Assembly (NCBI GenBank): GCA_964353135.1
Contig: CAYGTV010000001.1
Coordinates: 216,217 to 280,216, forward strand
Source of the DNA: an uncultured Candidatus Saccharibacteria bacterium
Lineage (GTDB): Bacteria > Patescibacteriota > Minisyncoccia > Phycocordibacterales > UBA918
Reading direction: 5' to 3'
DNA length: 64,000 nucleotides
Position 1 is the stretch's first letter. Each line of letters starts with the position of its first letter. Positions 1 to 64,000 of this stretch are shown piece by piece. The position numbers and the translations under genes were made by a program. Under the pieces are notes generated by a model that had not been told where the DNA came from, ran no database searches, and saw only the letters and a program-made list of their open reading frames with translations.

Positions 1-466
1 GGAAATCATGGATGAGGCGCTCGAGGTCAACGGTTTTACGATGGAGCAAGCGACTGATCAGTCAAAGCAATCAGAAGCAGAGCTGCTAGCGTCATTTCTA
101 GAGTGGTCGCAGGATTTGCCAGAACGAACGCTAACCGGGCAAAATGTGCCATTTGATCACAATATGCTCGAGGCTGCCGCGAGGCGAGCGAAGCTGAATT
201 GGAACTTCGCACACCGCACGATCGACATTCATTCATTGTGTTGGATGCATGTGATCAAATCTGGTGGGCAGCCGCCAGTAGACGAAAAACATAAGCGAAC
301 TGCGCTTAATTCTCACGCGGTGCAAAAATATTGTGGTGTACCAAAAGAACCTGACCCGCACAATGCTCTGTCTGGAGCACTTTGGCACGCTGAAGTCACA
401 TCGCGCCTGCTATACGACAAAAAACTTCTCCCCGAATTTGCCGAGTTCGACATACCGTGGCTATAG
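1..466 (+). CDS. 3'-5' exonuclease, DnaQ-like (DEDDh) family, C-terminal portion; 5' end cut by window edge
   Basis: Open frame runs to window start; FDHNML and C-terminal H-x4-D (HNALSGALWHAE) exonuclease-III-like motifs. Confidence 0.6.
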   Translation, partial: EIMDEALEVNGFTMEQATDQSKQSEAELLASFLEWSQDLPERTLTGQNVPFDHNMLEAAARRAKLNWNFAHRTIDIHSLCWMHVIKSGGQPPVDEKHKRTALNSHAVQKYCGVPKEPDPHNALSGALWHAEVTSRLLYDKKLLPEFAEFDIPWL

Positions 467-489
467 CAAAATGCTAAAATAGGTCTATT

Positions 490-1251
490 ATGGCACTTGA
501 TAAAAAACGGCGAACGCCGAGCAACAAAACTATTGGTAAGCGAAAACAGACTGAACAGCATCAGCGGATTGTAAGCGAACTCCTGGATCCTGAAAGCACT
601 CAAGGTGACGCAGTGCAGTCATGGCGAGTATTTCGTATCATGTCTGAATTTGTACAAGGGTTTGAATTGCTGCGGGACCACGGTAAGGCAGCCACGTTTT
701 GGGGAAGTGCCAGATTAACTCCTGACAACACCTACTACAAGCAAGCTGAAGAGCTGGCCGCAAAACTAGCAAAAGACGGTTTTTCTATCATTTCAGGCGG
801 TGGGCCGGGAATTATGGAAGCGTCTAACGTGGGTGCATTCAAAGTTGGTGGTCGATCGGTTGGACTCAATATCCAGCTGCCGTTTGAACAAAAACTTAAT
901 CCGTACACTAACGAGTCCCTCAACTTTGATTTTTTCTTCTCGCGCAAGGTGATGCTTACTTTTGCTTCAGAAGTATATGTCTATTTCCCGGGTGGATTTG
1001 GTACCCTCGATGAATTTTTCGAGATCGTGACCCTGATTCAGACTAAAAAAATCGAACCAATACCGGTTGTGCTCTACGGCAAAGAATTCTGGGAGCCATT
1101 CCTAAAAGTGTTTAAAGAAGACTTGCTAGAAAAACACGCAACGATCAGCCCTGAAGATATGGATATATTCCACTTAGTTGACAGTGTCGACGAGGCGATG
1201 AAGTACATCACTAAAGAAGTGAAAAAAATTGGTAACGTACAACAGGTCTAA
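490..1251 (+). CDS. LOG family protein (TIGR00730 Rossmann-fold nucleotide-binding; cytokinin riboside 5'-monophosphate phosphoribohydrolase-like)
   Basis: GGGPGIMEA and PGGFGTLDEFFE signature motifs of LOG family. Confidence 0.85.
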   Translation: MALDKKRRTPSNKTIGKRKQTEQHQRIVSELLDPESTQGDAVQSWRVFRIMSEFVQGFELLRDHGKAATFWGSARLTPDNTYYKQAEELAAKLAKDGFSIISGGGPGIMEASNVGAFKVGGRSVGLNIQLPFEQKLNPYTNESLNFDFFFSRKVMLTFASEVYVYFPGGFGTLDEFFEIVTLIQTKKIEPIPVVLYGKEFWEPFLKVFKEDLLEKHATISPEDMDIFHLVDSVDEAMKYITKEVKKIGNVQQV

Positions 1252-1254
1252 CCT

Positions 1255-2520
1255 ATGCTGTTTTCTTACTTTGACGTTGGGTTTGCTACTGCCAAAGGAT
1301 TTCAGTGGGGTATCGCTAAAAATGTAAAAGCACTTTCAGCCTATCGTACAAAGGTAGCCAAGGTTATTGCACAGCATGACAATAAACATCCAGAATATTC
1401 GCTGGTGCACGCCGCTGACGCTGCTGCCCATGATGTTATTGATGGTGTCCGTCAGGACTTCGCAGGAATCAAACATTTGATCCTGATTGGTATTGGCGGA
1501 TCTAACCTTGGGACTGAGGCGGTCCATGCGCTACTCGGTGAGAAGAAAGTCCAGTTACACAGCCTCGACACAATTGCTCCTTATCAAGTAGATGAGCTAC
1601 TTACAAAACTGAAGCGGGTAAAGAAGACTTCAGACATAGCAGTTTGTATCATCAGTAAATCTGGCGGCACCACTGAAACAATGGTTAATGCAGGGGTTGT
1701 TCTAGATGCACTCGAGGGTCAACTAGGAAAAGGTATTTATAAGCAAACGATTTGTATTAGCAATCCAGGTACTGCGTTTATGAAAGCCGCAAAACGGATG
1801 GGGGCTCGAGCGATTGCAATGCCAGAGATAGTGGGTGGCAGATACTCAGTTGGGACTGAAGTAGGACTAGTGCCACTGGCGCTGCTTGGTCATAGTGTTG
1901 ATGGGTTTATAGAGGGCTTGCTTGATGCCTCGAAAGAACAATTTGAATCAGTTACAGCGGAGAATGCCGCACGGTTGTACTTATATCTATCTAAAAAATA
2001 TACTCACTACAATTTCTTTGCTTTTGAGCCGCGCTTATACAAGCTTGCTGCTTGGTATCGACAGTTACAAGCGGAAAGTCTCGGCAAGACTCATACCAAG
2101 AAAAATAAAAAGAACACAAAAGGATTTGTTCCAACTCTCAGCACAGCGGTTGAGCTACACTCGACTGGTCAGTTGCATATGAGCGGTCTGCTTCCAACCT
2201 ATACTGATTTTGTCACGTTTGATGATGAAGAGGTAAATTACGATATTCCTAAAAAAGGTCTAGCCAAAAACCTTAGTAAGTTCAACCTGCAAGAAATCGC
2301 AACCGGAATCTATGGTGGGGTGATCGGTGCATATCAAGCAAAGAAACTGCCATATCGTTCAACAATCTTTGACGAAGATCTCCCATACTCAGTCGGACTA
2401 TTTATGGGGATGCGGATGATGGAAACGATGTATGTTGCAGAACTGCTTGGGATCAATGCCTTTGATCAGCCTAATGTGGAACTGTACAAAGATAAGACTC
2501 GTGAGATTTTAGATTTGTAA
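1255..2520 (+). CDS. pgi: glucose-6-phosphate isomerase (short form)
   Basis: PGI signatures IGIGGSNLG and SKSGGTTET; 421 aa. Confidence 0.8.
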   Translation: MLFSYFDVGFATAKGFQWGIAKNVKALSAYRTKVAKVIAQHDNKHPEYSLVHAADAAAHDVIDGVRQDFAGIKHLILIGIGGSNLGTEAVHALLGEKKVQLHSLDTIAPYQVDELLTKLKRVKKTSDIAVCIISKSGGTTETMVNAGVVLDALEGQLGKGIYKQTICISNPGTAFMKAAKRMGARAIAMPEIVGGRYSVGTEVGLVPLALLGHSVDGFIEGLLDASKEQFESVTAENAARLYLYLSKKYTHYNFFAFEPRLYKLAAWYRQLQAESLGKTHTKKNKKNTKGFVPTLSTAVELHSTGQLHMSGLLPTYTDFVTFDDEEVNYDIPKKGLAKNLSKFNLQEIATGIYGGVIGAYQAKKLPYRSTIFDEDLPYSVGLFMGMRMMETMYVAELLGINAFDQPNVELYKDKTREILDL

Positions 2521-2523
2521 TGT

Positions 2524-2733
2524 ATGCTTTACGTAATCGGAATAACTCTGGTGGCTGCTTACGTAATTGCGCGACTTTTTGAAAAGGTAGACCCAAAAGA
2601 GTGGGAGAAGCTAGCAAAGGAACGTGTGGAATTAAAAAAGCAACAAGAGGGAAAAGGATTTACAGGTAGCAGGTTGTTCCCTATGTTTGTGCTAACAATC
2701 ATTGCGTATCTGGTATTGTTATTACTGATATGA
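2524..2733 (+). CDS. small two-TM membrane protein, hypothetical
   Basis: 69 aa ORF tightly packed between pgi and glucokinase, two hydrophobic segments. Confidence 0.4.
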   Translation: MLYVIGITLVAAYVIARLFEKVDPKEWEKLAKERVELKKQQEGKGFTGSRLFPMFVLTIIAYLVLLLLI

Positions 2734-3569
2734 CATACGTAGTATTTGACATCGGCGGGACAAAGACTCGCATCGCCACCTCAACTGACTTAATCAAATT
2801 TGATGAAGTGAAATCGTACAAAACCCCATCGACCTTTAATGATGGGATGAAAAAATTTGTCGAGACTGTCAAAGAAATGACCGATGAAGTGACGGCCATT
2901 GCCGGCGGAATTCGTGGACGGCTGGCAGAAGATAAGAGCGGGATAGAAAATGACGGTGTACTTACCAAATGGGCAGGGGAATCTGTGGTCGGATACCTTG
3001 AAAAAACATACGGAGATATTCCAGTCTTTTTAGAAAACGACACAGCGATTGCTGGGGTAGGCGAGGCAACCTTTGGTGCGGGAGAAGGGCTCGAGATCGT
3101 CGCGTACCACACAGTCAGCACCGGTGTCGGTGGTGCAAAAATTGAAGACGGTGAAATTGACCATGCGGATGTTGGTTTTGAACCAGGTCATCAGATCCTC
3201 GACATTGATCGGACGATATTAGGGGAAGAAATCACTCCGACATTAGAAAACATGGTGTCTGGTACAGCCATCAAACAACGTTTTGGTGTAGAGCCATACG
3301 AGATTCCACAGACTGATGTTCTCTGGGATGACTTGGCTGGCTATTTGGCTCAAGGACTGCGCAACACCATTTTGTACTGGTCACCTGACGCAATTGTGCT
3401 GGGTGGATCAATGATCATTGGAGACCCAGCGATCAAAATTGACGCCATACGCAAGGCAACAGTAGAGGCACTTGACGGCTTTGAAGATACGCCGCTGATT
3501 GTAGAAGCAAAACTAGGGGACGAGGCCGGTCTATGGGGTGGAATGGCTATTTTGGCTAAACGACTATAA
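2730..3569 (+). CDS. ROK-family sugar kinase, probable glucokinase
   Basis: N-terminal FDIGGTKTR ATPase motif, ENDTAIAGVGE ROK-like motif; adjacent to pgi. Confidence 0.75.
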   Translation: MTYVVFDIGGTKTRIATSTDLIKFDEVKSYKTPSTFNDGMKKFVETVKEMTDEVTAIAGGIRGRLAEDKSGIENDGVLTKWAGESVVGYLEKTYGDIPVFLENDTAIAGVGEATFGAGEGLEIVAYHTVSTGVGGAKIEDGEIDHADVGFEPGHQILDIDRTILGEEITPTLENMVSGTAIKQRFGVEPYEIPQTDVLWDDLAGYLAQGLRNTILYWSPDAIVLGGSMIIGDPAIKIDAIRKATVEALDGFEDTPLIVEAKLGDEAGLWGGMAILAKRL

Positions 3570-3640
3570 GCCTAGTTTAAGGTAGCGCCCCGCCTCTGGA
3601 TTTTGTATACTGAAAAGACATTATTCTTTAAGCTATTTCT

Positions 3641-4405
3641 ATGGAAGGTCTCATTATTTTAATTGTAGTAATCGGAGGAATCCTCCTTTCGTTCTTACGT
3701 GAAGTGAAGCAGTACGAACGAGGGGTGGTGCTCACGATGGGGAAGTACAGTAGTTTACGTGGACCAGGATGGAGTATCATCATTCCAATTTTTCAGGCAA
3801 TGGAAAAGGTTGACCTGCGAGTCAAAGCGGTCGATGTACCAGACCAAAAGGTAATCACCCGTGACAACGTATCTGCTAGTATCAACGCCGTGATTTACTA
3901 CAAAGTATCTGATGCTGCCCGGGCGGTTCTTGAGGTAGAGGACTTCCGGTATGCTGTCTCACAGTTGGCACAGACAACTATGCGTAACATTGTCGGTGGT
4001 GCAGAGCTCGATGAAGTGCTGGCAAACCGCGAGGAATTATCTGACAAAATCAGAGCGATCATTGATGCTGAGACGGACAAATGGGGGATCAAGGTAGATA
4101 ACGTAGAACTCAAGGATTTCTTCCTACCAGAAGACATGGAGCGAACCATTGCCAAACAAGCCGAAGCCGAGCGTGAACGACGAGCGGTAATCATTAATGC
4201 TGAAGGGGAAGTGGTGGCTGCAGAAAACATCGCTAAAGCTGCCAAAATGCTTTCGGACTCGCCAGGAGCATTGCATTTGCGTACCCTGCAAACCCTCAAC
4301 GACCTATCGTCTGACCAATCAAATACCGTTATTTTTGCGGTTCCAATCGAAGTACTACGAGCAGTAGAAGGTGCAACAGCCATGATGACAAAGATAAAAG
4401 AGTAA
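3641..4405 (+). CDS. SPFH/band-7 domain membrane protein (stomatin/HflKC-like)
   Basis: N-terminal TM helix followed by SPFH-like core (YERGVVLTMGKY...), coiled-coil C-terminus. Confidence 0.8.
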   Translation: MEGLIILIVVIGGILLSFLREVKQYERGVVLTMGKYSSLRGPGWSIIIPIFQAMEKVDLRVKAVDVPDQKVITRDNVSASINAVIYYKVSDAARAVLEVEDFRYAVSQLAQTTMRNIVGGAELDEVLANREELSDKIRAIIDAETDKWGIKVDNVELKDFFLPEDMERTIAKQAEAERERRAVIINAEGEVVAAENIAKAAKMLSDSPGALHLRTLQTLNDLSSDQSNTVIFAVPIEVLRAVEGATAMMTKIKE

Positions 4406-4413
4406 CAAAAAGG

Positions 4414-4442
4414 TTGACTTTTATCTAAAAAAGTGTTATAGT
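4414..4442 (+). promoter_or_regulatory. sigma70-type promoter TTGACT-17nt-TATAGT
   Basis: Near-consensus -35/-10 hexamers with 17 nt spacer upstream of SLT-domain gene. Confidence 0.6.
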
Positions 4443-4733
4443 CTTATAAATCCGCAATCCATGGTAGGATTGTCCGGTTGTCAGGGAAGGGGCGCTCTAT
4501 GAGTCCTCCGACCTATACTCATGTTGAGTTGTGACATTTATCTATAAGACAATTGGCTTATTATATCCACTGTAATCCTAGCAATCCTTTCACTCTCTAC
4601 TGCATCTGCGGTTGAAGTACCAGAAAGCGCATACGGAAACATCGGACAAGAAGAAGTAGTTGTTGCGACGAGAGAGCTTACACGAGGGCGAACCGAAGAG
4701 CTAGTACGTGAGTACTTCTCAGATATTCCAGTT

Positions 4734-5003
4734 ATGGCAGAGGTTGCTCGATGTGAGTCAACGTTTCGTCATACACTCGAAGATGGTTCAGTTCTACGAG
4801 GAGTGGTTGATAGTCGTGATACTGGGGTGATGCAAATCAATACCTATTATCACGGTGAAGCTGCTGCTGCGATGGAACTTGACCTCGAAGACTTCTATCA
4901 CAACATGGCGTACGCTCGTGATCTATACGAGCGACAGGGAACACAACCCTGGAGCGCCAGCCGACCTTGTTGGGGTTCTTCCCAACTAGCAATGGCTAAC
5001 TAG
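4734..5003 (+). CDS. lytic transglycosylase (SLT/lysozyme-like) domain protein; ATG-defined ORF, true N-terminus probably further upstream (to ~4548) with non-canonical start
   Basis: ARCES(T)F catalytic Glu-Ser motif and GVMQIN motif typical of SLT domain; in-frame upstream segment ISTVILAILSLSTASA-VEVPES resembles a signal peptide but contains no ATG/GTG/TTG after the in-frame stop at 4545. Confidence 0.6.
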   Translation: MAEVARCESTFRHTLEDGSVLRGVVDSRDTGVMQINTYYHGEAAAAMELDLEDFYHNMAYARDLYERQGTQPWSASRPCWGSSQLAMAN

Positions 5004-5130
5004 TAGATCGTCCAAAAATAGAGTATCTGCACCAGCTTCACGATTTTGTTCCCTCACCGTATCACAAGGTACGGCTCAGTCACAAAATCACTCCAGCTGG
5101 CACACCTACAACTATTTTGTGAAAGATCTA

Positions 5131-5171
5131 ACAACAAACCCGCTTGAAAGAGCGGGTTTGTTGTTATTTTT
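5131..5171 (+). terminator. rho-independent terminator (AAACCCGCT-TGAAAG-AGCGGGTTT + T-run)
   Basis: Perfect 9-bp GC-rich stem followed by GTTGTTATTTTT downstream of SLT-domain gene. Confidence 0.75.
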
Positions 5172-5224
5172 GAGAAACGTTGTATTGTTTGAGTAGATTG
5201 TAACAGAAGAACCTGGAGGACAAA

Positions 5225-5554
5225 ATGATTCCAATAACGAAAATATGGTTGATGCAACAAGCAGAAGGGTTAGCCTGGTATCAGGCTCTCAATCAGCTTG
5301 AGATACCATATCTTAAATGGCATGGACATAGTGGAAAAATACCCGCGGCGGTTCGCGATGAAGTTGAGAATCGAACACACGGGTTTGCGTGTGGATATGA
5401 GTTGCTTGAAGAGCGAAACCTTATGAATCCGTGGCGAATCGCTCACGACGGCATCAGCTACATCGTAGCTGAGCTATATGGTTACTCTCCGAAAGCGCAT
5501 GAGGCAGAAGGTTTTTTAATTTTTCCTCTCGGAGTCATCGACATCGATGCGTAG
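5225..5554 (+). CDS. hypothetical protein
   Basis: 109 aa ORF with GGAGG Shine-Dalgarno 7 nt upstream of ATG; no recognisable motif. Confidence 0.5.
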   Translation: MIPITKIWLMQQAEGLAWYQALNQLEIPYLKWHGHSGKIPAAVRDEVENRTHGFACGYELLEERNLMNPWRIAHDGISYIVAELYGYSPKAHEAEGFLIFPLGVIDIDA

Positions 5555-5614
5555 ATATAAATCGACTTGTCAATTTGACAGGTCGTTTTCTCTTGCTTTT
5601 GTTATACTTACAAC

Positions 5615-6082
5615 ATGAAATACTGGCTAATGAAATCTGAACCGGATTGTTACTCGATTGATGATCTGAAAAAAGACAAAGTTGAACACTGGGATGGTAC
5701 CCGGAATTATCAGGTGCGCAATATGATGCGTGATGATATGACAGTGGGGGACTTAGCAATTTTTTATCATAGTAACGCTGGTAAGGAGACTGGCTGTGTG
5801 GGAGTGATGAAAGTACACAGTAAAGCCTACCCAGACCCAACTCAGTTTGACCCAAAATCAGATCACCCAGACCCAAAAAGTGATCCTGAAAACCCGCGCT
5901 GGTTATGTGTTGATATGAAGTATGTGTCGCACTTACCGCGCCTGGTGTCACTCCAGGAAATCAAGCTCGATCCTAAATTTACTGATATGCCTTTGGTGCA
6001 GCGAGGGAACCGACTGTCAGTTTTTCCCATCAAAAAAGTCCACTTTGATCGAATTGTTAAGTTGGCAAAAGAAGAGCAATAA
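5615..6082 (+). CDS. EVE (PUA-like) domain protein
   Basis: MKYWLMKSEP...Y...RNYQVRN...GD...FYHS pattern characteristic of EVE domain. Confidence 0.8.
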   Translation: MKYWLMKSEPDCYSIDDLKKDKVEHWDGTRNYQVRNMMRDDMTVGDLAIFYHSNAGKETGCVGVMKVHSKAYPDPTQFDPKSDHPDPKSDPENPRWLCVDMKYVSHLPRLVSLQEIKLDPKFTDMPLVQRGNRLSVFPIKKVHFDRIVKLAKEEQ

Positions 6083-6146
6083 GCAGTGCTAGTTTATGCC
6101 CGCCATTGTCAGTGTCGGCCATTGTACGTTGTTATACTGAACTTAT

Positions 6147-7352
6147 ATGGAATCTACGATCAACTCGCTGCGCGACACCAAGGGACGCTTTCAGAAAAAA
6201 GATACTGGCTTTATGCAGTTGTTTATCAGCAAACGGTTGATCCACGGAGCAGCCGCTGCACTGGCGGGGATTTTTGTCCCGATCTTTCTCTACGAAACCA
6301 CTGGTGAATCATTTTTTGTAGTTGGGGGGTACTATGCATTCCTCTCATTGATGTACGCACTATTGCTGGTACCAAGCATGTCGATTACTAATCACCTAGG
6401 GTTTAGTAAGACGCTTGTTTTGTCCGGGGTCTGTAGCATCATTACCTACATATTCCTGTTCTTGCTGACGCCAGAAAACATCCTAACGCTGATGTGGCCA
6501 CTGGCAGCTGCAATTATAGCTTTTAGATTATTTCACTGGGTACCTTTTCATACCGACTTTGCCTTGTTCACAACAGCCGGGAAGCGAGGCAAGCAGGTAA
6601 GTTTGTCATTTGCAGCCATCGCGTTTATGGGGGCAATCGGACCGATTGCTGCTGGTTTTATTGTCGCCAACGCGGGGTACACAGCGCTATTTGGAACTAT
6701 CATTGTTCTCTTGATCGCAGCCACTATTTCTTATGCCTACGTTCCTGAAACTCCAACGCATTTTGACTGGTCTTGGAAAGAAACCTGGCGGCAATTTAAA
6801 TACAAGAAAAATAGGGGATTAATGGTGGGGGAGTTTGCCAACGGAGCAGAGACAATTGTAAACATTATCGTTTGGCCAATTTTCCTGTACGAGATTCTCA
6901 ACGGCGATTTGTTTAGCATCGGGGCACTGTCTACAATTATTGTTGGGGTAACGATTATCCTGCAACTAATCCTTGGTCGCTATTTGGATAAGCAGGGCAA
7001 GGATAAAACTAAAACCTTGCGGGTGGGAAGCTTCCTCTATGCAATTGGCTGGATCCTTAAAATTTTTGTTTTGTCCGCTGCGCAAGTATTTTTCGTTGGT
7101 CTGTATCACAACATCGTACGGATTTTCTCGCACACTCCGTTTAGCGCGATTATTTACGACATGTCAGCTGACCAGGGGAGTCTGGTTGATGAATATACTG
7201 TGATCAGAGAAATGGCCAATCATCTCGGCCGAGCGTCTGCTTTGCTCGTCACAGCTATCCTGACGCTATTTATCCCAATAGGGTGGACATTCTTTATTGC
7301 CGTTGGTGCATCACTGGCCCTTAATATGGTCTATACGGCACAAAGGCGGTAG
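6147..7352 (+). CDS. polytopic membrane transporter, MFS-like
   Basis: 401 aa, about 12 predicted hydrophobic helices, two-halves organisation. Confidence 0.55.
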   Translation: MESTINSLRDTKGRFQKKDTGFMQLFISKRLIHGAAAALAGIFVPIFLYETTGESFFVVGGYYAFLSLMYALLLVPSMSITNHLGFSKTLVLSGVCSIITYIFLFLLTPENILTLMWPLAAAIIAFRLFHWVPFHTDFALFTTAGKRGKQVSLSFAAIAFMGAIGPIAAGFIVANAGYTALFGTIIVLLIAATISYAYVPETPTHFDWSWKETWRQFKYKKNRGLMVGEFANGAETIVNIIVWPIFLYEILNGDLFSIGALSTIIVGVTIILQLILGRYLDKQGKDKTKTLRVGSFLYAIGWILKIFVLSAAQVFFVGLYHNIVRIFSHTPFSAIIYDMSADQGSLVDEYTVIREMANHLGRASALLVTAILTLFIPIGWTFFIAVGASLALNMVYTAQRR

Positions 7353-7361
7353 GATGAATAG

Positions 7362-8096
7362 ATGAAAATTGGATTTTTTGATTCTGGGCAGGGTGGGCTG
7401 CTGATTGCAAAAGCTGTTCAGGCGCAGATGGTTGAGTATGATTACTTTTACTATGGCGATACCGCTAATGTTCCTTATGGTGATAAATCGCAATCAGAGA
7501 TATTTGAATTAACTAAGATGGGTGTTGAGTATTTGTTTTCTAAAGGATGTATTTTGGTTGTGGTGGCTTGTAACACAGCGTCGGTGCAGTCAATTCGAGA
7601 GCTACAAGAAGACTGGCTTCCAACTGAGTATCCTGATCGAAAGATACTGGGAGTGGTTATACCTACCGTGGAGGAATTGCATAAAGAAGGTGTGCAAGAA
7701 GCTTTGTTGCTTGCGACTAGTAGGACAGTGGATTCAAATAAATATGAGACCGAGCTGGCTAAAATTGGAACTAAAATAATTTTACATAAACAAGCTGCAC
7801 CTCTACTTGTACCGTTACTAGAGACAGGGGACTTTATTCAAGCAGTAGATTGCGCTTACAATCATATCTCTGATTGTGTGAATCAAAATCCAAATCTTGG
7901 GGCGGTGATTCTCGGCTGCACACACTACAGTTTGATCGTAGGGGACTTGCGGAAGCGGTTTCCAGAGATTCGCTTTTTTGCACAATCAGAGATTATTCCA
8001 AAGAAGCTCGAAGAGTACCTAGGGAAGCATAAAGAGATAAAAAGTACTTTAACCACAGGTGGTACATTTCAAACAAACTTAACTGGAGAGAAATAA
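7362..8096 (+). CDS. murI: glutamate racemase
   Basis: FDSGQGGL, GDTANVPYG, VVACNTAS and GCTHYS motifs. Confidence 0.9.
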   Translation: MKIGFFDSGQGGLLIAKAVQAQMVEYDYFYYGDTANVPYGDKSQSEIFELTKMGVEYLFSKGCILVVVACNTASVQSIRELQEDWLPTEYPDRKILGVVIPTVEELHKEGVQEALLLATSRTVDSNKYETELAKIGTKIILHKQAAPLLVPLLETGDFIQAVDCAYNHISDCVNQNPNLGAVILGCTHYSLIVGDLRKRFPEIRFFAQSEIIPKKLEEYLGKHKEIKSTLTTGGTFQTNLTGEK

Positions 8097-8226
8097 GCCG
8101 GGAGGGAGTAGTAGTTGTATGTATTCCTTTGTCTATTCCCTTATGTCGCACAATATATCTTTTGCGACATTCATACTATTACAATAAAGCCTGGTATAGG
8201 TATCCAGGCTTCTCCACTCAAGAGGC

Positions 8227-8958
8227 TTATTTTGGCCCTATAAGCTGATCTGTGTACACCGTAGTACCTCTATGTCGTTTGACCAGCTCAGCTGGTCGTT
8301 CATGGATTTCTTTTGTTTCATGTATAAGCGACTCCAGGACCATCTTTTTGGTTTCTCCGGTTACATACACAATCAACTCATCAGGCTTACTAAGTATCCA
8401 GTTAGGTGTAAACGAGGCTCTAGAATCGATTCTAAGGCCCTCTAGGTGTACTGGTACGATGTCTAGATCGTCTCGATCATAGATCGCAGTGAAGGTCTCT
8501 TTGGGTAGTGGAAAAATCCCGGCCGTGTGGCCATCTGGGCCGACTCCTAGTACCTGTAGAATTTTTGGATTTTTTAATGTAGAAATTTCTACTGAAAATA
8601 TTTGTGAAATCCGACTAGCAAAATTTTCTAAATTTTCTCTAGCTTCCGGAACGGTCAAAATTAAATTTTTAGCTACGTAGGAATCCGGGTACCTATTAAC
8701 CAGTTGTAGAGAATTGTTGATTTTTGCATCCCTACTCCCCCGCTCGTCTCCCATCATAAATATTGTGCGACATTCAAATTTATCTAGATCAGTTATGTGC
8801 TCGATGATGTCTAGGGCTGAGCCGCCTGAGAGCAGACACACTGCGTCCCCTTGGTGTCTCTCTATAGTTTCTCGTATATGCCTCCCTGCCAGCTTGGCTG
8901 GGGTGTCTGTGGTAACTATATGCATACTACTCTTTCTTGATAGTCTTGTGCCCACCAA
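8227..8958 (-). CDS. pgl: 6-phosphogluconolactonase
   Basis: LLSGGSA and GVGPDGHTAGIFP motifs of Pgl/NagB family; operon with zwf-gnd. Confidence 0.8.
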   Translation of the reverse strand: MVGTRLSRKSSMHIVTTDTPAKLAGRHIRETIERHQGDAVCLLSGGSALDIIEHITDLDKFECRTIFMMGDERGSRDAKINNSLQLVNRYPDSYVAKNLILTVPEARENLENFASRISQIFSVEISTLKNPKILQVLGVGPDGHTAGIFPLPKETFTAIYDRDDLDIVPVHLEGLRIDSRASFTPNWILSKPDELIVYVTGETKKMVLESLIHETKEIHERPAELVKRHRGTTVYTDQLIGPK

Positions 8959-9829
8959 ACTGATTACGCATCGCAGAGATAAATGTCCCAGTCCGTGACG
9001 GTTGGGTGCGTGTGGCCTTGCGCTGTTCTAAAGCAGCATTGAGGACAGGTGTCTTGCTCTGCTCCACAATATACTCCATTTCCATTTCTGTTTCCCCCTT
9101 GGGCACCTCACCAGCGATCTGTTCGAGGTAACCTTCAGTGGCAAAAGAATCAGCCAGCCAGCCCATCAGACTGCTACTGATAATGCTGCCATTCTCGTAT
9201 GGCTTGAGAGCTGTCTGAACGTCAATCTGTAGGTCTGGCTGCTCACTCTCAATAAAGTTTACTCCTTCAGCAATCGCTCCCATCATCCCGTACTCGATAC
9301 CGTTGTGCACCATTTTTACAAAGTGCCCAGCGCCAGATCTACCAACATGTCCATAGCCATCTGGTGCAGCTAGGGTTGTAAAGATGTGCTCGATTTCACT
9401 TACAACGACTGCGTCGCCTCCGACCATCAGTGATGCTCCGTGCCGTGCGCCGTCTACACCACCAGAGGTCCCGCAGTCTACGTAATGGATGCCTTTAGCT
9501 TTGGTTGCCTCAGCTCGAGCCAACGTTTCCTTAAAGAAAGTATTGCCACCATCAATAACAATGTCTCCTTTTGCTAACTGCGTAGTGACCTCGTTCAGGA
9601 CGTCGTCTACAAATTTGGCTGGTACCATCATCCAAACGACCTTGCGTCCTTCCATACTAGAAATAACGTCAGAAATTGAGTCATGCACGTCAACCCCAAA
9701 TTCAGTCGCCGCCGCTCGTGCTTCAGCCGAAACATCAAATCCGTGTACAACATAACCCTTCTCAATCAAGTGTTCTGTCATAGCTGCTCCCATCCTGCCA
9801 AGTCCAATGAAAATAAGTTCTTTTTGCAT
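8927..9829 (-). CDS. gnd: 6-phosphogluconate dehydrogenase (decarboxylating), short ~300 aa form
   Basis: N-terminal IGLGRMG NAD(P)-binding motif, DGGNTFFKET and GTSGGVDGA motifs. Confidence 0.85.
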   Translation of the reverse strand: MQKELIFIGLGRMGAAMTEHLIEKGYVVHGFDVSAEARAAATEFGVDVHDSISDVISSMEGRKVVWMMVPAKFVDDVLNEVTTQLAKGDIVIDGGNTFFKETLARAEATKAKGIHYVDCGTSGGVDGARHGASLMVGGDAVVVSEIEHIFTTLAAPDGYGHVGRSGAGHFVKMVHNGIEYGMMGAIAEGVNFIESEQPDLQIDVQTALKPYENGSIISSSLMGWLADSFATEGYLEQIAGEVPKGETEMEMEYIVEQSKTPVLNAALEQRKATRTQPSRTGTFISAMRNQFGGHKTIKKE

Positions 9830-9832
9830 ATA

Positions 9833-11251
9833 CTATTTGTTAGGGATAATGCTGCTGGTTGGCCCTGCGGTTCCTTTCTCATACGAGTGAAGTGGTAGGT
9901 CGTGCCAAGCTTCTAAAATTGGTGTGATGAATTCCCAGGCCGCGAGCACTTCATCAGTTCGGGTAAACAGCATCTGGTCCCCTGCAATTGCATCAAACAG
10001 TACTTTCTCGTAAGAATTTTTAATCTCGGCATTTCCTTGGTTGCAAGTAAATGCCAGTTCTCGAGTTTCTAGTTGGAACCCAAGGCCAGGTGCTTTGGCG
10101 TCGAGTGTGACACTCATGGTCTGTTCTGGAGAAATGGTTAGCTTGACCTCGTTCCCCGTAGTCACACATGATTTTGTTTCAAACATGCCAGTAGCTACAT
10201 CTTTGAACTTGATGGTTACTGACACTTCAGAGGTGTTTAGAGCCTTACCAGACGTAATATAAAATGGCACACCTTCCCACTCTGGCATGTCTAGCTCGGC
10301 TTCTAACTCAAAGTATGTCTCAGTCTGTGAGTCGTCAGGGATATTTTCATTGGTCCGGTAGTCAGTGTACTGGGCTCTCACTACTGATTTGCTTAGGTCG
10401 TCAGTATCAAGTGGCTTGAGTGCCTCGAGTGCACGACAGCGCTCGGTTCTGATGGCTTCTACGTCAAACGATGCTGGTTGCCGCATAGCTACCAGTGCGA
10501 GTAGTTGTAGGAGGTGGTTTTGACCAACATCGCGGAGCGCACCTATCCCTTCGTAAAACCCTGCTCGCTCGCCGACGTCGATCGCTTCTGTCATGTTGAT
10601 GTGGACTGACTGGATGGCTTCCTTGTTCCAGGCAGCTTGCATAAGGACGTTTGCAAACCGAAACGAAAGAATGTTTTGCACGGCTTCTTTGGCTAGGTAA
10701 TGGTCGATCCGAAAAATCTGATCTTCTCGGTATAGTTCTGACAGTTGCGCATCGAGTTCTTGGGCCGTTTCTAAATTGTGGCCAAAAGGCTTTTCTACCA
10801 AAATATGGGTCCAACTCCCCTCCCCTTCAGTCGCTATACCACTAGTTTTCAAATCAGAAAATATTTGCCCATAGTGGCTAGGTGGCACAGCAAGGTAAAA
10901 TAACCGGTTGCCGTGTATTTTGTTTGCTGTATCAAATGTAGTTACAGCTTGGTTGAGTCGGTCATAGGTTGTGATGTCGCTAAATGCTCCAGATACGTAC
11001 GTTACATGTTCACAGAACTGGGCAACGCTAGCCGGGTCATGATTGTGTTGCTTGTCGTGGGTAGTAATGGCTTGGCCTACAAACTCTCGATACTCATCAT
11101 CACTACGTTCTGAGCGTGCCAACCCGATAACACTAAAAGTATCAGGCAGCATACCTCGTGCAAACAAGTCATGAAGAGCTGGCAAAAGCTTCCTTTGACT
11201 CAGGTCGCCAGTTCCACCAAGGATGATAATTTGAGTTGGATTTTGCTTCAT
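9833..11251 (-). CDS. zwf: glucose-6-phosphate 1-dehydrogenase
   Basis: ILGGTGDLSQRKLLPAL N-terminal motif and RIDHYLAKE active-site motif. Confidence 0.9.
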   Translation of the reverse strand: MKQNPTQIIILGGTGDLSQRKLLPALHDLFARGMLPDTFSVIGLARSERSDDEYREFVGQAITTHDKQHNHDPASVAQFCEHVTYVSGAFSDITTYDRLNQAVTTFDTANKIHGNRLFYLAVPPSHYGQIFSDLKTSGIATEGEGSWTHILVEKPFGHNLETAQELDAQLSELYREDQIFRIDHYLAKEAVQNILSFRFANVLMQAAWNKEAIQSVHINMTEAIDVGERAGFYEGIGALRDVGQNHLLQLLALVAMRQPASFDVEAIRTERCRALEALKPLDTDDLSKSVVRAQYTDYRTNENIPDDSQTETYFELEAELDMPEWEGVPFYITSGKALNTSEVSVTIKFKDVATGMFETKSCVTTGNEVKLTISPEQTMSVTLDAKAPGLGFQLETRELAFTCNQGNAEIKNSYEKVLFDAIAGDQMLFTRTDEVLAAWEFITPILEAWHDLPLHSYEKGTAGPTSSIIPNK

Positions 11252-11290
11252 TAGTTTATTATACGTACAAATCCACTGTAACTTGCATTT

Positions 11291-12592
11291 CTATCGTGGA
11301 GGCAGATATAACATCGGGTCGATGTAGGCGCTGGTTGCAGCGGTTGGAGTAGTGGCCGGACCACAGCCGGTCACTGCCTTGATTTCGTTGAATCGTCGCA
11401 CAGATACACCTTCCTTGGCGTAGAGCGTAAAGTGGAGGTGAGGGCCAGTAGACAGACCCGTGTTGCCGATGTACCCGATGATTTCACCGGTTGCTACTTT
11501 TTGCCCTGGTGATACAGCGATCACATCCTGGTGGGCGTACATAGTTGAAAGTCCATTGGCATGGTCAACCAGGGTCCATTTACCCCATGAGTAACAACCT
11601 GGCACCGCGTCAGTATTCCCTACAGCGCGAACTGTCCCCGCTAGAGGTGCTTTGATTGGTGTACCTCGCGGTGCACCAAAGTCCACCCCGGGGTGATACG
11701 CACGTCCATAGATTCCTGGGTTACGGGCAGCAAATTCAGTCCCGCCAAATAGCTGGGTAATGATTACATTATCAACTGGCCAGTTAAACACTGGTGTTCC
11801 AGGTGCTGGGATAGTGTTTGGATCCAAGATGAATTGTAGTTTTGATTCAAATTCGCGCAGCTCCCGTCTTATTTCTTCTCGAGCGGCTTCTTGCTCGGCC
11901 AGTAGAGCCTGATATTGTGCCTCTTCATTTCTGGTGGCTGATAGTAATTCTGCTTGTTCAGTTCGGCTATTAACCAGTATTTCGTTTTGGTCAGTGTACT
12001 GATCTTTGAGGTCACCAAGCTCGTTTCGCTTTGATTCGTTTTGTGAGCGTCTCTCTTCGAGTACAGTTTGGAGTTGGTCTAATGTAGCCACTTTTGAAGC
12101 CATTTCATTTTTGATACTGTCAAAGGTATCGATTTCGGTCCAAAATTCAGAGAGGCGTTCATTTTTCAGTAGCATCTCTATCAAGGACTGTTGCTCAGCT
12201 TGGTACTGAGAGCGGATAATTTGCCCGATGGCTGATTCGGTGAATTCTATGTCGTCTTCGGTCCGAGTGATTTCTAGGATCAGTTTGTTGATCTCCAGAT
12301 CAGTTGAAGAAATGAGTGACTCCGTCTTACTGATCTCGGCATTCACTTTCTTCCGCTCTGTTTCTAGTCGGTTGATGGCCGATTGTAAGGTGGTTTTTTC
12401 AGCTCCCACTACTTGCAGCTCGGCTTCGTACTTGGCAATCTCTCGTTCAATGTCACCAAGTCGATCGTTTCTTTCAGCAATCTCGCCTTGGAGTTCTGCA
12501 ATCTCGCTCTGAGCAAATGCTTCGTGGGTATACGACAAAGAGACTGGAATAACCAGCCCGATCATAAAGGCTACGAGCACATGGCGTGTCAT
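11291..12592 (-). CDS. M23 family peptidoglycan metalloendopeptidase with N-terminal coiled-coil (EnvC-like)
   Basis: Signal/TM start, long Glu/Leu-rich coiled-coil, C-terminal HPGVDF...HLHF M23 motifs. Confidence 0.85.
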   Translation of the reverse strand: MTRHVLVAFMIGLVIPVSLSYTHEAFAQSEIAELQGEIAERNDRLGDIEREIAKYEAELQVVGAEKTTLQSAINRLETERKKVNAEISKTESLISSTDLEINKLILEITRTEDDIEFTESAIGQIIRSQYQAEQQSLIEMLLKNERLSEFWTEIDTFDSIKNEMASKVATLDQLQTVLEERRSQNESKRNELGDLKDQYTDQNEILVNSRTEQAELLSATRNEEAQYQALLAEQEAAREEIRRELREFESKLQFILDPNTIPAPGTPVFNWPVDNVIITQLFGGTEFAARNPGIYGRAYHPGVDFGAPRGTPIKAPLAGTVRAVGNTDAVPGCYSWGKWTLVDHANGLSTMYAHQDVIAVSPGQKVATGEIIGYIGNTGLSTGPHLHFTLYAKEGVSVRRFNEIKAVTGCGPATTPTAATSAYIDPMLYLPPR

Positions 12593-14031
12593 GCACTTAT
12601 TTTATCACAAGCTGTATTAATCCGCGCCAGAGTTGTCTCTTTACCCAGTACATACGCACAAGTAAATGGATCTGGTGAGCGTTCGCTGCCGGAAAGTGAT
12701 ACTCGTAGTGGCCAGAGGAGTTCACCCTTCCCTATTTCCTCGGCATAGTCCCACATGGCTGCTTTGATGGTCTCAGGTGAGCTGAAATCTGCTTCTGCGA
12801 GTAGTTCGGCGGCTTGTTGTAGTCTGGGCACTGCAGCGGCTGCCGTATCGTCATTCTTCCATTTGAGGATCGCTGGATCATAGTCGATATCTTCAAATGC
12901 CCAATTGTACTCTCCTGCTTCAGCTGTTTGCATGATTTCGGTTTTATTGTGCACTCGCTCCAGGATCGTCGGTACTAGTTTTGCGAGTGTAGTTTTGTCG
13001 TGTTGTGGTAGCGCGTCAAATACATAGGCTTCTTTATCTTTGTCTGACAGTTTTTCAAGGTATTCCTTGTTCATCCACTGCAGCTTCTCTTCGTTAAACG
13101 CTCCACCAGATTTGTGGATTTTCTCGATTGTAAATGCTTTCATCAAACTTTCTCCAGGGAATAGTTCTTGATCCCCGCCTGGGTTCCAGCCGATCAGGGC
13201 AAGGAAGTTACGCATGGCTTCTGGCAGGTAGCCATCTTTGTCGTAATCAAGCAGGTCTTTAGCGCCATCTCGTTTACTAAGTTTCTTTTTGCCGTCTGGT
13301 CCCATGATCGGTGGCAGCGTCACAAACACTGGATATGGTATTTCCATGGCATCATAGAGGCTGAGGAACTTGGGTGTGCTAGAGATAAATTCTTCCCCCC
13401 GCATAACGTGGGTTACACTCATTTCGAGGTCGTCAACGATGTGGGCAAAGTTATAGGTCGGATACCCGTCAGCTTTCATGATCACAAAATCATCCAGTGC
13501 TTCTTCTCCGGCGGTTAGTTCACCACGCACGGCGTCGTGCCACGTGTAGCGCTTGATTTCCGGTGTTTTAAACCTGAGTGACTGTGTGCCGTCCCATTCA
13601 CCAAAGGTTTCTGGTCGATGATCACGAAACAGAAATGGTCGGTTCTCTGCCTGTGCCGCTTCACGAAAAGCTGAGAGTTCTTCGGCCGTATAAGGATCAG
13701 GATATGCGAGACCCTTTTCAACTAGCTGCTGGGCGTATTTCTGGTATGTCTCTAGTCGGTCTGATTGCAGGCACGAACCAAATTCAGCTGAAGGCTTGTC
13801 TGGTCCAAACTCCCACTTAATTCCCAACCATTGTAGTGAGTCCTGGATTTGTTGAATTGATCCCTCAACCTCGCGAGCCTTGTCGGTATCCTCGATCCGA
13901 AGGATAAAAGATCCATTATTTTTCTTGGCCCACAGATAGGCAAACAGCGCTGTCCGGACTCCACCAATATGTAAAAAGCCAGTTGGCGACGGGGCAAACC
14001 GAGTGACTACCTTCTGATTATTTTCGTTCAT
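12589..14031 (-). CDS. gltX: glutamate--tRNA ligase
   Basis: PSPTGFLHIGGVRTALF (HIGH) and KLSKR (KMSKS) class I motifs. Confidence 0.9.
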   Translation of the reverse strand: MNENNQKVVTRFAPSPTGFLHIGGVRTALFAYLWAKKNNGSFILRIEDTDKAREVEGSIQQIQDSLQWLGIKWEFGPDKPSAEFGSCLQSDRLETYQKYAQQLVEKGLAYPDPYTAEELSAFREAAQAENRPFLFRDHRPETFGEWDGTQSLRFKTPEIKRYTWHDAVRGELTAGEEALDDFVIMKADGYPTYNFAHIVDDLEMSVTHVMRGEEFISSTPKFLSLYDAMEIPYPVFVTLPPIMGPDGKKKLSKRDGAKDLLDYDKDGYLPEAMRNFLALIGWNPGGDQELFPGESLMKAFTIEKIHKSGGAFNEEKLQWMNKEYLEKLSDKDKEAYVFDALPQHDKTTLAKLVPTILERVHNKTEIMQTAEAGEYNWAFEDIDYDPAILKWKNDDTAAAAVPRLQQAAELLAEADFSSPETIKAAMWDYAEEIGKGELLWPLRVSLSGSERSPDPFTCAYVLGKETTLARINTACDKISA

Positions 14032-15130
14032 GTTCTTTGCCGATGGAAATTAGGACCGCTGCTAGTTTGCTGGCGGCATCAGGAATAAAAGAGGCTTTGG
14101 CTGCAGCTGACATAGCTGCTAGCTTCTGCTGATCACCCATAATAGTGTTAATTTCGTTTGCGAGCAAGTGGTCGGTGAGATTGTGCTCCTCGATAACGTT
14201 TGCTCCCCCTCCCCGGGCATAAGTATAGGCGTTGGTTCGCTGATCGCGGCTGACATCCTCTGGGATAGGTATAATGATAGCTGGTGTTCCAAAGTACGCT
14301 AGCTCAAACAGCGTGGTACTCCCAGCGCGAGTGATAACTAGGCTAGCTGCCTGCATCAGAGCAGAAACCGTGTGAACTGGGACAGTTTCAGCCACGTAGT
14401 AGCTAGACGCGAGGTCAGTTCCCTCTAGTAATCCTTGAGCCGTCTGCTGCACATTAGCAACCTGTGGACCAGTTTGGTGGAAAATCCGGTAGTACGGGAG
14501 CAGCTCGTCCAGACTGTTCAGAATAACGTCGTTTAATCGTTCTGCTCCTTGCGAGCCTCCTGTCACATAGATCAGAGGTTTATCGTTTGGAATCCCGACG
14601 ATACTAAGTGGGTCATCTAGAATATGTTTTAGTTCAGTTCGCAATGGAATCCCAGTCAGAGCAGTTTTCTCAGGCGGGAAAAAAGCCGCTGCTTCGTCAT
14701 ATGAAATAGCGATATAGCGAGCAAATTTCTTGGCCAGATCGTTGGCTTTTCCAGGGGTAGTGTCTGATTCGTGGATGACTACTGGGATTTTCAGAATTCG
14801 GGCAGCTAGTAGAATTGGGACTGCGGTGTAGCTGCCTTTTGAGAAAATAACGTCTGGATAAATGACATATAGTTTCCAGACAGCCATAAAGAAACCAAAA
14901 AAGGTTCGGAATAGATCAAAGAAATTTTGAATCGAGAAATAGCGACGAAGCTTTCCAGCTGGGACAGGTATATACTTGATTCGGTAACTTTTTAATTGCT
15001 CAAGGTCATATGGTGCAGGACCAAAATAGTATAGTTTTGGCGCTTGTGGGGTGTGGTTCAGCTCATCAGCCACAGCCATTAGCGGGTAAAAATGCCCGCC
15101 TGATCCACCACCGACTAATCCAATTCGCAT
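14018..15130 (-). CDS. murG: UDP-N-acetylglucosamine--N-acetylmuramyl-(pentapeptide) pyrophosphoryl-undecaprenol N-acetylglucosamine transferase
   Basis: GGGSGGHFYPLMAVA N-terminal motif, GT-B fold length; position after ftsW. Confidence 0.85.
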   Translation of the reverse strand: MRIGLVGGGSGGHFYPLMAVADELNHTPQAPKLYYFGPAPYDLEQLKSYRIKYIPVPAGKLRRYFSIQNFFDLFRTFFGFFMAVWKLYVIYPDVIFSKGSYTAVPILLAARILKIPVVIHESDTTPGKANDLAKKFARYIAISYDEAAAFFPPEKTALTGIPLRTELKHILDDPLSIVGIPNDKPLIYVTGGSQGAERLNDVILNSLDELLPYYRIFHQTGPQVANVQQTAQGLLEGTDLASSYYVAETVPVHTVSALMQAASLVITRAGSTTLFELAYFGTPAIIIPIPEDVSRDQRTNAYTYARGGGANVIEEHNLTDHLLANEINTIMGDQQKLAAMSAAAKASFIPDAASKLAAVLISIGKEHERK

Positions 15131-15152
15131 AGAGTTAGTTTATCACGATCAG

Positions 15153-16268
15153 CTATCGCCGTAGGCGGTATTTCGACACATTCAGGACAATCCCAAGTGC
15201 TGCCAGGGTCGACAAGAGCGCTGTCCCACCGTGACTGATAAATGGCAGTGGTAACCCAGACAGTGGAGCCACCCCAAGCATAGCTCCCATGTTGAGGAAG
15301 GCTTGGCACATGATCACGGTGATAATTCCAGTCACTAGTAGCACCCCAAACATGTCTGAGGCATTTTGGGAGATTTTGTACCCACGCAATGCAAATGCCA
15401 CAAATAGACTCAGCAGCACGATCACCCCAAGAAAGCCAAATTCTTCACTATAGACAGCAAAAATAGAGTCGCCAATTGGCTCTGGTAAGTATTCAAATTT
15501 CTGGATGCTTTGACCAAATCCACGACCGGCTACACCACCTGAACCTACTGCAATCAAAGACTGGTTGATCTGCCAACCGCTACCAAGCGGGTCAGCGGTT
15601 GGGTCCATAAATGTCATCAGTCGATCCATCACATATGGTCGCAGGACTGCCACGGCAGCAATGAGTGCAACTCCACATAACGCTAGGATAAGTAGATCTC
15701 GAAAGCGTGCCCCAGCAACAACAAACATTGCTAATCCACCAGCTGCCATAACCAAAAACGTGTCAGTATCCGGTTGTAAAAGCATAACAATCCCCGTTGC
15801 TCCGCTGATGACTCCAAACGGCACTAGCCCAAACCGCCAATCGTCTACGTGGCGATGCATGCCAGACAACCAAGTGGCGAGGTAAATTATGTAAGCCACT
15901 TTGAGAAATTCAGACGGCTGGACGGTTGTGATACCTAGGTCAATCCACCTAGTTGCACCCGCATGAGTCATCCCGACGCCTGGAATAAACACCGCCAAGG
16001 TAGCAATCAAACCAAAGAGGAAAATCCAGAGTGCATGTTTGCGATAGTGGCGATAATGAACGTTACTAAGTACCAGTAAAGCGATTGATCCCCCAAGGAT
16101 TCCAAACACAAACTGACTAAATGCAACCGAAGTAAACGATGCTCCTCCGCGTGCCAGTAGTCCTAATGATGCGGAAGAGAAAATCAGAAAACCAACCGTT
16201 ACCAAAGTCGCAATAAGCGCGAGGAATACCGTGTCCACACCTTGGGGCTTTCGATTGTTAGCACTCAT
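15153..16268 (-). CDS. ftsW: SEDS family peptidoglycan glycosyltransferase / cell division protein FtsW
   Basis: Polytopic membrane protein with SEDS signature region (GSGWQINQSLIAVGSGG...YLPEPIGDSIFAV). Confidence 0.85.
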   Translation of the reverse strand: MSANNRKPQGVDTVFLALIATLVTVGFLIFSSASLGLLARGGASFTSVAFSQFVFGILGGSIALLVLSNVHYRHYRKHALWIFLFGLIATLAVFIPGVGMTHAGATRWIDLGITTVQPSEFLKVAYIIYLATWLSGMHRHVDDWRFGLVPFGVISGATGIVMLLQPDTDTFLVMAAGGLAMFVVAGARFRDLLILALCGVALIAAVAVLRPYVMDRLMTFMDPTADPLGSGWQINQSLIAVGSGGVAGRGFGQSIQKFEYLPEPIGDSIFAVYSEEFGFLGVIVLLSLFVAFALRGYKISQNASDMFGVLLVTGIITVIMCQAFLNMGAMLGVAPLSGLPLPFISHGGTALLSTLAALGIVLNVSKYRLRR

Positions 16269-17323
16269 GCAGTGGTAGCGATAATTACTCCAACAATGGC
16301 GCAGATAATGCTGATGATCCAGTAGCGCATGGTGACTTTTTCCGAGGACCAGCCGATAGCTTCAAAGTGGTGGTGTAGTGGTGCGATCCTAAATAATTTT
16401 TTCCCAGTTGTTTTGCGGTACACTAACTGCAAGACGTTTGATGCAACTGTCGCCAGTAGTGGTAGTGCCACGATAAACATAAGTGCCACTCCATTTCCGT
16501 CTCCCAGCGAGTCTGTCATAAATACAACTACTGCTAGCGCTAGAGTCAGTGCCATTGATCCAGTTTCCGTCATCCAGAACCTGGCTGGTGGAATGTTGAA
16601 CCACAAAAAAGCCAGTATTCCACCAACCAGGGTGGCACAAAATGTTGCCAGTCCCACCTGGTCTTGCACGATTGCAATTCCGGCATAGGCCGCAAATACA
16701 CTCGCAAAAACTCCACCCGAGAGGCCGTCGATACCATCGATTACGCCGCTAGCATATAGTATCAAGGTAAGGATGATAAAGAACGGAATGATGAAAATTC
16801 CTAGTTCAATTGAACCATCGTAAGGAATATTGACGCTCGTCACTCCTAGCTTGTCATAGAACCACCAACCAAGTGAGCCAGCCAAAACCGAGATAATAGC
16901 GAGTCTGGCGGTCAGTCTCATCCCCTTGCCTCCATGTGTGACGTCGTATACATCGTTGAGGAATCCAAGCGCTGCACCGATAAACAGCGCTCCAGCTGGG
17001 ATGAGGGTCTGGGAACGTGTTAAGTAGTCCAGTGAAGCAAAAATAGTCCCAGGAAATATAGCCGCCAGTACGTAGGTCCCAACCAATGTAATCAGCACAC
17101 TTCCCCAGATGACAATCCCGCCCATGCGTGGGGTCCTAGTTTCATTCCCGCCTTTGAGGCGGTTGAACTCAGTGGCTTCATGGCCACCGATCGCTTTTTT
17201 ACCACCCTCTTTCTTCCAGACTTTATGCTTGTATAAAAAATGGGTAATGACCGGTGTAATCAAAACTCCTATAAAAAAGGTGATCAAGGCGGGGGCAAGT
17301 ACGGATACAAGAGTGCTAGTCAT
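16265..17323 (-). CDS. mraY: phospho-N-acetylmuramoyl-pentapeptide-transferase
   Basis: TPRMGG and DGIDGLSGG MraY motifs, 10 TM-like segments. Confidence 0.85.
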   Translation of the reverse strand: MTSTLVSVLAPALITFFIGVLITPVITHFLYKHKVWKKEGGKKAIGGHEATEFNRLKGGNETRTPRMGGIVIWGSVLITLVGTYVLAAIFPGTIFASLDYLTRSQTLIPAGALFIGAALGFLNDVYDVTHGGKGMRLTARLAIISVLAGSLGWWFYDKLGVTSVNIPYDGSIELGIFIIPFFIILTLILYASGVIDGIDGLSGGVFASVFAAYAGIAIVQDQVGLATFCATLVGGILAFLWFNIPPARFWMTETGSMALTLALAVVVFMTDSLGDGNGVALMFIVALPLLATVASNVLQLVYRKTTGKKLFRIAPLHHHFEAIGWSSEKVTMRYWIISIICAIVGVIIATTA

Positions 17324-17328
17324 GATAG

Positions 17329-18318
17329 TTATTCAGTTACAACCGAAGCTTGGACCGCTTCGATCAGCGTAAGGACGTCAGTAAACCTAGCGTCTCTAGT
17401 TGATCCAAGGACGGTAACAATGATCGGCCGGTCCAGCCCCAGGTTAAACGCAACAGTGAGGTTCCCTCCCGCTAGGTCTGTGTAACCAGTTTTTGACGCT
17501 AGCAAGTTTGGGATACGATTTACAATTGCATTAGTATTTTCGGCGTCATGATACATGCCGACCGAGTTATAGACCCGGGTTACCGGTTGTTGGGTGATTT
17601 CAATTAGCTCAGGATACTCCTCGATGATGTACTCGAGCAAGAAACTGATGTCTTTTGCGCTCCCTACTCCACCGGGAGTCGATGAGTTTAAATCAAGGCC
17701 GGTAGTGTTGGCAAACGCCAGTGAGTCTAGCTGTAGTTCGCTAGCACGAATGTTCATAGCAGCAATAAATTGTTGTGCTGGGTCGCGATCACCAAGTAGT
17801 GCACCAGCTGTGTTTGCGAGTGCAAATGCTGCGTCGTTGGATGATGAAACTAGTGCCAAGTAGTTTAGTTCCTCGATCGTCAGTGTCTCCCCGGCCACCA
17901 AACCGCTAGCTCCTTCTTGTCTGATTGCAGTCAACGGTAACGCTACGTCGGTTTGCTCACTGATCAGCTCATGGGTCACCAAGGCTGTCATTAATTTAGT
18001 GATCGATGCCAGCGGGAGCGTTTCTTTTTCGTTTTTCTTGTACAGGGCTCGTTGTCCTCTTACGTCCCATACGTAGGCTGCTGTGGCTTTGAGTGAGATA
18101 TCCTCTAATTGTATTGATTCGTCTGTTGGTTCGACGTCGCTCAGGTTCACCGTCGGACGAGTGGTCTGGTCCTCTGCTACCTGGCCTCGAACTGGGCTAA
18201 ACCACCAGAGTGAGCCGAACGTGATTCCTAAAATCAACGTCAGCACCACCAATTGCCCCACGATTGGAAAGTGGTTTTTTACATCTGGTTGCATATCAGG
18301 AATTAGTGGCATGGTCAT
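17329..18318 (-). CDS. D-alanyl-D-alanine carboxypeptidase (peptidase S11, PBP5-like)
   Basis: SITK (SxxK), SSND (SxN) and KTGYT (KTG) active-site motifs. Confidence 0.85.
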   Translation of the reverse strand: MTMPLIPDMQPDVKNHFPIVGQLVVLTLILGITFGSLWWFSPVRGQVAEDQTTRPTVNLSDVEPTDESIQLEDISLKATAAYVWDVRGQRALYKKNEKETLPLASITKLMTALVTHELISEQTDVALPLTAIRQEGASGLVAGETLTIEELNYLALVSSSNDAAFALANTAGALLGDRDPAQQFIAAMNIRASELQLDSLAFANTTGLDLNSSTPGGVGSAKDISFLLEYIIEEYPELIEITQQPVTRVYNSVGMYHDAENTNAIVNRIPNLLASKTGYTDLAGGNLTVAFNLGLDRPIIVTVLGSTRDARFTDVLTLIEAVQASVVTE

Positions 18319-18842
18319 ACAGTATCAGGTTGCTCGGAAAATGCATCAATTGCATCCATAAATTCACCAAAGTGAGGCAGCTCTTGTTTACTGGTTACTC
18401 CTAGGTGTTGTAATAAGGCTGGAGTGGTACGGAACTGGTGTGAGTTTTTAAGTGCGGTTCGTTCGATCAGTCCCCTGGTCATTAGGTTGCGCAGAATAAA
18501 CGCTGAATTCACACCCCGGATACGGTCGATCTCACCCCGGCTGATCGGCTCTCGGTATAGGACTATCGCTAGGGTTTCTGCCCCAGCCTTACCAATGTCT
18601 TGTGCTAGCTCCCCTTTACGTAACGCTTCGATCACCCCACTCATCTCAGGTGCGGTCACAAGCTGTAGTTCCAGGTCAGTTTCCATGAGTCGGATACCAC
18701 CTACCTCGAGTCTAGTTTTGAGTTGTGAAATAGCTGTCGCCAGATCTACTTCTGACACATCAAACATGTCGATCAGTTTCGACTTTTTTTGTGGCGCACC
18801 GGTGTAAAACAACACACCTTCTATCAGTGAGGCTAACGGCAT
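18315..18842 (-). CDS. scpB: segregation and condensation protein B
   Basis: ScpB winged-helix pattern (LIEGVLFYTG...GIRLMETDLELQLVT...REPISRGEIDRIRGV). Confidence 0.85.
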   Translation of the reverse strand: MPLASLIEGVLFYTGAPQKKSKLIDMFDVSEVDLATAISQLKTRLEVGGIRLMETDLELQLVTAPEMSGVIEALRKGELAQDIGKAGAETLAIVLYREPISRGEIDRIRGVNSAFILRNLMTRGLIERTALKNSHQFRTTPALLQHLGVTSKQELPHFGEFMDAIDAFSEQPDTV

Positions 18843-18895
18843 AGGTAACTAAAATATAGCATGACAGGCAGGTTTTAAAGGCTGTTCTGTACCCA

Positions 18896-19645
18896 CTAGT
18901 AGTAGGTAGGTGTCCCAGCTTTTTCTGACTCTAGGTGGATGTCTTCGAATCGCCCACTTTGGATAATGAGTATGTCTCCTTGTTTAAATAGTTCCAGGAT
19001 TGCCAAGAAACCAACAATCACGTTTTTGTGTTCGGGTTCGTCACGTCGGATGTCAGAAAAGCGTGTTCGAAGCTGCTGGGTGATCCGTTTTTGCAAACGA
19101 CTCATCATGTCTTCGAGGCTGATGGTTGGTCTAACGGTTGCCTTGGCTTTTGGGATAGTCTCTCGCGGTAGGTTATGTAGTACTCGAGTCATCGCCTCGC
19201 TCATCTCATCGAGTGTGCAATATCCGTCAGTTACAAACAGCGGTTCTCGTGGTGGCGTATATTGTGCTTCATAGAGCATGTTGTGTCCAAACATAACGTT
19301 GATTGGTGCAGCCGCGTCACGGTAGATCTGGTATTGGCGTAGGCGTTCGGTCAGATCTTCGATACTCCCCTCCTCTTCTTCAGTCAGCTCCAGGACTGGT
19401 AGGAGTGATTTTGATTTGATCAGCAATAGGGTCGCTGCCAGGGTAACAAACTGCACAGTGTTGGGCAGCGACAGTTCTTGCATCAGACTTACCCGCTGCA
19501 TGTACTCGTCAGTCACTGCAGCGAGCGAGATGTCGTTAATCAGTAACTTTCGTTTCTCAACTAACTCAATCAACAACTCCAACGGCCCTTCAAAGACCTC
19601 GGTCTTCACCGCAAAGTGTTGAGGATTGATTGTGATGGTATCCAT
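18896..19645 (-). CDS. scpA: segregation and condensation protein A
   Basis: FEGPLELLIELVEKRKLLINDISLAAVTDEY N-terminal ScpA signature. Confidence 0.85.
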   Translation of the reverse strand: MDTITINPQHFAVKTEVFEGPLELLIELVEKRKLLINDISLAAVTDEYMQRVSLMQELSLPNTVQFVTLAATLLLIKSKSLLPVLELTEEEEGSIEDLTERLRQYQIYRDAAAPINVMFGHNMLYEAQYTPPREPLFVTDGYCTLDEMSEAMTRVLHNLPRETIPKAKATVRPTISLEDMMSRLQKRITQQLRTRFSDIRRDEPEHKNVIVGFLAILELFKQGDILIIQSGRFEDIHLESEKAGTPTYY

Positions 19646-19654
19646 CTGTAAATT

Positions 19655-20305
19655 TTAACACGGGGAATCCTTGTAACAGCCTGCTTTGAAAGTTATCTCA
19701 GTCAAGATGTCATCAAAGCGCCAAACTAGGTCAAATTCTTCAATGTATTGTCTCCTGTGCTCTTTGTATTCATCACGTAACCAGCCTGAATTCTCAGTAA
19801 CAAATTTTGAACGCTCGATACCAGAGGTTTTATAAAGAAAATACCAGTGGAAAATTGGTTCTAGTTTATCCAAGGCTTTGACAAATCTTGCTTCTTTTGA
19901 ATCCAGTTTTTCAAACCCTGAGAACACATCCTGTAAGTCTTCTCTCATATGGATAGGTGCAGCGTTAACTATCTCTTGTTCTGCTTGTAACTCCGCTTGT
20001 TTATGATCTTCGGTTTTAGTCTTGGTTGTCATATCATCAACAATTGCTTCTGCCATATCGTGCCAAGTGATATATCGTTTAACCTTTAATGCATCAAGAT
20101 CTAAATACAATGGCAAAAAGTAATCAGCCATAACATGCATTCCGTAGATGTGTTCAGCAACTGACTCCAGTATGTCTCGTTCAGAATTATTCTGTCCCCA
20201 GCGCAGTGTATGTTTTAGGTTGTAGTAAATCGCAAATTGCTCTAGTTCTTGATTAATAAATTCATCGTCACCTAGAATTTTTTGTTTAATTTGCTTAATA
20301 TCCAT
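19655..20305 (-). CDS. HD-domain phosphohydrolase, YfbR-like 5'-deoxynucleotidase
   Basis: RW...ESVAEH...H..AD HD-domain pattern resembling YfbR. Confidence 0.65.
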   Translation of the reverse strand: MDIKQIKQKILGDDEFINQELEQFAIYYNLKHTLRWGQNNSERDILESVAEHIYGMHVMADYFLPLYLDLDALKVKRYITWHDMAEAIVDDMTTKTKTEDHKQAELQAEQEIVNAAPIHMREDLQDVFSGFEKLDSKEARFVKALDKLEPIFHWYFLYKTSGIERSKFVTENSGWLRDEYKEHRRQYIEEFDLVWRFDDILTEITFKAGCYKDSPC

Positions 20306-20309
20306 AACT

Positions 20310-21539
20310 TTAAATTGTAAATTGCCCTTTTTCGTAGATTACTTTTTCGGTTCCGTCGTAGAGCGTGGCAGTAACTGTACGGTCGGTGGTGGTGACGATG
20401 TCGGTGTGTACTACTGAATCGTTGTAGCCTAGTTTGTCCCATTGCTTGTCACTGACTTTTGATGGGTCGCCGACATAGCAGTCGCGGTAGGCGCTCCCCA
20501 GGGCGATGTGACTATTCCCAAAAGTCCCGCCTACGTTTTCGTCGTAAAGTGTCTCAGCCATAAATTTGGTGATCCGCGATAGTCGCGCGTCTGTTAGTGA
20601 GTATTCTCCCACCTGATCACCGCCTTTGTTTTTGATCATTTCCTTGAGGATTTTTTCATTTTTTGTCGCTTTGCTTTTTACGACCTTTCCATTTTTGAAT
20701 TCCAGTTCGATTCCTTCGATCCGTGATCCGTACCGTAATAGTGGCTGGTTGAATTTGATCCAGCCGTTTACCTCACGGAAGTTAGGTGAAGTGAAGACTT
20801 CGTACGATGGGACGTTGTTTCCTCCACCGGCTCGCCAGGCTCGGTCCTTCCCAATCCCTACATGCAGATCAACATCTGCTCCCACCATATGAACTGATTT
20901 AATTTGCAAGTCAGTTAGTTTCTGAGCTGTCTTTTGAACAGTTTGGTTGATTTTTTTCCATTCGGCCACAGGGTTAGCAGAATCTAGATAACACGCCTTG
21001 ATGATTTGGTCCCAATACGCTTTTGTGCTCATCCCCGCTTCCTTGGCTGATGCATCTGTTCCATATAGTCCGAGTGTCCAGGTCATTTTTCCGGCGTCGA
21101 TCTTTTTGAAGCGTAAGTCCTTGACTGGTTTGAGTGATGCAGCTCGCGTCATGATTTTCTTGGGATCGACTCCAGCCAGCGCATTTGGGTCAGTCTCAGC
21201 GATAATGTGGATGCTCGCATCAACCTGGTTAGTCATTCCTTCGTAGTAATCCTTTGCGTAAAAAGCTAGCTGATCTTTGTCTGCATTGTCAAAAATGTTT
21301 TTTGCAAAGTTGTAGTCATCATCATTGTTTGGCAGAAAGATGCCTAGTGGATGGTATCCAGATTTCAAAATTGCTCTTTGCAGGTGAAAGTACATTGGTT
21401 TAGCAACCTCAGGGACCGTAAATTGGACCACAGAGCCTTTTTTAAGCTGTTTACCTGATCTAGACTGCAAACCAAATTTCACGAGTAATTCCGCGTATTT
21501 AGCGAGTATTTCTTCTGAGGGTTTATAGGCTTGTTTCAT
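20310..21539 (-). CDS. M29 family aminopeptidase (AmpS/aminopeptidase T-like)
   Basis: Conserved blocks VHMVGADVDLHVGI, NVPSYEVFTSP, LYDENVGG...SHIALGSAY, SVVHTD match M29 family. Confidence 0.75.
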   Translation of the reverse strand: MKQAYKPSEEILAKYAELLVKFGLQSRSGKQLKKGSVVQFTVPEVAKPMYFHLQRAILKSGYHPLGIFLPNNDDDYNFAKNIFDNADKDQLAFYAKDYYEGMTNQVDASIHIIAETDPNALAGVDPKKIMTRAASLKPVKDLRFKKIDAGKMTWTLGLYGTDASAKEAGMSTKAYWDQIIKACYLDSANPVAEWKKINQTVQKTAQKLTDLQIKSVHMVGADVDLHVGIGKDRAWRAGGGNNVPSYEVFTSPNFREVNGWIKFNQPLLRYGSRIEGIELEFKNGKVVKSKATKNEKILKEMIKNKGGDQVGEYSLTDARLSRITKFMAETLYDENVGGTFGNSHIALGSAYRDCYVGDPSKVSDKQWDKLGYNDSVVHTDIVTTTDRTVTATLYDGTEKVIYEKGQFTI

Positions 21540-21583
21540 ATGCCTGGATTATATCAGATTTATATAAATCTGGAGCTGCAACA

Positions 21584-21856
21584 TTGGCATGGCTCATCTA
21601 TGCCGGACCCACCCAAGAAAAGAAATTTGCGGTTGCGAAAGAAAATCTTGAGCTCCGGCTCACCACCATGATGGGTGGCGAAGCCGGCTGCGCAACAGAC
21701 ACAGAAATCAAGTCTGCCGTTGAAAAGATTGCTGCTGATCCAGCTGCATTTAAGCGACACAATCTGATCTCGTTCCAAAACTGCGCCGTGCCAGTTTTCG
21801 GCTCTGATTTGGATTCGCGGCTGTATCATCTCCGGGAAACTTTCCCGGGAGCATGA
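21584..21856 (+). CDS. hypothetical protein (90 aa)
   Basis: ORF ends 10 nt before a strong hairpin terminator; an overlapping antisense ORF (21560..21865) is the alternative. Confidence 0.4.
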   Translation: MAWLIYAGPTQEKKFAVAKENLELRLTTMMGGEAGCATDTEIKSAVEKIAADPAAFKRHNLISFQNCAVPVFGSDLDSRLYHLRETFPGA

Positions 21857-21865
21857 CCAAAACAC

Positions 21866-21905
21866 TAAGGGCCGATTCAGAAATGGATCGGCCCTTATTC
21901 GTTCT
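21866..21905. terminator. hairpin terminator (AAGGGCCGAT-loop-ATCGGCCCTT + T-rich tail)
   Basis: 10-bp perfect stem followed by ATTCGTTCTTATTTCTT; lies between convergent ORFs. Confidence 0.6.
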
Positions 21906-22087
21906 TATTTCTTAAACATTTTATAGATCGGGTACGCAGAAAATATCACTATGTATATCAGTAATGGTATGCCGTATGAATGTAACACTTCCATAATTTC
22001 CATACCTTTGATAAGGATAAGAAATACTATGATGCCAACAAAAATCGATATCTCAAACGCGTACAAGTGAAAGTCTGAACGGTCCAT
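21905..22087 (-). CDS. small membrane protein, hypothetical
   Basis: 60 aa, two hydrophobic helices, downstream of aspS. Confidence 0.4.
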   Translation of the reverse strand: MDRSDFHLYAFEISIFVGIIVFLILIKGMEIMEVLHSYGIPLLIYIVIFSAYPIYKMFKK

Positions 22088-22090
22088 GAC

Positions 22091-23497
22091 TTATTTTGCT
22101 TCTGCATTTCCAGGTTTTTGAACTGAAAGTCCAAGTTCAATCAATTGCTCAATCTCCAATGGCTTTGGTGCATTCATAACAGCTGTCTGCCCCTTTCGGG
22201 TCATTGGAAATGCCTGCACTTCTCGGAGCGATTCTTCACCGGTAAGATTCATAACGTTTCTCTCTACTCCTAGTGCAATTCCTCCATGAGGTGGAGTGCC
22301 GTATTTGAACGCTTCTAGCATGTGACCTACTTTGTCTTGGATTTCTTCGTCTGTGTTCCCCATGACTTTATAGACAGCTTCTATAATTTCTGGTTTATGT
22401 GAACGGATGCTTCCTCCTCCGGCTTCAAATCCGTTGCAAACTAGGTCGTATTGAGTAGTAAGAATGTTCTCAATATTTTCTCCCTTCATTAAATCTTCAA
22501 TGAACTCAGCTTTTGGCATTGAGAATGGATTGTGAGTAAAGGTCCAACCTCCTTCGTTTGTTTTCTCGAAGAACGGAAAATCAATCACCCATGCATATGC
22601 AAGTACACCATTTTCTTTGTCTTCTTCTGTTCTTAGGTCGAATTTATCTGCTCCATATTTTTCCATTGATTCAGCATAAGTAACCCGTGGAAATGGTTTC
22701 TGTTTAATTGTGTATCCCATATCTTCAACCGTCGTAGTAATCATTTCTTCAATGATATTCATTACGTCTGTCTGCTCAACAAAGGACATTTCGACGTCAA
22801 TTTGAGTATGTTCGTATCCTCGGTCAGCCCGCAAGTCTTCGTCTCTAATAGCTCGAGCGATTTGTACGTAACGTTCAAATCCGGCATTCATTAGCAATTG
22901 CTTGTATTGCTGTGGTGATTGCGGTAGAGCATAAAATTTCCCTGGGTTATGTCGACTTGGTACCACGAAGTCACGTGAACCCTCAGGTGTCGATTCAGTC
23001 AAAAGTGGTGTTTCAATTTCACAGAAGTCTCGATCCATGAGGAAGTCTCTACACTTCTTTACAAACTCACTTCGAACGCGCATGTTTCTTTGCATTCGCT
23101 CGGTACGTAAGTCGAGAGATCGATGTTTGAGTCTTACTTCCTCATCCTTTCCTAATGAGTCTTCTGTAAGATCAAATGGCGCTGTAGCAGCTTCGTTTAA
23201 GATTGTAATTCCAGTGATTTCTAGTTCAATGTCTCCGTTAATAACCCCTTCCTTGATAGCCTTTTCTGGCCGCGCATTTACCATACCTGTCATTGCTACT
23301 ACATACTCGGCTTTGAGTGTCTTTGCTACTTCAAGTACATCAGGTTTGCCAAAGACTACCCCCTGCACTTTTCCGCTTCGGTCTCGAATATCACAAAATA
23401 CCATCTTACTCTGGTCTCGCGTGACGTGAATCCACCCATTGATGGTGACTTCTTTTCCTTTGTGTGCACTTAGTTCTGCAATTAGTGTTCGTTCCAT
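22091..23497 (-). CDS. aspS: aspartate--tRNA ligase (short form lacking GAD insertion domain)
   Basis: Class II motif 2 region QIARAIRDEDLRADRGYEHTQIDVEMSF matches AspRS FRDEDLRADRQPEFTQID; N-terminal OB fold; 468 aa. Confidence 0.9.
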   Translation of the reverse strand: MERTLIAELSAHKGKEVTINGWIHVTRDQSKMVFCDIRDRSGKVQGVVFGKPDVLEVAKTLKAEYVVAMTGMVNARPEKAIKEGVINGDIELEITGITILNEAATAPFDLTEDSLGKDEEVRLKHRSLDLRTERMQRNMRVRSEFVKKCRDFLMDRDFCEIETPLLTESTPEGSRDFVVPSRHNPGKFYALPQSPQQYKQLLMNAGFERYVQIARAIRDEDLRADRGYEHTQIDVEMSFVEQTDVMNIIEEMITTTVEDMGYTIKQKPFPRVTYAESMEKYGADKFDLRTEEDKENGVLAYAWVIDFPFFEKTNEGGWTFTHNPFSMPKAEFIEDLMKGENIENILTTQYDLVCNGFEAGGGSIRSHKPEIIEAVYKVMGNTDEEIQDKVGHMLEAFKYGTPPHGGIALGVERNVMNLTGEESLREVQAFPMTRKGQTAVMNAPKPLEIEQLIELGLSVQKPGNAEAK

Positions 23498-23500
23498 GAT

Positions 23501-24490
23501 TTATAGGTTAATGCCGATAGCGGTTCGGACTTTCTTGATAGTTTGGTTTGAGGTTTCTTTTGCTCGGGCTGCACCATCTAGTAATACGTGCTGTACATGT
23601 TCATCGGTGATTGAGTCTCGGCGTTCTCGCATTGGCGCGATGAGCGCAATCAGGTCAGCTGCGAGGATTTTTTTGAGGTCACCGTACCGACCTTTGTGTG
23701 TTTCATAGATTGGTTCTAGTTCCTCGGCTGTTTTGAGTAGGCGGTGAATAGCATAGACATGTTCTGGTCGGTCTCCGTCACTGTCGGTCACAATTCCCAT
23801 GACGGCTTTTTCGATCTCGTCGTCAGTTCCAAACAGAGGAATGGTGTTGCCTTTGCTTTTACTCATCTTTTCACCATCAGTTCCGGGAACGACTCCTACC
23901 GTATCAAGAATCATTTCTTTTGGCTCCTTGAGTAGGTTATCGCCATAGGCCCGGTTAAATTTTCCCACTGCTTCCCGGGTGTATTCCAGATGTTGTCGTT
24001 GGTCTTCCCCGACCGGTACAACATCGATATCGTAGAGTGTGATATCGGCCGCTTGCAGCATTGGGTAGGTAAATAGTCCGGCGTTTGGTTCCAGCCCTTT
24101 GGCTACTTTGTCTTTGTAGGAGTGTGCCAACTGCAAAAACGGCACAGTCACCATGCAGTTAAAGACCCAGCCGAGTTCCATGTGGTCCTGGTTATCAGAT
24201 TGTCGGAACATGATGCATTTTTTGGGATCAACACCCACTGCCAGGTAGTCTTTGACAACATTGATAATGTTCTGATGCATTTCTTGTGGGTCACGTAGCG
24301 AAGTAAGGGCATGGTAGTCGGCTACCATCAGGTGGCTATCGTACTCCTCGTACATTTCTACAAATGGTTTAAGCGCACCAAAATAGTTCCCGATGTGCAG
24401 GGTTCCAGATGATTGTAGTCCAGTTAGTAAACGTTTTTTAGATTCTGACATATTTGCTTGCAATAGTACCAAAAAACGCCTGTAAAACAA
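23501..24490 (-). CDS. trpS: tryptophan--tRNA ligase
   Basis: LTGLQSSGTLHIGNYFGA (HIGH region) and KMSKS motifs. Confidence 0.9.
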   Translation of the reverse strand: MFYRRFLVLLQANMSESKKRLLTGLQSSGTLHIGNYFGALKPFVEMYEEYDSHLMVADYHALTSLRDPQEMHQNIINVVKDYLAVGVDPKKCIMFRQSDNQDHMELGWVFNCMVTVPFLQLAHSYKDKVAKGLEPNAGLFTYPMLQAADITLYDIDVVPVGEDQRQHLEYTREAVGKFNRAYGDNLLKEPKEMILDTVGVVPGTDGEKMSKSKGNTIPLFGTDDEIEKAVMGIVTDSDGDRPEHVYAIHRLLKTAEELEPIYETHKGRYGDLKKILAADLIALIAPMRERRDSITDEHVQHVLLDGAARAKETSNQTIKKVRTAIGINL

Positions 24491-24639
24491 ACGTTTCTTG
24501 TGACCTCATTGAGATTTATTTCTAAAGTTGATGCAGGTGAGCTGGATAGAACAATTATTTCAATTGAAACGCAAATTGATACGTTGATGGCGGAATAACT
24601 GTGAAGGCAGTTCAGATGCACCACTTTTGGGAGAAAGCT

Positions 24640-26322
24640 TTACATTGCAAGTGGTAAGGTAAGAGTAAACCGAGATCCTTTCCCTGGGCCTTCTGAGTGG
24701 GCAGTGATGCTTCCTCCCATCGCTTCGGCCATCTTTTGCGCCACAAATAGTCCCAGCCCCGATCCTGATTTGTTTATATCATTAGCACCATCAGCCCGAC
24801 TAAATTTCTGGAAAAGTATGTCAATCGTTTCTTTTGACATACCTATTCCGGTATCGATAATGTCAACCGAGATAGTCTTGCTTTTCAAGTCGTCTCGCAT
24901 AAATACAGTAACCGTTCCTTTTGGTGTGTATTTTATCGAATTATTGATTAGGTTGTGAGCAATTTGAATTGTTTTACCGACGTCTGCACTAACAATCGCC
25001 TTACTCTGTAAGTCGGTTCTAAATAGCAGCATCAGCCCTTGTTTGATTGCAGTTGGTCTGATGTCGTCAGTTACACCTTCGATCTCGTGTCTAAGATTGA
25101 AATCAGACACCTCGTACTTCATGTTTCCAGACTCAATTCGAGAAACGTTGAGGTAATCCTCGACTACTAGAGCCATATTTTTTGCCGAAGATTCTATTCG
25201 TTCGATTGGTTCTTTGGCTTTGTCTGGGATCGGACCAAAGCTCCCCTCAGATAACATAGAAGCGTATCCACGAATCGAGGTGAGTGGGCTCCGTAATTGA
25301 TGTGAAGCAATCGACACAAACTCCGACTTCTGTTTATCAAGCGCCTTGAGGCGGACGTTAGCTTTTTCTAAATCAGTTGCAAGTTTCTCGATTCTCTCTC
25401 TTTGTTTGATTTCATTTCTAACACTACGAATAAGTAATACTCCTAGTATTATTGTGATTATCAAGGTTGCCAAAGCTATGGCTTGAACATTTTCAAGTTT
25501 TCTAACAAACAAGAGAGATGCAATAAGAACACCTAGCCCGGTGACCAAGGCTTCTGTTGCCATGATTTTTGCTTTGAACATTTGATAACGAACCATCAAA
25601 TATGTGATAAAGGCTACAAATATCGGCATACCAAAGAGGCCGTACTGACCTAGTTCCCAGTTTGTTTCAAAACTTCCAAGAATATTTCCTACCGAAAATG
25701 AAAATAAAAACGCTAGCATACCAGCTGTTGCGAGTGAAAATTCAATCCGTCGGCTTTTATTTTTAATTTTTCTTATTTCCTTGACTGCAAAAGTCAAAAT
25801 ACCTAGTGCAATGATAATCTCCGCGTAATACACGTATGATTGCCAGAGTGGTCCTTCGAGTGCTTCTCTCCAGCAGTTGGTAAAATCAAAACCTAACAAA
25901 TTGAGTGATGTGTGGGTAAACAAGAACGCAGGAACAAAAATTAGAAAAATAGCTAGCTCGCTTCTCCATGAAGGCCATCTGTTAGTGATTAGTGTATGTA
26001 TGAAATAGTAGGAAGCAACATAGATCAATAGCTCGAAGTGAATCAAGATTGACCAAAAGAACATAATCAAATCAGATCGTTCCGACGCCCATAGTACAAG
26101 GTCAATGAGACTCCAGGCGGTGAATGCTAATGCTAAGAAAAGTAAAGCGATTGAGGTTTTTGCTCTAGGATTATGGAAAAAGACAAACAAAGCAATCAGT
26201 AGGATCGAAAGCGACGGAAACAGATGTGAGTAGTAAATAAAGTTACCCCAAATATTCTCTGAGAAAATCAGGTATGGTGCAGGTTCCCAGAGGCAAATTG
26301 TTGGATCAGCAATATTTCCCAT
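24640..26322 (-). CDS. sensor histidine kinase with N-terminal polytopic membrane sensor domain
   Basis: H-box SHQLRSPLTSI, N-box NLINNSIKYT, G1 DTGIGM, G2 GSGLGL; ~8 N-terminal TM segments; no cognate response regulator nearby. Confidence 0.85.
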   Translation of the reverse strand: MGNIADPTICLWEPAPYLIFSENIWGNFIYYSHLFPSLSILLIALFVFFHNPRAKTSIALLFLALAFTAWSLIDLVLWASERSDLIMFFWSILIHFELLIYVASYYFIHTLITNRWPSWRSELAIFLIFVPAFLFTHTSLNLLGFDFTNCWREALEGPLWQSYVYYAEIIIALGILTFAVKEIRKIKNKSRRIEFSLATAGMLAFLFSFSVGNILGSFETNWELGQYGLFGMPIFVAFITYLMVRYQMFKAKIMATEALVTGLGVLIASLLFVRKLENVQAIALATLIITIILGVLLIRSVRNEIKQRERIEKLATDLEKANVRLKALDKQKSEFVSIASHQLRSPLTSIRGYASMLSEGSFGPIPDKAKEPIERIESSAKNMALVVEDYLNVSRIESGNMKYEVSDFNLRHEIEGVTDDIRPTAIKQGLMLLFRTDLQSKAIVSADVGKTIQIAHNLINNSIKYTPKGTVTVFMRDDLKSKTISVDIIDTGIGMSKETIDILFQKFSRADGANDINKSGSGLGLFVAQKMAEAMGGSITAHSEGPGKGSRFTLTLPLAM

Positions 26323-26324
26323 GT

Positions 26325-26501
26325 TTATTCAGCAAAAAGTTCTTCGAAATAATCCTCAGTTTCAGGGCCGTCAGGGTTTGTAAAGATCACGTAGTCTTGC
26401 TGTACAACTTTGACATAATAAGTGACCGCAATCGAGAATGCGATCATCGATAGCGTGATGACTCTTATGAGTAGTGCAAAATTAAACGGTTTCTTTAACA
26501 T
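26325..26501 (-). CDS. small single-TM protein (about 58 aa), hypothetical; not in supplied ORF track
   Basis: ATG at 26501 preceded by TATACT; ORF MLKKPFNFALLIRVITLSMIAFSIAV... ends 2 nt before kinase start. Confidence 0.35.
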   Translation of the reverse strand: MLKKPFNFALLIRVITLSMIAFSIAVTYYVKVVQQDYVIFTNPDGPETEDYFEELFAE

Positions 26502-26567
26502 GAACTATCTCTAGTATAGCCGGTCATCTCTCTGCTGAGTCTTACTAATATCGTTTTTGTGTATAAC

Positions 26568-27053
26568 TTATGATAAACAGTCAATCTCGTACACTCTTTG
26601 GAAATTCTTGGGTATGTTTGCTCTGTTTTTATTAAATTCAACTTTGCTTAGGGTAAAAATTGGACCAATGGTCTTTCTGCAGTTACGCGCTCCACAATGA
26701 CACCGACCCGGTAAAACCCAGTCCTTATCAGCTTCGGTAAAAGAGTAGTCCATTAGGAGCTCTTCGTTTGGTTGTATGTCTCTGATAGCGATGACTTTTC
26801 GTTTCGTCACAATAGCCACATTTGGATTGCATGAGTGGTTGATGTATTTAAATTTTGATTTTTTAGTATCAATCCAAGTATATCTTCCTGCTCCAATCCA
26901 ATCTAAACTTTGTTTTGCTAAAACAGTCGAGAATTTTTTTACTACTTTTAGAGGGCCATGAACATAGTCGACGGTTTCGTTGGCTTGGATTAGTTCGGCT
27001 GTATGTAGACCGTCTCCGTTAATTTTGCTTTTACGCACGTATAGTTGTTTCAT
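26568..27053 (-). CDS. SET-domain protein (putative protein lysine methyltransferase) with post-SET Cys cluster
   Basis: NHSCNPN, ELLMDYSF and CHCGARNC motifs. Confidence 0.85.
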   Translation of the reverse strand: MKQLYVRKSKINGDGLHTAELIQANETVDYVHGPLKVVKKFSTVLAKQSLDWIGAGRYTWIDTKKSKFKYINHSCNPNVAIVTKRKVIAIRDIQPNEELLMDYSFTEADKDWVLPGRCHCGARNCRKTIGPIFTLSKVEFNKNRANIPKNFQRVYEIDCLS

Positions 27054-27708
27054 ATGTTGTCATTTTTCGTAGGGCCAGTATACCAACAAGTCCATGCATT
27101 AGTGCATTTGAGACTGGATAAAACATGAGCGGGTGCCAAAACGCGCCATGAGTAGCAAACGTTACACCAGCTAGAATCGCATAAGCAGCAGCCCATATAG
27201 TCCATGGGAACCAATGTTCTTTTTCAGGGTTTTTCCATGTTGAGTGTAGTAAAGGATAGAATGATGGAAACGTTGAGAGGTTTGATAAAAACAAGAACCC
27301 CAGCACTGCCCATTCCCGATATTCTGGTGTGAGAAAGGCTGCACCGGCAAGTATCCAGGCTCCTATGTAAGCAATGGTGATAGCTATGTCACCCAAGAAA
27401 GACACTTTGTCCCAAAAATCCTCTGGCCACCAATCCTCTGGCCACCATTTATGGGGATTAATCAGACGAGCTTTTTTCCAACAACGATAGGAAACGTACA
27501 CGGCTAGTGTTCCGCATACAGTCGGGAGTATTAGTTCTGCAAACGTAGCGTTAGCATCCCATTCAAGCACCGCTAGAATCAAGGTGCCATACGCAAACAT
27601 AAACCACGTAACTGGCTCTGGGTCGATGTCTTCGTTTCTTATGTAAAAGATGTAGCCGATGAGCTGAAGTACTCCAGCTATAATCCCGGCAAGTAGTATT
27701 AAAGACAT
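27031..27708 (-). CDS. polytopic membrane protein, hypothetical (contains WWPEDWWPEDFW repeat)
   Basis: 225 aa, about 6 hydrophobic helices. Confidence 0.5.
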   Translation of the reverse strand: MSLILLAGIIAGVLQLIGYIFYIRNEDIDPEPVTWFMFAYGTLILAVLEWDANATFAELILPTVCGTLAVYVSYRCWKKARLINPHKWWPEDWWPEDFWDKVSFLGDIAITIAYIGAWILAGAAFLTPEYREWAVLGFLFLSNLSTFPSFYPLLHSTWKNPEKEHWFPWTIWAAAYAILAGVTFATHGAFWHPLMFYPVSNALMHGLVGILALRKMTTYETTIRA

Positions 27709-27777
27709 ATCAGATCAAAAGTAGACTCATACTACCAGAAACTTGTTTAAAAATAACGTTTCTAGTGTTCCTACTGT

Positions 27778-28983
27778 TCACATCTCGAGCGGCAACACCA
27801 GAGTAAAACGTGATCCCTTTCCTATCCCCTCTGAGTGAGCACTGATGTTCCCTCCCATAGCTACAGCAAGTTTCTGAGCCAGACATAAACGCAGATTATC
27901 TCCACAGACTTTTGATCCAGCATCGAGAGTTGAGTCTTTTTTGAAGGTAGTCTTGATTTGGTCAGATGAGATCCCTTTTCCGGTGTCGATCACGTCTACA
28001 TATACTTTTTTTGTTTTGAGGTCATCACGCACAAAGGCAGTGATGGTACCACGTGGGGTATTTTCCTCTGCCTGGGTAATGAGGATGCGCAGGATTTGAT
28101 GCACTTTGGTTCTATCAGCGTTGATAATAGTTTGGCTTGTGAGGTTTGTTCTGAGCAATAGGATGAGACCTTTTTTTAAAATTGCCGGACGTAGTTCGTC
28201 ACAGATAGTTTCGACTGTATCCCGCAGGTTGAGGTCGGTCAGACTGAGGTCCATGTGACCAGCCTCGAGCTTGGTTAGGTCTAGATGAGTTTCGATTGTT
28301 CTGGCCATCGCTTTGGCAGAGTCATTGATTTTGAGCAAGGCGTTTCGACTTTGTTCAGCATTTGCATCAGTATTTGATTCAAGAAGTGATTCAATCTGTA
28401 CTCGGAGGTTTGTCAGTGGCGTTCGTAACTGTTTAATGGTTCCTGCCAGGTCAGAGCTATGTTTCTGATTTTTCTTGAGCAGTTTAGCAGACGTCTGAGC
28501 GGCATTGTTGACACTGTCGTTGGCACGATGTTGATGATATCGGACACCGTGTACCAATAGATGGATACAGCACAGTGCTGCAGCTGCAATGATTCCCATC
28601 ATGTACCACGAAAGATAGGTGAAGAAATTACTAGTGGCACACGCCCCGATCGCTCCATTGATACTCTGGCTGCTCGGTAACACGAGCAAAACTGGGACAC
28701 TTGCCAAGTAGACAAGCCACACCAGCACTCGTTTGTAGGCTTCAACCGGTTGCAGTTGGTGATACGTAGCTGACAACGCACCCAAGCTGGCGGCAATTGC
28801 CAGAATCCACAGTCCTATGGTCAACATCACATCCACACTGCTGGTATAGAGATAGCAAAAATTGTTGGTGCTAGTTGGGTCAGCAGTAACATTGAAAATC
28901 AATATAGCAACAGTTAAGATCGCTAAAACCGCAAAGCAAATGCTCCGCGTCTGTTCGAGTGGACTGGCCAAGTTACGCCCCAT
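27778..28983 (-). CDS. histidine-kinase-like membrane protein, catalytically degenerate (pseudo-kinase paralog of 24640..26322)
   Basis: C-terminus similar to upstream kinase (GGNISAHSEGIGKGSRFTLVLP) but H-box reads IKQLRTPL (His->Lys), N-box Asn lost (ILITQAEENT), G2 box NLRL. Confidence 0.75.
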   Translation of the reverse strand: MGRNLASPLEQTRSICFAVLAILTVAILIFNVTADPTSTNNFCYLYTSSVDVMLTIGLWILAIAASLGALSATYHQLQPVEAYKRVLVWLVYLASVPVLLVLPSSQSINGAIGACATSNFFTYLSWYMMGIIAAAALCCIHLLVHGVRYHQHRANDSVNNAAQTSAKLLKKNQKHSSDLAGTIKQLRTPLTNLRVQIESLLESNTDANAEQSRNALLKINDSAKAMARTIETHLDLTKLEAGHMDLSLTDLNLRDTVETICDELRPAILKKGLILLLRTNLTSQTIINADRTKVHQILRILITQAEENTPRGTITAFVRDDLKTKKVYVDVIDTGKGISSDQIKTTFKKDSTLDAGSKVCGDNLRLCLAQKLAVAMGGNISAHSEGIGKGSRFTLVLPLEM

Positions 28984-29043
28984 ATGTAGTACCAGTATAT
29001 CAAGCGGCCGGTTCTTTTTATGTAGTTATTACGCTAGCAATCC

Positions 29044-29547
29044 TTACAGGAGAAAGAGAATAACCAACGGAGCCATCAGCCACCAAAAGAAAGAACTTTC
29101 CGCTCCAAATGCTGTCTGTAGTGGGGTGCCTGGTGTAAGGAATTCTGTTACCGGCAATACGTGGAAAGAAAATGCCATGACAAGTACACTGGCTGAGCCA
29201 GCTAGTAAAAATTTCTTGAAAAAGCTTTCAAATTTTTTCTCCTTGAATTCATCAGGCATGATCCGGTAACACAGCCAGGTCATCAAAATGGTGAATGTTG
29301 CAAAGATAGTCAGCTTGCCAAATGATTGAGCTAGTCCACTACCAAGGTTTTCGGTCAAGTACGCTGTGTAAGGAAATTCGATCAAGATCAATAGTGCCAG
29401 GTATAGTCCGACGATTACGTTTATCATGGCTTGTCGTCCTTTAAAGGTTGCCCAAATCATGAATAACATAAAGACAGCCAAGAGATACGAGATCTCGAAC
29501 ATAAAGTCTAAAACAAAGCCCCAGTCCATAGCTTGATTATAATCCAA
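29044..29547 (-). CDS. membrane protein, hypothetical
   Basis: 167 aa, 5 hydrophobic segments. Confidence 0.5.
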   Translation of the reverse strand: MDYNQAMDWGFVLDFMFEISYLLAVFMLFMIWATFKGRQAMINVIVGLYLALLILIEFPYTAYLTENLGSGLAQSFGKLTIFATFTILMTWLCYRIMPDEFKEKKFESFFKKFLLAGSASVLVMAFSFHVLPVTEFLTPGTPLQTAFGAESSFFWWLMAPLVILFLL

Positions 29548-29598
29548 ATTTTTAATTCTGTTGGCTAAAAAACATCGACCTGTTCACAACAAATTTAT

Positions 29599-29627
29599 TT
29601 GACATTTTTAATAATGTATACATAATA
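29599..29627 (+). promoter_or_regulatory. sigma70-type promoter TTGACA-17-ATAATA
   Basis: Consensus -35, AT-rich -10 upstream of ORF 29656 with GGAG RBS. Confidence 0.5.
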
Positions 29628-29655
29628 TAAGATATCCTCAACAAGGAGCAAAGAA

Positions 29656-30120
29656 ATGAGTACATTAGTAAATAAGACAGAGGTACGCATCTTGCAAAGC
29701 GTCATGATGATGTCAGTTGTCGTATTCTGTATATTTGTGTGGTGGGCTTCCATGCAGCTGGTGGGTAGCTATTTTGGAGGGTTCTATATTCTAGATTCAT
29801 ACCAAGGCTGGTATGCCGCGGTGTGGCTCGCCGGATACGGATTTATAATTCCCCTGATGATTCTGAAAGAATACGGTTTCAGTTTCGAAAAAATGGAAAT
29901 AGATGATGACGGCGAGTTTGCGAACTCGCCGTCTTTTTATATCTGCTCGATTGCGTACTTGGTTGCATCCTGTATATGCTTGAATCGGTCGCCCATCAGT
30001 TTTACTCCACCAAACCAACGGGTGACGCAGATAATGCAGTCACTCACCTGCTCCTTTTGCATGACTCGGAGGATGACCATTCCAGCACCAGTCTCGCCGT
30101 CGTCGGCTTTGGTTTCATAA
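29656..30120 (+). CDS. small membrane protein, hypothetical; 3' third of called ORF doubtful
   Basis: Good RBS (AAGGAGCAAAGAA-ATG), N-terminal TM helices; ORF reads through a strong + strand terminator at 29908-29940 and overlaps convergent yigZ by ~180 nt. Confidence 0.3.
   Translation: MSTLVNKTEVRILQSVMMMSVVVFCIFVWWASMQLVGSYFGGFYILDSYQGWYAAVWLAGYGFIIPLMILKEYGFSFEKMEIDDDGEFANSPSFYICSIAYLVASCICLNRSPISFTPPNQRVTQIMQSLTCSFCMTRRMTIPAPVSPSSALVS
29908..29940 (+). terminator. rho-independent terminator (GACGGCGAG-loop-CTCGCCGTC + TTTTTAT)
   Basis: 9-bp perfect GC-rich stem plus T-run; also abuts yigZ stop codon. Confidence 0.7.
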
Positions 30121-30362
30121 ATAACCCCTTCGTTACTGATCCGAGCGGCCCATGAATTATGGTCGGCTTTAGCGTATTTTTTATTTTGCTTCAAACGTCG
30201 CAAAAACAGCTTGATATCTTCCCGCCCCTGCACCCGCCCCACCGACACACTGTATCGACTCCCCCGATCCTCAATGATGTGTTCATACAACACAAAATCC
30301 TTAGTTGGAGTCTTTGAGTCTTCAAAATTAAAGCGTGGTGGTTGCATGTTGACATTATACAT
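29937..30362 (-). CDS. yigZ: IMPACT/YigZ family (UPF0029) N-terminal domain protein
   Basis: YEHIIEDRGSRYS...GREDI...AKADHNSWAARIS...DDGETGAG...WFGGVKLMGDRFKHI family pattern. Confidence 0.85.
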   Translation of the reverse strand: MYNVNMQPPRFNFEDSKTPTKDFVLYEHIIEDRGSRYSVSVGRVQGREDIKLFLRRLKQNKKYAKADHNSWAARISNEGVIYETKADDGETGAGMVILRVMQKEQVSDCIICVTRWFGGVKLMGDRFKHIQDATKYAIEQI

Positions 30363-30376
30363 TATATATGTATAAT
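30349..30376 (+). promoter_or_regulatory. sigma70-type promoter TTGACA-16-TATAAT, overlapping the first codons of yigZ on the opposite strand
   Basis: Perfect consensus hexamers; sequence closely resembles promoter at 29599. Confidence 0.55.
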
Positions 30377-30407
30377 ATAAAAGATTAAATTTGTACAGGA
30401 GATCAGA

Positions 30408-30653
30408 ATGGATAACATCAAGAGCTTAGATAATTCTAGCGTGGCTTTGAATTTTTCTGAAGGGCTGTGGAACATTTTTGCAACGTCGATGACAGCTGTT
30501 ATCGCCACGCATTTTTTCGCAAATGCCACTGAAGTCAACTTGGAAGAAGTTTCAAGGTTTCAATTCATGTTCATGGTGGCTTTCTTCATCCCTCTGTTTG
30601 GACCAATGATCATTTGGTTTCAAAAGGCGTTGAAGAAATACATACACAGCTGA
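30408..30653 (+). CDS. hypothetical small protein (81 aa)
   Basis: ACAGGAGATCAGA-ATG RBS; two hydrophobic segments. Confidence 0.45.
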   Translation: MDNIKSLDNSSVALNFSEGLWNIFATSMTAVIATHFFANATEVNLEEVSRFQFMFMVAFFIPLFGPMIIWFQKALKKYIHS

Positions 30654-30834
30654 TACAAACGGCCGGTGTGGAAATCCTCCACCCCGGCCGTTAGTCTTTA
30701 TAGCGTCAAGTTTCTAATTCACTGCGTTCATAAGAACTTACTGCCCTGACTCGCGATTCGTCGCGCTAGGAATCGCGCTTCTCATAACGCTCCGTCTCAT
30801 TTAGGTTAAAAATCCTCACGGATTTTCTTAACAC

Positions 30835-31890
30835 CTAAATGCCCTCTCCTTGCAGTTCCTCAACCAACTTCCGTGCTTTCTTAGATAATTTCTTTGGTGT
30901 TTCGACTGAGACACGCACCATGAAGTCTCCGCGTCCTCGATCACTAGGGACGCCTTTTTCTTTGATGCGGATCATTTCGCCGTGACTGACTCCAGCGGGG
31001 ATTTTGATGTCTACGTTTCCGTCTAGAGTTTCAACTGTGTATGTGGCACCTAGTAGTGCGTCGGTTAGTTTGATTGGTAGGACACTCGATAGGGTCGATC
31101 CATCACGCTTGATGGTTTTGTGTGACTCCGCGTGGATTTTGATATAGAGGTCACCTGGCTGTCCGTTGGGGATCGCTTCCCCGCGGCCTGTCATCCGGAT
31201 CACTTCCCCATTTTGAATACCAGCTGGGATTTTGATGCCGATTTCTTCTTCTTTGCGCGCTACACCAGCTCCAGCACAGGCACCACAGCGTTCTTTAGGA
31301 ATCTTGCCTCGACCATTACAGGTATTACATTCACGGACAGTAGTAAAGCTACCCATGATGCTCTGACGTTGCTCACGCACGCGTCCTTGGCCATTACAGG
31401 TAGTGCAGGTGTCCATGCTGGTTCCTGGTTTTGCTCCGCTTCCACTACAGGTATCACACTCGCTGTTTTTGGTTAGGAGAACCTTACGAGTCACACCAAA
31501 TACAGCTTCCTCAAATTTGAGGTTAATGTCGATCGAGATGTCACGTCCACGCTGTTGTTGTTGACCACCGCCACCACCAAAGCCAAACTGAGAAAAGATA
31601 TCGTTGATATCAAATTCAAATCCACCAGCTTGACCACCAAAGGGGTTCCCTCCACCAAATGGATTGCCGCCACCTGCTCCATTGAAAGACTGTCCGTAGG
31701 TGTCGTACTCGGCCTTCTTTTTGTCGTCACCAAGCACTGCGTACGCTTCGGTTACTTCTTTGTACTTTTCTTCGTCACCAGTTTTCTTGTCCGGGTGATA
31801 CTGAGCGGCTTTTTTTCGAAACGCTTTTTTAACCTCGTCTTTCGACGCGCCTTTCTGTAGTCCTAGGATTTCATAGTAGTCTTTGCTCAT
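30835..31890 (-). CDS. dnaJ: molecular chaperone DnaJ
   Basis: J-domain with HPD motif (AAQYHPDKK), G/F-rich linker, four CxxCxGxG zinc-finger repeats. Confidence 0.9.
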   Translation of the reverse strand: MSKDYYEILGLQKGASKDEVKKAFRKKAAQYHPDKKTGDEEKYKEVTEAYAVLGDDKKKAEYDTYGQSFNGAGGGNPFGGGNPFGGQAGGFEFDINDIFSQFGFGGGGGQQQQRGRDISIDINLKFEEAVFGVTRKVLLTKNSECDTCSGSGAKPGTSMDTCTTCNGQGRVREQRQSIMGSFTTVRECNTCNGRGKIPKERCGACAGAGVARKEEEIGIKIPAGIQNGEVIRMTGRGEAIPNGQPGDLYIKIHAESHKTIKRDGSTLSSVLPIKLTDALLGATYTVETLDGNVDIKIPAGVSHGEMIRIKEKGVPSDRGRGDFMVRVSVETPKKLSKKARKLVEELQGEGI

Positions 31891-32080
31891 AGTTGTTTTT
31901 AAATTCGTTGTTAGCTTGAAGTATCTTGGGTCGATACTCAGTGAGTAGTGACTATGTGCGGGTGGGTTTGGCTGGGGCGCACAAGGAGCGTAGGAACTGA
32001 GGATTGATACAAGATGGTTTAAGCCGGTTAGTTACCAAGCTTTAGCGTAAGTAGAAATAATCCTACTTACTAAAAACTTA

Positions 32081-33985
32081 CTATTTCTTATCCTCCTCCT
32101 CTTTCACCTCTTCGGCTTCATGCACGGTTGGTTCGTCATCCTTTTTTTCAGCACCGTCTGCTGAACCAGTCTGTGCTGCTTCAGCTGCTTTTTGCATAAT
32201 TTCACCAATCTTTTGTAGTGATTCTGAGAGTGCTTCGACTGAACTGTCGATGGCGGCTTTATCGTCGCCACCTTTGGCTTCGTTTACAGCTTTAATTTTT
32301 GTTTCAATTTCCTCTTTGATATCAGCTGGTACTTCAGCCGCGTGATCTTTGAGTGATTTCTCGGCTGTGTACACTAGTTGTTCAGCTAGGTTGCGAGCTT
32401 CGATTAGTTCTTTTTTCTTGGCGTCTTCACCAGCGTGTTCTTCGGCCTCTTTTTTCATCTTTTCGATGTCTTCTTCTGATAAGCCTGAGTTAGCTTCGAT
32501 GCGGATTGATTGCTCTTTGCCAGTTGATTTGTCTTTGGCGGTTACATTTAATACACCGTTACTGTCAACATCAAATGTCACCTCTACCTGTGGCACTCCA
32601 CGCGGTGCTGGTGGGATGCCGTCTAGTACAAATTTCCCAAGTGATTTGTTGTCTGCTGCCATTGGTCGTTCTCCTTGAACGATATGGATTTCAGTTGAGG
32701 TTTGATTGTCAGCTGCTGTCGAGAACACCTGCGATTTCTTGGTCGGGATGTGGGTGTTTTTCTCGATCAGTTTAGTGGCAACACTTCCCATTGTTTCAAT
32801 TGAAAGCGAAAGCGGGATCACGTCTACGAGCGTAATGTCTTGGACGTCACCTTGGAAAATACCAGCTTGGATGGCTGCTCCAAGTGCCACCACCTCGTCT
32901 GGGTTGATTGATCGGTTTGGTTCTTTTCCAAATAGTTCCTTGACGGCATTTTGAATAGCAGGCATCCGCGTCTGTCCACCTACAAGAATCACTTCGTCTA
33001 TGTCTTCTTTTTTAACTCCAGCTGCTTCGAGGGCTCGTTTGGTGATCTCGATTGACTTGTCGACGTACTCGTGTGCCAACTCTTCTAGTTTGGCTCGCGT
33101 GAGGGTCATGTCAAAGTGGAGTGGGCCATCTGATCCTTGTGAGATAAATGGGATGTTGATGTTCGATTCAGTAGTGCTTGAGAGCTCTAATTTGGCCTTC
33201 TCAGCGGCTTCATCAAGTCGTTGTAGAGCTAGTTTGTCTTTACCTAAATCAACACCTTGTTCCTTCTTGAAGGAGTCAATCAGGTGGCGCACAATCGCTT
33301 GATCGATGTCTCGACCTCCCATGTGAGCGTTACCGTCAGTTGCTTGCACTTCTACCACGTCGTCCCCTACTTCGAGGATCGTCACGTCAAATGTTCCACC
33401 TCCAAAGTCGTATACCGCGATTTTTTCTTCCGCTTTTTTATTAAATCCGTATGCGAGGGCCGCTGCTGTCGGTTCGTTGATGATTCGCTTGACGTCTAGT
33501 CCAGCGATCTTCCCGGCGTCTTGTGTCGCTTTTCGTTGAGAGTCATTAAAGTATGCTGGTACGGTGATAACTGCTTCGGTGATTTTCTCACCTAGCTTTG
33601 CCTCTGCGTCGGCTTTTAGTTTCGACAGGATCATCGCTGATACTTCTTCTGGTCGGTAGTCTTTACCATCGAGTTCGACCATCACTCCGCCTGTTTCACT
33701 TTTCTTGATGGTGTACGGTACAACGTCGATGTCTTTCTGGACAACTTCGTCGGTAAAGTCGTGACCCATGAATCGCTTGATTCCGTAGATGGTGTTGGTT
33801 GGGTTAGTTACCGCTTGTCGCTTGGCGATTTGTCCAACGAGGCGTTCGTTGGTTTTAGAAATAGCCACAATCGATGGTGTGGTCCTTGTTCCCTCACTGT
33901 TTTCAATAATTTTTGGTTCACCAGCTTCGATCACAGCGATCGCAGAGTTGGTTGTTCCAAGGTCGATTCCTAGTATCTTTGCCAT
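32081..33985 (-). CDS. dnaK: molecular chaperone DnaK (Hsp70)
   Basis: [17 protein letters not shown], substrate-binding domain, acidic C-terminus. Confidence 0.95.
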
Positions 33986-34016
33986 ATTTCAAATAATTAT
34001 ATTTCCAATTTACTTT

Positions 34017-34610
34017 TTACTTTGCTACTCCAATAGTCACTCGGGCGGGGCGTAATGCTCGTTTCTCGTCGCCTTTTACTATCTGATACCCAAGCTGCAT
34101 AACTGAGAGGATTTTATCTACCAGGTCGTCGTCTACTGGTTCGGTATGTATTGCTTCGTGCAGGTTGGGGTCAAATGTTTCTCCTGTTGGATCAACTGAT
34201 TCCACTCCCCCATCGCGCAGTACCTGTAGTAGTTGGGCATAAATACCCTCAATCCCTTTACGCCAGTTTTCGTCAGCCTTCTCCCACACCTCTTTATTAC
34301 TCATCGCCATCGCAAAACTGTCAGCGAGCGGGAGTAGGTTTTCGAGATGTTGGTTGGTTTTACGTTCGATAGTTCTGATACTTTCTTCCTCCAGTCGTTT
34401 GCGGGCATTGAGAAAATCAGCTTTAACTGATGCAAGTTCTTCTAAGGCTGCTCGTTTATCTTCTTCTGCTCGTTTTAGTTTGTCTCGTAATTTTTTCAGT
34501 TTGTTTTCTTCAGCGTCTTCAATTTCAGTAATTTCCGGTTCCATCGTGTCTGTCTGTTCGTCGGTGATCTCTTCCAGTTCCTCGTTGTTTTCAATGTCTT
34601 TTTTCACCAT
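34017..34610 (-). CDS. grpE: nucleotide exchange factor GrpE
   Basis: Acidic N-terminus, coiled-coil, C-terminal GYQIVKGD...RPARVTIGV GrpE pattern; upstream of dnaK. Confidence 0.85.
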   Translation of the reverse strand: MVKKDIENNEELEEITDEQTDTMEPEITEIEDAEENKLKKLRDKLKRAEEDKRAALEELASVKADFLNARKRLEEESIRTIERKTNQHLENLLPLADSFAMAMSNKEVWEKADENWRKGIEGIYAQLLQVLRDGGVESVDPTGETFDPNLHEAIHTEPVDDDLVDKILSVMQLGYQIVKGDEKRALRPARVTIGVAK

Positions 34611-34618
34611 ACCTTTGC

Positions 34619-34647
34619 ATTATAAATCCAAATGGGGTCTGTGTAAA
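34619..34647 (-). promoter_or_regulatory. sigma70-type promoter TTTACA-17-TATAAT for grpE-dnaK-dnaJ
   Basis: Read on minus strand; consensus -10 TATAAT ending 8 nt before the grpE ATG (leaderless-like geometry, no 5' UTR for an SD); no CIRCE element seen. Confidence 0.6.
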
Positions 34648-34655
34648 GGGATATG

Positions 34656-34696
34656 AAAAAGGCGCCTCATCGGCGCCTTTTTGTTGTTGTTTTTTC
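34656..34696. terminator. bidirectional rho-independent terminator (AAAAA-GGCGCC-TCATC-GGCGCC-TTTTTGTTGTTGTTTTTT)
   Basis: Symmetric hairpin flanked by A-run and T-run; stop codon of ORF 34667..34888 lies in its loop. Confidence 0.7.
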
Positions 34697-34888
34697 GTAA
34701 ACCGATGTAGCATCTTCTACTGACTTAAACACAAACGTGAGTGTGGTTAATCCATCGTCAGTACATTGTGCGTAGTCAGGTTGTTGAGCATCTTGTTTAA
34801 GCGCAAGCGCTTTTAGTTGATACAGCAGCACATGATCTGTGATTGCAGTGGCTGTAATTTCAGCCCGGAATATTGATACCAGTAACAT
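34667..34888 (-). CDS. hypothetical small protein (73 aa, ends KRRR)
   Basis: GAGGAG RBS 7 nt before ATG; own promoter with operator-like repeats. Confidence 0.5.
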   Translation of the reverse strand: MLLVSIFRAEITATAITDHVLLYQLKALALKQDAQQPDYAQCTDDGLTTLTFVFKSVEDATSVYEKTTTKRRR

Positions 34889-34913
34889 CCTAAACTCCTC
34901 TGTTTCGCTGTCG

Positions 34914-34983
34914 ATAATACCAGAACCTCCTAATTAATCAAGATTACCAAGGTGACACCTTGGTAATGACACCTTGGTAATGA
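34914..34983 (-). promoter_or_regulatory. promoter (TTGATT-16-TATTAT) with three abutting copies of 13-mer ATTACCAAGGTGA (two direct, one inverted), candidate operator
   Basis: Plus-strand text ATTACCAAGGTGACACCTTGGTAATGACACCTTGGTAATGA immediately upstream of -35; central perfect 9-bp palindrome ACCAAGGTG-T-CACCTTGGT. Confidence 0.5.
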
Positions 34984-35012
34984 AAAGAAAACGCCCCGAA
35001 CCGTGGGGCGGT
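34982..35012 (-). terminator. rho-independent terminator for 35035..35238 ORF
   Basis: Minus-strand CGCCCC-ACGGTTC-GGGGCG followed by TTTTCTTTTC. Confidence 0.55.
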
Positions 35013-35034
35013 TTCGAAGGCGGTATAGTGCAGA

Positions 35035-35238
35035 TCAGACGCTGTTCGGTACATGCTGTGTTCTGAATGGCAAGATCTGTTCTGCCGTCTGACTGAACTT
35101 CAGACAGTTTCTTCCGTCAGAAAGAATTGTCCGCTTGACTTCTGATGAGCAGAACTTGGTTGCCACTTCAGCAACCTCACTCAGATCCCCAGAAGAAATA
35201 ATTGTTACACCAAAGTGAGATTCCGTTGGTTTCGTCAT
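35035..35238 (-). CDS. hypothetical small protein (67 aa)
   Basis: Strong RBS AAGGAGTGAACCT-ATG; followed by terminator. Confidence 0.5.
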   Translation of the reverse strand: MTKPTESHFGVTIISSGDLSEVAEVATKFCSSEVKRTILSDGRNCLKFSQTAEQILPFRTQHVPNSV

Positions 35239-35396
35239 AGGTTCACTCCTTTTCCTGATTTGAAAGTATCACAAGTAATGATTTACGCAACCCTGATATC
35301 TAAACTAGAAAAACGAGATGAGATGCGAGGAAGACAATGAAAAAGCGCCGACCGGGACAGGTGTCCAGCTGCGTATACAAATTTTGTTACATAACA

Positions 35397-35519
35397 ATAA
35401 AACCACCCGTACTTGGGTGGTTCCACTGGACGCCTGTCACTAGACTGACGTTCTTCCTCCTATCGTCCCGCCTAGACGGCATGGACGATTCCCAGCTCAC
35501 GCTGGGATCGGAGTAAACG
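35397..35519 (-). ncRNA. candidate structured small RNA, copy 2 of a tandem paralogous pair; ends in intrinsic terminator
   Basis: Shares with 35520..35635 the order: TCCGATC, GNRA-capped hairpin, 7-bp stem enclosing GCCGTCTAGGC loop, AGGAGG, GTCCA..GGAACC, terminator hairpin CCACCC-AAGTAC-GGGTGG+TTTT; stems covary between copies. Confidence 0.5.
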
Positions 35520-35635
35520 AAAACCACCTGTGATAGGTGGTTCCGTTGGACGTAATTACATGATGTAATGTTTGTTCCCTCCTATTCTCTTGCCTAGACG
35601 GCAGCGAGAATTCTGGACTCACTTCCAGATCGGAC
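35520..35635 (-). ncRNA. candidate structured small RNA, copy 1 of tandem pair; ends in intrinsic terminator CCACCT-ATCAC-AGGTGG+TTTT
   Basis: See copy 2; compensatory changes (CCACCC/GGGTGG vs CCACCT/AGGTGG; ATCGTCC/GGACGAT vs ATTCTC/GAGAAT) preserve base pairing. Confidence 0.5.
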
Positions 35636-35659
35636 AAAACGATAAACTGTTATCGTTTT
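35636..35659 (-). terminator. perfect palindromic terminator AAAACGATAA-CAGT-TTATCGTTTT overlapping rpsI stop codon
   Basis: 10-bp stem, last rpsI codons (K R stop) form the 5' arm. Confidence 0.65.
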
Positions 35660-36051
35660 GACCAAGCTGCTCGTTTTCGAGCTTTTCGTAGTCCCGGCTT
35701 CTTTCGTTCTACTGAACGTGGGTCTCGTTTGAGGAACCCTAGTACTTTGAGCACCCCTCGGCGTTCCACCTTCTCTTTTACAAGAGCTCGAGCGATACCG
35801 AGTCGGATTGCTTCAGCTTGAGCTGAGATACCTCCCCCGTTCACTTTTGCTGTGATCGTGTAGTTCTCGATTCCAGCGTCTTTGGTTTCAAGTACTGACA
35901 TGACGTCTTTTTGTAGAGCAAGTACTGGGAAGTAGTCTTCTAGTGGCTTGTCATTTACTACAACAGATGTTTTATCAGACTGTGTAAGTCGCACTCGAGC
36001 TGACGCTGTTTTACGTCGGCCGATGCCTTCAATGTATTTTGAATCAGCCAT
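35650..36051 (-). CDS. rpsI: 30S ribosomal protein S9
   Basis: C-terminal ...RKARKRAAWSKR typical of S9; follows rplM. Confidence 0.9.
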   Translation of the reverse strand: MADSKYIEGIGRRKTASARVRLTQSDKTSVVVNDKPLEDYFPVLALQKDVMSVLETKDAGIENYTITAKVNGGGISAQAEAIRLGIARALVKEKVERRGVLKVLGFLKRDPRSVERKKPGLRKARKRAAWSKR

Positions 36052-36052
36052 A

Positions 36053-36433
36053 TTACTCAGTGATAATTAGTTGTTTTAAAAGTCGTTTTTTGTGCTTGTT
36101 GTTTGGAAGCATACCTCCAACAGTTCGCTTCAAAACTTCGCCTATTCCCCGTCGTACTCGAAGGTGTTCCAAAGTTTCTGTGCTTCGCCCCCCTGGGTAA
36201 CCAGAAAAAGACTGATAGATTTCCTCCTTCTTTTTTTCTGGGATATCAAGTTTATCGGCATTTTCAATGGTGACAACAACGTCAGACATTTCGTGCTTTG
36301 CAAAATCAGCTTTGTTTTTACCCATAAGGATAGTTGCAGCTTCAGTCGCTACTCTACCCATTCGCTTGTCAGTGGCGTCGATAGTGTGGGTGTCCCCAGT
36401 AGTCTTTTTGAATGATTCGATTTTTTTAGTCAT
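36053..36433 (-). CDS. rplM: 50S ribosomal protein L13
   Basis: L13-like sequence (MGRVATEAATILMGKNK...VVVTIENADK). Confidence 0.9.
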   Translation of the reverse strand: MTKKIESFKKTTGDTHTIDATDKRMGRVATEAATILMGKNKADFAKHEMSDVVVTIENADKLDIPEKKKEEIYQSFSGYPGGRSTETLEHLRVRRGIGEVLKRTVGGMLPNNKHKKRLLKQLIITE

Positions 36434-36445
36434 AAGCAGATAGAT

Positions 36446-36799
36446 TTAAGCGACAAATTCGATTACCGCTTCCTGTCGACCAGCTGTTTGACCAAGTTTA
36501 ATCACACGTGTGTATCCGCCGTTTCGCTCTGCAAACTTTGGAGCAATTTCGGTGAATAGTTTTGTGATTGTTGTGTCGGTCGGCTCACCAAGCTTGCTCG
36601 CAACATGCCGGCGCGCAGCAACGCTATCAGTTTTAGCGTGTGTTACTAACCGCTCGATGGTCGGTTGGATTTCTTTAGCTTTTGCCAAAGTGGTAGTGAT
36701 TTGACCGTCTCGGATGAGAGACACAGACAAGCCACGCAGCAATGCTGTACGTTGTGAGCGTGATCGTCCTAGGGTTCGGTTCTTTTTAGCGTGTTGCAT
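36446..36799 (-). CDS. rplQ: 50S ribosomal protein L17
   Basis: MQHAKKNRTLGRSRSQRTALLRGL...TTLAKAKE L17 signature. Confidence 0.9.
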   Translation of the reverse strand: MQHAKKNRTLGRSRSQRTALLRGLSVSLIRDGQITTTLAKAKEIQPTIERLVTHAKTDSVAARRHVASKLGEPTDTTITKLFTEIAPKFAERNGGYTRVIKLGQTAGRQEAVIEFVA

Positions 36800-36804
36800 A
36801 ATAA

Positions 36805-37764
36805 TTAGGCTTCAAGAGTGAGGTTCATCTTCCCAAGGAGTTGTTCCACTTCTTCTACTCCTTTTGGTCCGATGCCGTCGAGCGCTAGAATATCATCTTT
36901 TTTCTTTCTGACAAGACCTCCGATGGTTCGAATACTCGCTTCTTCGAGTGCTTGTAGCGTTCGGGCTGATAAATCAAGAGTCTCAATTCGAGTCTTGAGT
37001 ACTTCTGGATCTGGTTCTTCTGTTTTTTCTTGCGTTTCTGCTGGCGTTTCCTGTTTTGGTTCTTCAGTGTGCTCTTGGAATCCGATCACAGCTTTTAGCT
37101 GGTGGATCATGACCTCGATAGATTTCTCAAGCGCTTCACGAGCACTGTATGTGCCGTCGGTTTCAATTACCATTCGGAGTCGGTTGTAATCAGTTCGGTC
37201 TCCAACACGCATGTTTTCTACTTCGTAGTTAGCGCGTCGGATAGGTGTAAAGACTGCATCAAGAGCAATAGTTCCGATTTCAACCTTGTCTTTTTGGTGT
37301 ACTTCTCGTGGTACGTAACCAAGGCCGTTTTCTACAGTGATCTCCATGTTGAGTTTTGCAGTCTTGTTGGTGATCTCAGCGATGTGTTGCTCAGGGTTGA
37401 GGATCTCGACCTGTGATGGCGCTACAAGGTCGCCTGCTGTGATTGAACCAGTACCAGAAGACTTGAGTGTTACTGTCATTGGTTCGTTACCATGGAGCTG
37501 CAAACGCACACGTCGTAGGTTTAGGAGAATAGTTAGTACATCTTCTTTAACTCCGGCTAGAGTTGAGAATTCATGTTCTACCCCGTCAATTTTGACTTGT
37601 GTGATAGCTGCACCTGGAAGTGACGATAGGATGATTCGGCGTAGAGAGTTACCAAGAGTGTGTCCGTACCCAGGGTACAGACCATCGATTTCAAAGACTC
37701 CTTTGAACCCTTCTTCGCTAACCACTCGTGGCTTTGATGGTAGTGTGACGTTTGTTTCCAACAT
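36805..37764 (-). CDS. rpoA: DNA-directed RNA polymerase subunit alpha
   Basis: N-terminal dimerisation domain and C-terminal CTD; position between rpsD and rplQ. Confidence 0.9.
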   Translation of the reverse strand: MLETNVTLPSKPRVVSEEGFKGVFEIDGLYPGYGHTLGNSLRRIILSSLPGAAITQVKIDGVEHEFSTLAGVKEDVLTILLNLRRVRLQLHGNEPMTVTLKSSGTGSITAGDLVAPSQVEILNPEQHIAEITNKTAKLNMEITVENGLGYVPREVHQKDKVEIGTIALDAVFTPIRRANYEVENMRVGDRTDYNRLRMVIETDGTYSAREALEKSIEVMIHQLKAVIGFQEHTEEPKQETPAETQEKTEEPDPEVLKTRIETLDLSARTLQALEEASIRTIGGLVRKKKDDILALDGIGPKGVEEVEQLLGKMNLTLEA

Positions 37765-37800
37765 AATGCAATTGATTATTTTTACTAATTACTACTATTC

Positions 37801-38415
37801 CTATCGACTGTAGTATTCCATCACCTGCTCTGGATCAAAGAGCGTCTCAGCCGGATTGTATACCGGGGCAGTTTTCATTTCTCCTTCCATCTTCTTTAGG
37901 TCAAACGTAACCCAAGCTGGCATTGCTGCCGCATCGTGAGTTTCGTTTAGACCTATAAATAGTACGCTTTGTCGACTTCCTTCTCGCACACTAATGATGT
38001 CACCCGGCTTCACCTTGTGTGAAGGGATTGTCATTTTCTTGCCGTTCACACAGAAATGACCGTGTGAAGACATTTGTCGCGACATTTGCCTCGATTTAGC
38101 TAGTCCCATTCGATACACAACGTTGTCGAGTCGTGACTCTAGACGGTCCATCAGTAAGGCAACGGGCTGGTTACTTTTTTCTACAGCTTCGTCGACATAT
38201 TTACGGAGCTGTTTTTCAGAGATTCCGTATGTAAATCGCATCTTTTGCTTTTCAGTAAGCTGACGTTTGTAGTCAGACATCTGTCCCGGTCGCCGACCGC
38301 GACGTTGGTTACCCATTGATCGCTGAAGAGACGCTTCAAACTTTGCAGTTTTTGTCTTTTCAAAGATTGGGGCTCCCAGTCGTTTCGCAATTTTGTATTT
38401 TGGTCCAATGATCAT
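37801..38415 (-). CDS. rpsD: 30S ribosomal protein S4
   Basis: S4 N-terminal basic region and S4 RNA-binding domain; gene order. Confidence 0.9.
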   Translation of the reverse strand: MIIGPKYKIAKRLGAPIFEKTKTAKFEASLQRSMGNQRRGRRPGQMSDYKRQLTEKQKMRFTYGISEKQLRKYVDEAVEKSNQPVALLMDRLESRLDNVVYRMGLAKSRQMSRQMSSHGHFCVNGKKMTIPSHKVKPGDIISVREGSRQSVLFIGLNETHDAAAMPAWVTFDLKKMEGEMKTAPVYNPAETLFDPEQVMEYYSR

Positions 38416-38426
38416 AAGACTATAAA

Positions 38427-38858
38427 TTAAACACGTCGCGGCTTAGGAGCTCGCGGGCCATTAAATGGTACTGGTGTTCGGTCGGTGATCTTTGTGATTC
38501 CGATTCCTTGACCTGAGAAGGCTCGGAGGGCTGACTCTCGTCCCGCTCCAACTCCTCGTACAACTACTTCTGCTTCCTTCATTCCCATCTGCCCTGCTTT
38601 TTCACCGATGATTTCACCGACTTTTGCAGCTGCAAATGGTGTACTCTTTCGAGCACCTTTAAATCCTAGTGCACCAGACGATGCTGACATAACGGCGTTT
38701 CCTTTTGCATCACACAGTGTAAGTAGTGTGTTGTTGAAAGTTGCCAGGATATTCAGTTTTCCAATTGGAAGCTTTCGCTTTGGAATACGGTTTAGCGCAC
38801 GAGATGTTCCCGCTACGTCAGATCCGCCTGATTTTTTGACTGTTCGTTTTTTTCCCAT
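38427..38858 (-). CDS. rpsK: 30S ribosomal protein S11
   Basis: S11 pattern (ATFNNTLLTL...SSGALGFKGARKSTPFAA). Confidence 0.9.
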   Translation of the reverse strand: MGKKRTVKKSGGSDVAGTSRALNRIPKRKLPIGKLNILATFNNTLLTLCDAKGNAVMSASSGALGFKGARKSTPFAAAKVGEIIGEKAGQMGMKEAEVVVRGVGAGRESALRAFSGQGIGITKITDRTPVPFNGPRAPKPRRV

Positions 38859-38893
38859 AGGTTAGTGACGAAAATTAATAAAGAGACGGACTG

Positions 38894-39271
38894 TTAAGTC
38901 TTCTCGAGCTTACGACGACCACTACCCATAGTTTTCTTCGCTCCTTTGAGTGTTCGGGCGTTTGTTTTGGTGTTTTGTCCACGCGCTGGGAGACCCTTTG
39001 CATGTCGTGAACCACGGTATGAGTTGATGTCTTTCAATCGTTTGATGTTTCCTGAAACTGTTCGTTTCAGTTCACCCTCGATTGTAAAGGCTTCAATTTT
39101 TTCGCGGATCGCGTTTTCTTGATCTGTGGTCAGATCGGTAGCCTTGGTGGTGTGCTCGACTCCGAGCTCATCCAAGATATTCTTTGAACGAGTAAGGCCA
39201 ATACCATACACAGCTGTAAGTGCGTACGATAGGTGCTTTTCGTCAGGAATGGTGATACCAGAAATTCGCAT
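38894..39271 (-). CDS. rpsM: 30S ribosomal protein S13
   Basis: MRISGITIPDEKHLSYALTAVYGIG S13 N-terminus. Confidence 0.9.
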   Translation of the reverse strand: MRISGITIPDEKHLSYALTAVYGIGLTRSKNILDELGVEHTTKATDLTTDQENAIREKIEAFTIEGELKRTVSGNIKRLKDINSYRGSRHAKGLPARGQNTKTNARTLKGAKKTMGSGRRKLEKT

Positions 39272-39283
39272 AATGATAATTAA

Positions 39284-39397
39284 TTAGCCTTGACGCTGTT
39301 TGTGTCGGGGATTTTTACAGGTAACTCGAACTACGCCAGAGCGCTTTACTACCTGACAATCCTTACACATTGGTTTTACTGATGATTGTACTTTCAT
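39284..39397 (-). CDS. rpmJ: 50S ribosomal protein L36 (37 aa; absent from ORF track)
   Basis: Minus-strand translation [37 protein letters not shown] matches L36 consensus (C-x2-C ... C-x-N-P-x-H zinc ribbon) between infA and rpsM. Confidence 0.85.
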
Positions 39398-39402
39398 AAT
39401 GA

Positions 39403-39630
39403 TTAGTTACGCTTAGTGATGCGTGCCTTTCCTCCATATGGATCGATAACTAGACCTACCTTGTCACCCACGAGAACGCGGATACGAAAGCGGCGCATGC
39501 GACCAGAGAGATACGCTAGCACTGGCTCAGGTTCCCCCTCTACGGTAACGCGAAAATGCGTGTTCGGTAACGCTTCTTCGACAATGCCGTATACGAGCTC
39601 CTCAGCTTCGGTGTTAGTATCTTGATCCAT
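39403..39630 (-). CDS. infA: translation initiation factor IF-1
   Basis: S1-like OB fold, conserved [20 protein letters not shown]...VGDKV...PYGGKARI pattern. Confidence 0.9.
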
Positions 39631-39689
39631 TTGAACGGGGTGAGTGTATCAGACACCCATAGGTGCGTCAATACACACTCTTGGTACAA

Positions 39690-41045
39690 CTATTCAGCCG
39701 CTTCAACAATTTCAATTACTGTGATCTCGTCGGGGTTTTCAGGGAAGGTTCGCTGCCAGAAAGGGGTGACTTGAACTCGGGCGCGTTCGATACCTGGGTA
39801 GGCTGTAATAGCGTTAGAAATAGCTGTTTTTGGCAGTCCAGCGAGGTCTTTTTTAAGTTTTTCTGCATCATATTCCCAAATTAGTCGTGGTTTTCCAGTT
39901 AGGTTGAAAGTCAAAGAGTCAGCGTTTGCGATCACGCTATTACTAGTTGTGGCTGACGCGTACCTAAACGTTAACTGCGAAGGGTCGTCGACGCGTACCG
40001 GTCCACCTTCATAGGTAGCAACAGCTTCTTTGGCGATAAAGGTTCCAAAATCATCAGCTTTAAATAAAGGGATCTGTAGGACGGCTTGTTCGCGAATTGT
40101 TACTAGGTCCTGACCGTACTCAATGGCTGGTAGCTGATTATATGTGATTGCCACTGCTCCTGGAAAGGCAATCATGCCAGCTGGCTTGTTTGAATCGATC
40201 TTTTCTAGTAGTGCGTTACGTAGTTCAATTTGGATTGCTTGACGGGCTGTGTTTAGTTCACCTTCGTCGATCTGGAACTGAGGACCATCAAATCCGCCAG
40301 TCAGTGGAGCCGGGTTAGTAGCGGAAATAGACCTAAAGAGATCCATGAATCCGCCTTCTTCGAATCCTGGTATATCAAATCTGGTACCGGCTTGGAGGTT
40401 GTACTCTTCCCCGATCTCATCAGCAAATACTTCTGCCTGTATGGTGCCAGGATTACCATCGATCGCACCTGGAACAACGACAGATTCTTGGATTCGGTAC
40501 ACCAACCCACCTGGTGAGCGGAAACGGGTGTTCTTAATTAGTCGCTCTGCCCCTGGAGTACTTTTACTGATTTCAATGACGCCGGTTGCTTGTTCTTCGA
40601 TATTGATTGAGCCGGATGCCTGAACCTGGCTCTCTTTGGTCTCTTCTAGTGTCATAATCTCGTAGCTGAGCACACCGTCTGCTGGGGTCGCTACAGCTGT
40701 AAATTCAGCGTTGATATTTGGATCTCTAAACTCAGGATAGATCGTGAGCTCTGTCTTGCCAAGTAGACTACTGAGCAACGCTGCCGCACCAACTACAACC
40801 ACAAAAAATACAATGGCCAGCACCATTCTATTGCGCTCTTTTTTGGTGCCATCTTGAATAACAATTTGAGGACTTTCGTCACGCGGACGCATTGCCGGCC
40901 TAGGACGAAGCGACACATCATCAGAGCTGATCTCAATGTCACTCTCGACATCAGGACTGATAACATTACTCTTTTGAATAGGACGGCGTTTAGGACGTGC
41001 TTGTCCAGCTGGGCGAATATCCTGTAGGTTCCATTTTTGCGACAT
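39690..41045 (-). CDS. bitopic membrane protein, hypothetical (basic/Pro-rich cytoplasmic N-terminus, single TM, large extracytoplasmic domain)
   Basis: 451 aa; TM segment LAIVFFVVVVGAAALLSSLL; no recognised motif. Confidence 0.55.
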   Translation of the reverse strand: MSQKWNLQDIRPAGQARPKRRPIQKSNVISPDVESDIEISSDDVSLRPRPAMRPRDESPQIVIQDGTKKERNRMVLAIVFFVVVVGAAALLSSLLGKTELTIYPEFRDPNINAEFTAVATPADGVLSYEIMTLEETKESQVQASGSINIEEQATGVIEISKSTPGAERLIKNTRFRSPGGLVYRIQESVVVPGAIDGNPGTIQAEVFADEIGEEYNLQAGTRFDIPGFEEGGFMDLFRSISATNPAPLTGGFDGPQFQIDEGELNTARQAIQIELRNALLEKIDSNKPAGMIAFPGAVAITYNQLPAIEYGQDLVTIREQAVLQIPLFKADDFGTFIAKEAVATYEGGPVRVDDPSQLTFRYASATTSNSVIANADSLTFNLTGKPRLIWEYDAEKLKKDLAGLPKTAISNAITAYPGIERARVQVTPFWQRTFPENPDEITVIEIVEAAE

Positions 41046-41063
41046 ATAGTTATAGTATAGCTT

Positions 41064-42236
41064 TTATAAGTACTCAAAAAAAGCTCGGTCTGCCTTTGTG
41101 TGGAAAAAGCGGCTAGCGATTGCGAGCGGTACATCATGATTTTTTGGGGTTTGTGGGTCAGGGTTTAGCAAATCTGGGGTTGTGACTGTTACCAAAACAT
41201 TTCCCTTGCTGGCTTCTTTTCCGGCTGCATCAATGATAGGTGCAAAAAAATCGGCTAGACCGGCGTCCGCTTCTAGGTAGACATGTTTTGGAATAGTGAG
41301 CCGGTCACCGGTTTCTTTGAATAGTTCAACTACGTGTGCTTGGTATGCTTCTAGAGTTGCCTTAATATCATCGTGTAATTCTTCTTGAGTGTGTAATGTG
41401 CGCATACTCGTAAATGCATCATGTAGTGGTAGTTTGGTTGCCTTTGCGATCTCTCGAGCTATAGATGCCCGACCAAAAGCGACATGTGTGCTGTACTGGA
41501 GTGCATTGTGTCTAACGATTCCTAGTTCTGTCGCCTCGTTTGTAATATCGACTAAACAGAAATCAACCCCTGTTGGCTGTAGCGCATCGGTCACATAATA
41601 ATTAGCCATCATAAAGGACGTAATTTCGAGATCAGCAGCAGGAACCAGCTTTTGTTGCATGTCGGTAAGACTTGCAACAATCTCTTCCCTAATCAGGGTG
41701 CTGACATGTGTGACACTGAGGTGTTGAGCGGTCTGTTTGTTAGGGGTTGCTACCCGGTATCCATTGGCGTGTGTATCGAGAATCGTTCGACTGGTTTCTT
41801 GCACACCCAGGTCCTTGAGTGGATGCTTCTCTTCAAATTCATCCATTGCTTGGTCTGCCGCAGTGGTGGCTAGTTGCTTGAGTAGCTCTTGGGTAATAAC
41901 AAACGGTTCATCCTTTTCGAATTTCACTGTCCTAGCAACTGTGTATGACCAGGGTGCACTGATGGTGGCCTGTACAGTGGTAATCTTGGCCCGTTTGTTG
42001 TGAGCTGCCAAAGCAGAACGTCCTTCCCCTTCAAAGGCCATCATGACGTTCATGATGGCTGTAACCACTGCTTTACTACTCTCTCCAACTGATTCGGTGA
42101 CCTTGAGTGGAGTGTGTTCTCGGTGTGTCCAAATCGGTCCGTCTCCTGGTGTAGGTGCAACAATAGCCAGACCGACACTGCCAGAACCAACGTCAATCAA
42201 AAGAGCATATCCACTACTGGATTTCCGAGAAAACAT
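41064..42236 (-). CDS. actin-like ATPase fold protein (FtsA/PilM/Ppx-GppA superfamily), hypothetical
   Basis: N-terminal LLIDVGSGSVGLAIV phosphate-1-like motif and later VDITNEATE...VAFGRASIAREIA resembling FtsA/PilM phosphate-2/adenosine motifs. Confidence 0.6.
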   Translation of the reverse strand: MFSRKSSSGYALLIDVGSGSVGLAIVAPTPGDGPIWTHREHTPLKVTESVGESSKAVVTAIMNVMMAFEGEGRSALAAHNKRAKITTVQATISAPWSYTVARTVKFEKDEPFVITQELLKQLATTAADQAMDEFEEKHPLKDLGVQETSRTILDTHANGYRVATPNKQTAQHLSVTHVSTLIREEIVASLTDMQQKLVPAADLEITSFMMANYYVTDALQPTGVDFCLVDITNEATELGIVRHNALQYSTHVAFGRASIAREIAKATKLPLHDAFTSMRTLHTQEELHDDIKATLEAYQAHVVELFKETGDRLTIPKHVYLEADAGLADFFAPIIDAAGKEASKGNVLVTVTTPDLLNPDPQTPKNHDVPLAIASRFFHTKADRAFFEYL

Positions 42237-42340
42237 ATAGCTCTAGTATAGCAACCGTAAACATAAGTTGCTGGCACTCATGTTGTTAAGTGGGGACGAG
42301 TTTGGTATGTTGAGAAAAGTTCTTTGAGGGGAGATGTAGT

Positions 42341-42610
42341 ATGCTTCTAGTAAACGTAGTGTTTGCAGTTGTTGTTGGTTTTATTATGTATGGCTTTATT
42401 TTGCTGTGCACTATTGCTGTAGGCTGGATTGGAATTCACATGCTTTGGCTACATTGGAAACTAAAATATCCAATATTACCGTACTGGATTGCTGTTAAGG
42501 TGATCTATGAAGCGTTTCTTGGATTTTATGTTGAGCGGATGCATGACGCACTTCTTGGAGCCGGTGTGGCAGTCACCATATTTACTTTCGTCATACTAAG
42601 TTTTACCTAA
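42341..42610 (+). CDS. small membrane protein, hypothetical
   Basis: 89 aa, three hydrophobic helices, AGGGGAG RBS. Confidence 0.4.
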   Translation: MLLVNVVFAVVVGFIMYGFILLCTIAVGWIGIHMLWLHWKLKYPILPYWIAVKVIYEAFLGFYVERMHDALLGAGVAVTIFTFVILSFT

Positions 42611-42652
42611 AGGGCGAGTCTCGTTGTCTCGCCCTTTACGCTATTTGATGAG

Positions 42653-44599
42653 TTAATTTCCAGTCAGTATAGCTTTAATTCGTCGCACTCCAGCAGAAGA
42701 TGATTCTTCTTTTTTGATTTTGAATGTCTTGCCGGCGAATTCTGAGAAGTCTTGGACATGTGGTCCACCACATAGTTCACGGCTATAGATGGTTCCATCT
42801 GGTGCAGTCATGCTGTACACCTTTACCTCGTCTGGGTACCGATCCCAGAAGCTCGCCTCGATGGTTTGGTCGGCCTGGGCGGCGTCTTTGGTCATCATGT
42901 CGATGGTCACTTGCCCACCTTTTTGCATTGCTGCATTGACCCACTCTTCAATCTGGTCGAGCATATCTCGTTCCACTTTTTCACCGTGGGTAAAGTCAAA
43001 TCGCATTCTTTCACCAGTGATATTACTCCCTGCTTGGTGTACATGATCGCCCAGGAAGTGGCGTAGCGCTGCTAGGAGTAAGTGAGTAGCAGTGTGGTAC
43101 TGAACAACAATCTCTGAACTATCGGCTAGCCCACCTTTGAATTTTTGTTCAGCTCCAGCTCGTGAGAGTGCACGGTGTTCTTCCATTAGTTTTTCGAATC
43201 CTTTAGTATCGACTACCAGACCTTTCTCTTCTGCAATTTCTTCAGTCAGTTCGATCGGGAAACCGTATGTCGTAAATAGGTCAAACGCATTTTGAGCACT
43301 GATTGATTTAACTCCAGTGGTTTTTAGTTTCTCTCCAGTAGCCTTAGCCTGTGCTAGTTCTTCTTTGGTGACATGAACCTGGAGTGAAATTTTGTTGAAC
43401 TGCTTGAGTCCGTTTTCTAGTGTCTTTCGAAACTGTGTTTCTTCCCCACTGATAGCAGCAATAATTTCTGCTTGTTGGGTACCAAGGTTGGTGTAGTGAT
43501 CTTTGTATGAGTTGATCACGCTCTTTGCAAGGTTGGCAAATTCTCCGGCTGGGACTTCTAGCATGTCAGCAAAACGCACTGCTCGACGCAGGAGTCGTCG
43601 CACAAAATACCCTTGTTCTGTATTTCCAGGTAGGACGCCATCTCCGATCATAAACACTGCTCCCCGGATGTGGTCGGTAATCACCCGGAACGCTTCGAGA
43701 TTGTCTTCGTATTTCTTACCTGATAGTTCCTGGATCTGCTCGATCACTGTCCATAGTAAGTCGACTCTGTACACGTCTGGTGAGTTGATTGCTGCTGCCG
43801 CAATTCGCTCTAGCCCCCCACCAAAGTCGATGTTTTTGGCTGGCAGTGGTTCAAAACCGGATTCAGTTTTGATGTATTCCATAAACACACTGTTGCCGAT
43901 TTCCATAAACCGACCACAGTCGCAGGCCGGGTGACAGTGTTCGCCGTACTTTGTGTCATGTTCGGTCCCAAAGTCATAAAACATTTCACTGTCTCCCCCG
44001 CCGATTTCACCAACCGGCATGTTTTCTGGTACTCCAGCCCGGCTCCACCAGTTTTCTTTGGCGTTGTAGTAGAAAATCCGCTCGCCGTCTTTCATTCCGC
44101 GAACAGCTGCATCTGAAGCTGAACCCATTTCTCCAACCCCGTTAGTAACCCCACGTTCAGCGAGGACTGATTGCCACAATTCTACTGCTTCGGTGTCTTT
44201 TGGTACTCCAGCCGTCTCATCACCAATAAACGCCGTAACGTAGAATTTTTGCGGGTCTAGACCTACTTCATCGAGGTAGAAGGAAGCAATCCAAGGAATC
44301 TGCTCGGCTTTGAAATAGTCACCCAGTGACCAGTTGCCAAGCATTTCAAAAAATGTGGTGTGACTCGTGTCGCCCACTTCGTCGATGTCCTCGGCCCGGA
44401 AACATTTTTGGCTGTCAGTGATGCGAGTGCCTTTTGGGTGAGTTTCTCCCATTAGATAGGGCACCAGTGGTTGCATTCCACTGCCGGTAAATAGTGTGGT
44501 TGGGTCGTTTTCTGGTACGAGCGCACTAGAAGGAACCACGGCGTGGCCGTTTTTCTCCATGAATGCTAAGTATTTCGCTCGGATTTCGTTTCCTGTCAT
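42653..44599 (-). CDS. alaS: alanine--tRNA ligase (648 aa; lacks C-terminal C-Ala domain)
   Basis: N-terminal AlaRS catalytic signature (NDPTTLFTGSGM), editing-domain HTATHLL...H motif, C-terminal CGGPHV zinc site. Confidence 0.9.
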   Translation of the reverse strand: MTGNEIRAKYLAFMEKNGHAVVPSSALVPENDPTTLFTGSGMQPLVPYLMGETHPKGTRITDSQKCFRAEDIDEVGDTSHTTFFEMLGNWSLGDYFKAEQIPWIASFYLDEVGLDPQKFYVTAFIGDETAGVPKDTEAVELWQSVLAERGVTNGVGEMGSASDAAVRGMKDGERIFYYNAKENWWSRAGVPENMPVGEIGGGDSEMFYDFGTEHDTKYGEHCHPACDCGRFMEIGNSVFMEYIKTESGFEPLPAKNIDFGGGLERIAAAAINSPDVYRVDLLWTVIEQIQELSGKKYEDNLEAFRVITDHIRGAVFMIGDGVLPGNTEQGYFVRRLLRRAVRFADMLEVPAGEFANLAKSVINSYKDHYTNLGTQQAEIIAAISGEETQFRKTLENGLKQFNKISLQVHVTKEELAQAKATGEKLKTTGVKSISAQNAFDLFTTYGFPIELTEEIAEEKGLVVDTKGFEKLMEEHRALSRAGAEQKFKGGLADSSEIVVQYHTATHLLLAALRHFLGDHVHQAGSNITGERMRFDFTHGEKVERDMLDQIEEWVNAAMQKGGQVTIDMMTKDAAQADQTIEASFWDRYPDEVKVYSMTAPDGTIYSRELCGGPHVQDFSEFAGKTFKIKKEESSSAGVRRIKAILTGN

Positions 44600-44740
44600 T
44601 AAATAAAAATGAGTGTAACGATTATTTTGAATTTACGTCCCAATTTCGGCCTTAGGTCAGGACGGAATTGCTAGACGTATCCAACGGTCATCGTTTATTA
44701 ATAAGTGTTTAATATAGCAAAAATGCCGAAAAAGCAAAGG

Positions 44741-45013
44741 CTAAATCGCTCCTCCAAGCATTGCAGCACACTCTGCTCCTTCACAAGTAATCAAGGCATC
44801 AAAACCACCTAACCCGTAGACTTCCAAGAAATACCCAATGACGATTAGAAGTAGTGCTATAACTGTGATCAAAGTTTCGCGATGAAACGCTCTCACCACT
44901 TCTTCATCAATACTTCGTTCAGTGGCCATGGTGATATGGACCCAGATTATAGCTAAGCCCAGCATTCCTTTCCCGATAACACTCATCGTCATTCCTAAAA
45001 ATAGTAAACTCAT
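44741..45013 (-). CDS. small membrane protein, hypothetical
   Basis: 90 aa, three hydrophobic helices. Confidence 0.4.
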   Translation of the reverse strand: MSLLFLGMTMSVIGKGMLGLAIIWVHITMATERSIDEEVVRAFHRETLITVIALLLIVIGYFLEVYGLGGFDALITCEGAECAAMLGGAI

Positions 45014-45057
45014 ATGGTCAAGATTATAACATCAAATAGTGTGGGGGCTATAAGTAA

Positions 45058-46347
45058 TTAGAGTTTTTTGCTCAATGCCACTAGTTCTTTTTCCACCAGT
45101 TTGGTTGGACCTGCTGCACTGATCGCCATACGCTTGGGGTCAAGGTATTTAACAATGGCAGCGTTGACTTCTTTTCTAGTCACGGTTTGTAAAGCTGATT
45201 CATATGAAGTCATCTCATCAAGTGAGAAACCAAGTTTATTGAATTCGTGTAAAACACGAATGCTAGATACCGGCGAATCGTTCTTCATGATGGATTGAGT
45301 TTCCATGATTGTTTTAAAGTATGAATGTTCGGCTTCAGTGATCCCCTTGGCGTGCATTTTTTTGATTTCTCTGAAAGTTGACTGTAGTCCCTGCGAAACT
45401 TGCTTAGGGCTAAAGAAGGTCTCAATTCTAAAGTAACCCGTCTGTGTTTGATTGTAGCCCTCTAGTTTTCCGTATATTCCATAGGTAAGCCCCTCTTGTT
45501 CCCGCACTATACTCATCAGTCGTCCAGCAAACCCACCCCACTTTGCTAGTACTGAAACCCCAAACACTAATGCTGGAAATTCCCTGTCTCCCGGTTTGAG
45601 CGCAACTGGATAGCCGATCTGCACATCAAGGTTTTGTCTACTTGGAACGTCGTGCAGTAAAAGTTTCTCCGCCTTTGGTATCAGGCTGGTTGTGAGTGTC
45701 TCTTGGTCTGATTTGTCGACGATTTTCTGGGCTAGTCTGGTGACTAGCTTGTCAAAACTCAAGCATGCTGCCTTGTCACCGGTAATAGAAGCGGTCCAGG
45801 ACTTTGCATACATTCGACCAAACATCTCTTTAGCATCTTTGTTTGTTAGGGTAGATAGTTTTAATTGCACAGTCTCTACCTGATCGCACGCCCTCCTGTC
45901 TGGCACTTTGTAGAAATTGTTTCTAAACGCATTAAAGGCGACTGCTTTTGAGTCCTCTTTTTCGTCGTGCAGGTTATTGAACGCCAGTTTTACAGCACGC
46001 TTTAGTTCTTTTGTCGGAAATACTGGTTCAGTTAATATATCGTGTACTAGAGACATTGTTTTGTTCCAGTTTCGCTTTGTTCCACTGATCTCAACCGTTA
46101 GCACTCCGTCGCTAACACGCACAGCTATAGAAGAACCCAGGCTATTGGTTTTATCTAATAATTCTTCTCTGGTCAGGTTTTTTGTTCCTGATAGCAGTAG
46201 GTCGCCAAAGCACTCAAACATTGCTTGATCTTGGATTGAATTTTGCTGGTGCAGATCAACACTGATAATACCCTTTGCTATAGGACAATCTGAAATCTCG
46301 ATACGAGCCAGTCTTACATTTGGTTTTGTTTCAATTGTTTTTATCAT
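45058..46347 (-). CDS. M16 family peptidase-like protein, non-catalytic partner subunit (no HxxEH)
   Basis: Size and position overlapping (4 nt) downstream of catalytic M16 gene; M16 C-terminal-half-like organisation. Confidence 0.65.
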   Translation of the reverse strand: MIKTIETKPNVRLARIEISDCPIAKGIISVDLHQQNSIQDQAMFECFGDLLLSGTKNLTREELLDKTNSLGSSIAVRVSDGVLTVEISGTKRNWNKTMSLVHDILTEPVFPTKELKRAVKLAFNNLHDEKEDSKAVAFNAFRNNFYKVPDRRACDQVETVQLKLSTLTNKDAKEMFGRMYAKSWTASITGDKAACLSFDKLVTRLAQKIVDKSDQETLTTSLIPKAEKLLLHDVPSRQNLDVQIGYPVALKPGDREFPALVFGVSVLAKWGGFAGRLMSIVREQEGLTYGIYGKLEGYNQTQTGYFRIETFFSPKQVSQGLQSTFREIKKMHAKGITEAEHSYFKTIMETQSIMKNDSPVSSIRVLHEFNKLGFSLDEMTSYESALQTVTRKEVNAAIVKYLDPKRMAISAAGPTKLVEKELVALSKKL

Positions 46348-47672
46348 ACGGATCGGTAGAAACCAGTAGTTAGGCTATTTGGGTCAAAAAGAGTCTGAAT
46401 CATTGTGTGCACCTGGTCAGCTGTAACTTTTTCAATATTCTTTTGCATGTTTGTGAATTGGTCGAGGGCATTGCATGCGACGTACTCTGTCAGTTCGGCT
46501 GCAACTCCAAGTGACGTAGAGCGACTAAAGGCTTTTTCGGTTACCAGCTTTACTTGTTCTTTTTTTAGAAGTTTTGCAATCTGTTTGACGTCGATGGTTT
46601 TCAGCTCTTGTTTGATTAGGTCGATCACTTTTTCATGAGTCACGCCTGCTGCCAGTCGTATAAAAAGCATACCCGCATTCCTGTGTGCAGTTGGAAACAA
46701 AATGCTATCAAGGCTGCTGACCAAACCATTGTCTACTAGCTTTGTGTGCAAAATACTTTCAGGTCCGTCTGCAATGACTTTGAGCGCTAGGTCAGCTGTG
46801 TACCAGTCTTGCTCGGGGAAAGCAGCACATACAAACCCAAACCCAAGAATGTTCGTTGTGCCTGGTCTCGTGATCGTTACGCTCCTAGGGCCCGTTATTG
46901 CCGGTTCTCGGGCGGTCTCGCGGTGTATGTTTGCTACTTTGTTTTTCTTTGCACCAAACATTTTATCGGCGTGCAATAGCGCTTCTTCTGCCGATAGGTC
47001 ACCTATAAGCATCAGGGTAGCGTTGTTTGGTTGGTAGTACATTTCGTAGAACCTTTGTAACTTGTCTGTAGTGTAATCCTCAATATCTTCACGAAAACCG
47101 ATCACCTCATGGTCGTAGGCATGAGACAAAAAGGTTGCGCTACGCATGGCTACCTCGAGTGCAAAATACGGGTCCCCGTTATACATATCAAATTCACTCA
47201 GAACGTTACCTCGTTCAGGTTGAAATTGTTTGTCATCTAGTACTACATCTTGCATTCGCTCTGCCTCTAGCTTTAGCACCTGTCTTAGATACTTTTTTGG
47301 ATAGGCTAAGTAGTATGTTGTTCGATCGTAGGCCGTATTGGCATTTAGTGTGGCGCCAGTTTCTCGTTCAAACTTCATGACAGAACCAGCTAGAATACCT
47401 TTGCGCAGGTCTTGTTTTGTTGGTTTAAAGAGCATGTGTTCCAGCATGTGGGCTAGACCACTCTCTCCACGCCTCTCGTCTACTGAACCAACTTTGTATG
47501 TAATATTTGATGTAATAACCCCGGTTCCTGCAATTGGGTAATGAACCAAAGTCAGATTATTTTTGTTGTGAGTATAGACAGTAAAAGCCGCATATTCAGT
47601 TTGCTTTGTAAAATTATGATTCGCCATCTTTGCTTGTTTTGACATCGAGAATGAATTGTTTATAGGCATCAA
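46344..47672 (-). CDS. M16 family zinc metallopeptidase (pitrilysin/insulinase-like); true start may be the Met at 47627 or 47645
   Basis: Inverted zinc-binding motif HMLEH (GLAHMLEHMLFKPT) and downstream E. Confidence 0.8.
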   Translation of the reverse strand: MMPINNSFSMSKQAKMANHNFTKQTEYAAFTVYTHNKNNLTLVHYPIAGTGVITSNITYKVGSVDERRGESGLAHMLEHMLFKPTKQDLRKGILAGSVMKFERETGATLNANTAYDRTTYYLAYPKKYLRQVLKLEAERMQDVVLDDKQFQPERGNVLSEFDMYNGDPYFALEVAMRSATFLSHAYDHEVIGFREDIEDYTTDKLQRFYEMYYQPNNATLMLIGDLSAEEALLHADKMFGAKKNKVANIHRETAREPAITGPRSVTITRPGTTNILGFGFVCAAFPEQDWYTADLALKVIADGPESILHTKLVDNGLVSSLDSILFPTAHRNAGMLFIRLAAGVTHEKVIDLIKQELKTIDVKQIAKLLKKEQVKLVTEKAFSRSTSLGVAAELTEYVACNALDQFTNMQKNIEKVTADQVHTMIQTLFDPNSLTTGFYRSV

Positions 47673-48210
47673 ACGTGTGGTTGAACTCGTGCACTATACC
47701 ATCTTTGAGACGGCTGTTGATTGAATTTGAGATAGCTTGGTACGCGTCCAACCGGTCTTCTAATCGTTTGCCAAAATCCTGCATAAACCGATTGTGGTCA
47801 GCGTGATATTCCTCTACTACACTGCGAAAATTATGAGCCTTGTCAGCGGCAGCAATCATGACAGCTTGTTGTGGTCCGTTTTTTATCTGTTTGGCGTATC
47901 GTAGTTTACTTTCGAGCCAATTGTCTGTCCCAGGTCCTGCATGTTTGGGTTCAGTGAGACAAACAACTATTTCAGTGACTGTTTCACCAAAATCAATTGT
48001 CATTTCTGCGGCTGCGTAATCTGTGTCTTCTAAGGTGTCATGTAAAAGTGCAGCGACAAGGGTGTCTTCGTCATTGGTGTAGTCTCTTAAAATGAGCGTC
48101 ACTGCCATTAGGTGCGTCACATAAGGAATCGGAACCGCTCCTTTGCGCATATGATCCTGGTGCAACACTGCGGCTGCTTGGATGGCCTGTTCAACTTTGA
48201 ACGTATACAT
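47614..48210 (-). CDS. HD-domain protein, RelA/SpoT-type (p)ppGpp hydrolase-like small alarmone hydrolase
   Basis: H...HL...ALLHDTLEDT HD motif typical of SpoT hydrolase domain. Confidence 0.65.
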   Translation of the reverse strand: MYTFKVEQAIQAAAVLHQDHMRKGAVPIPYVTHLMAVTLILRDYTNDEDTLVAALLHDTLEDTDYAAAEMTIDFGETVTEIVVCLTEPKHAGPGTDNWLESKLRYAKQIKNGPQQAVMIAAADKAHNFRSVVEEYHADHNRFMQDFGKRLEDRLDAYQAISNSINSRLKDGIVHEFNHTFDAYKQFILDVKTSKDGES

Positions 48211-48217
48211 AGTCCTT

Positions 48218-48553
48218 TTATAATACCACTCCTTCAGCTAATAGGAGCTTCTTTTTGGTACTTACGCCCCCACGGTTGTATCCACCTAGTCCCCCATCAG
48301 TACGTATTACTCGGTGACAAGGCACATCTGGATCATAGTTGGCGGCCATGATGTTCGCCACCGCCCGAGCAGCCTTTGGGTTTCCAGCCGCTATAGCTAC
48401 CTCCTTATAGGTCATGACTGAGCCTTTAGGGATACAAGCGACGACTTGTTTTACAATTGTGGTAAACCTTGTCATATAGCTGAGGTTATTTTGAATGGAG
48501 TCTAATAAAGTCCTCTCTGCTAATTGAGGCGCGAGCAATCGGTCTGTCCTCAC
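48218..48553 (-). CDS. methylated-DNA--protein-cysteine methyltransferase, minimal DNA-binding/catalytic domain only (true start probably Met at 48478)
   Basis: Active-site PCHRVI motif, downstream GGL..Y. Confidence 0.75.
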   Translation of the reverse strand: MRTDRLLAPQLAERTLLDSIQNNLSYMTRFTTIVKQVVACIPKGSVMTYKEVAIAAGNPKAARAVANIMAANYDPDVPCHRVIRTDGGLGGYNRGGVSTKKKLLLAEGVVL

Positions 48554-49157
48554 CCGAGAAAAGAGATCGGCGTTCAGCTTCGTCTATCTCACCCTCAATC
48601 GTAAACCCGAGCTTCTCTAGCAAGGCAGGATTTTTAGCTACTATCCAGGATGTAGCATATACCATCCCAACTTCATCGACAGCTTTCAGTTGCTCAGCAG
48701 CTAATCTAAGACCCTCACGCAATAGGCGCAACTGCTCTGGGCGGTCTGTTAGCATGTTTGGAAATACGTGTAGATGCATATTCTTATCTTCGTCTAGATG
48801 ATAGTGCAAAAGATCATTCAAGCGCTCATTTTTATCAGATAACGCTTCATCCTGTTGTTCTCGTTGAAATCCAGCTGGATCAGCCTCTATGCGGCTAATT
48901 ACCGGTGCATAGGCTTCTAATACGGTCTCTGTAAAGGTGTCTAAATCATCTATCTGCTCTACACCTTCCAGCACCTTTCCGGCTTGGATTAGGTCCATGT
49001 CAGTTAACCAACTGTAGTTGCTAAGCCGCATAAGAATATTTTCACGCCGTTTGCTTGGCTCTACTGTTTCAAACAATGAGGCAATGTTCTTTTTAGCTAC
49101 GGTAACAACTTTACTATCTGGCTGTTTTTCTTCTCTAAACACATGTTCATTTTCCAT
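48486..49157 (-). CDS. hypothetical protein (223 aa)
   Basis: ORF with no recognised motif; C-terminal region weakly acetyltransferase-fold-like. Confidence 0.45.
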   Translation of the reverse strand: MENEHVFREEKQPDSKVVTVAKKNIASLFETVEPSKRRENILMRLSNYSWLTDMDLIQAGKVLEGVEQIDDLDTFTETVLEAYAPVISRIEADPAGFQREQQDEALSDKNERLNDLLHYHLDEDKNMHLHVFPNMLTDRPEQLRLLREGLRLAAEQLKAVDEVGMVYATSWIVAKNPALLEKLGFTIEGEIDEAERRSLFSGEDRPIARASISREDFIRLHSK

Positions 49158-49159
49158 AG

Positions 49160-50101
49160 TTATTTCTTATTCTCGTTATGAATCTTGAGTAGCTTTTTCC
49201 CACACGCTTCGCGATACGGACAGAATTCACAAGCTTCACCAATCTCTGGTATTGTTTTTTGATCTAGACAAGCTTTGATTTCAAGCAGGGTTGGTTCAAT
49301 CCAGTCGGTGACTGCCGGCACTTCTACTAATGTCGTTTCAAACTGTAGAGTGTCGCCAAACTCAGGGAGTGATTTGTCAGCGTTGGCATACACGAGGTAT
49401 CCGGTGTCTTCAACCGTAAATCCATTTTGCTCCAGCAGCCATTTGTAGACTCCGAGCTGGCGAGTGTATTGCTGTTCCCACGGACTATCACCTAGTTTAT
49501 CGATACGTGCATCTTTGCTGGTTGATTTGTAGTCTACGATGATGAGGTTTCCGGCTGGATTAACCCAGATGTCGTCTACTCCACCACTGATAACCATGCC
49601 GGTTGGTTGGTGTTTGTGCATGATGGCTACAAATGGATCACGCCAGGTTTCTAGGTCTGCGTGCTGGAACGGCACAGCATTGATGCCATATTGTTCCATT
49701 ATCGGGTGTGATTCTTTGTTTTCACGGTAGATGTCGAACTCTTTTTTAAATAGTTCATCAACCGCGATGTTGAGGTTAAACGACGGAAAACCTGGCCGTT
49801 TAGTTCCTAGAACGTTATCTAACCAAAAACACCGGGGACACTCAAAGAAAAAGTCAATCTTACTACGCGATAACTTCCATTTTGGTCCACCATAGTTCCA
49901 TTCTGCGCTGCGGTTCGGGTTGTATTTGTAGGTGTATCCTGCCATATATGTGTAGTATAGCAGAAACTGGTAGTTGATTGCGGTATCAGCTGCTAGAATG
50001 ATTCTCATGAAAAGCTCACAACAAGCCTGGGAGGCAGAGTACTCCAGTAAACGACTCATGACAGGCCAAAAGCCGGCTAAATCATTTCTGAACTGGATCA
50101 A
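49160..50101 (-). CDS. PD-(D/E)xK nuclease with Cas4/AddB-like Cys cluster (likely real start Met at 49945)
   Basis: GGVDDIW...IVDYKST (D...D/ExK) core; CPRC near N-terminus and CEFCPYREAC at C-terminus typical of Fe-S Cas4-like nucleases. Confidence 0.65.
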   Translation of the reverse strand: MIQFRNDLAGFWPVMSRLLEYSASQACCELFMRIILAADTAINYQFLLYYTYMAGYTYKYNPNRSAEWNYGGPKWKLSRSKIDFFFECPRCFWLDNVLGTKRPGFPSFNLNIAVDELFKKEFDIYRENKESHPIMEQYGINAVPFQHADLETWRDPFVAIMHKHQPTGMVISGGVDDIWVNPAGNLIIVDYKSTSKDARIDKLGDSPWEQQYTRQLGVYKWLLEQNGFTVEDTGYLVYANADKSLPEFGDTLQFETTLVEVPAVTDWIEPTLLEIKACLDQKTIPEIGEACEFCPYREACGKKLLKIHNENKK

Positions 50102-50711
50102 ACACGTAGTACTAACTAAGGGTTTGCGTGGTCAGACAGAAAAATTGTCTGGGATGTCTGTACTGGACTTGGGTAGTGGTGAAGGTAAAAATGCTCTTTT
50201 CCTTGCTGATATGGGTGCCTCGGTCAGCTGCATTGAGCTGGCTACAAATGCAGTTACTACGACCATACAGCGCGCAAAACAGGAACAGCTCGACAATCGA
50301 ATTTCGGTGACTCATGGATCGATCGGGGTGCCCTACTGGTTTCCAGATGAAGCGTTTGATCTGATACTAGATGTTACTTCCTCTAATTCACTAAGTGAGT
50401 CTGAGCGACAAATCTACCTGTCTGAATCAGCACGAGTGCTGAAACCTGACGGAATGATGTTTGTTCGGGCACTGTGCCGAGATGGAGACAGTAATGCAAA
50501 AATGCTGTTACAGCTACACCCTGGGGTTGAGCATGATACGTACATGCAGCCGGACTGGGGTTTGGTAGAACGAGTCTTTACCGAGTCAGATATACGAGCG
50601 TTATACGAGCAGTATTTTACAATTGAAAAGCTCGTTAAAGAAACACACTATACAACGTTTGGAGACAGAAAGTACAAACGTAATTTTTGGATACTATATT
50701 TAGTTAAATAA
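49974..50711 (+). CDS. class I SAM-dependent methyltransferase (start possibly further downstream)
   Basis: Motif I VLDLGSGEGKNALFLA; no DNA-MTase DPPY/PCQ motifs. Confidence 0.7.
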   Translation: MIAVSAARMILMKSSQQAWEAEYSSKRLMTGQKPAKSFLNWIKHVVLTKGLRGQTEKLSGMSVLDLGSGEGKNALFLADMGASVSCIELATNAVTTTIQRAKQEQLDNRISVTHGSIGVPYWFPDEAFDLILDVTSSNSLSESERQIYLSESARVLKPDGMMFVRALCRDGDSNAKMLLQLHPGVEHDTYMQPDWGLVERVFTESDIRALYEQYFTIEKLVKETHYTTFGDRKYKRNFWILYLVK

Positions 50712-50773
50712 TCACCTACCAAGGAAAAACACTATGAGTCATGACTCATAGTGTTTTTCGGTTAAGCGTTTGG

Positions 50774-51322
50774 TTATTGTGCTGTGAAGGTAGCAAAGAT
50801 CTGGTCGATCTGTACATCACCCGCTGGGTTGAACGCATTGTCACCGTTGTCGCTAAATACAACGACTGCATATTGTTGTCCAACTCGGGTTGAATCCTGG
50901 AGGATGATGTTTTCTGGTACGACTCCGGCAGCAGCACTAAATCGTACTACTCCTTTAATAAACCCTAGTTGACCATTGTTGTAGTCACGAACACCAATCC
51001 ATCCTTCCTCGATTGGGTAGGTTGCTCGTTCAAGAGAAACTGATCGTCCGGCAGCTTGGTCGTTAACTACTACTGATCCGTCACCAACTGGAAGTGTTGG
51101 CGCTACTGTTGGTTCACTTGTGGCCGTATCTTGACCTTCTGCCATTTCTTCCATTTCGCCCTCTTCCATCTCACCTGCTTCAGTATCGTCTTGGGCTCGG
51201 TCGGAAACGTTTGCTTGGTCAGCTGGACCAGAAAATGCCCATACCAACATACCACCGATAAGGAGACCGACTACGAAAGATACGAGTGTCTTTGATCCGT
51301 CTTGTTGTTCTTCTGCTGCCAT
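50774..51322 (-). CDS. hypothetical membrane-anchored/secreted protein with acidic EMEEGEMEE stretch
   Basis: N-terminal signal-anchor LVSFVVGLLIGGMLVWAF. Confidence 0.45.
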   Translation of the reverse strand: MAAEEQQDGSKTLVSFVVGLLIGGMLVWAFSGPADQANVSDRAQDDTEAGEMEEGEMEEMAEGQDTATSEPTVAPTLPVGDGSVVVNDQAAGRSVSLERATYPIEEGWIGVRDYNNGQLGFIKGVVRFSAAAGVVPENIILQDSTRVGQQYAVVVFSDNGDNAFNPAGDVQIDQIFATFTAQ

Positions 51323-51407
51323 ACGAAAAATTTATGAATTGCTGTAATAAGTAATACAACGAGTATAACACAAGGTGTTTTACGTCAAAGTATTGACAGT
51401 CAGGCAT

Positions 51408-52250
51408 TTATTCAGTCATTTTGCTCTTGCATAGTTCCCTAGCTTCGTTGAGAACTGATTCATAACGTCGTTTTGGTAGGTGTAGCACTTTTAGAATATG
51501 AGGTTTTGATACTAGATCGCTACACAAAATGATGTCTCTCTCTATGAGAATCCTAGCTTGCTTGGCAGAGAGCTCTTGTAGTACGGTTATCGGATACACC
51601 CCGGCTCGTTGAATACGGTCGTGCAGATTGTCTTTTTTGGGATAATCCCATGATAAAAGTTTTAGTCCAACACAGTTCCCGTAGTCTCTAGCAGCTGATG
51701 TGAATTTTGTATTTGTGATCAACCAAAACTCCTTGATGCCACAAATGTCATCAAAACAAATTTTCTGGTCTTGGAGATCTATCAGTCGCGCATACGAATA
51801 CATTGCAACCTGAAGGTCTGATTTGATTCCAGGACGGGCATGGAATTTTGCTTCGCCAACAAAACTATGGTCAGTTTTATATGCAGAAATATCTATTTCG
51901 TGTTGAGCGCACTTTCCCTGAATGATGCTTCCAGTAGTGGTTGTGTACCCATCAAGAGCAAATAGTCGACAAAGGAATTTTTCAAATGGAAATCCGGTTG
52001 GACCTAGATTAAATAATGCGCGCCGGAGTGAGTAGCGTGCCGCCACAGGAGAGCCACTATGGTGTAGTAACCGAAAAGCATTTCGATAGATTTCCTGCGT
52101 CGATATCCCGTCATGAAGAGATGGTGTCAGTTCTGCTATGACAGTATTAACTTCATCAGGTTGCGCACCAGAACGCCGCAAGGAACGGCGGAGTTTTTCC
52201 AGCTTAAAATATTCTACCGTTCCATCGGCTTTAGTAATCTGAATTGGCAC
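51408..52250 (-). CDS. ATP-cone domain fused to Mrr-like (PD-(D/E)xK) restriction endonuclease domain
   Basis: N-terminal ITKADGTVEYFKLEKLRRSL ATP-cone pattern; C-terminal FEKFL..LDGY...GKCAQHEIDISAYK...VGEAKFH...WLITNTKFTSAARDYG resembles Mrr catalytic domain. Confidence 0.6.
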   Translation of the reverse strand: MPIQITKADGTVEYFKLEKLRRSLRRSGAQPDEVNTVIAELTPSLHDGISTQEIYRNAFRLLHHSGSPVAARYSLRRALFNLGPTGFPFEKFLCRLFALDGYTTTTGSIIQGKCAQHEIDISAYKTDHSFVGEAKFHARPGIKSDLQVAMYSYARLIDLQDQKICFDDICGIKEFWLITNTKFTSAARDYGNCVGLKLLSWDYPKKDNLHDRIQRAGVYPITVLQELSAKQARILIERDIILCSDLVSKPHILKVLHLPKRRYESVLNEARELCKSKMTE

Positions 52251-53315
52251 TTACACGAGTATACCACCACCGATACACAGCGACCCTGCGTATAGTACAC
52301 AGGACTGACCACTGGCTGGTTTTTCGGTACTCTCAGTTGGTTTGAGTCTTATCACCTCTGCGTCTATGGCAGTGACAGTTGCTTTGAGGGGTTGCTGGCG
52401 ATACCTGATTTGAAATTCGACTTCTTCCCCGGCAGTAATTGGTGTCCGTAGTACTACGTTTGTTAGTGTTAGAGCGTCAGTGTCAGCCACCTGTTCTAAC
52501 TCGGGAGCAACTGTTAGGGTGTTATTTTTGATATCACGTGCAATGATAAAAAGTGGTTTTCGGTTTGCATCCTGGTTTGTGATGGTCAGTCCGTGACGCT
52601 GACCAATTGTGTACACTAGTGCACCTTTATGAGTACCAACTACGTTTCCGTCACGATCAAGTACCTCACCAGGAACCAGATCAATGTAGTGAGAGAGAAA
52701 CTCTGGAATATCAACATGTCCAAGGAAGCAGATGCCTTGGCTGTCTCTTTTAGTAGCTACTGGGATTCTAGATACTTCTGCTTCTTCCCGGATTTGTGTT
52801 TTTGGTGTATTTCCAACTGGAAACAAAGTCCGGTCAAGCTGCTCTTGTGACAGAGTCCACAAGAAATAGGTTTGATCCTTGCCAGTGTCTACACCGCGAT
52901 GCATTCCAGCCCCACTGTTACCTTCTAGTCGCTGTGCATAGTGACCGGTTGCAATATAATCCGCACCCTTTTCTAGTGCAAAATCCATAAATCGGCCAAA
53001 TTTGACATGTTGATTACACATAACGTCTGGGTTAGGAGTTCGTCCCGCTCGGTACTCTTGTATGAAAAAATCCGCAACGTCATCACGGTATGCATCCTCT
53101 GCATCACAGGTTAGAAATGGAATTCCCAGGTGAGCAGCAACTCTCATAGCATCAAGCCGCTCCTGCTCCCAGTTGCAGACCATAAAGTCTGGATGCCACA
53201 CCTTTATGAACACTCCAACTACATTGTATCCATCATCAATAAGCCGCTTGGCAGCGACTGAGCTATCGACCCCTCCCGAGAGTCCGACAAAGACTGTGAT
53301 ATCAGCATTATTCAT
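52251..53315 (-). CDS. mnmA: tRNA 2-thiouridine(34) synthase MnmA
   Basis: PP-loop VGLSGGVDSSVAA, catalytic Cys region, 354 aa. Confidence 0.9.
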   Translation of the reverse strand: MNNADITVFVGLSGGVDSSVAAKRLIDDGYNVVGVFIKVWHPDFMVCNWEQERLDAMRVAAHLGIPFLTCDAEDAYRDDVADFFIQEYRAGRTPNPDVMCNQHVKFGRFMDFALEKGADYIATGHYAQRLEGNSGAGMHRGVDTGKDQTYFLWTLSQEQLDRTLFPVGNTPKTQIREEAEVSRIPVATKRDSQGICFLGHVDIPEFLSHYIDLVPGEVLDRDGNVVGTHKGALVYTIGQRHGLTITNQDANRKPLFIIARDIKNNTLTVAPELEQVADTDALTLTNVVLRTPITAGEEVEFQIRYRQQPLKATVTAIDAEVIRLKPTESTEKPASGQSCVLYAGSLCIGGGILV

Positions 53316-53330
53316 GTCGCCAGGCTACCA

Positions 53331-54389
53331 TTACCGCAAGTGTCTTTCAATATTAATCAGGTGCTGATCGTAGGTTTCTGCGTAGTAGAACTCTCCATCG
53401 TTGCCAGTGATGTAGTAGAAGTAGTCTGATGGGATTGGGTTGATAATTGCTGCAATCGCGGTTTCACCTGGGTTTCCAATTGGGGTTGGCGGTAGGCCAG
53501 GATTTAGGTAGGTGTTGTAGGGACTGTCTAGCTCCCTCAGTTCAGCAGCTAGTTGCCCTGGTGGCAGGCCACCTAGTGGAGTTTCAAGTGCGTACTCGAT
53601 TGAAGCGTCGGCTTGTAGCGGCATACCAATCGCGAGGCGGTTAAGAAAGATACCAGCTACCGTTCGCATGGATTCAGGAGAGTTAGCCTCTCGTTCTAAA
53701 ATTGATGCCAGGATGAGTACTTCTTCTCTGGTAAGGCTGCTATCAGCAATTGCTTGTCCGTATTTCTCCACTACTTTTTGGTGCGTTGTCTGTAACAGCT
53801 CAACTAATTCTTCAGTCGTATAATCTGGCGGTACTCGATAGGTGTCTGGAAATAACTGCCCTTCCAAATTTGAAGTCAGCGATTCAAACAAACTTTGATC
53901 AAAGCTGTTTAGGGTTGCTGTGGCACGAGCCCCAAAAGCCGCCACGCTTTCACCTTCAATAAAAGTGATAGAAATGAGGTCATTATTAAACTCCCCAGCT
54001 ATTATTTTTTCTGCTACTGCAAATACATCCAATGGCTCGGTAAAGCTATATGTGCTGGCTTTGATTTGGGTCGGGTCCTGCCAATATCGTAACACTGCAA
54101 ACAGTAAGTGTTCGGATTGCACAACGTTGGCTTCAGCTAGTTTTGAGGCTATTTGCATGACACTCTCACCTGGTTCGATCACCACTGTTTGTGGTGTGAA
54201 GTCACTCGGGGCTGTATGCCAAAAATAGAATAGAGCACCCATCAGTAGTAGGGGTGTAAATAACAGGATGTCGAACAATACGAACCAAACCCAAAACCGT
54301 GTATTGGATACCGGTATAGGTAACGAGCTGTTTGGTTGAGCTTGATTTGGGTCAAAGGGTTCTAGCTGTGCTGGCTGGTCGGGTTCCAT
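53331..54389 (-). CDS. mltG: endolytic murein transglycosylase MltG (YceG-like)
   Basis: N-terminal TM, C-terminal SPYNTYLNPGLPPTPIGNPG signature. Confidence 0.8.
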   Translation of the reverse strand: MEPDQPAQLEPFDPNQAQPNSSLPIPVSNTRFWVWFVLFDILLFTPLLLMGALFYFWHTAPSDFTPQTVVIEPGESVMQIASKLAEANVVQSEHLLFAVLRYWQDPTQIKASTYSFTEPLDVFAVAEKIIAGEFNNDLISITFIEGESVAAFGARATATLNSFDQSLFESLTSNLEGQLFPDTYRVPPDYTTEELVELLQTTHQKVVEKYGQAIADSSLTREEVLILASILEREANSPESMRTVAGIFLNRLAIGMPLQADASIEYALETPLGGLPPGQLAAELRELDSPYNTYLNPGLPPTPIGNPGETAIAAIINPIPSDYFYYITGNDGEFYYAETYDQHLINIERHLR

Positions 54390-54392
54390 AGA

Positions 54393-55778
54393 CTAGAAAG
54401 GTAACTCACCCACCGGCAAATTGCCAGGTGCGTTTTGTCGCTTGGATGCGATTCGGGACAGTCCGGGGGTCAGTACTGAGCTGCCTGGGATATGGTAAAT
54501 AGTTGCTAGTTCCTCAACTGACATGGTTTTTGGTTGGTGGATGTCGTTTACTCGTCCTGTACCAGCCCAATACTTTCGTAGCTTGAAGTGTTCCACCTCC
54601 TCTTTTTTACGGGCGATTTTTTTTGCACCTGTCACGTCCTCGTACCAACTGTTGTCAAAGTCAGTTTTCCAGCGTGGCGCCAAAGAGTTGCGGCCAATGA
54701 CACTATACTGAGTAAACACACCAAAGGTTGGAGCAATCATAAGTGGATTGAACTGCGTTTTGTCGAGAGTTACATACATTGTGCGGATTGCAACGTCATA
54801 TGCAGGTTTGCTGATATTCCTTTCGATGGCAGCAATGGTGTCGCGCTCCCCTCCCGTAAGCATCGGACGGCTCTCTGTTTCTTCAGCTGTGCTCTGACCC
54901 TTATCGTCACGCCCCATCATTTCATTGATAGCTTTCTTTGCATCTTTTTCCCAGGTACCTTGCTCGCGCAGGTATCCATTGGCCAGATTTTCTTTGGCGT
55001 GAGGGGTACACAAAATTTGAATATATACTCGTTCGTGGGGTTTAGCTTTAGATAAAAACTCGATCGTAGCTGACATTGGTTCAAACTTCTCTTCTTCTTT
55101 GATTGGACGATCGTGTCCAAATTCTATGTAGGTTTTGATCGGATAAATGCTGTCCTCTTTTTTGATTACATGGAAGCCCATCATGTCCATCTTTTCAGGG
55201 TCCCATTGTAATTCTGATGCGTAATCTAACAACTCTTCTTCGATTTCTATTCCTGGGTAATTAGCATACAGCTGTGATTCCATGACGTCCTTTAGTTTGC
55301 TTGGTACATTGATGTAAAAACGTACCTCGCCACCAATTGAGGCTAGCTCTAGGCTGATAGGTTGCTTACCTTTGCCGTCTAGATATGCCTGAGATAGGTT
55401 ATCTGGGTTCATGGGAGCAAACACGTAGGTAAAGACACTTTCCATCGCCTCTGGGGATTTCAGGACCTCTGGTGGTAGTTTAATTCGCAAGGTCGTTCGT
55501 CCCATTTTGTAATAGAACATAGTGCGGACAAAATCCATCCAGCGGTCATAGGTCAAATAAAACAGCACCACAGGTAGAAAGAGTGGCAGTAAAAACAGTG
55601 CCAGTGAAATCGCAGGCAAAAACGCAATGTCAGACCCTCGGACAAAAAACCAGTACACTAATGCAATTACTCCAAAACAAAGTGGAATAGCAATTGCAGC
55701 AAAAGCTCCGGTAAAGACATCCTTCATGTGTGTATATTGTAGCATCAGACAAACAAAAACGGCGTGAACTATGTCCAC
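54393..55778 (-). CDS. hypothetical membrane protein (461 aa; N-terminal TM helices, large soluble domain)
   Basis: No recognised motif. Confidence 0.5.
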   Translation of the reverse strand: MDIVHAVFVCLMLQYTHMKDVFTGAFAAIAIPLCFGVIALVYWFFVRGSDIAFLPAISLALFLLPLFLPVVLFYLTYDRWMDFVRTMFYYKMGRTTLRIKLPPEVLKSPEAMESVFTYVFAPMNPDNLSQAYLDGKGKQPISLELASIGGEVRFYINVPSKLKDVMESQLYANYPGIEIEEELLDYASELQWDPEKMDMMGFHVIKKEDSIYPIKTYIEFGHDRPIKEEEKFEPMSATIEFLSKAKPHERVYIQILCTPHAKENLANGYLREQGTWEKDAKKAINEMMGRDDKGQSTAEETESRPMLTGGERDTIAAIERNISKPAYDVAIRTMYVTLDKTQFNPLMIAPTFGVFTQYSVIGRNSLAPRWKTDFDNSWYEDVTGAKKIARKKEEVEHFKLRKYWAGTGRVNDIHQPKTMSVEELATIYHIPGSSVLTPGLSRIASKRQNAPGNLPVGELPF

Positions 55779-55804
55779 GTCGTTTTTGATTTCAGTTCCC
55801 TTGT

Positions 55805-56830
55805 TTACTCAGCGATGGTGTATGTTCCGTTTGCTAATTTCTTGAACAGATTTCCGTCCTGAAGGTTTACGAGAATAGTGTTGTCTTTCACGTATCGTTC
55901 TTTTCGTACTTTGTCGATGATTTCTTCTCTAGAAAGTGGGCCTTCAGCTTCTAGGATTTCTTTGAGCACTTCTTTGACTACTCCGGCTGTGTATCCCCAT
56001 TCTGAAAGTGCGTACAATCCCCGTCCAACTAGTACAAATCGCGCGTCTTTGATTAGTTCGTTATGAGTGGTCGCGATGTGTGCCTTGTGGTCGAACAGTT
56101 CGTTGATTGTTTGTGCTACTTCTTTGAAGTGCATCGGTGATCCGTGTCGCTTTACCGCTAGGTATGCGTAGTCCCGGATTCCTTTGACTCGGATATTTGG
56201 ACTGTCAGATGGTCCCCAGTCTCCTAGGGGGTTTTGTCCGATTTGCTTTGAAATCTTGAGCCATCGCATCAATACTTCTTCGTTATGCTGCTCAGCAATT
56301 TCTGCTAATTCGGCCTTAAATCGACTAACGATTTCTGATTCACTGACTAGTTCGTCTCGCTTAAGAGATTTTCGAACTGCCCGCAGGGCCTTCTCAACCT
56401 CTTCAACTTTCTTGTGCTCGGTGAACCATCGGTGGGCGTAGTGCGGGTTTTCCTTGCTTCGATAGAAAGGATCACCAACTACTAGTAAGAAATAGAGATG
56501 ATTTCGTACCAGCGGATCAGACGATAGTTCGTCTAGCAGAACATGTTCTGCAATCAAACCGCCTCCTAGCTCATCGATCAGTTTATGCATCTCGATTAGT
56601 AGGTCGTACTGCTTTTTGTATACATCTGACTTTTGGATTGATTGAATCCCGTAGTTTTCAATCTGTCGTACACGCTCGCGGGTAATCCCGTAGCTTTGTC
56701 CGATCGCTTCGAGCGTAAAAGTCTCACCGTCTTTGTTAAGACCGTAGCGTTTTTGTAATACATCACGAGCACGCTCAGGGAGGGCTTCAAGCAATGCGGT
56801 AGTTACTTGTTCTGGTTTAAATGAAATCAT
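55805..56830 (-). CDS. sigma-70 region-4-like HTH domain protein, hypothetical
   Basis: N-terminal LPERARDVLQKRYGL...TLEAIGQSYGITRERVRQIE resembles sigma70 region 4; remainder unassigned. Confidence 0.5.
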   Translation of the reverse strand: MISFKPEQVTTALLEALPERARDVLQKRYGLNKDGETFTLEAIGQSYGITRERVRQIENYGIQSIQKSDVYKKQYDLLIEMHKLIDELGGGLIAEHVLLDELSSDPLVRNHLYFLLVVGDPFYRSKENPHYAHRWFTEHKKVEEVEKALRAVRKSLKRDELVSESEIVSRFKAELAEIAEQHNEEVLMRWLKISKQIGQNPLGDWGPSDSPNIRVKGIRDYAYLAVKRHGSPMHFKEVAQTINELFDHKAHIATTHNELIKDARFVLVGRGLYALSEWGYTAGVVKEVLKEILEAEGPLSREEIIDKVRKERYVKDNTILVNLQDGNLFKKLANGTYTIAE

Positions 56831-56930
56831 ATCTCTAATTTTTAAGGGGTCCGTTGGTGGACTGACCTCAATGCGTAGCTACATTTATAACATGTGTGTG
56901 TAAAAAGGTCAACACCTGTGTGCGTGGGTA

Positions 56931-59825
56931 TTACTTCATGATAAAGTTAAGGATTCGTCCCGGCACGTAAATGGTTTTTACGATCTCTCCTTCAGCCAAT
57001 CTAGCCAGTAATTGTTGGTTATTCTGAGCCTCGGCAACAGCGGTCGCCTCGGTAGCATCTGGTGCAATGGTGATGTCTCCGCGTACCTTTCCATTAATCT
57101 GTACGCCGATTGTTACGGCTGAATCCTTAGCCAATTCAGCATCAAAGGTTGGAAAAGCACTTGTGTGGATACTCTCACTTTTTCCATGATCTCGCCAAAG
57201 CTCTTCAGTAAGATGTGGTGCAAACGGGGATAATAGCTGCAAGAATGTTGCGTATGAGTCGTCAGACAACCCCTCTTTTTCAGCAGTGTTAATGAAGATC
57301 ATCATGGCAGACACAGCGGTGTTGAACTTAAAGGCTTCGATATCCTCGCTGACTTTCTTGATGGTTTTGTGGAGTTGGCGGATGGTCTCCGTTGATTCTT
57401 CTACATCTCCATCTAATACGTGCTCATTGAGTCCGTTTACCCGTTCTAAGAAGCGTCTGGCACCCACCAACCCATCTTGCGACCAGGCAATGGTGTTTTC
57501 AAAAGGTCCCATAAACATTTCGTATACCCGGAGTGTGTCAGCACCCACCAACTCAACTATGTCATCTGGATTGATCACATTCCCCCACCGTTTCGACATC
57601 TTGCGCCCATCCTCTGCCAAGATAAACCCTAGGAATTCCAGTCGTTGAAATGGTTCAAGGGTACTGACAACCCCCTCATCGTAGAGGAACTTGTGCCAAA
57701 ATCGCGCGTAGATGAGGTGACGCACAGCGTGGTCGCCTCCCACGTACACATCAACCGGCTGCCAAGCTTTTTCAAGCTCAGGGTCAACTAGGGCCTGGTC
57801 ATTCTTTGGGTCTATGTAACGCAAGTAGTACCACGACGAACCGGCCCATTGTGGCATGGTGTTGGTTTCGCGTTTGGCTTCGATTAGGACCTGACCGTCA
57901 GGTGCGCTATCTGCTACAACGAAGTCTCCAGATTCATTTACATATCCAGTCACGTTTACCCAGTTATCAATTTTAGCTAGTGGCGATTGTCCGTCGCCCG
58001 CTGGCTCGTAGTGGTCTACTTCAGGCAAAGTAACTGGCAGTTGTTCCAAGGCAATCGGGTACACAGTTCCGTCAGCTGTATGCACAACCGGGATTGGTTC
58101 ACCCCAGTATCGTTGTCGTGAAAATACCCAATCTTTTATCTTGTAGGTTTTAGTCATTCGACCGCCAACTTTTTTTACGATAGCTGCTTTTGCTTCTTCT
58201 GAGTCCATGCCGTCGAATTCTGCTGAATCAACAAGAACCCCAACGCCACAATGAATCTCATTATTTTGGTATGCATTCCAAGCTCGAGTGTGCCACTTCC
58301 ACGTAATTAACTCATCGACATTTTCTTTTGGAACCCACTCAACAGTATGCTTCCCTTCATCTATTTCTGACTCAATCTGTTCCAGGTCATTTAGTTTAAC
58401 GTGGTAAAAACCAGAGATCCCCTGCTGGTTAATTCCTTTACTGTGTCGATAGCCAACTGACTGGGTTCTAAAAATACACTTTTCCGTTACAAACTGGAAT
58501 TTAGAATATCCTGTTTCTTCCAGTAGTTCTCTAGCTACGGCTAACTTATCTTCCTCTCCGTCAGTTCCTCCACCAACAAAGTGAACCAGATCGCGATCAC
58601 CGTCCTTTTCTCTCTGCAGTAAGAAAGTCCCATCTGTTGGATGTTCAATAATTATATCTATACACGCTCTAGAAGGATTAGTTTCAACATTAGTTTTAGG
58701 CGCATCGGGCCCTTCACCATAAAAGATTGGTGCTATTACTTGCTTAATCTCAATCCCAAATTTCTTCGCAAAAGCAAAATCCCGTTCATCGTGTGCGGGT
58801 ACAGCCATGATGGCACCAGTTCCGTAGCCAGCAAGGACGTAGTCGGCGATATAAACCGGGATCTCTTCCCCACTCGCTGGATTAGTGGCAGTAATTCCTT
58901 CTAATTTCACCCCGGTCTTTTCTTTGGTGTCGTCGAGACGATCCATTTCCTTTTTGTTCGCAGCTTCTTGTATATAAGCCTCGACTTCTGTCCAGTTGCT
59001 GATTGATTCCTTATGTTTGATCACTAGCTCGTGTTCAGGAGCTAACACCATGTACGTCGCACCATAGAGCGTATCAGGGCGGGTTGTAAATACAGACACA
59101 GTCTCGTCCACTGACAATTTGAAGTCAATTTCTGCCCCTTCGCTACGTCCGATCCAGTTTCGCTGGGCTTCTTTGATGTGCTCTGGCCATTCTAGCTTGT
59201 CGAGGTCCTCTAGCATTCGATCAGCGTACGCACGGATGTTGAGCACCCACTGTCGCATTGGGCGCTTTTCAACGAGGCTGTCGCAACGTTCACACGTACC
59301 ATCGCTTTCGAGGTCTTCGTTAGCCAAACCTGTTTGACAACCCGGACACCAGTTGATTGGCTCGTGACTTTGGAACGCTAGGTCTTTTTTCAAAAGCTGG
59401 ATAAAGATCCATTGCGTCCACTTATAAAACTCTGGGTCGGTGGTGTTGATCTCGCGCCCCCAGTCATAGTCAAAGCCAAGCTTTGCTAGTTGTGACTTAA
59501 AATTAGCGACGTTTTTTTCTACCGCTGCTCTAGGGTGGACCTTATTTTTGATCGCATAGTTTTCTGCTGGTAAACCAAACGCGTCCCAGCCCATTGGGTG
59601 CAACACTTCATGCCCGGTCATTCGCTTGAACCGACTATAGATGTCAGTGGCGATATAGCCCTTGGGGTGACCAACGTGCAGCCCTTCACCAGATGGATAC
59701 GGGAACATATCGAGCACAAAGCACTTTGGTTTGTCCGAGTCAGACTCGGTAGTATAGATACCACTATCAGCCCAGTCTTGCTGCCATTTTCCCCCGATTG
59801 CTTTGTGGTCAAACTTTCTATGCAT
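56931..59825 (-). CDS. leuS: leucine--tRNA ligase carrying an inserted Nudix hydrolase domain
   Basis: HVGH (HIGH) and KMSKR motifs, editing-domain TTRPDT and AVPAHDERD; ~165 aa insert between IKQVI and DSAEFDGMD containing Nudix box GGGTDGEEDKLAVARELLEETGY. Confidence 0.9.
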   Translation of the reverse strand: MHRKFDHKAIGGKWQQDWADSGIYTTESDSDKPKCFVLDMFPYPSGEGLHVGHPKGYIATDIYSRFKRMTGHEVLHPMGWDAFGLPAENYAIKNKVHPRAAVEKNVANFKSQLAKLGFDYDWGREINTTDPEFYKWTQWIFIQLLKKDLAFQSHEPINWCPGCQTGLANEDLESDGTCERCDSLVEKRPMRQWVLNIRAYADRMLEDLDKLEWPEHIKEAQRNWIGRSEGAEIDFKLSVDETVSVFTTRPDTLYGATYMVLAPEHELVIKHKESISNWTEVEAYIQEAANKKEMDRLDDTKEKTGVKLEGITATNPASGEEIPVYIADYVLAGYGTGAIMAVPAHDERDFAFAKKFGIEIKQVIAPIFYGEGPDAPKTNVETNPSRACIDIIIEHPTDGTFLLQREKDGDRDLVHFVGGGTDGEEDKLAVARELLEETGYSKFQFVTEKCIFRTQSVGYRHSKGINQQGISGFYHVKLNDLEQIESEIDEGKHTVEWVPKENVDELITWKWHTRAWNAYQNNEIHCGVGVLVDSAEFDGMDSEEAKAAIVKKVGGRMTKTYKIKDWVFSRQRYWGEPIPVVHTADGTVYPIALEQLPVTLPEVDHYEPAGDGQSPLAKIDNWVNVTGYVNESGDFVVADSAPDGQVLIEAKRETNTMPQWAGSSWYYLRYIDPKNDQALVDPELEKAWQPVDVYVGGDHAVRHLIYARFWHKFLYDEGVVSTLEPFQRLEFLGFILAEDGRKMSKRWGNVINPDDIVELVGADTLRVYEMFMGPFENTIAWSQDGLVGARRFLERVNGLNEHVLDGDVEESTETIRQLHKTIKKVSEDIEAFKFNTAVSAMMIFINTAEKEGLSDDSYATFLQLLSPFAPHLTEELWRDHGKSESIHTSAFPTFDAELAKDSAVTIGVQINGKVRGDITIAPDATEATAVAEAQNNQQLLARLAEGEIVKTIYVPGRILNFIMK

Positions 59826-59885
59826 ATACCCAATGATTACCCGTTAAAGAACAATCATTGTGCCATTGAGAGAGGGGTTTGTAAA

Positions 59886-60149
59886 TTATTTTGTAAAGAC
59901 AAAAGCTGTTGATCCTACTGTGATTAATGTAGTAACAATAGTCGATGCAATCAAAATCAGCCAAAATTTAATCGATTGAAGTGTTCGTTTATCTATCTGA
60001 GCGTCAGCGTACTTTTGAACCTTTTCCATGAATGGTACAGAGTCTACCCTTTCGTCTATAATGTTGCAGACTCTAACTCGCCAATCATCGTGAGAAATAA
60101 GCTGAGTTGCCTTTTCGTCAATAAACTGTTTAATCTCAGCTTCGTTCAT
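59886..60149 (-). CDS. small membrane protein, hypothetical
   Basis: 87 aa, C-terminal TM. Confidence 0.4.
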   Translation of the reverse strand: MNEAEIKQFIDEKATQLISHDDWRVRVCNIIDERVDSVPFMEKVQKYADAQIDKRTLQSIKFWLILIASTIVTTLITVGSTAFVFTK

Positions 60150-60151
60150 GA

Positions 60152-60400
60152 TTATTGTTTTGTTGTCTTAGCTTTTTCTTTATTAGAATTATCCATCATA
60201 ACTTGATAGACCATTTTAATTGCAACTCGAACAGCCACACTGTATCTTGTAGCTTTCGGCATTTTTGCAAGTGTGTCTTGATCTTCATCTTTTTCAAAGT
60301 GTTGAACTAGAAAACTAATTTGTTCTAGTTCCTCACCAGAAAAGACCAATTCTAAACTGTCTTGACCATCAACCTCTTCAAATTTACTTTTTACAGCCAT
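60152..60400 (-). CDS. hypothetical small protein
   Basis: 82 aa ORF directly upstream of 59886 ORF. Confidence 0.4.
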   Translation of the reverse strand: MAVKSKFEEVDGQDSLELVFSGEELEQISFLVQHFEKDEDQDTLAKMPKATRYSVAVRVAIKMVYQVMMDNSNKEKAKTTKQ

Positions 60401-60423
60401 TTCACTTATTTTACCCCATTTTT

Positions 60424-61347
60424 TTAACTACTCAAGTTCTTCATATCCTCATCAATCACCCGGTCAAAGCACCAGTCGCCGGCTTTGTAGTTCCAGTTGT
60501 AGTTGTTGCGCATGATGCTGCTGTCAGCGACTGGCATCGGTCGATATTGTTGTTGTAGCTCGTTTACGTCGTAGTTAAACGTGGTGCACAGCTGATACTC
60601 TGTCTCGCTGGTTGGAGTGTAGCTGTACTCAGCCAGTTCGGCAGTTACCGGGGGCAGGTCGAATTCACCATATACCTCCTCAAGGGTTGCTGGGAGAGCT
60701 TCATTGGCTCGGTAGTAGTCTTCTACACGCCACTGGATGTCTTGAAGGATACCGACCATTTCATTGTCAGCTTTCATTTCACGGACTGTGCTGGGGTTAG
60801 GGATCTGGGTCAGGGACATAATCATGGTGGCGGCAACAAGTACGGTTACTACTGCTGCATATATGTACGACTGTCGTTCGTGCTCCAGCCAGTACCCTTG
60901 GGCGTCTTTGATGTAGTAGAAGAAGGCTGCGCCGGTTACCACTGCTACAGCTAGTGCTTTGAGGATAAACCGCATAGTCAGTTCACCTTCGAGTAGCCCC
61001 ATCACTACAACCGCCAGATCAACCAGTAGTGTAATACCGGCTACCAGTAGTGACAGATAAATCAACCATTTGGTCAGACCGAGGTAGTGACTGTCGTCAC
61101 TAGTGCGGCGGTTTTTGTTAACCATGCGGGTGAGCACTAGATAAGTTGGGAAAAACACCAGTACCATGGCAAAGCCCAGTCGGACGCTGCTGGCGGCGCT
61201 TTCGATTGCCCATACGCCGTCTAGCGCGTCTGGGAAGCGTAGATTAATGAGTCCAAAAGAAAGGACTAAGAAAAATGCGATTGATAAGTACAGTGCAACC
61301 AGCGAACCCAATTGCAGGACAAAATGTTTTGCGGTGTGATTGTTCAT
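60424..61347 (-). CDS. polytopic membrane protein, hypothetical
   Basis: 307 aa, about 6 TM helices then soluble C-terminal domain. Confidence 0.5.
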   Translation of the reverse strand: MNNHTAKHFVLQLGSLVALYLSIAFFLVLSFGLINLRFPDALDGVWAIESAASSVRLGFAMVLVFFPTYLVLTRMVNKNRRTSDDSHYLGLTKWLIYLSLLVAGITLLVDLAVVVMGLLEGELTMRFILKALAVAVVTGAAFFYYIKDAQGYWLEHERQSYIYAAVVTVLVAATMIMSLTQIPNPSTVREMKADNEMVGILQDIQWRVEDYYRANEALPATLEEVYGEFDLPPVTAELAEYSYTPTSETEYQLCTTFNYDVNELQQQYRPMPVADSSIMRNNYNWNYKAGDWCFDRVIDEDMKNLSS

Positions 61348-61408
61348 ATACTTTTATATTACTCCTGTGTAAGGTAAAAAGAAACAGCCTGCTGGTGTGG
61401 CAGGACTG

Positions 61409-61627
61409 TCATTCTTTTGTTATTCGCTTACCCAATGGCGGTAAAGCGGGTAATAAGCGCTCTACACGAGCGTCTTGGAACTTTTTCCTCGCTCGAGAGA
61501 CCCTTGCCACTTTGTTTGGCGGTTTGGGTTCCTTAGCTGATGTAGCAATGGTGCTACGAACAAGGTCCCGGACAGTGTCATCTTTTGCTTTCATCCAAAG
61601 TACTCCTTTCAATAACCAGACTAGCAA
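61409..61627 (-). CDS. small basic protein, hypothetical
   Basis: 72 aa, Lys/Arg-rich; start uncertain. Confidence 0.35.
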   Translation of the reverse strand: MLVWLLKGVLWMKAKDDTVRDLVRSTIATSAKEPKPPNKVARVSRARKKFQDARVERLLPALPPLGKRITKE

Positions 61628-61648
61628 AATTTGCTATACTAGCCAAAT

Positions 61649-61918
61649 ATGAAAAAAGAAGATCTTAAAAAAGCGCCAAAAGTTTTTTGTGAAAGTATTA
61701 ACGTGGCATTTACCCCTGAATACTTTGTACTCGCTCCTGCATCAGGAAACCAAGCCACCATCTATACCCTCACACCACAGCACGCCAAGCGACTCCAGCA
61801 GTACCTTACCCATCAAATCAATGAATTTGAATCAAAAAATGGCGTCATAGACGCCAAATGGGACCCCAACATTGTGAGTCCAGTTCAAAGGGTGAATCCT
61901 CCAAGAGAGCTTAGTTAG
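61649..61918 (+). CDS. hypothetical protein (89 aa)
   Basis: TATACT -10 element 8 nt upstream of ATG. Confidence 0.4.
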   Translation: MKKEDLKKAPKVFCESINVAFTPEYFVLAPASGNQATIYTLTPQHAKRLQQYLTHQINEFESKNGVIDAKWDPNIVSPVQRVNPPRELS

Positions 61919-62216
61919 TTTCTTCGTCCACCTGCAGCTCTGCGTCCAATTCATCGTCAGTAGACGTACCGGTGCTGGACGCTTGTAGTGCAGCTTCGGC
62001 TGCTAGCCGGGCCGCTTCCTCTGAGGCAGCCTTTTCCTCTGGAGTCATAATGCTAAATGTGTTTGGAATTGGTTGTACAGCCGGCCTGGAAATACTGTTT
62101 TGGTTTAGATCAGGAGCAATTGCAGCTTCTGGTTTAAATAAGTAGTTAACCGCTGTAATTACTACAACGCCAAGAACGATAACTCCAACAATTCCAAAGA
62201 TGACAGTTTTATTCAT
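61911..62216 (-). CDS. small membrane protein with acidic C-terminus, hypothetical
   Basis: N-terminal TM helix. Confidence 0.4.
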   Translation of the reverse strand: MNKTVIFGIVGVIVLGVVVITAVNYLFKPEAAIAPDLNQNSISRPAVQPIPNTFSIMTPEEKAASEEAARLAAEAALQASSTGTSTDDELDAELQVDEETN

Positions 62217-62289
62217 TGCTCAAAGTATATCAGAGAAAATGCAAAACGAGCACCAGAGTACTCGTTTTGTTTAAGTCACCAGGTTATTG

Positions 62290-63390
62290 CTACGAGTGCA
62301 TAAATTCGATTACATCGCCGTCCTGTACGATGTACTCCTTCCCTTCAGTTCGTAGTTTGCCGGCTTCTTTGGCGGCGGCTTTACTTCCGGCAGCCACTAG
62401 ATCCTCAAACGCAACTACTTGCGCCCGAATGTATTTTGTTTGGAAATCGCTGTGGATGGCCGCTCCGGCCTGAGGCCCGGTGCTACCGATCGGTACCGTC
62501 CAGGCTCTGGTTTCTTCTGGCCCAGTGGTAAAGTAGCTCATCAGTCCTAGTCCGTCATAACATGCCCGAATCAGCCCTTCTACACCACTACCCTGCGCAC
62601 CGTACTCTCGGCGGAAGTCATTTTTTTCTTCCTCATTCATGTCTTTTAGCTCGTGCTCCATCCCGGCGTCTACCGTTACATACTCTGAACCAGTTGATTC
62701 AAAGAATTCTACTAGCTCTCGCCAACGGTCGTCGTTTTGTTCGTCTAAGTTAAAAGCGTCTTGTTTTTTATTGCAAACGTACAGAAACTTTTTGAGTGTA
62801 AGCAGGTTGAGACTTTTGATAATTTTCTTTTCCTCTGTAGTCATCTCGAGGCTGTTGGCTAGGTGTCCAGCATCTAGGTGTACCAGTAGTCGCTCTAGCA
62901 GCGCTTTTTCAGCAATAGCGTCTTTGTCGCCCTGCTTGGTGCCTTTTTCTAGCCCACCTATTCGCTTACTGATACTTTCGGCATCAGCCATGATCAGCTC
63001 CAAGTTGATCACCTCGATATCACCCATTGGGTCTACCTCACCTGTAACGTGATGGATGTCAGAATCCTCAAAAATTCGCACCACCTCGGCGATCATGTCA
63101 GTTTCGCGGATGTTTGCCAAGAACTTATTCCCTAGTCCTTCACCAGCTGACGCACCCTTTACCAGTCCAGCAATATCCATAAATTCCACGATGGCAGGCA
63201 AGATTTCCTTTGAACCACTGATGCTCGCGAGCGTTGCTAGTCTGCCGTCTGGTACAGGAATAACCCCAACCGATGGGTCGATAGTGGCAAACGGGTAGTT
63301 TGCCATCAGGACTTCATTTTTGGTAAGGGCGTTAAATAGGGTTGATTTTCCAACGTTTGGTAAACCAACGATTCCGACAGATAAACTCAT
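62290..63390 (-). CDS. ychF: ribosome-binding ATPase YchF (Obg-family)
   Basis: G1 GLPNVGKST, TGS-domain C-terminus GKEYIVQDGDVIEF. Confidence 0.9.
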   Translation of the reverse strand: MSLSVGIVGLPNVGKSTLFNALTKNEVLMANYPFATIDPSVGVIPVPDGRLATLASISGSKEILPAIVEFMDIAGLVKGASAGEGLGNKFLANIRETDMIAEVVRIFEDSDIHHVTGEVDPMGDIEVINLELIMADAESISKRIGGLEKGTKQGDKDAIAEKALLERLLVHLDAGHLANSLEMTTEEKKIIKSLNLLTLKKFLYVCNKKQDAFNLDEQNDDRWRELVEFFESTGSEYVTVDAGMEHELKDMNEEEKNDFRREYGAQGSGVEGLIRACYDGLGLMSYFTTGPEETRAWTVPIGSTGPQAGAAIHSDFQTKYIRAQVVAFEDLVAAGSKAAAKEAGKLRTEGKEYIVQDGDVIEFMHS

Positions 63391-63741
63391 AGTTGGCGTA
63401 GTGTAGCAGAACGTATAAAAATAAAAAGGCCCGGCGCGCAGTGTTGCAAACCGAAGCCTTGGGTGTCAGGCAGATAACGGAACGAGGGAAAGCGAGCCGC
63501 TTGGGGAATGTCCGTTTTCCACCTGACAATGTTCAGTATATCAGATGACCATACAAATAAAAAACTCTCCGCAATAGCGTGAGAGCAAGCGGGAGGTTTG
63601 GGCATTTCGGCGTAGCGAATTCCAACAAACATTGAGCAGACGGTTAGCGTTGATTTTGACGCTCAGAGAAACACAAAGGGTGTCTGACCTTTGCTTGGAG
63701 AATAAATTCTCAACCTCCCACTTACAATGTACCACTCGATT

Positions 63742-64000
63742 TTAAAACGGCAAGAAGTTTCGCTCGTATTCACAAAATTTAAGATCAGCTAGACTCATGT
63801 CTGTGAATCCAGCCATAGCAGCCTGGGCTTGCTTTCGGCCACCAATAGCGTCGATGAGGTCTACGTCTAGTGCGCGGCGCCCGGGCATGCTGGCACCAGT
63901 TGCAAGTTCGACTACTTCCCCGCGTGGTAATTCACGATACTCTACAATTATATCTATAAACTCGTTGTGAATGATGTCGAGATCAGCTTGTAGCAGTTCA
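63742..64000 (-). CDS. C-terminal part of an unidentified protein (5' end beyond window)
   Basis: Open minus-strand frame to window end, stop at 63742. Confidence 0.35.
   Translation of the reverse strand, partial: ELLQADLDIIHNEFIDIIVEYRELPRGEVVELATGASMPGRRALDVDLIDAIGGRKQAQAAMAGFTDMSLADLKFCEYERNFLPF

What the first reader, a model, noticed from the sequence alone, without database searches (positions are those of the whole stretch)
51408..52250. ATP-cone domain fused to an Mrr-type restriction endonuclease domain
The N-terminal 60 residues fit the ATP-cone nucleotide-sensing module (ITKADGTVEYFKLEKLRRSL...). The C-terminal part has the Mrr catalytic layout (LDGY...IDISAYK...VGEAKFH...TNTKFTSAARDYG). 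An allosteric (d)ATP-sensing domain coupled to a PD-(D/E)xK endonuclease suggests a nucleotide-pool-gated defence or DNA-processing nuclease. It sits near a Cas4-like nuclease, a SAM methyltransferase and MGMT within about 4 kb, a small island of DNA-modification and nuclease genes.
Basis: partly seen in the sequence, partly recalled or inferred. Interest (0 to 1): 0.5.

Follow-up and report, generated by a model that had tools for sequence, protein, structure and literature searches.

The report
ATP-cone fused to AF1548-type nuclease
This gene encodes a real, strongly conserved three-domain protein: a nucleotide-sensing ATP-cone, an intact restriction-enzyme-like nuclease and a small helical DNA-binding-type domain; it belongs to a widespread but unstudied family that looks like a core cellular enzyme tied to nucleotide turnover, not an anti-phage weapon.

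Summary

Nucleotide gating is plausible but untested. The defence or DNA-modification island is not supported: there are no PADLOC hits, no phage or viral copies, and only 2 of 72,556 plasmids carry it. The window is core chromosome. The gene is as conserved as the adjacent mnmA. The methyltransferase is a small-molecule type present in 1 of 18 related loci.

The fusion is old and fixed: 424 clusters (50% identity) at E≤1e-30, spanning Patescibacteria, Bacteroidota, Chlamydiota, Planctomycetota and others. RefSeq calls it "ATP cone domain-containing protein". I found no functional study.

New lead: outside Patescibacteria it forms an operon with a TTHA0252-type beta-CASP ribonuclease. Some loci add an AMP-phosphorylase-like enzyme and a PRPP synthetase, inside stress islands. 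The best guess is an ATP/dATP-gated nuclease for nucleic-acid turnover and nucleotide salvage.

The parts
51408..52250 (-). Complete CDS, 280 aa plus stop. GTG start abuts the mnmA stop codon (TAA|GTG), so it is probably co-transcribed and translationally coupled with mnmA.
   Evidence: An identical protein, P0001, is on record in NCBI/Logan sources.
52017..52244 (-). ATP-cone domain, residues 3-78 (three-strand lid plus four helices). K7, K19 and T51 are equivalent to E. coli NrdA K9, K21 and T55, and Y55 to H59; NrdA R10 is replaced by A8.
51981..52007 (-). Linker motif L82-GPTGFPF-E90 joining the ATP-cone to nuclease helix alpha1. Invariant in the 84 locus-derived members; G83, G86, F89 and E90 are invariant and L82 and P84 at least 90% conserved in the wider 70-sequence set. 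It ends in the active-site glutamate E90.
   Evidence: It was the single pattern used for the viral scan.
51636..52004 (-). PD-(D/E)xK nuclease core, residues 83-205 (alpha-beta-beta-beta-alpha-beta). Catalytic residues: E90, D120 (51891-51893), E133 (51852-51854), K135 (51846-51848). Also invariant: G112, E118, R155, D158, N180 (in the TNT motif) and W201; H137 is at least 90% conserved.
51426..51626 (-). C-terminal helical domain, residues about 209-275 (AF1548-like_C). It resembles Rad51 N-terminal, NusA-AR and PolX helix-hairpin-helix domains and probably binds nucleic acid or a partner protein.
52251..53315 (-). Context only: mnmA (tRNA 2-thiouridylase) immediately upstream, a conserved neighbour across Paceibacteria.

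Best explanation
The gene encodes a cellular, chromosomally fixed member of a widespread three-domain family: ATP-cone, AF1548-type PD-(D/E)xK endonuclease, and an HhH-like domain.

Shown: all three folds, an intact E-D-ExK active site, and conserved ATP-cone nucleotide-contact positions.

Inferred: the ATP-cone binds ATP/dATP (or another adenine nucleotide). As in ribonucleotide reductases and NrdR, it would then change the oligomeric state or conformation. This change would be passed through the conserved GPTGFPFE linker into catalytic helix alpha1, switching the nuclease on or off according to nucleotide or energy status.

The most likely biological role is regulated nucleic-acid turnover feeding nucleotide salvage or catabolism during stress or energy limitation, not restriction of foreign DNA. 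The substrate (DNA or RNA) is unresolved.
For: - Domains and fold: (AF2 pLDDT 95.2, pTM 0.90).
- Active site invariant in 70 and in 84 relatives, including both paralogues where the gene is duplicated.
- ATP-cone K7, K19 and T51 conserved and mapped to NrdA K9, K21 and T55.
- ATP-cones act through nucleotide-dependent oligomerisation (bioRxiv 10.1101/2025.03.28.645925).
- Old, fixed architecture: 424 clusters at E<=1e-30, and nearly all of the top 150 are 270-295 aa and align end to end.
- Core-gene behaviour: conserved synteny and 68% median identity against MnmA 65% and YceG 48%. The window is core chromosome. No defence-model hit. No viral or phage copies and almost none on plasmids.
- Functional association: 34 loci in Bacteroidota, Rhodohalobacter and Rhabdochlamydiaceae have the gene directly upstream, on the same strand, of a beta-CASP hydrolase, with most gaps between -4 and +5 bp. 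That hydrolase is closest to ribonuclease TTHA0252 (E=2e-66). The flanks differ between phyla, so the pair is the conserved unit.
- In Pontibacter, Criblamydia and Fluviicola the operon continues with an archaeal-type, AMP-phosphorylase-like thymidine-phosphorylase-family enzyme and a ribose-phosphate diphosphokinase.
- Another lineage has the gene overlapping a PNP_UDP_1 nucleoside phosphorylase gene, next to cytidine deaminase and a NupC-type transporter. Another has HIT and Ham1 nucleotide hydrolases upstream.
- Flavobacterial loci sit among Usp, Hsp20 and a response-regulator/Crp-type regulator.
- CPR bacteria are already proposed to funnel nucleotides into central metabolism through AMP phosphorylase (PMC5113843).
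Against: - No biochemical data exist for any member. Nucleotide binding, gating and substrate are all inferred.
- The beta-CASP/phosphorylase operon is absent from this window and from all the Patescibacteria loci. The salvage context therefore does not come from the organism in question.
- The full four-gene operon was seen in only four of about 56 non-Patescibacteria loci, with partial versions in two more.
- NrdA R10, a phosphate contact, is replaced by Ala/Ser in this family, so ligand specificity may differ from classical ATP-cones.
- The closest structural neighbours after AF1548 are restriction and defence DNases.
- The family is patchy across phyla, which is also typical of accessory genes.
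Confidence: 0.5

Rival explanations
1. DNA repair or recombination nuclease. The AF1548 module (nuclease plus HhH, an arrangement reminiscent of XPF/Mus81-type enzymes) would cut damaged or branched DNA, and the ATP-cone would license cutting according to the dATP/ATP level, that is, replication status.
For: - Repair-type neighbours in several lineages: Cas4-like Fe-S nuclease and Ogt in Paceibacteria; EndoIII and LigD_N; RuvB two genes away; AP endonuclease 2.
Against: - None of these repair neighbours is conserved across lineages, whereas the beta-CASP RNase pairing is.
- The Paceibacteria neighbours could simply reflect inherited synteny.
Confidence: 0.2
2. One reading: a nucleotide-pool-gated anti-phage nuclease (Type IV/Mrr-like or abortive-infection effector) that fires when phage infection disturbs ATP/dATP pools.
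For: - In Planctomycetota the gene borders a strain-variable region with an integrase, an SNF2/NOV_C helicase or a PLD-like gene.
- Patchy distribution across phyla.
- The nearby methyltransferase has a weak PADLOC 'mad2' hit.
Against: - No PADLOC model hits the protein.
- Core-chromosome context and conserved synteny.
- Divergence no faster than MnmA.
- No modification-reader domain and no consistent methyltransferase, cyclase or CRISPR partner.
- Absent from viral contigs and phages, and in only 2 of 72,556 plasmids.
- The methyltransferase is present in 1 of 18 related loci and is a small-molecule type.
- The 'BrxC' neighbour in Planctomycetota is PF11009, which to my knowledge is a thioredoxin-like bacilliredoxin family and not BREX.
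Confidence: 0.12
3. A non-catalytic nucleotide sensor: an NrdR-like DNA-binding regulator that uses a nuclease fold plus HhH only to bind DNA.
For: The ATP-cone plus DNA-binding-domain logic is the same as in NrdR. The gene is small and single, and often lies upstream of metabolic genes.
Against: - E90, D120, E133 and K135, plus E118, are invariant in all 70-84 diverse sequences. This is not expected for a degenerate, binding-only nuclease fold.
- There is no Zn-ribbon or HTH.
Confidence: 0.05

Closest known systems
AF1548 of Archaeoglobus fulgidus (PDB 1Y88; Pfam AF1548-like_C PF22357), a structural-genomics protein of unknown function predicted to be a restriction-endonuclease-like enzyme
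   Different: In the solved chain (184-199 residues) the match to our nuclease begins at chain residue 23, which leaves no room for an ATP-cone. Whether AF1548 has the GPTGFPFE linker could not be seen, because only its residues from 23 on were aligned. Its function is equally unknown.
Mrr / Type IV restriction endonuclease catalytic domain (Pfam Mrr_cat PF04471)
   Same: PD-(D/E)xK fold, the 'FE...G(Y)' first helix, D...ExK, and the 'T-x-x-F-T/S-x-x-A' motif after strand 4. Several family members have Mrr_cat among their Pfam hits on record, some marked weak.
   Different: This protein scores below the Pfam cut-off (18.7 vs 21 bits). It lacks the N-terminal Mrr_N reader domain and has an ATP-cone instead. 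Its genomic behaviour is that of a core gene.
ATP-cone-regulated proteins: class I/III ribonucleotide reductases and the repressor NrdR
   Different: The output domain is a nuclease, not a reductase or a Zn-ribbon DNA binder. The NrdA R10 equivalent is Ala/Ser. There is no link to nrd genes in the window.
Ligand-gated PD-(D/E)xK nucleases of CRISPR type III and CBASS (Can1/Can2, Card1, NucC, Cap4)
   Different: The sensor is an ATP-cone, not CARF or SAVED. There is no cyclase or CRISPR partner, no PADLOC hit, and the context is not a defence island.
Archaeal/CPR nucleotide-catabolic (AMP phosphorylase / pentose-bisphosphate) pathway
   Same: In some lineages the gene is co-operonic with an AMP-phosphorylase-like enzyme (TIGR03327 480-506 bits, full length) and a PRPP synthetase. 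CPR bacteria are known to carry the AMP phosphorylase pathway (PMC5113843).
   Different: The phosphorylase falls under the 'ARCH_P_rylase' model, below the AMP_phos equivalog cut-off of 535 bits. No RuBisCO or ribose-1,5-bisphosphate isomerase was seen in these loci. None of these genes is in the present window.

Membership tests
ATP-cone (PF03477) | Profile match above the curated threshold | tested here: met
   32 bits vs cut-off 25.8, E=1.9e-7, residues 3-78.
ATP-cone (PF03477) | Four-helix cone capped by a three-strand sheet | tested here: met
ATP-cone (PF03477) | Conserved nucleotide-contact residues (E. coli NrdA K9, R10, K21, T55, H59; residue list from my own knowledge of the RNR literature) | tested here: inconclusive
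   K7, K19 and T51 are at least 90% conserved and align to K9, K21 and T55; Y55 aligns to H59; R10 is replaced by A8.
ATP-cone (PF03477) | Binds ATP/dATP and changes quaternary state | not testable with these tools
   Needs ITC/DSF and SEC-MALS.
AF1548-like nuclease module (PDB 1Y88 / PF22357) | Significant sequence and fold similarity over both the nuclease and the C-terminal domain | tested here: met
PD-(D/E)xK nuclease superfamily | Alpha-beta-beta-beta-alpha-beta core with E...D...(D/E)xK | tested here: met
   E90, D120, E133 and K135 invariant in 70 sequences; D120, E133 and K135 present in all 84 locus-derived members. Fold hits to AspBHI, NucS, FokI, Can2 and Hjc.
Mrr / Type IV restriction enzyme (PF04471 plus Mrr_N) | Mrr_cat profile match above threshold | tested here: not met
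   18.7 bits vs cut-off 21, and only residues 4-44 of the excised domain matched. Some homologues have Mrr_cat on record, several marked weak.
Mrr / Type IV restriction enzyme (PF04471 plus Mrr_N) | N-terminal modified-DNA reader domain | tested here: not met
   The N-terminus is an ATP-cone.
Known anti-phage defence systems (PADLOC-DB) | Match to a defence-protein model and location in a defence or mobile island | tested here: not met
   No PADLOC hit; core-chromosome window; conserved synteny; no viral or phage copies.
CARF/SAVED-gated nucleases (Can2, Card1, Cap4, NucC) | CARF or SAVED sensor, and association with a cyclic-oligonucleotide synthase or type III CRISPR | tested here: not met
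   The sensor is an ATP-cone. No such genes were seen in the window or in related loci.
NrdR | N-terminal Zn-ribbon with four Cys preceding the ATP-cone | tested here: not met
   The ATP-cone starts at residue 3 and there is no Cys motif.

The most novel reading that the evidence does not exclude
The ATP-cone nuclease is the adenylate-sensing entry enzyme of an undescribed, energy-status-gated nucleic-acid catabolic module. The module would comprise the ATP-cone PD-(D/E)xK nuclease, a TTHA0252-type beta-CASP RNase, an AMP-phosphorylase-like enzyme and a PRPP synthetase, often inside Usp/Hsp20 stress islands. It would let Bacteroidota, Chlamydiota and genome-reduced Patescibacteria convert their own or scavenged RNA/DNA into bases and phosphoribose when ATP falls. 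This would be the first case of ATP-cone allostery controlling a nuclease.
Probability: 0.25. Interest if true: 0.7.

Novelty: new variant of a known kind. Interest (0 to 1): 0.45.

Why it matters
ATP-cones are textbook allosteric switches, but the functional studies I found concern only ribonucleotide reductases and NrdR. Here the same sensor is permanently fused to an intact nuclease, in hundreds of sequence clusters across several phyla. That suggests a general and unstudied way of tying nucleic-acid cleavage to the ATP/dATP pool.

For Patescibacteria, which depend on salvaged nucleotides, such an enzyme could be central to their physiology. It would also give a function to AF1548, a crystal structure that has been an orphan since 2004.

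The conserved operon with a beta-CASP RNase, an AMP-phosphorylase-like enzyme and a PRPP synthetase makes the idea directly testable in cultured flavobacteria.

Tried and rejected
- NCBIfam and PADLOC scans of the protein gave nothing.
- Rfam and tRNA scans of the window gave nothing.
- Promoter and terminator scans around the gene gave no more sites than shuffled sequence.
- Seven literature searches found no paper describing this fusion or operon: AF1548; ATP-cone with restriction endonuclease, nuclease, Mrr or domain architectures; 'ATP cone domain-containing protein'; and AMP phosphorylase with PRPP synthetase, Usp and MBL. Only the 2007 GOS paper predicts AF1548's catalytic residues.
- The viral-contig scan with the invariant motif gave 15 pattern matches, none a relative.
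- tblastn against phages gave no match.
- A search for a beta-CASP gene in the window found none.
- Single-sequence and profile PDB searches with the ATP-cone alone were topped by designed helical repeats, which are spurious. The natural hits below them are NrdR and RNRs.
- I considered and rejected a CRISPR link for the Cas4-like neighbour (38 bits vs cut-off 65).
- I considered and rejected a BREX link for 'BrxC' in the Planctomycetota loci. PF11009 is, to my knowledge, a bacilliredoxin family.
- Neighbours in the unpaired Bacteroidales and Lentimicrobium loci are unrelated housekeeping genes, read by eye and not profile-tested.

Full report

Yes. The ORF listing gives one ORF at exactly 51408..52250 on the minus strand, 280 aa, with a GTG start. 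The start codon follows the TAA stop of the upstream mnmA gene with no gap.

Pfam places an ATP-cone at residues 3-78 (E=1.9e-7, 32 bits against the curated 25.8). It also places an AF1548-like_C domain at residues 219-273 (E=4.1e-6). The middle part excised on its own reaches Mrr_cat only weakly (18.7 bits against 21).

A direct search of PDB sequences, however, finds the structural-genomics protein AF1548 (1Y88) at E=2e-29 over residues 92-273. The 2007 GOS paper predicted D38, E51 and K53 as AF1548's catalytic residues (PMC1821046). In the alignment these correspond to D120, E133 and K135 here, within "EID...GEAKFH".

**2. Structure**

- The N-terminus matches the ATP-cones of NrdR (10.4 and 9.5) and of class I and III ribonucleotide reductases (about 9-10).
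- The C-terminus matches Rad51-paralogue N-domains, NusA acidic repeats and PolX helix-hairpin-helix regions (about 7).

No solved structure contains the whole three-domain arrangement.

**3. Conservation of functional residues**

In the 70-sequence alignment the invariant columns are G83, G86, F89, E90, G112, E118, D120, E133, K135, R155, D158, N180, W201, P204 and P220. K7, G10, F15, K19, S23, T51 and H137, among others, are at least 90% conserved.

In 84 sequences translated from genome loci, none lacks D120, E133 or K135. AF1548 shares E118, D120, E133, K135, H137, R155, D158, N180, W201 and P204. The active site (E90 in helix alpha1, D120 in strand 2, E133-x-K135 in strand 3) is therefore intact throughout the family. 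This argues for a working enzyme.

A profile of the N-terminal 82 residues finds NrdR and RNR ATP-cones in the PDB. The sensor thus keeps most but not all of the classical nucleotide contacts.

The stretch L82-GPTGFPF-E90 joins the last ATP-cone helix to the catalytic helix. It is invariant in the 84 locus-derived members and nearly so in the wider set. I infer that this stretch is the coupling element.

**4. How common is it?**

- The word-indexed search found 3,894 relatives. The best 120 are 69-100% identical and the named ones are all from Patescibacteria, called "ATPase" or "hypothetical protein".
- The exhaustive search of 1.84 billion representatives found 1,174 clusters at E<=1e-3 and 424 at E<=1e-30. 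Nearly all of the top 150 are 270-295 aa and align end to end.
- The genome scan found 449 species. These include Paceibacteria, many cultured Flavobacteriaceae, other Bacteroidota, Rhodohalobacter and Rhabdochlamydiaceae. Planctomycetota members are called "restriction endonuclease".
- RefSeq names the plasmid-borne copies "ATP cone domain-containing protein".

The fusion is therefore old, fixed and already catalogued. I found no paper on its function.

**5. Is it part of a defence or DNA-modification island?**

The evidence says no.
- The protein hits no PADLOC or NCBIfam model.
- The 64-kb window encodes GluRS, Asn/AspRS, Trp/TyrRS, AlaRS, LeuRS, MurG, FtsW, MraY, a PBP, ScpA, DnaK, DnaJ, RpoA, G6PD, 6PGD, PGI and YchF. 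There are no mobile or restriction genes.
- Across 27 Patescibacteria loci the order LeuRS / sigma-like / 461-aa protein / YceG / MnmA / [gene] / 182-aa protein / Cas4-like is conserved.
- Against the 18 closest loci, the gene's median identity is 68%. That compares with 65% for MnmA, 48% for YceG and 75% for the Cas4-like protein.
- The SAM methyltransferase lies on the opposite strand and is found in only one of those 18 loci. It resembles small-molecule class I methyltransferases (UbiG, TehB and CMAS-like, all below cut-offs), not DNA methyltransferases.
- The Cas4-like protein is a generic Fe-S PD-(D/E)xK nuclease below the cas4 cut-off (38 vs 65 bits). "MGMT" is an Ogt domain with its PCHR active site.
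- No homologue was found on 2.9 million viral contigs or in 50,697 phage genomes, and only two in 72,556 plasmids.
- One observation leans the other way. In Planctomycetota the gene borders a strain-variable segment carrying an integrase, an SNF2/NOV_C helicase or a PLD-like gene.

**6. What do other genomes say about function?**

I clustered the ORFs of 80 genome loci.
- The gene is followed on the same strand by a protein of about 459 aa in 34 loci, and that protein is present in 41. The gaps are mostly -4 to +5 bp.
- That protein has Lactamase_B, Beta-Casp and RMMBL domains. It is closest to Thermus ribonuclease TTHA0252 (E=2e-66); next come a chain its depositors label Cas14, and then CPSF73, Integrator-11 and FttA.
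- The pair occurs in Flavobacteriaceae, Fluviicola, Lewinellaceae, Vicingaceae, Rhodohalobacter and Rhabdochlamydiaceae with different flanks. The pair is therefore the conserved unit.
- In Flavobacteriaceae it sits among two to four universal stress proteins, Hsp20 and a response-regulator/cNMP/Crp regulator. By eye there is also a histidine kinase and a thioredoxin.
- Six flavobacterial loci carry two paralogues (47-50% identical) on either side of the beta-CASP gene, convergent in four loci, and both paralogues keep all key residues.
- In the annotated Pontibacter and Criblamydia plasmids the operon is ATP-cone protein, MBL hydrolase, thymidine-phosphorylase-family protein, ribose-phosphate pyrophosphokinase. 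The same two extra genes follow the pair in two Fluviicola loci.
- The phosphorylase passes the archaeal "ARCH_P_rylase"/PRK04350 models. It aligns full-length to AMP phosphorylase at 480-506 bits, against a cut-off of 535. The kinase is PRK07199-type.
- Other lineages put the gene overlapping a PNP_UDP_1 nucleoside phosphorylase gene, near cytidine deaminase and a NupC-type transporter. Others place it after HIT and Ham1 nucleotide hydrolases, beside EndoIII and LigD_N, or beside RodA and RuvB.
- The recurring theme is nucleotide and nucleoside catabolism or salvage, plus stress.
- None of these partners is in the present window or in the Patescibacteria loci.

**7. Most likely mechanism**

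Shown: the fold, an intact active site, mostly conserved sensor residues, core-gene behaviour, and the operon partners in other phyla.

Inferred: an adenine nucleotide binds the ATP-cone. As in RNRs and NrdR, this would alter oligomerisation (mechanism summarised in bioRxiv 10.1101/2025.03.28.645925) and gate the nuclease. The enzyme would provide regulated nucleic-acid breakdown linked to nucleotide or energy status.

For Patescibacteria this would fit their dependence on salvaged nucleotides and the AMP-phosphorylase route reported for CPR (PMC5113843).

Whether the substrate is DNA or RNA is open. DNA is suggested by the HhH domain and the DNase-like structural neighbours. RNA is suggested by the RNase partner and the mnmA adjacency.

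Rivals:
- A dATP/ATP-licensed repair or recombination nuclease (0.2).
- A non-catalytic regulator (0.05).

**8. Comparison with known systems, and verdict**

The protein is a member of the AF1548-like branch of PD-(D/E)xK nucleases and carries a bona fide ATP-cone. It is not an Mrr-type Type IV enzyme, because it has no reader domain and is below the Mrr_cat threshold. It is not NrdR, because it has no Zn-ribbon. It is not a CARF/SAVED-gated nuclease.

Conceptually it works like a ligand-gated PD-(D/E)xK nuclease with a different sensor. The family is catalogued but functionally blank, so this is an uncharacterised variant of known kinds and not a new discovery of the fusion itself.

Interest is moderate (0.45). 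The beta-CASP / AMP-phosphorylase-like / PRPP-synthetase operon is a concrete and testable lead.

Noticed in passing
L093:1972-6597 (Pontibacter plasmid NZ_CP021236.1); L094:6001-10608 (Criblamydia plasmid NZ_LK031773.1); also L038, L067: Four-gene operon: ATP-cone nuclease, TTHA0252-like beta-CASP hydrolase, archaeal-type AMP-phosphorylase-like 'thymidine phosphorylase family' protein, and PRK07199-type ribose-phosphate diphosphokinase. In Criblamydia it is flanked by phosphoketolase, glycogen phosphorylase and acetate kinase. I found no description of it in the literature.
   Followed up: partly
L043, L044, L055, L060, L065, L071 (Altibacter, Aequorivita, Ulvibacter and other Flavobacteriales/Flavobacteriaceae loci): Two paralogues of the ATP-cone nuclease (47-50% identical) lie on either side of the single beta-CASP gene, convergent in four of the six loci. 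Both keep all catalytic and sensor residues, and one consistently has S instead of T at position 51. This may mean a hetero-oligomer.
   Followed up: partly
L020-L078, Flavobacteriaceae loci: The pair sits in a stress island with 2-4 tandem universal stress proteins, Hsp20 and a response-regulator/cNMP-binding/Crp regulator. By eye there is also a PAS histidine kinase, a thioredoxin, a LOG-family protein and proline biosynthesis genes (ProB/ProC).
   Followed up: partly
window 49160-49948 (-): Cas4-like PD-(D/E)xK nuclease with a C-terminal Cys cluster (CEFCPYREAC). It is conserved downstream of the gene throughout Paceibacteria (median 75% identity) with no CRISPR nearby, and scores below the cas4 equivalog cut-off (38 vs 65 bits). 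The listed 313-aa ORF is over-extended at its TTG start; homologues start at 'MAGYTYKYNPNR'.
   Followed up: partly
window 49974-50711 (+): Class I SAM methyltransferase on the opposite strand, present in only 1 of the 18 closest related loci. It is a small-molecule type by NCBIfam and has a PADLOC 'mad2' hit (E=8.7e-17) covering the methyltransferase domain only. It is probably a recent insertion.
   Followed up: partly
window 55805-56830 (-): 341-aa protein, very conserved (median 82% identity). Its N-terminus matches sigma-70 region 4 (residues about 10-70) and there is a weak RNAP delta-subunit-like match at residues 220-287 (28 bits vs cut-off 42). This is an unusual architecture for a sigma-related protein.
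   Followed up: no
window 54393-55778 (-) and 50774-51322 (-): Two proteins syntenic across the Patescibacteria loci with no Pfam or NCBIfam match: a 461-aa protein with N-terminal membrane helices, and a 182-aa protein with one membrane helix, an acidic low-complexity stretch and a beta-rich C-terminus, directly downstream of the nuclease gene.
   Followed up: no
window 48218-48553 (-) and 47614-48210 (-): A short Ogt protein (the listed ORF is 111 aa; only the C-terminal alkyltransferase domain, PCHR motif intact), followed by a stand-alone HD_4 domain resembling the RelA/SpoT hydrolase half, possibly a small (p)ppGpp hydrolase.
   Followed up: no
window 39690-41045 (-) and 41064-42236 (-): Two adjacent large ORFs (451 and 390 aa) with no Pfam family at E<=1e-5.
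   Followed up: no
L081-L083 (Planctomycetota contigs): The orthologue has a constant left flank (ABC transporter genes). Its right flank differs between strains: an SNF2/NOV_C helicase, a phage-type integrase, or PLD-like and FGE-sulfatase genes. It appears to sit at the edge of an integration hotspot.
   Followed up: no
window 490-1251 (+): LOG/SLOG-family ('lysine decarboxylase-like') protein at the start of the window. A LOG-like gene also recurs near the nuclease/beta-CASP pair in some flavobacterial loci (cluster 33, identified by eye).
   Followed up: no

Follow-up and report, generated by a model that had tools for sequence, protein, structure and literature searches.

Few known enzymes are as conserved as the aminoacyl-tRNA synthetases. 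Their accessory additions include the WHEP, GST and EMAPII domains of eukaryotic synthetases, and the CP1 editing domain is itself an ancient insertion. To our knowledge, extra domains in bacterial synthetases are rare and usually fixed in a lineage. The leucyl-tRNA synthetase (LeuRS) described here resembles the synthetases with accessory domains in that an extra folded domain has been gained while the core motifs were kept, but it differs from them in that the addition is a second, predicted enzyme lying inside the editing domain, is strain-variable and comes in several unrelated types. It also recalls genes whose ends are conserved and whose hypervariable middle recombines, such as those in which the flagellin central domain or the hsdS target-recognition domain is swapped.

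The window, that is, the whole 64,000-nucleotide stretch of DNA analysed, carries a leuS gene on its minus strand, and its product is predicted from intact motifs to be a working bacterial LeuRS. The features of the synthetase body, those within the gene being located by motif position or alignment, are:

56931..59825, minus strand: leuS open reading frame from the ORF list, 964 aa plus stop, a bacterial-type LeuRS bearing a Nudix cassette
59667..59678, minus strand: HIGH signature of the class I catalytic core, present as HVGH at aa 50-53
59070..59087, minus strand: Thr-rich editing motif TTRPDT (aa 247-252) of CP1
58779..58823, minus strand: block GTGAIMAVPAHDERD of the CP1 editing site (aa 335-349), with the conserved Asp346
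58131..58244, minus strand: C-terminal part of CP1 resuming downstream of the cassette (aa 528-565, GVGVLVDSAEFDGMDSEEAK...), aligning to Thermus residue 380 onward
57588..57602, minus strand: KMSKR loop (aa 742-746) of the catalytic core

The initial annotation had described a LeuRS whose class I and editing motifs are all canonical, and the Pfam domains (PF00133, PF09334, PF13603, PF08264 and PF00293), the motifs and an alignment to the Thermus thermophilus LeuRS 1H3N (E 5e-205, three aligned stretches, residues 4-963) bear this out. HVGH, KMSKR, PF00133 and PF09334 mark a class I core, the LeuRS-type editing domain PF13603 scores 209 bits with both TTRPDT and the AHD Asp346 present, and PF08264 supplies the anticodon-binding domain. 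Among 71 aligned relatives H50, G52 and H53 of the HIGH signature are invariant, as are T247, T248, R249, D251 and T252 in proteins with and without the cassette; G335-G337, H345 and D346 of the CP1 block, which aligns to the Thermus block GTGAIMAVPAHDQRD, and K742-K745 of the KMSKR loop are likewise invariant in the aligned relatives. A full-length AF2 model reaches a pLDDT of 85.3 and a pTM of 0.73, and no second LeuRS ORF was found within the 64-kb window. The protein thus matches described bacterial LeuRS (T. thermophilus 1H3N, the E. coli 4AQ7/4ARC family) in its class Ia core with HIGH and KMSK and ZN1 CxxC...CxxC, in its CP1 domain with a Thr-rich motif and a conserved Asp, and in its anticodon-binding and C-terminal domains. 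It departs from the Thermus enzyme in that the leucine-specific insertion of the latter (about 579-638) finds no aligned counterpart, and from its own relatives in that CxxC occurs in 64 of 120 of them, whereas the window protein has a Cys-free hairpin there (aa 625-653).

A further departure from Thermus lies in CP1. Query residues 4-365 align to 1H3N residues 3-363 and query residues 528-737 to 380-579, so that about 162 residues stand in the window protein where Thermus has the 16-residue loop 363-380. The features of this insert are:

58245..58730, minus strand: Nudix cassette of type T1 (aa 366-527), a whole Nudix domain with an N-terminal extension, in place of a variable CP1 loop
58623..58652, minus strand: IIEHPTDGTF (aa 392-401), a motif of the T1 family and the first strand in the Nudix sheet, from a three-sequence alignment
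58506..58574, minus strand: Nudix box GGGTDGEEDKLAVARELLEETGY, an exact match to G-x5-E-x7-R-E-U-x-E-E-x-G-U (aa 418-440; E424, R432, E433, E436, E437)
58425..58451, minus strand: YRHSKGINQ (aa 459-467), a conserved Tyr with a basic hairpin, in the loop region downstream of the box, from the same alignment
58347..58370, minus strand: acidic motif SEIDEGKH (aa 486-493), with S, E, E, G, K and H invariant in that alignment

Our results show that a Nudix-fold domain with an intact catalytic motif is present inside the LeuRS proofreading domain. As first proposed, it lies in frame between ...IKQVI and ...SAEFDGMDSEEAK; PF00293 is found at aa 389-506 with 36.6 bits (E 5.5e-9) in the whole protein and with 39.2 bits in the cassette alone, against a Pfam gathering cut-off of 21.1. 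The limits first given, 58236..58733, for about 165 extra residues were refined to 58245..58730, with junctions ...KQVIA|PIFY... and ...GVGVL|VDSAEF...; a plus-strand reading of 58236..58733 contains many stops, the coding strand being the minus one. The Nudix box, whose coordinates proved exact, satisfies each position of the pattern and is the sole match in all six reading frames of the window, also when the pattern is relaxed. In the AF2 model the cassette adopts the alpha/beta/alpha Nudix fold of an ordinary Nudix domain, with the box on a loop-helix-loop (helix 426-438), and is joined to CP1 by high-confidence linkers with well-ordered junctions. Within the three-sequence alignment IIEHPTDGTF is invariant, and this motif, which served as the search pattern for GTDB loci, is kept in most of them; Y, R, H, K, N and Q of YRHSKGINQ are also invariant, and SEIDEGKH is a candidate extra metal or catalytic loop. 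Downstream of the cassette, a G-x-G-x-L-x-(N/D)-S motif is common to relatives with and without it.

An in-frame insertion into a conserved housekeeping gene, with lower GC and presence or absence differing among close strains, is also what inteins in essential genes look like. That the architecture is an artefact, be it an assembly chimera, an intein or another spliced element, has a negligible probability in our view, since nothing but the unusual protein length speaks for it. The ORF is uninterrupted, a protein identical to the window LeuRS is found on a 380-kb public contig, an orthologue of 87% identity (L023) shows the same synteny, and the domain is embedded in the LeuRS ORF at all 19 GTDB Patescibacteria species loci; with dozens of independent assemblies and conserved synteny, a chimera, which had been raised as a possible objection at the outset, is ruled out. 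Unlike inteins, the insert has neither splicing residues nor a Hint or endonuclease domain (Pfam, E <= 0.1), and it is predicted, from a model in which it folds as an ordinary Nudix domain, to be retained in the mature protein.

The orthologue comparison called for by the initial annotation adds to the 19 GTDB species a wider sample, in which 85 of the 120 nearest LeuRS clusters (90% identity) have an insert at the CP1 site. This site holds at least five highly divergent Nudix types, or merely a loop of 10 to 80 residues whose sequences are unrelated among the cassette-less relatives. In some other LeuRS there are two or three Nudix domains, placed at additional sites. The insert is a strain-variable cassette swapped by recombination: in leuS genes with 95.7-99.6% flanking nucleotide identity the cassette is the sole difference, the domain is missing entirely in strains whose leuS flanks are 98-99.6% identical, mismatch density drops with distance from the cassette, and cassette identity does not correlate with LeuRS-body identity. 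As in flagellin and hsdS, conserved flanks serve as homology arms, unrelated alleles take the place of the middle module, and mismatches become sparser with distance from it; those genes, however, encode surface antigens or specificity subunits, whereas the product of leuS is an essential enzyme of translation in the cytoplasm, and what is swapped is a predicted enzyme domain. An essential synthetase hosts a second, predicted enzyme in its proofreading domain that is conserved enough for function, yet varies among near-identical strains.

The window cassette is under purifying selection, with synonymous sites saturated even against the closest orthologue. Because of this selection and because all catalytic residues are kept, the cassette probably works as a pyrophosphohydrolase; 29 of the 34 type-T1 cassettes have a strict core box. 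Elsewhere, one recurrent degenerate box pattern is seen in about 17 of the 85 inserts. The different subfamilies found at the site (RppH-like, NudI/MutT-like), these degenerate boxes and the strains without the domain argue that the Nudix module is accessory and exchangeable, and apparently no obligatory partner of aminoacylation; an obligatory coupling is unlikely.

We propose that a whole Nudix pyrophosphohydrolase of ~160 residues occupies a naturally variable surface loop of CP1, where it would stand outside the synthetase mechanism as an accessory cassette, widespread in the LeuRS of Patescibacteria (CPR) and kept by purifying selection within a type. It would be gained, lost and swapped between strains via homologous recombination, the conserved leuS flanks acting as homology arms. 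We infer that the tethered domain would hydrolyse a pyrophosphate bond in a polyphosphate-bearing nucleotide near LeuRS, the candidate substrates being dinucleoside polyphosphates, a compound of the NTP type, or RNA whose 5' end is polyphosphorylated or capped. Its expression would be constitutive thanks to LeuRS, which might also bring the domain close to the chemistry of ATP, adenylate or tRNA. In its structural and evolutionary part, this explanation is held with high confidence, as the fold, the intact motifs of both catalytic domain and LeuRS, their distribution, purifying selection and the exchange of cassettes are all shown here; the substrate class is a tentative assignment, less likely than not, and the explanation as a whole, from working LeuRS to exchangeable cassette and substrate class, we consider somewhat better than even.

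What may the cassette hydrolyse? It had been suggested at first that the domain couples aminoacylation to Ap4A turnover, that is, that it hydrolyses the Ap4A or other Ap(n)N made by LeuRS from leucyl-adenylate and ATP. Ap4A is a product of synthetases and is broken down by Nudix enzymes, RppH among them (PMC7705103, PMC10148737). After 2AZW, the top structural neighbour, ApnA, Ap6A and diphosphoinositol-polyphosphate hydrolases are among the best structural matches of the cassette, and LeuRS has captured Nudix domains repeatedly and specifically. Moreover, the invariant Tyr of the cassette stands 17-19 residues past the box, in the region of the Ap(n)A-hydrolase marker Tyr, which is found in the X-loop ~17 residues past the box (Tyr87, 1XSC numbering); Nudix specificity motifs generally sit in this loop region downstream of the box (PMC5389931). 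The two tyrosines are putative equivalents, since hhalign of the cassette against human NUDT2 (sequence checked against 3U53) aligned the box only (profile residues 38-81) and ends after it, and 2AZW has a Tyr at the marker position as well. This Enterococcus faecalis MutT/nudix family protein, which is independent while the LeuRS domain is nested within another enzyme, has no known substrate (PMC5389931).

Every match of the cassette to NCBIfam equivalogs is far below cut-off, with 24.8 bits against 116 and 22.3 against 118 for the RppH models NF001938 and NF001936, and 14.2 against 148 for the MutT (8-oxo-dGTP diphosphatase) model NF008044. No profile places the cassette in an Ap4A-hydrolase, RppH or MutT equivalog, which sets it apart from the described Ap(n)A hydrolases and RppH (human NUDT2, C. 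elegans Ap4A hydrolase, T. thermophilus Ndx1, E. coli RppH), and it was found to be no closer to ApnA hydrolases than to other Nudix subfamilies. LeuRS itself is reportedly among the weaker Ap4A producers, a ranking said to go back to Goerlich et al. in 1982. With varied subfamilies at the site, some boxes degenerate and the domain absent in near-identical strains, the coupling to Ap4A turnover could not be upheld as stated, and clearance of LeuRS by-products is in our judgement unlikely. Hydrolysis of dinucleoside polyphosphates by the cassette is a putative activity, with Ap4A itself a possible substrate to which no result points specifically; if the Nudix domain did act on synthetase-derived dinucleotides, it would offer a natural system for the long-debated role of Ap4A.

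Where do the cassettes come from? Free-standing relatives have the same N-terminal extension as the cassette, which suggests that a whole protein was captured. Those that are truly free-standing (e.g. P0159) are distant, with an uninformative gene neighbourhood. P0129, considered as a free-standing close relative, was rejected: it is a LeuRS fragment from an organism using genetic code 25, in which TGA encodes Gly. A phage origin was likewise set aside, as no tblastn match for the cassette was obtained in 50,697 phage records, no relative was found in IMG/VR, and the BFVD matches are to generic Nudix proteins only.

Capture of a whole protein, the dispensability of the cassette, and the loops of unrelated sequence in its place would also be expected if the CP1 loop were a permissive landing pad that accepts any compact domain with close ends, so that a housekeeping Nudix enzyme, mechanistically unconnected with LeuRS, rides on a constitutively expressed, essential gene of a streamlined genome. 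The housekeeping function considered here is nucleotide-pool sanitation or RNA 5'-end processing. Non-Nudix additions exist, namely an 80-aa insert with no reported Pfam family in P0041 and an added Ser_hydrolase domain in P0076, the latter favouring such a pad. Apart from these two and the short loops, however, the inserts at the site are Nudix domains; Nudix domains also occur elsewhere in LeuRS, at several positions and with as many as three in one protein, and no host synthetase other than LeuRS was seen among the matches. We hold this reading to be rather improbable, if less so than by-product clearance. For protein engineers, the LeuRS CP1 offers a naturally validated permissive site.

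The recombination tracts around strain-level gains, losses and swaps, the decoupled histories of cassette and body, the lower GC of the cassette, and the many divergent types with multi-copy arrays and catalytically degenerate copies are also consistent with a conflict or immunity module. The CP1 loop would then be hypervariable under diversifying or balancing selection, and its Nudix domains would destroy, or their degenerate copies bind, nucleotide-based toxins, inhibitors or signals bearing on LeuRS, on tRNA-Leu charging or on phage or host interactions. Types T3-T5 match the PADLOC defence candidate PDC-S07, weakly to moderately (E 1.7e-9 to 5e-4), and this may be a generic Nudix profile. 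Against such a module, the T1 cassette of the window has no PADLOC match, phage and viral relatives are lacking by sequence in the collections named above, and no toxin or partner gene is evident beside leuS in the window, L023, L025 or L027. We regard it as doubtful. Equally doubtful is its extension, that the Patescibacteria LeuRS is a conserved scaffold for horizontally exchanged, diversifying Nudix modules (several subfamilies, arrays of one to three domains, catalytically dead copies) forming a strain-specific immunity or detoxification layer; such modules might, for example, destroy or sequester nucleotide-based toxins, inhibitors or alarmones that disturb the charging of tRNA-Leu, or repair modified tRNA or RNA ends at the editing domain. 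If true, the scaffold would represent a hypervariable region of a new kind, driven by conflict and lying in an essential housekeeping gene, and a conflict or niche module would mean that CPR bacteria can lodge exchangeable accessory functions in genes of the core translation machinery.

Finally, the Nudix fold could act without catalysis, as a ligand sensor, a tRNA-binding surface or a structural shield on CP1. Degenerate boxes, which occur in about 17 of the 85 inserts and in one member of many tandem Nudix pairs, agree with this, and non-enzymatic Nudix-fold proteins (mL46, the MutY C-terminal domain, NrtR, AraR) are among the structural matches; since the window cassette and 29 of the 34 T1 members keep all catalytic box residues, we consider a non-catalytic role quite improbable. 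Our preferred reading is that of an exchangeable, probably active cassette in a predicted working LeuRS. The initial annotation knew of no described LeuRS with this architecture, and in the full-text literature searched we found no paper describing one and no report of any Nudix-synthetase fusion. The databases annotate these abundant proteins as leucine--tRNA ligase only, and annotators now have ground to drop that bare label.

The window carries, on its minus strand, a leuS gene whose product appears to be a functional leucyl-tRNA synthetase (LeuRS) with a predicted accessory Nudix hydrolase nested in the CP1 editing domain, its catalytic motif intact. The features are:

56931..59825, minus strand: leuS ORF, 964 residues
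58245..58730, minus strand: insert (Nudix cassette), LeuRS residues 366-527
LeuRS residues 389-506, minus strand: NUDIX domain, Pfam 36.6 bits (gathering threshold 21.1)
58506..58574, minus strand: Nudix box GGGTDGEEDKLAVARELLEETGY, residues 418-440

Besides the NUDIX domain, for which the insert by itself scores 39.2 bits against the threshold of 21.1, Pfam recognises the class I core, the editing domain of LeuRS and the anticodon-binding domain. The Thermus thermophilus LeuRS (1H3N, E 5e-205) aligns on both sides of the insert, 3-363 with residues 4-365 and 380-579 with residues 528-737; the C-terminal half of CP1 thus holds about 162 residues at a position where Thermus has a loop of 16. 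The motifs HVGH, KMSKR, TTRPDT and GTGAIMAVPAHDERD are all present and do not vary among 71 aligned relatives; the protein, which displays every testable defining feature, is a bacterial LeuRS. The initial annotation had claimed a LeuRS with canonical motifs interrupted by a Nudix domain: Pfam, the 1H3N alignment and the motif positions bear this out, and the position it gave for the box agrees exactly with the computed one. The plus-strand translation of the interval it assigned to the insert (58236-58733) has stops throughout, and the box occurs only once in the six-frame translation of the 64 kb. The Thermus leucine-specific domain (~579-638) has no counterpart in the window LeuRS.

The fold of the insert was predicted with high confidence. 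An AlphaFold2 model of residues 362-533, built on a 37-sequence alignment, is a well-formed Nudix domain (pLDDT 96, pTM 0.90). When the whole protein is modelled (pLDDT 85.3, pTM 0.73), pLDDT stays at 91-97 across the insert and its two junctions; confidence is low at residues 42-52, which adjoin the HIGH motif, at 733-751, which form the KMSK loop, and at 775-780. At the level of sequence and model the Nudix fold and catalytic motif are established, and the insert, with all testable defining features in place, belongs to the Nudix superfamily. Membership in the Ap4A-hydrolase, RppH or MutT families could not be demonstrated, since NCBIfam gave the insert sub-threshold matches only, the best to RppH (24.8 bits, where the cut-off is 116). 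An intein was also considered and rejected, as Pfam finds neither a Hint nor an endonuclease domain.

This architecture is genuine and occurs widely. A 380-kb public contig encodes an identical protein, and an orthologue (L023) is 87% identical and has the same downstream neighbours, coding for a sigma-70-r4/HARE-HTH protein, DUF8128 and YceG. When one genome was scanned for each GTDB species, 19 loci emerged, all in Patescibacteria/CPR MAGs, and at all 19 the Nudix match lies within a LeuRS ORF (complete ORFs ~940-1126 aa) or ORF fragment. The comparison of orthologues places a 140-170-residue insert at the window's site in 85 of the 120 best LeuRS clusters; the other 35 have only a 10-80-residue loop, and the 16 of these among the matches listed have bodies 79-81% identical to the window protein. 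When 1.84 billion representatives were searched exhaustively with a profile, only 274 relatives of the window's Nudix type were found; 94 of the 149 examined show LeuRS similarity, and several of the remainder are also LeuRS fragments. One apparently free-standing relative (L029:2-616, ENA ERZ724526) is a LeuRS fragment with a T1-like Nudix domain and four in-frame TGA codons; these fall at conserved Gly positions (LVNS*EFDG, EKE*FGKK) and the frame is continuous under code 25, so the architecture is shared by a lineage in which TGA encodes Gly (Gracilibacteria or Absconditabacteria). In public annotation these proteins are leucyl-tRNA synthetase and nothing more. The initial annotation knew of no LeuRS built in this way, and our search of the full-text literature turned up no account of a Nudix-LeuRS architecture; nor did it turn up one of a hypervariable insert in the LeuRS editing domain. 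We rate the parts as known, and as new the undescribed nested architecture and the unusual cassette dynamics within an essential gene.

The main new result is the exchange of cassettes. The 85 inserts form five groups sharing only ~20-30% identity (T1, the window's type, 34 clusters; T2, 28; T3 and T4, 10 each; T5, 3), whose distribution is discordant with the LeuRS tree. By weak NCBIfam similarity RppH is the nearest family for T1 and T2, and NudI/MutT-type NTP pyrophosphatases are nearest for T3 and T4, so that one site has captured different Nudix subfamilies. Near-identical LeuRS bodies are found with different cassette states, as in these pairs of cluster representatives:

P0044 vs P0075: T2 vs none, body identity 98.9%
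P0018 vs P0082: T1 vs T3, body identity 97.6%
P0034 vs P0084/P0085: T2 vs none, body identity 94.4%
P0007 vs P0028: T1 vs T2, body identity 92.8%

At the DNA level, the leuS loci L024 and L025 part ways in the middle, where a 480-nt Nudix cassette faces an unrelated 151-nt loop, between flanks of 1418 nt (98.2% identity) and 2539 nt (99.6%); in L028 and L027, flanks of 95.7% and 97.9% identity enclose ~500 nt without detectable similarity. Mismatches between L024 and L025 are confined to ~1 kb around the cassette, with none farther out, and between L028 and L027 their density peaks beside the cassette and declines away from it; such a distribution is the footprint of an imported recombination tract. 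Cassette and body identities are uncorrelated within T1 (Spearman 0.07, 561 pairs); in P0004 and P0093, for instance, identity is 88% between the cassettes and 63% between the bodies. GC content also differs: 41.2% in the window's cassette, 48.3% in the rest of leuS and 45.4% in the whole window, and 35.0% against 41.7% in the cassette and gene body of L024. Among the contigs compared in pairs, some are short assemblies of a single sample; three contigs from independent sources carry the cassette-less allele P0075, and the same pattern recurs in several independent pairs. These comparisons show the insert behaving as an exchangeable cassette, which moves by homologous recombination by way of the conserved leuS sequence on either side. 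Because near-identical strains lack it, the module is dispensable for LeuRS.

Within a type the cassette is kept by selection. The window gene and its closest orthologue have diverged to saturation at synonymous sites (pS 0.70-0.77), with a nonsynonymous distance of 0.13 for the insert and 0.074 for the remainder of LeuRS. Despite this ~1.7 times faster evolution, purifying selection clearly acts on the insert. A three-sequence alignment of the window's type has 61 invariant positions, which take in the box, IIEHPTDGTF, Y-R-H-x-K-x-x-N-Q and S-E-x-x-E-G-K-H. The strict core box is retained in the window cassette and in 29 of the 34 T1 members. Across the 85 inserts the full strict pattern occurs in 48, most other variants keep the R-E-x2-E-E core, and ~17 share a degenerate pattern (G-x5-Q and A-E-x2-E-E).

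What might the domain do? It would hydrolyse a polyphosphate-bearing nucleotide or RNA end near LeuRS. The initial annotation had proposed coupling to Ap4A turnover, the Nudix domain hydrolysing the Ap4A made by the synthetase. Ap4A is synthesised by synthetases and degraded by Nudix enzymes including RppH (PMC7705103, PMC10148737), the structural neighbours of the insert include ApnA and polyphosphate hydrolases, and a conserved Tyr and a basic hairpin lie downstream of the box; on the other hand, this Tyr is not alignable to that of the human Ap4A hydrolase NUDT2 (hhalign covers the Nudix box only), and the insert reaches no subfamily assignment. Ap4A turnover thus stays a candidate, while obligatory clearing of a by-product is disfavoured by the dispensability of the module, the multiple subfamilies at the site and the degenerate copies. 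For 2AZW, a free-standing Nudix protein of Enterococcus faecalis that stands ahead of these hydrolases among the structural neighbours, no function has been assigned (PMC5389931). A competing explanation is a variable module driven by conflict or niche, with which the population pattern of the cassettes is consistent. So are the matches of T3-T5 (e.g. P0011, P0016, P0049) to the PADLOC candidate PDC-S07 (E 1.7e-9 to 4.7e-4), a model that may be a generic Nudix profile; against a conflict module, T1 has no PADLOC match and no link to phages in phage records or IMG/VR, with generic Nudix matches only in BFVD.

Alternatively, the LeuRS loop may be a permissive landing pad housing a housekeeping Nudix enzyme, an idea opposed by the near-exclusive presence of Nudix domains at several LeuRS sites. 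Other LeuRS have two or three Nudix domains, with extra sites after window residues ~212, 237-243, 583 and 636-652, and in tandem pairs an intact box is often joined with a degenerate one. Among the matches examined no other synthetase turned up, and the only further domains were a Ser_hydrolase added to one LeuRS and those of a GNAT-Nudix-GNAT-M17 peptidase fusion; within this set LeuRS and Nudix are associated specifically with each other.

Several minor observations complete the picture. Multi-Nudix LeuRS or fragments (923-1283 aa), tandem at the window's site or at other sites, are L008:1315-4692, P0126, P0134, P0135, P0142, P0144, P0162, P0219 and P0258. Residues 625-653 of the window LeuRS (57867..57953) form a hairpin that lacks Cys, VTGYVNESGDFVVADSAPDGQVLIEAKRE; a CxxC hairpin occupies this position in 64 of 120 close relatives, and in other LeuRS it is an alternative Nudix insertion site. 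Gene order around leuS (YchF GTPase, small ORFs, DUF5671 membrane protein, leuS, sigma-70-r4/HARE-HTH protein, DUF8128, YceG; window 53331..63390) is kept across the CPR genomes of L001, L023, L025 and L027, with a sortase in place of the downstream neighbours in L025; no Nudix, toxin or defence gene was seen beside leuS in these loci or the window. In L001:9227-12057 (JGI 3300056599, 993-kb contig) frameshifts break leuS into five ORFs among intact neighbours, which could reflect a pseudogene or long-read indel errors; its cassette is nearly identical to that of the intact leuS in L012, and in its N- and C-terminal parts it is similar to a LeuRS lineage more canonical than that of the window. 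Beyond Nudix, the one additional Pfam family seen in these LeuRS proteins is Ser_hydrolase (PF06821), present with Nudix in P0076 (1147 aa) and in the Ser_hydrolase-Nudix fragment P0253. Finally, the Nudix domain of P0152 (1318 aa), a GNAT-Nudix-GNAT-M17 leucyl-aminopeptidase fusion, is a relative of the LeuRS cassette family (E 6.5e-14).
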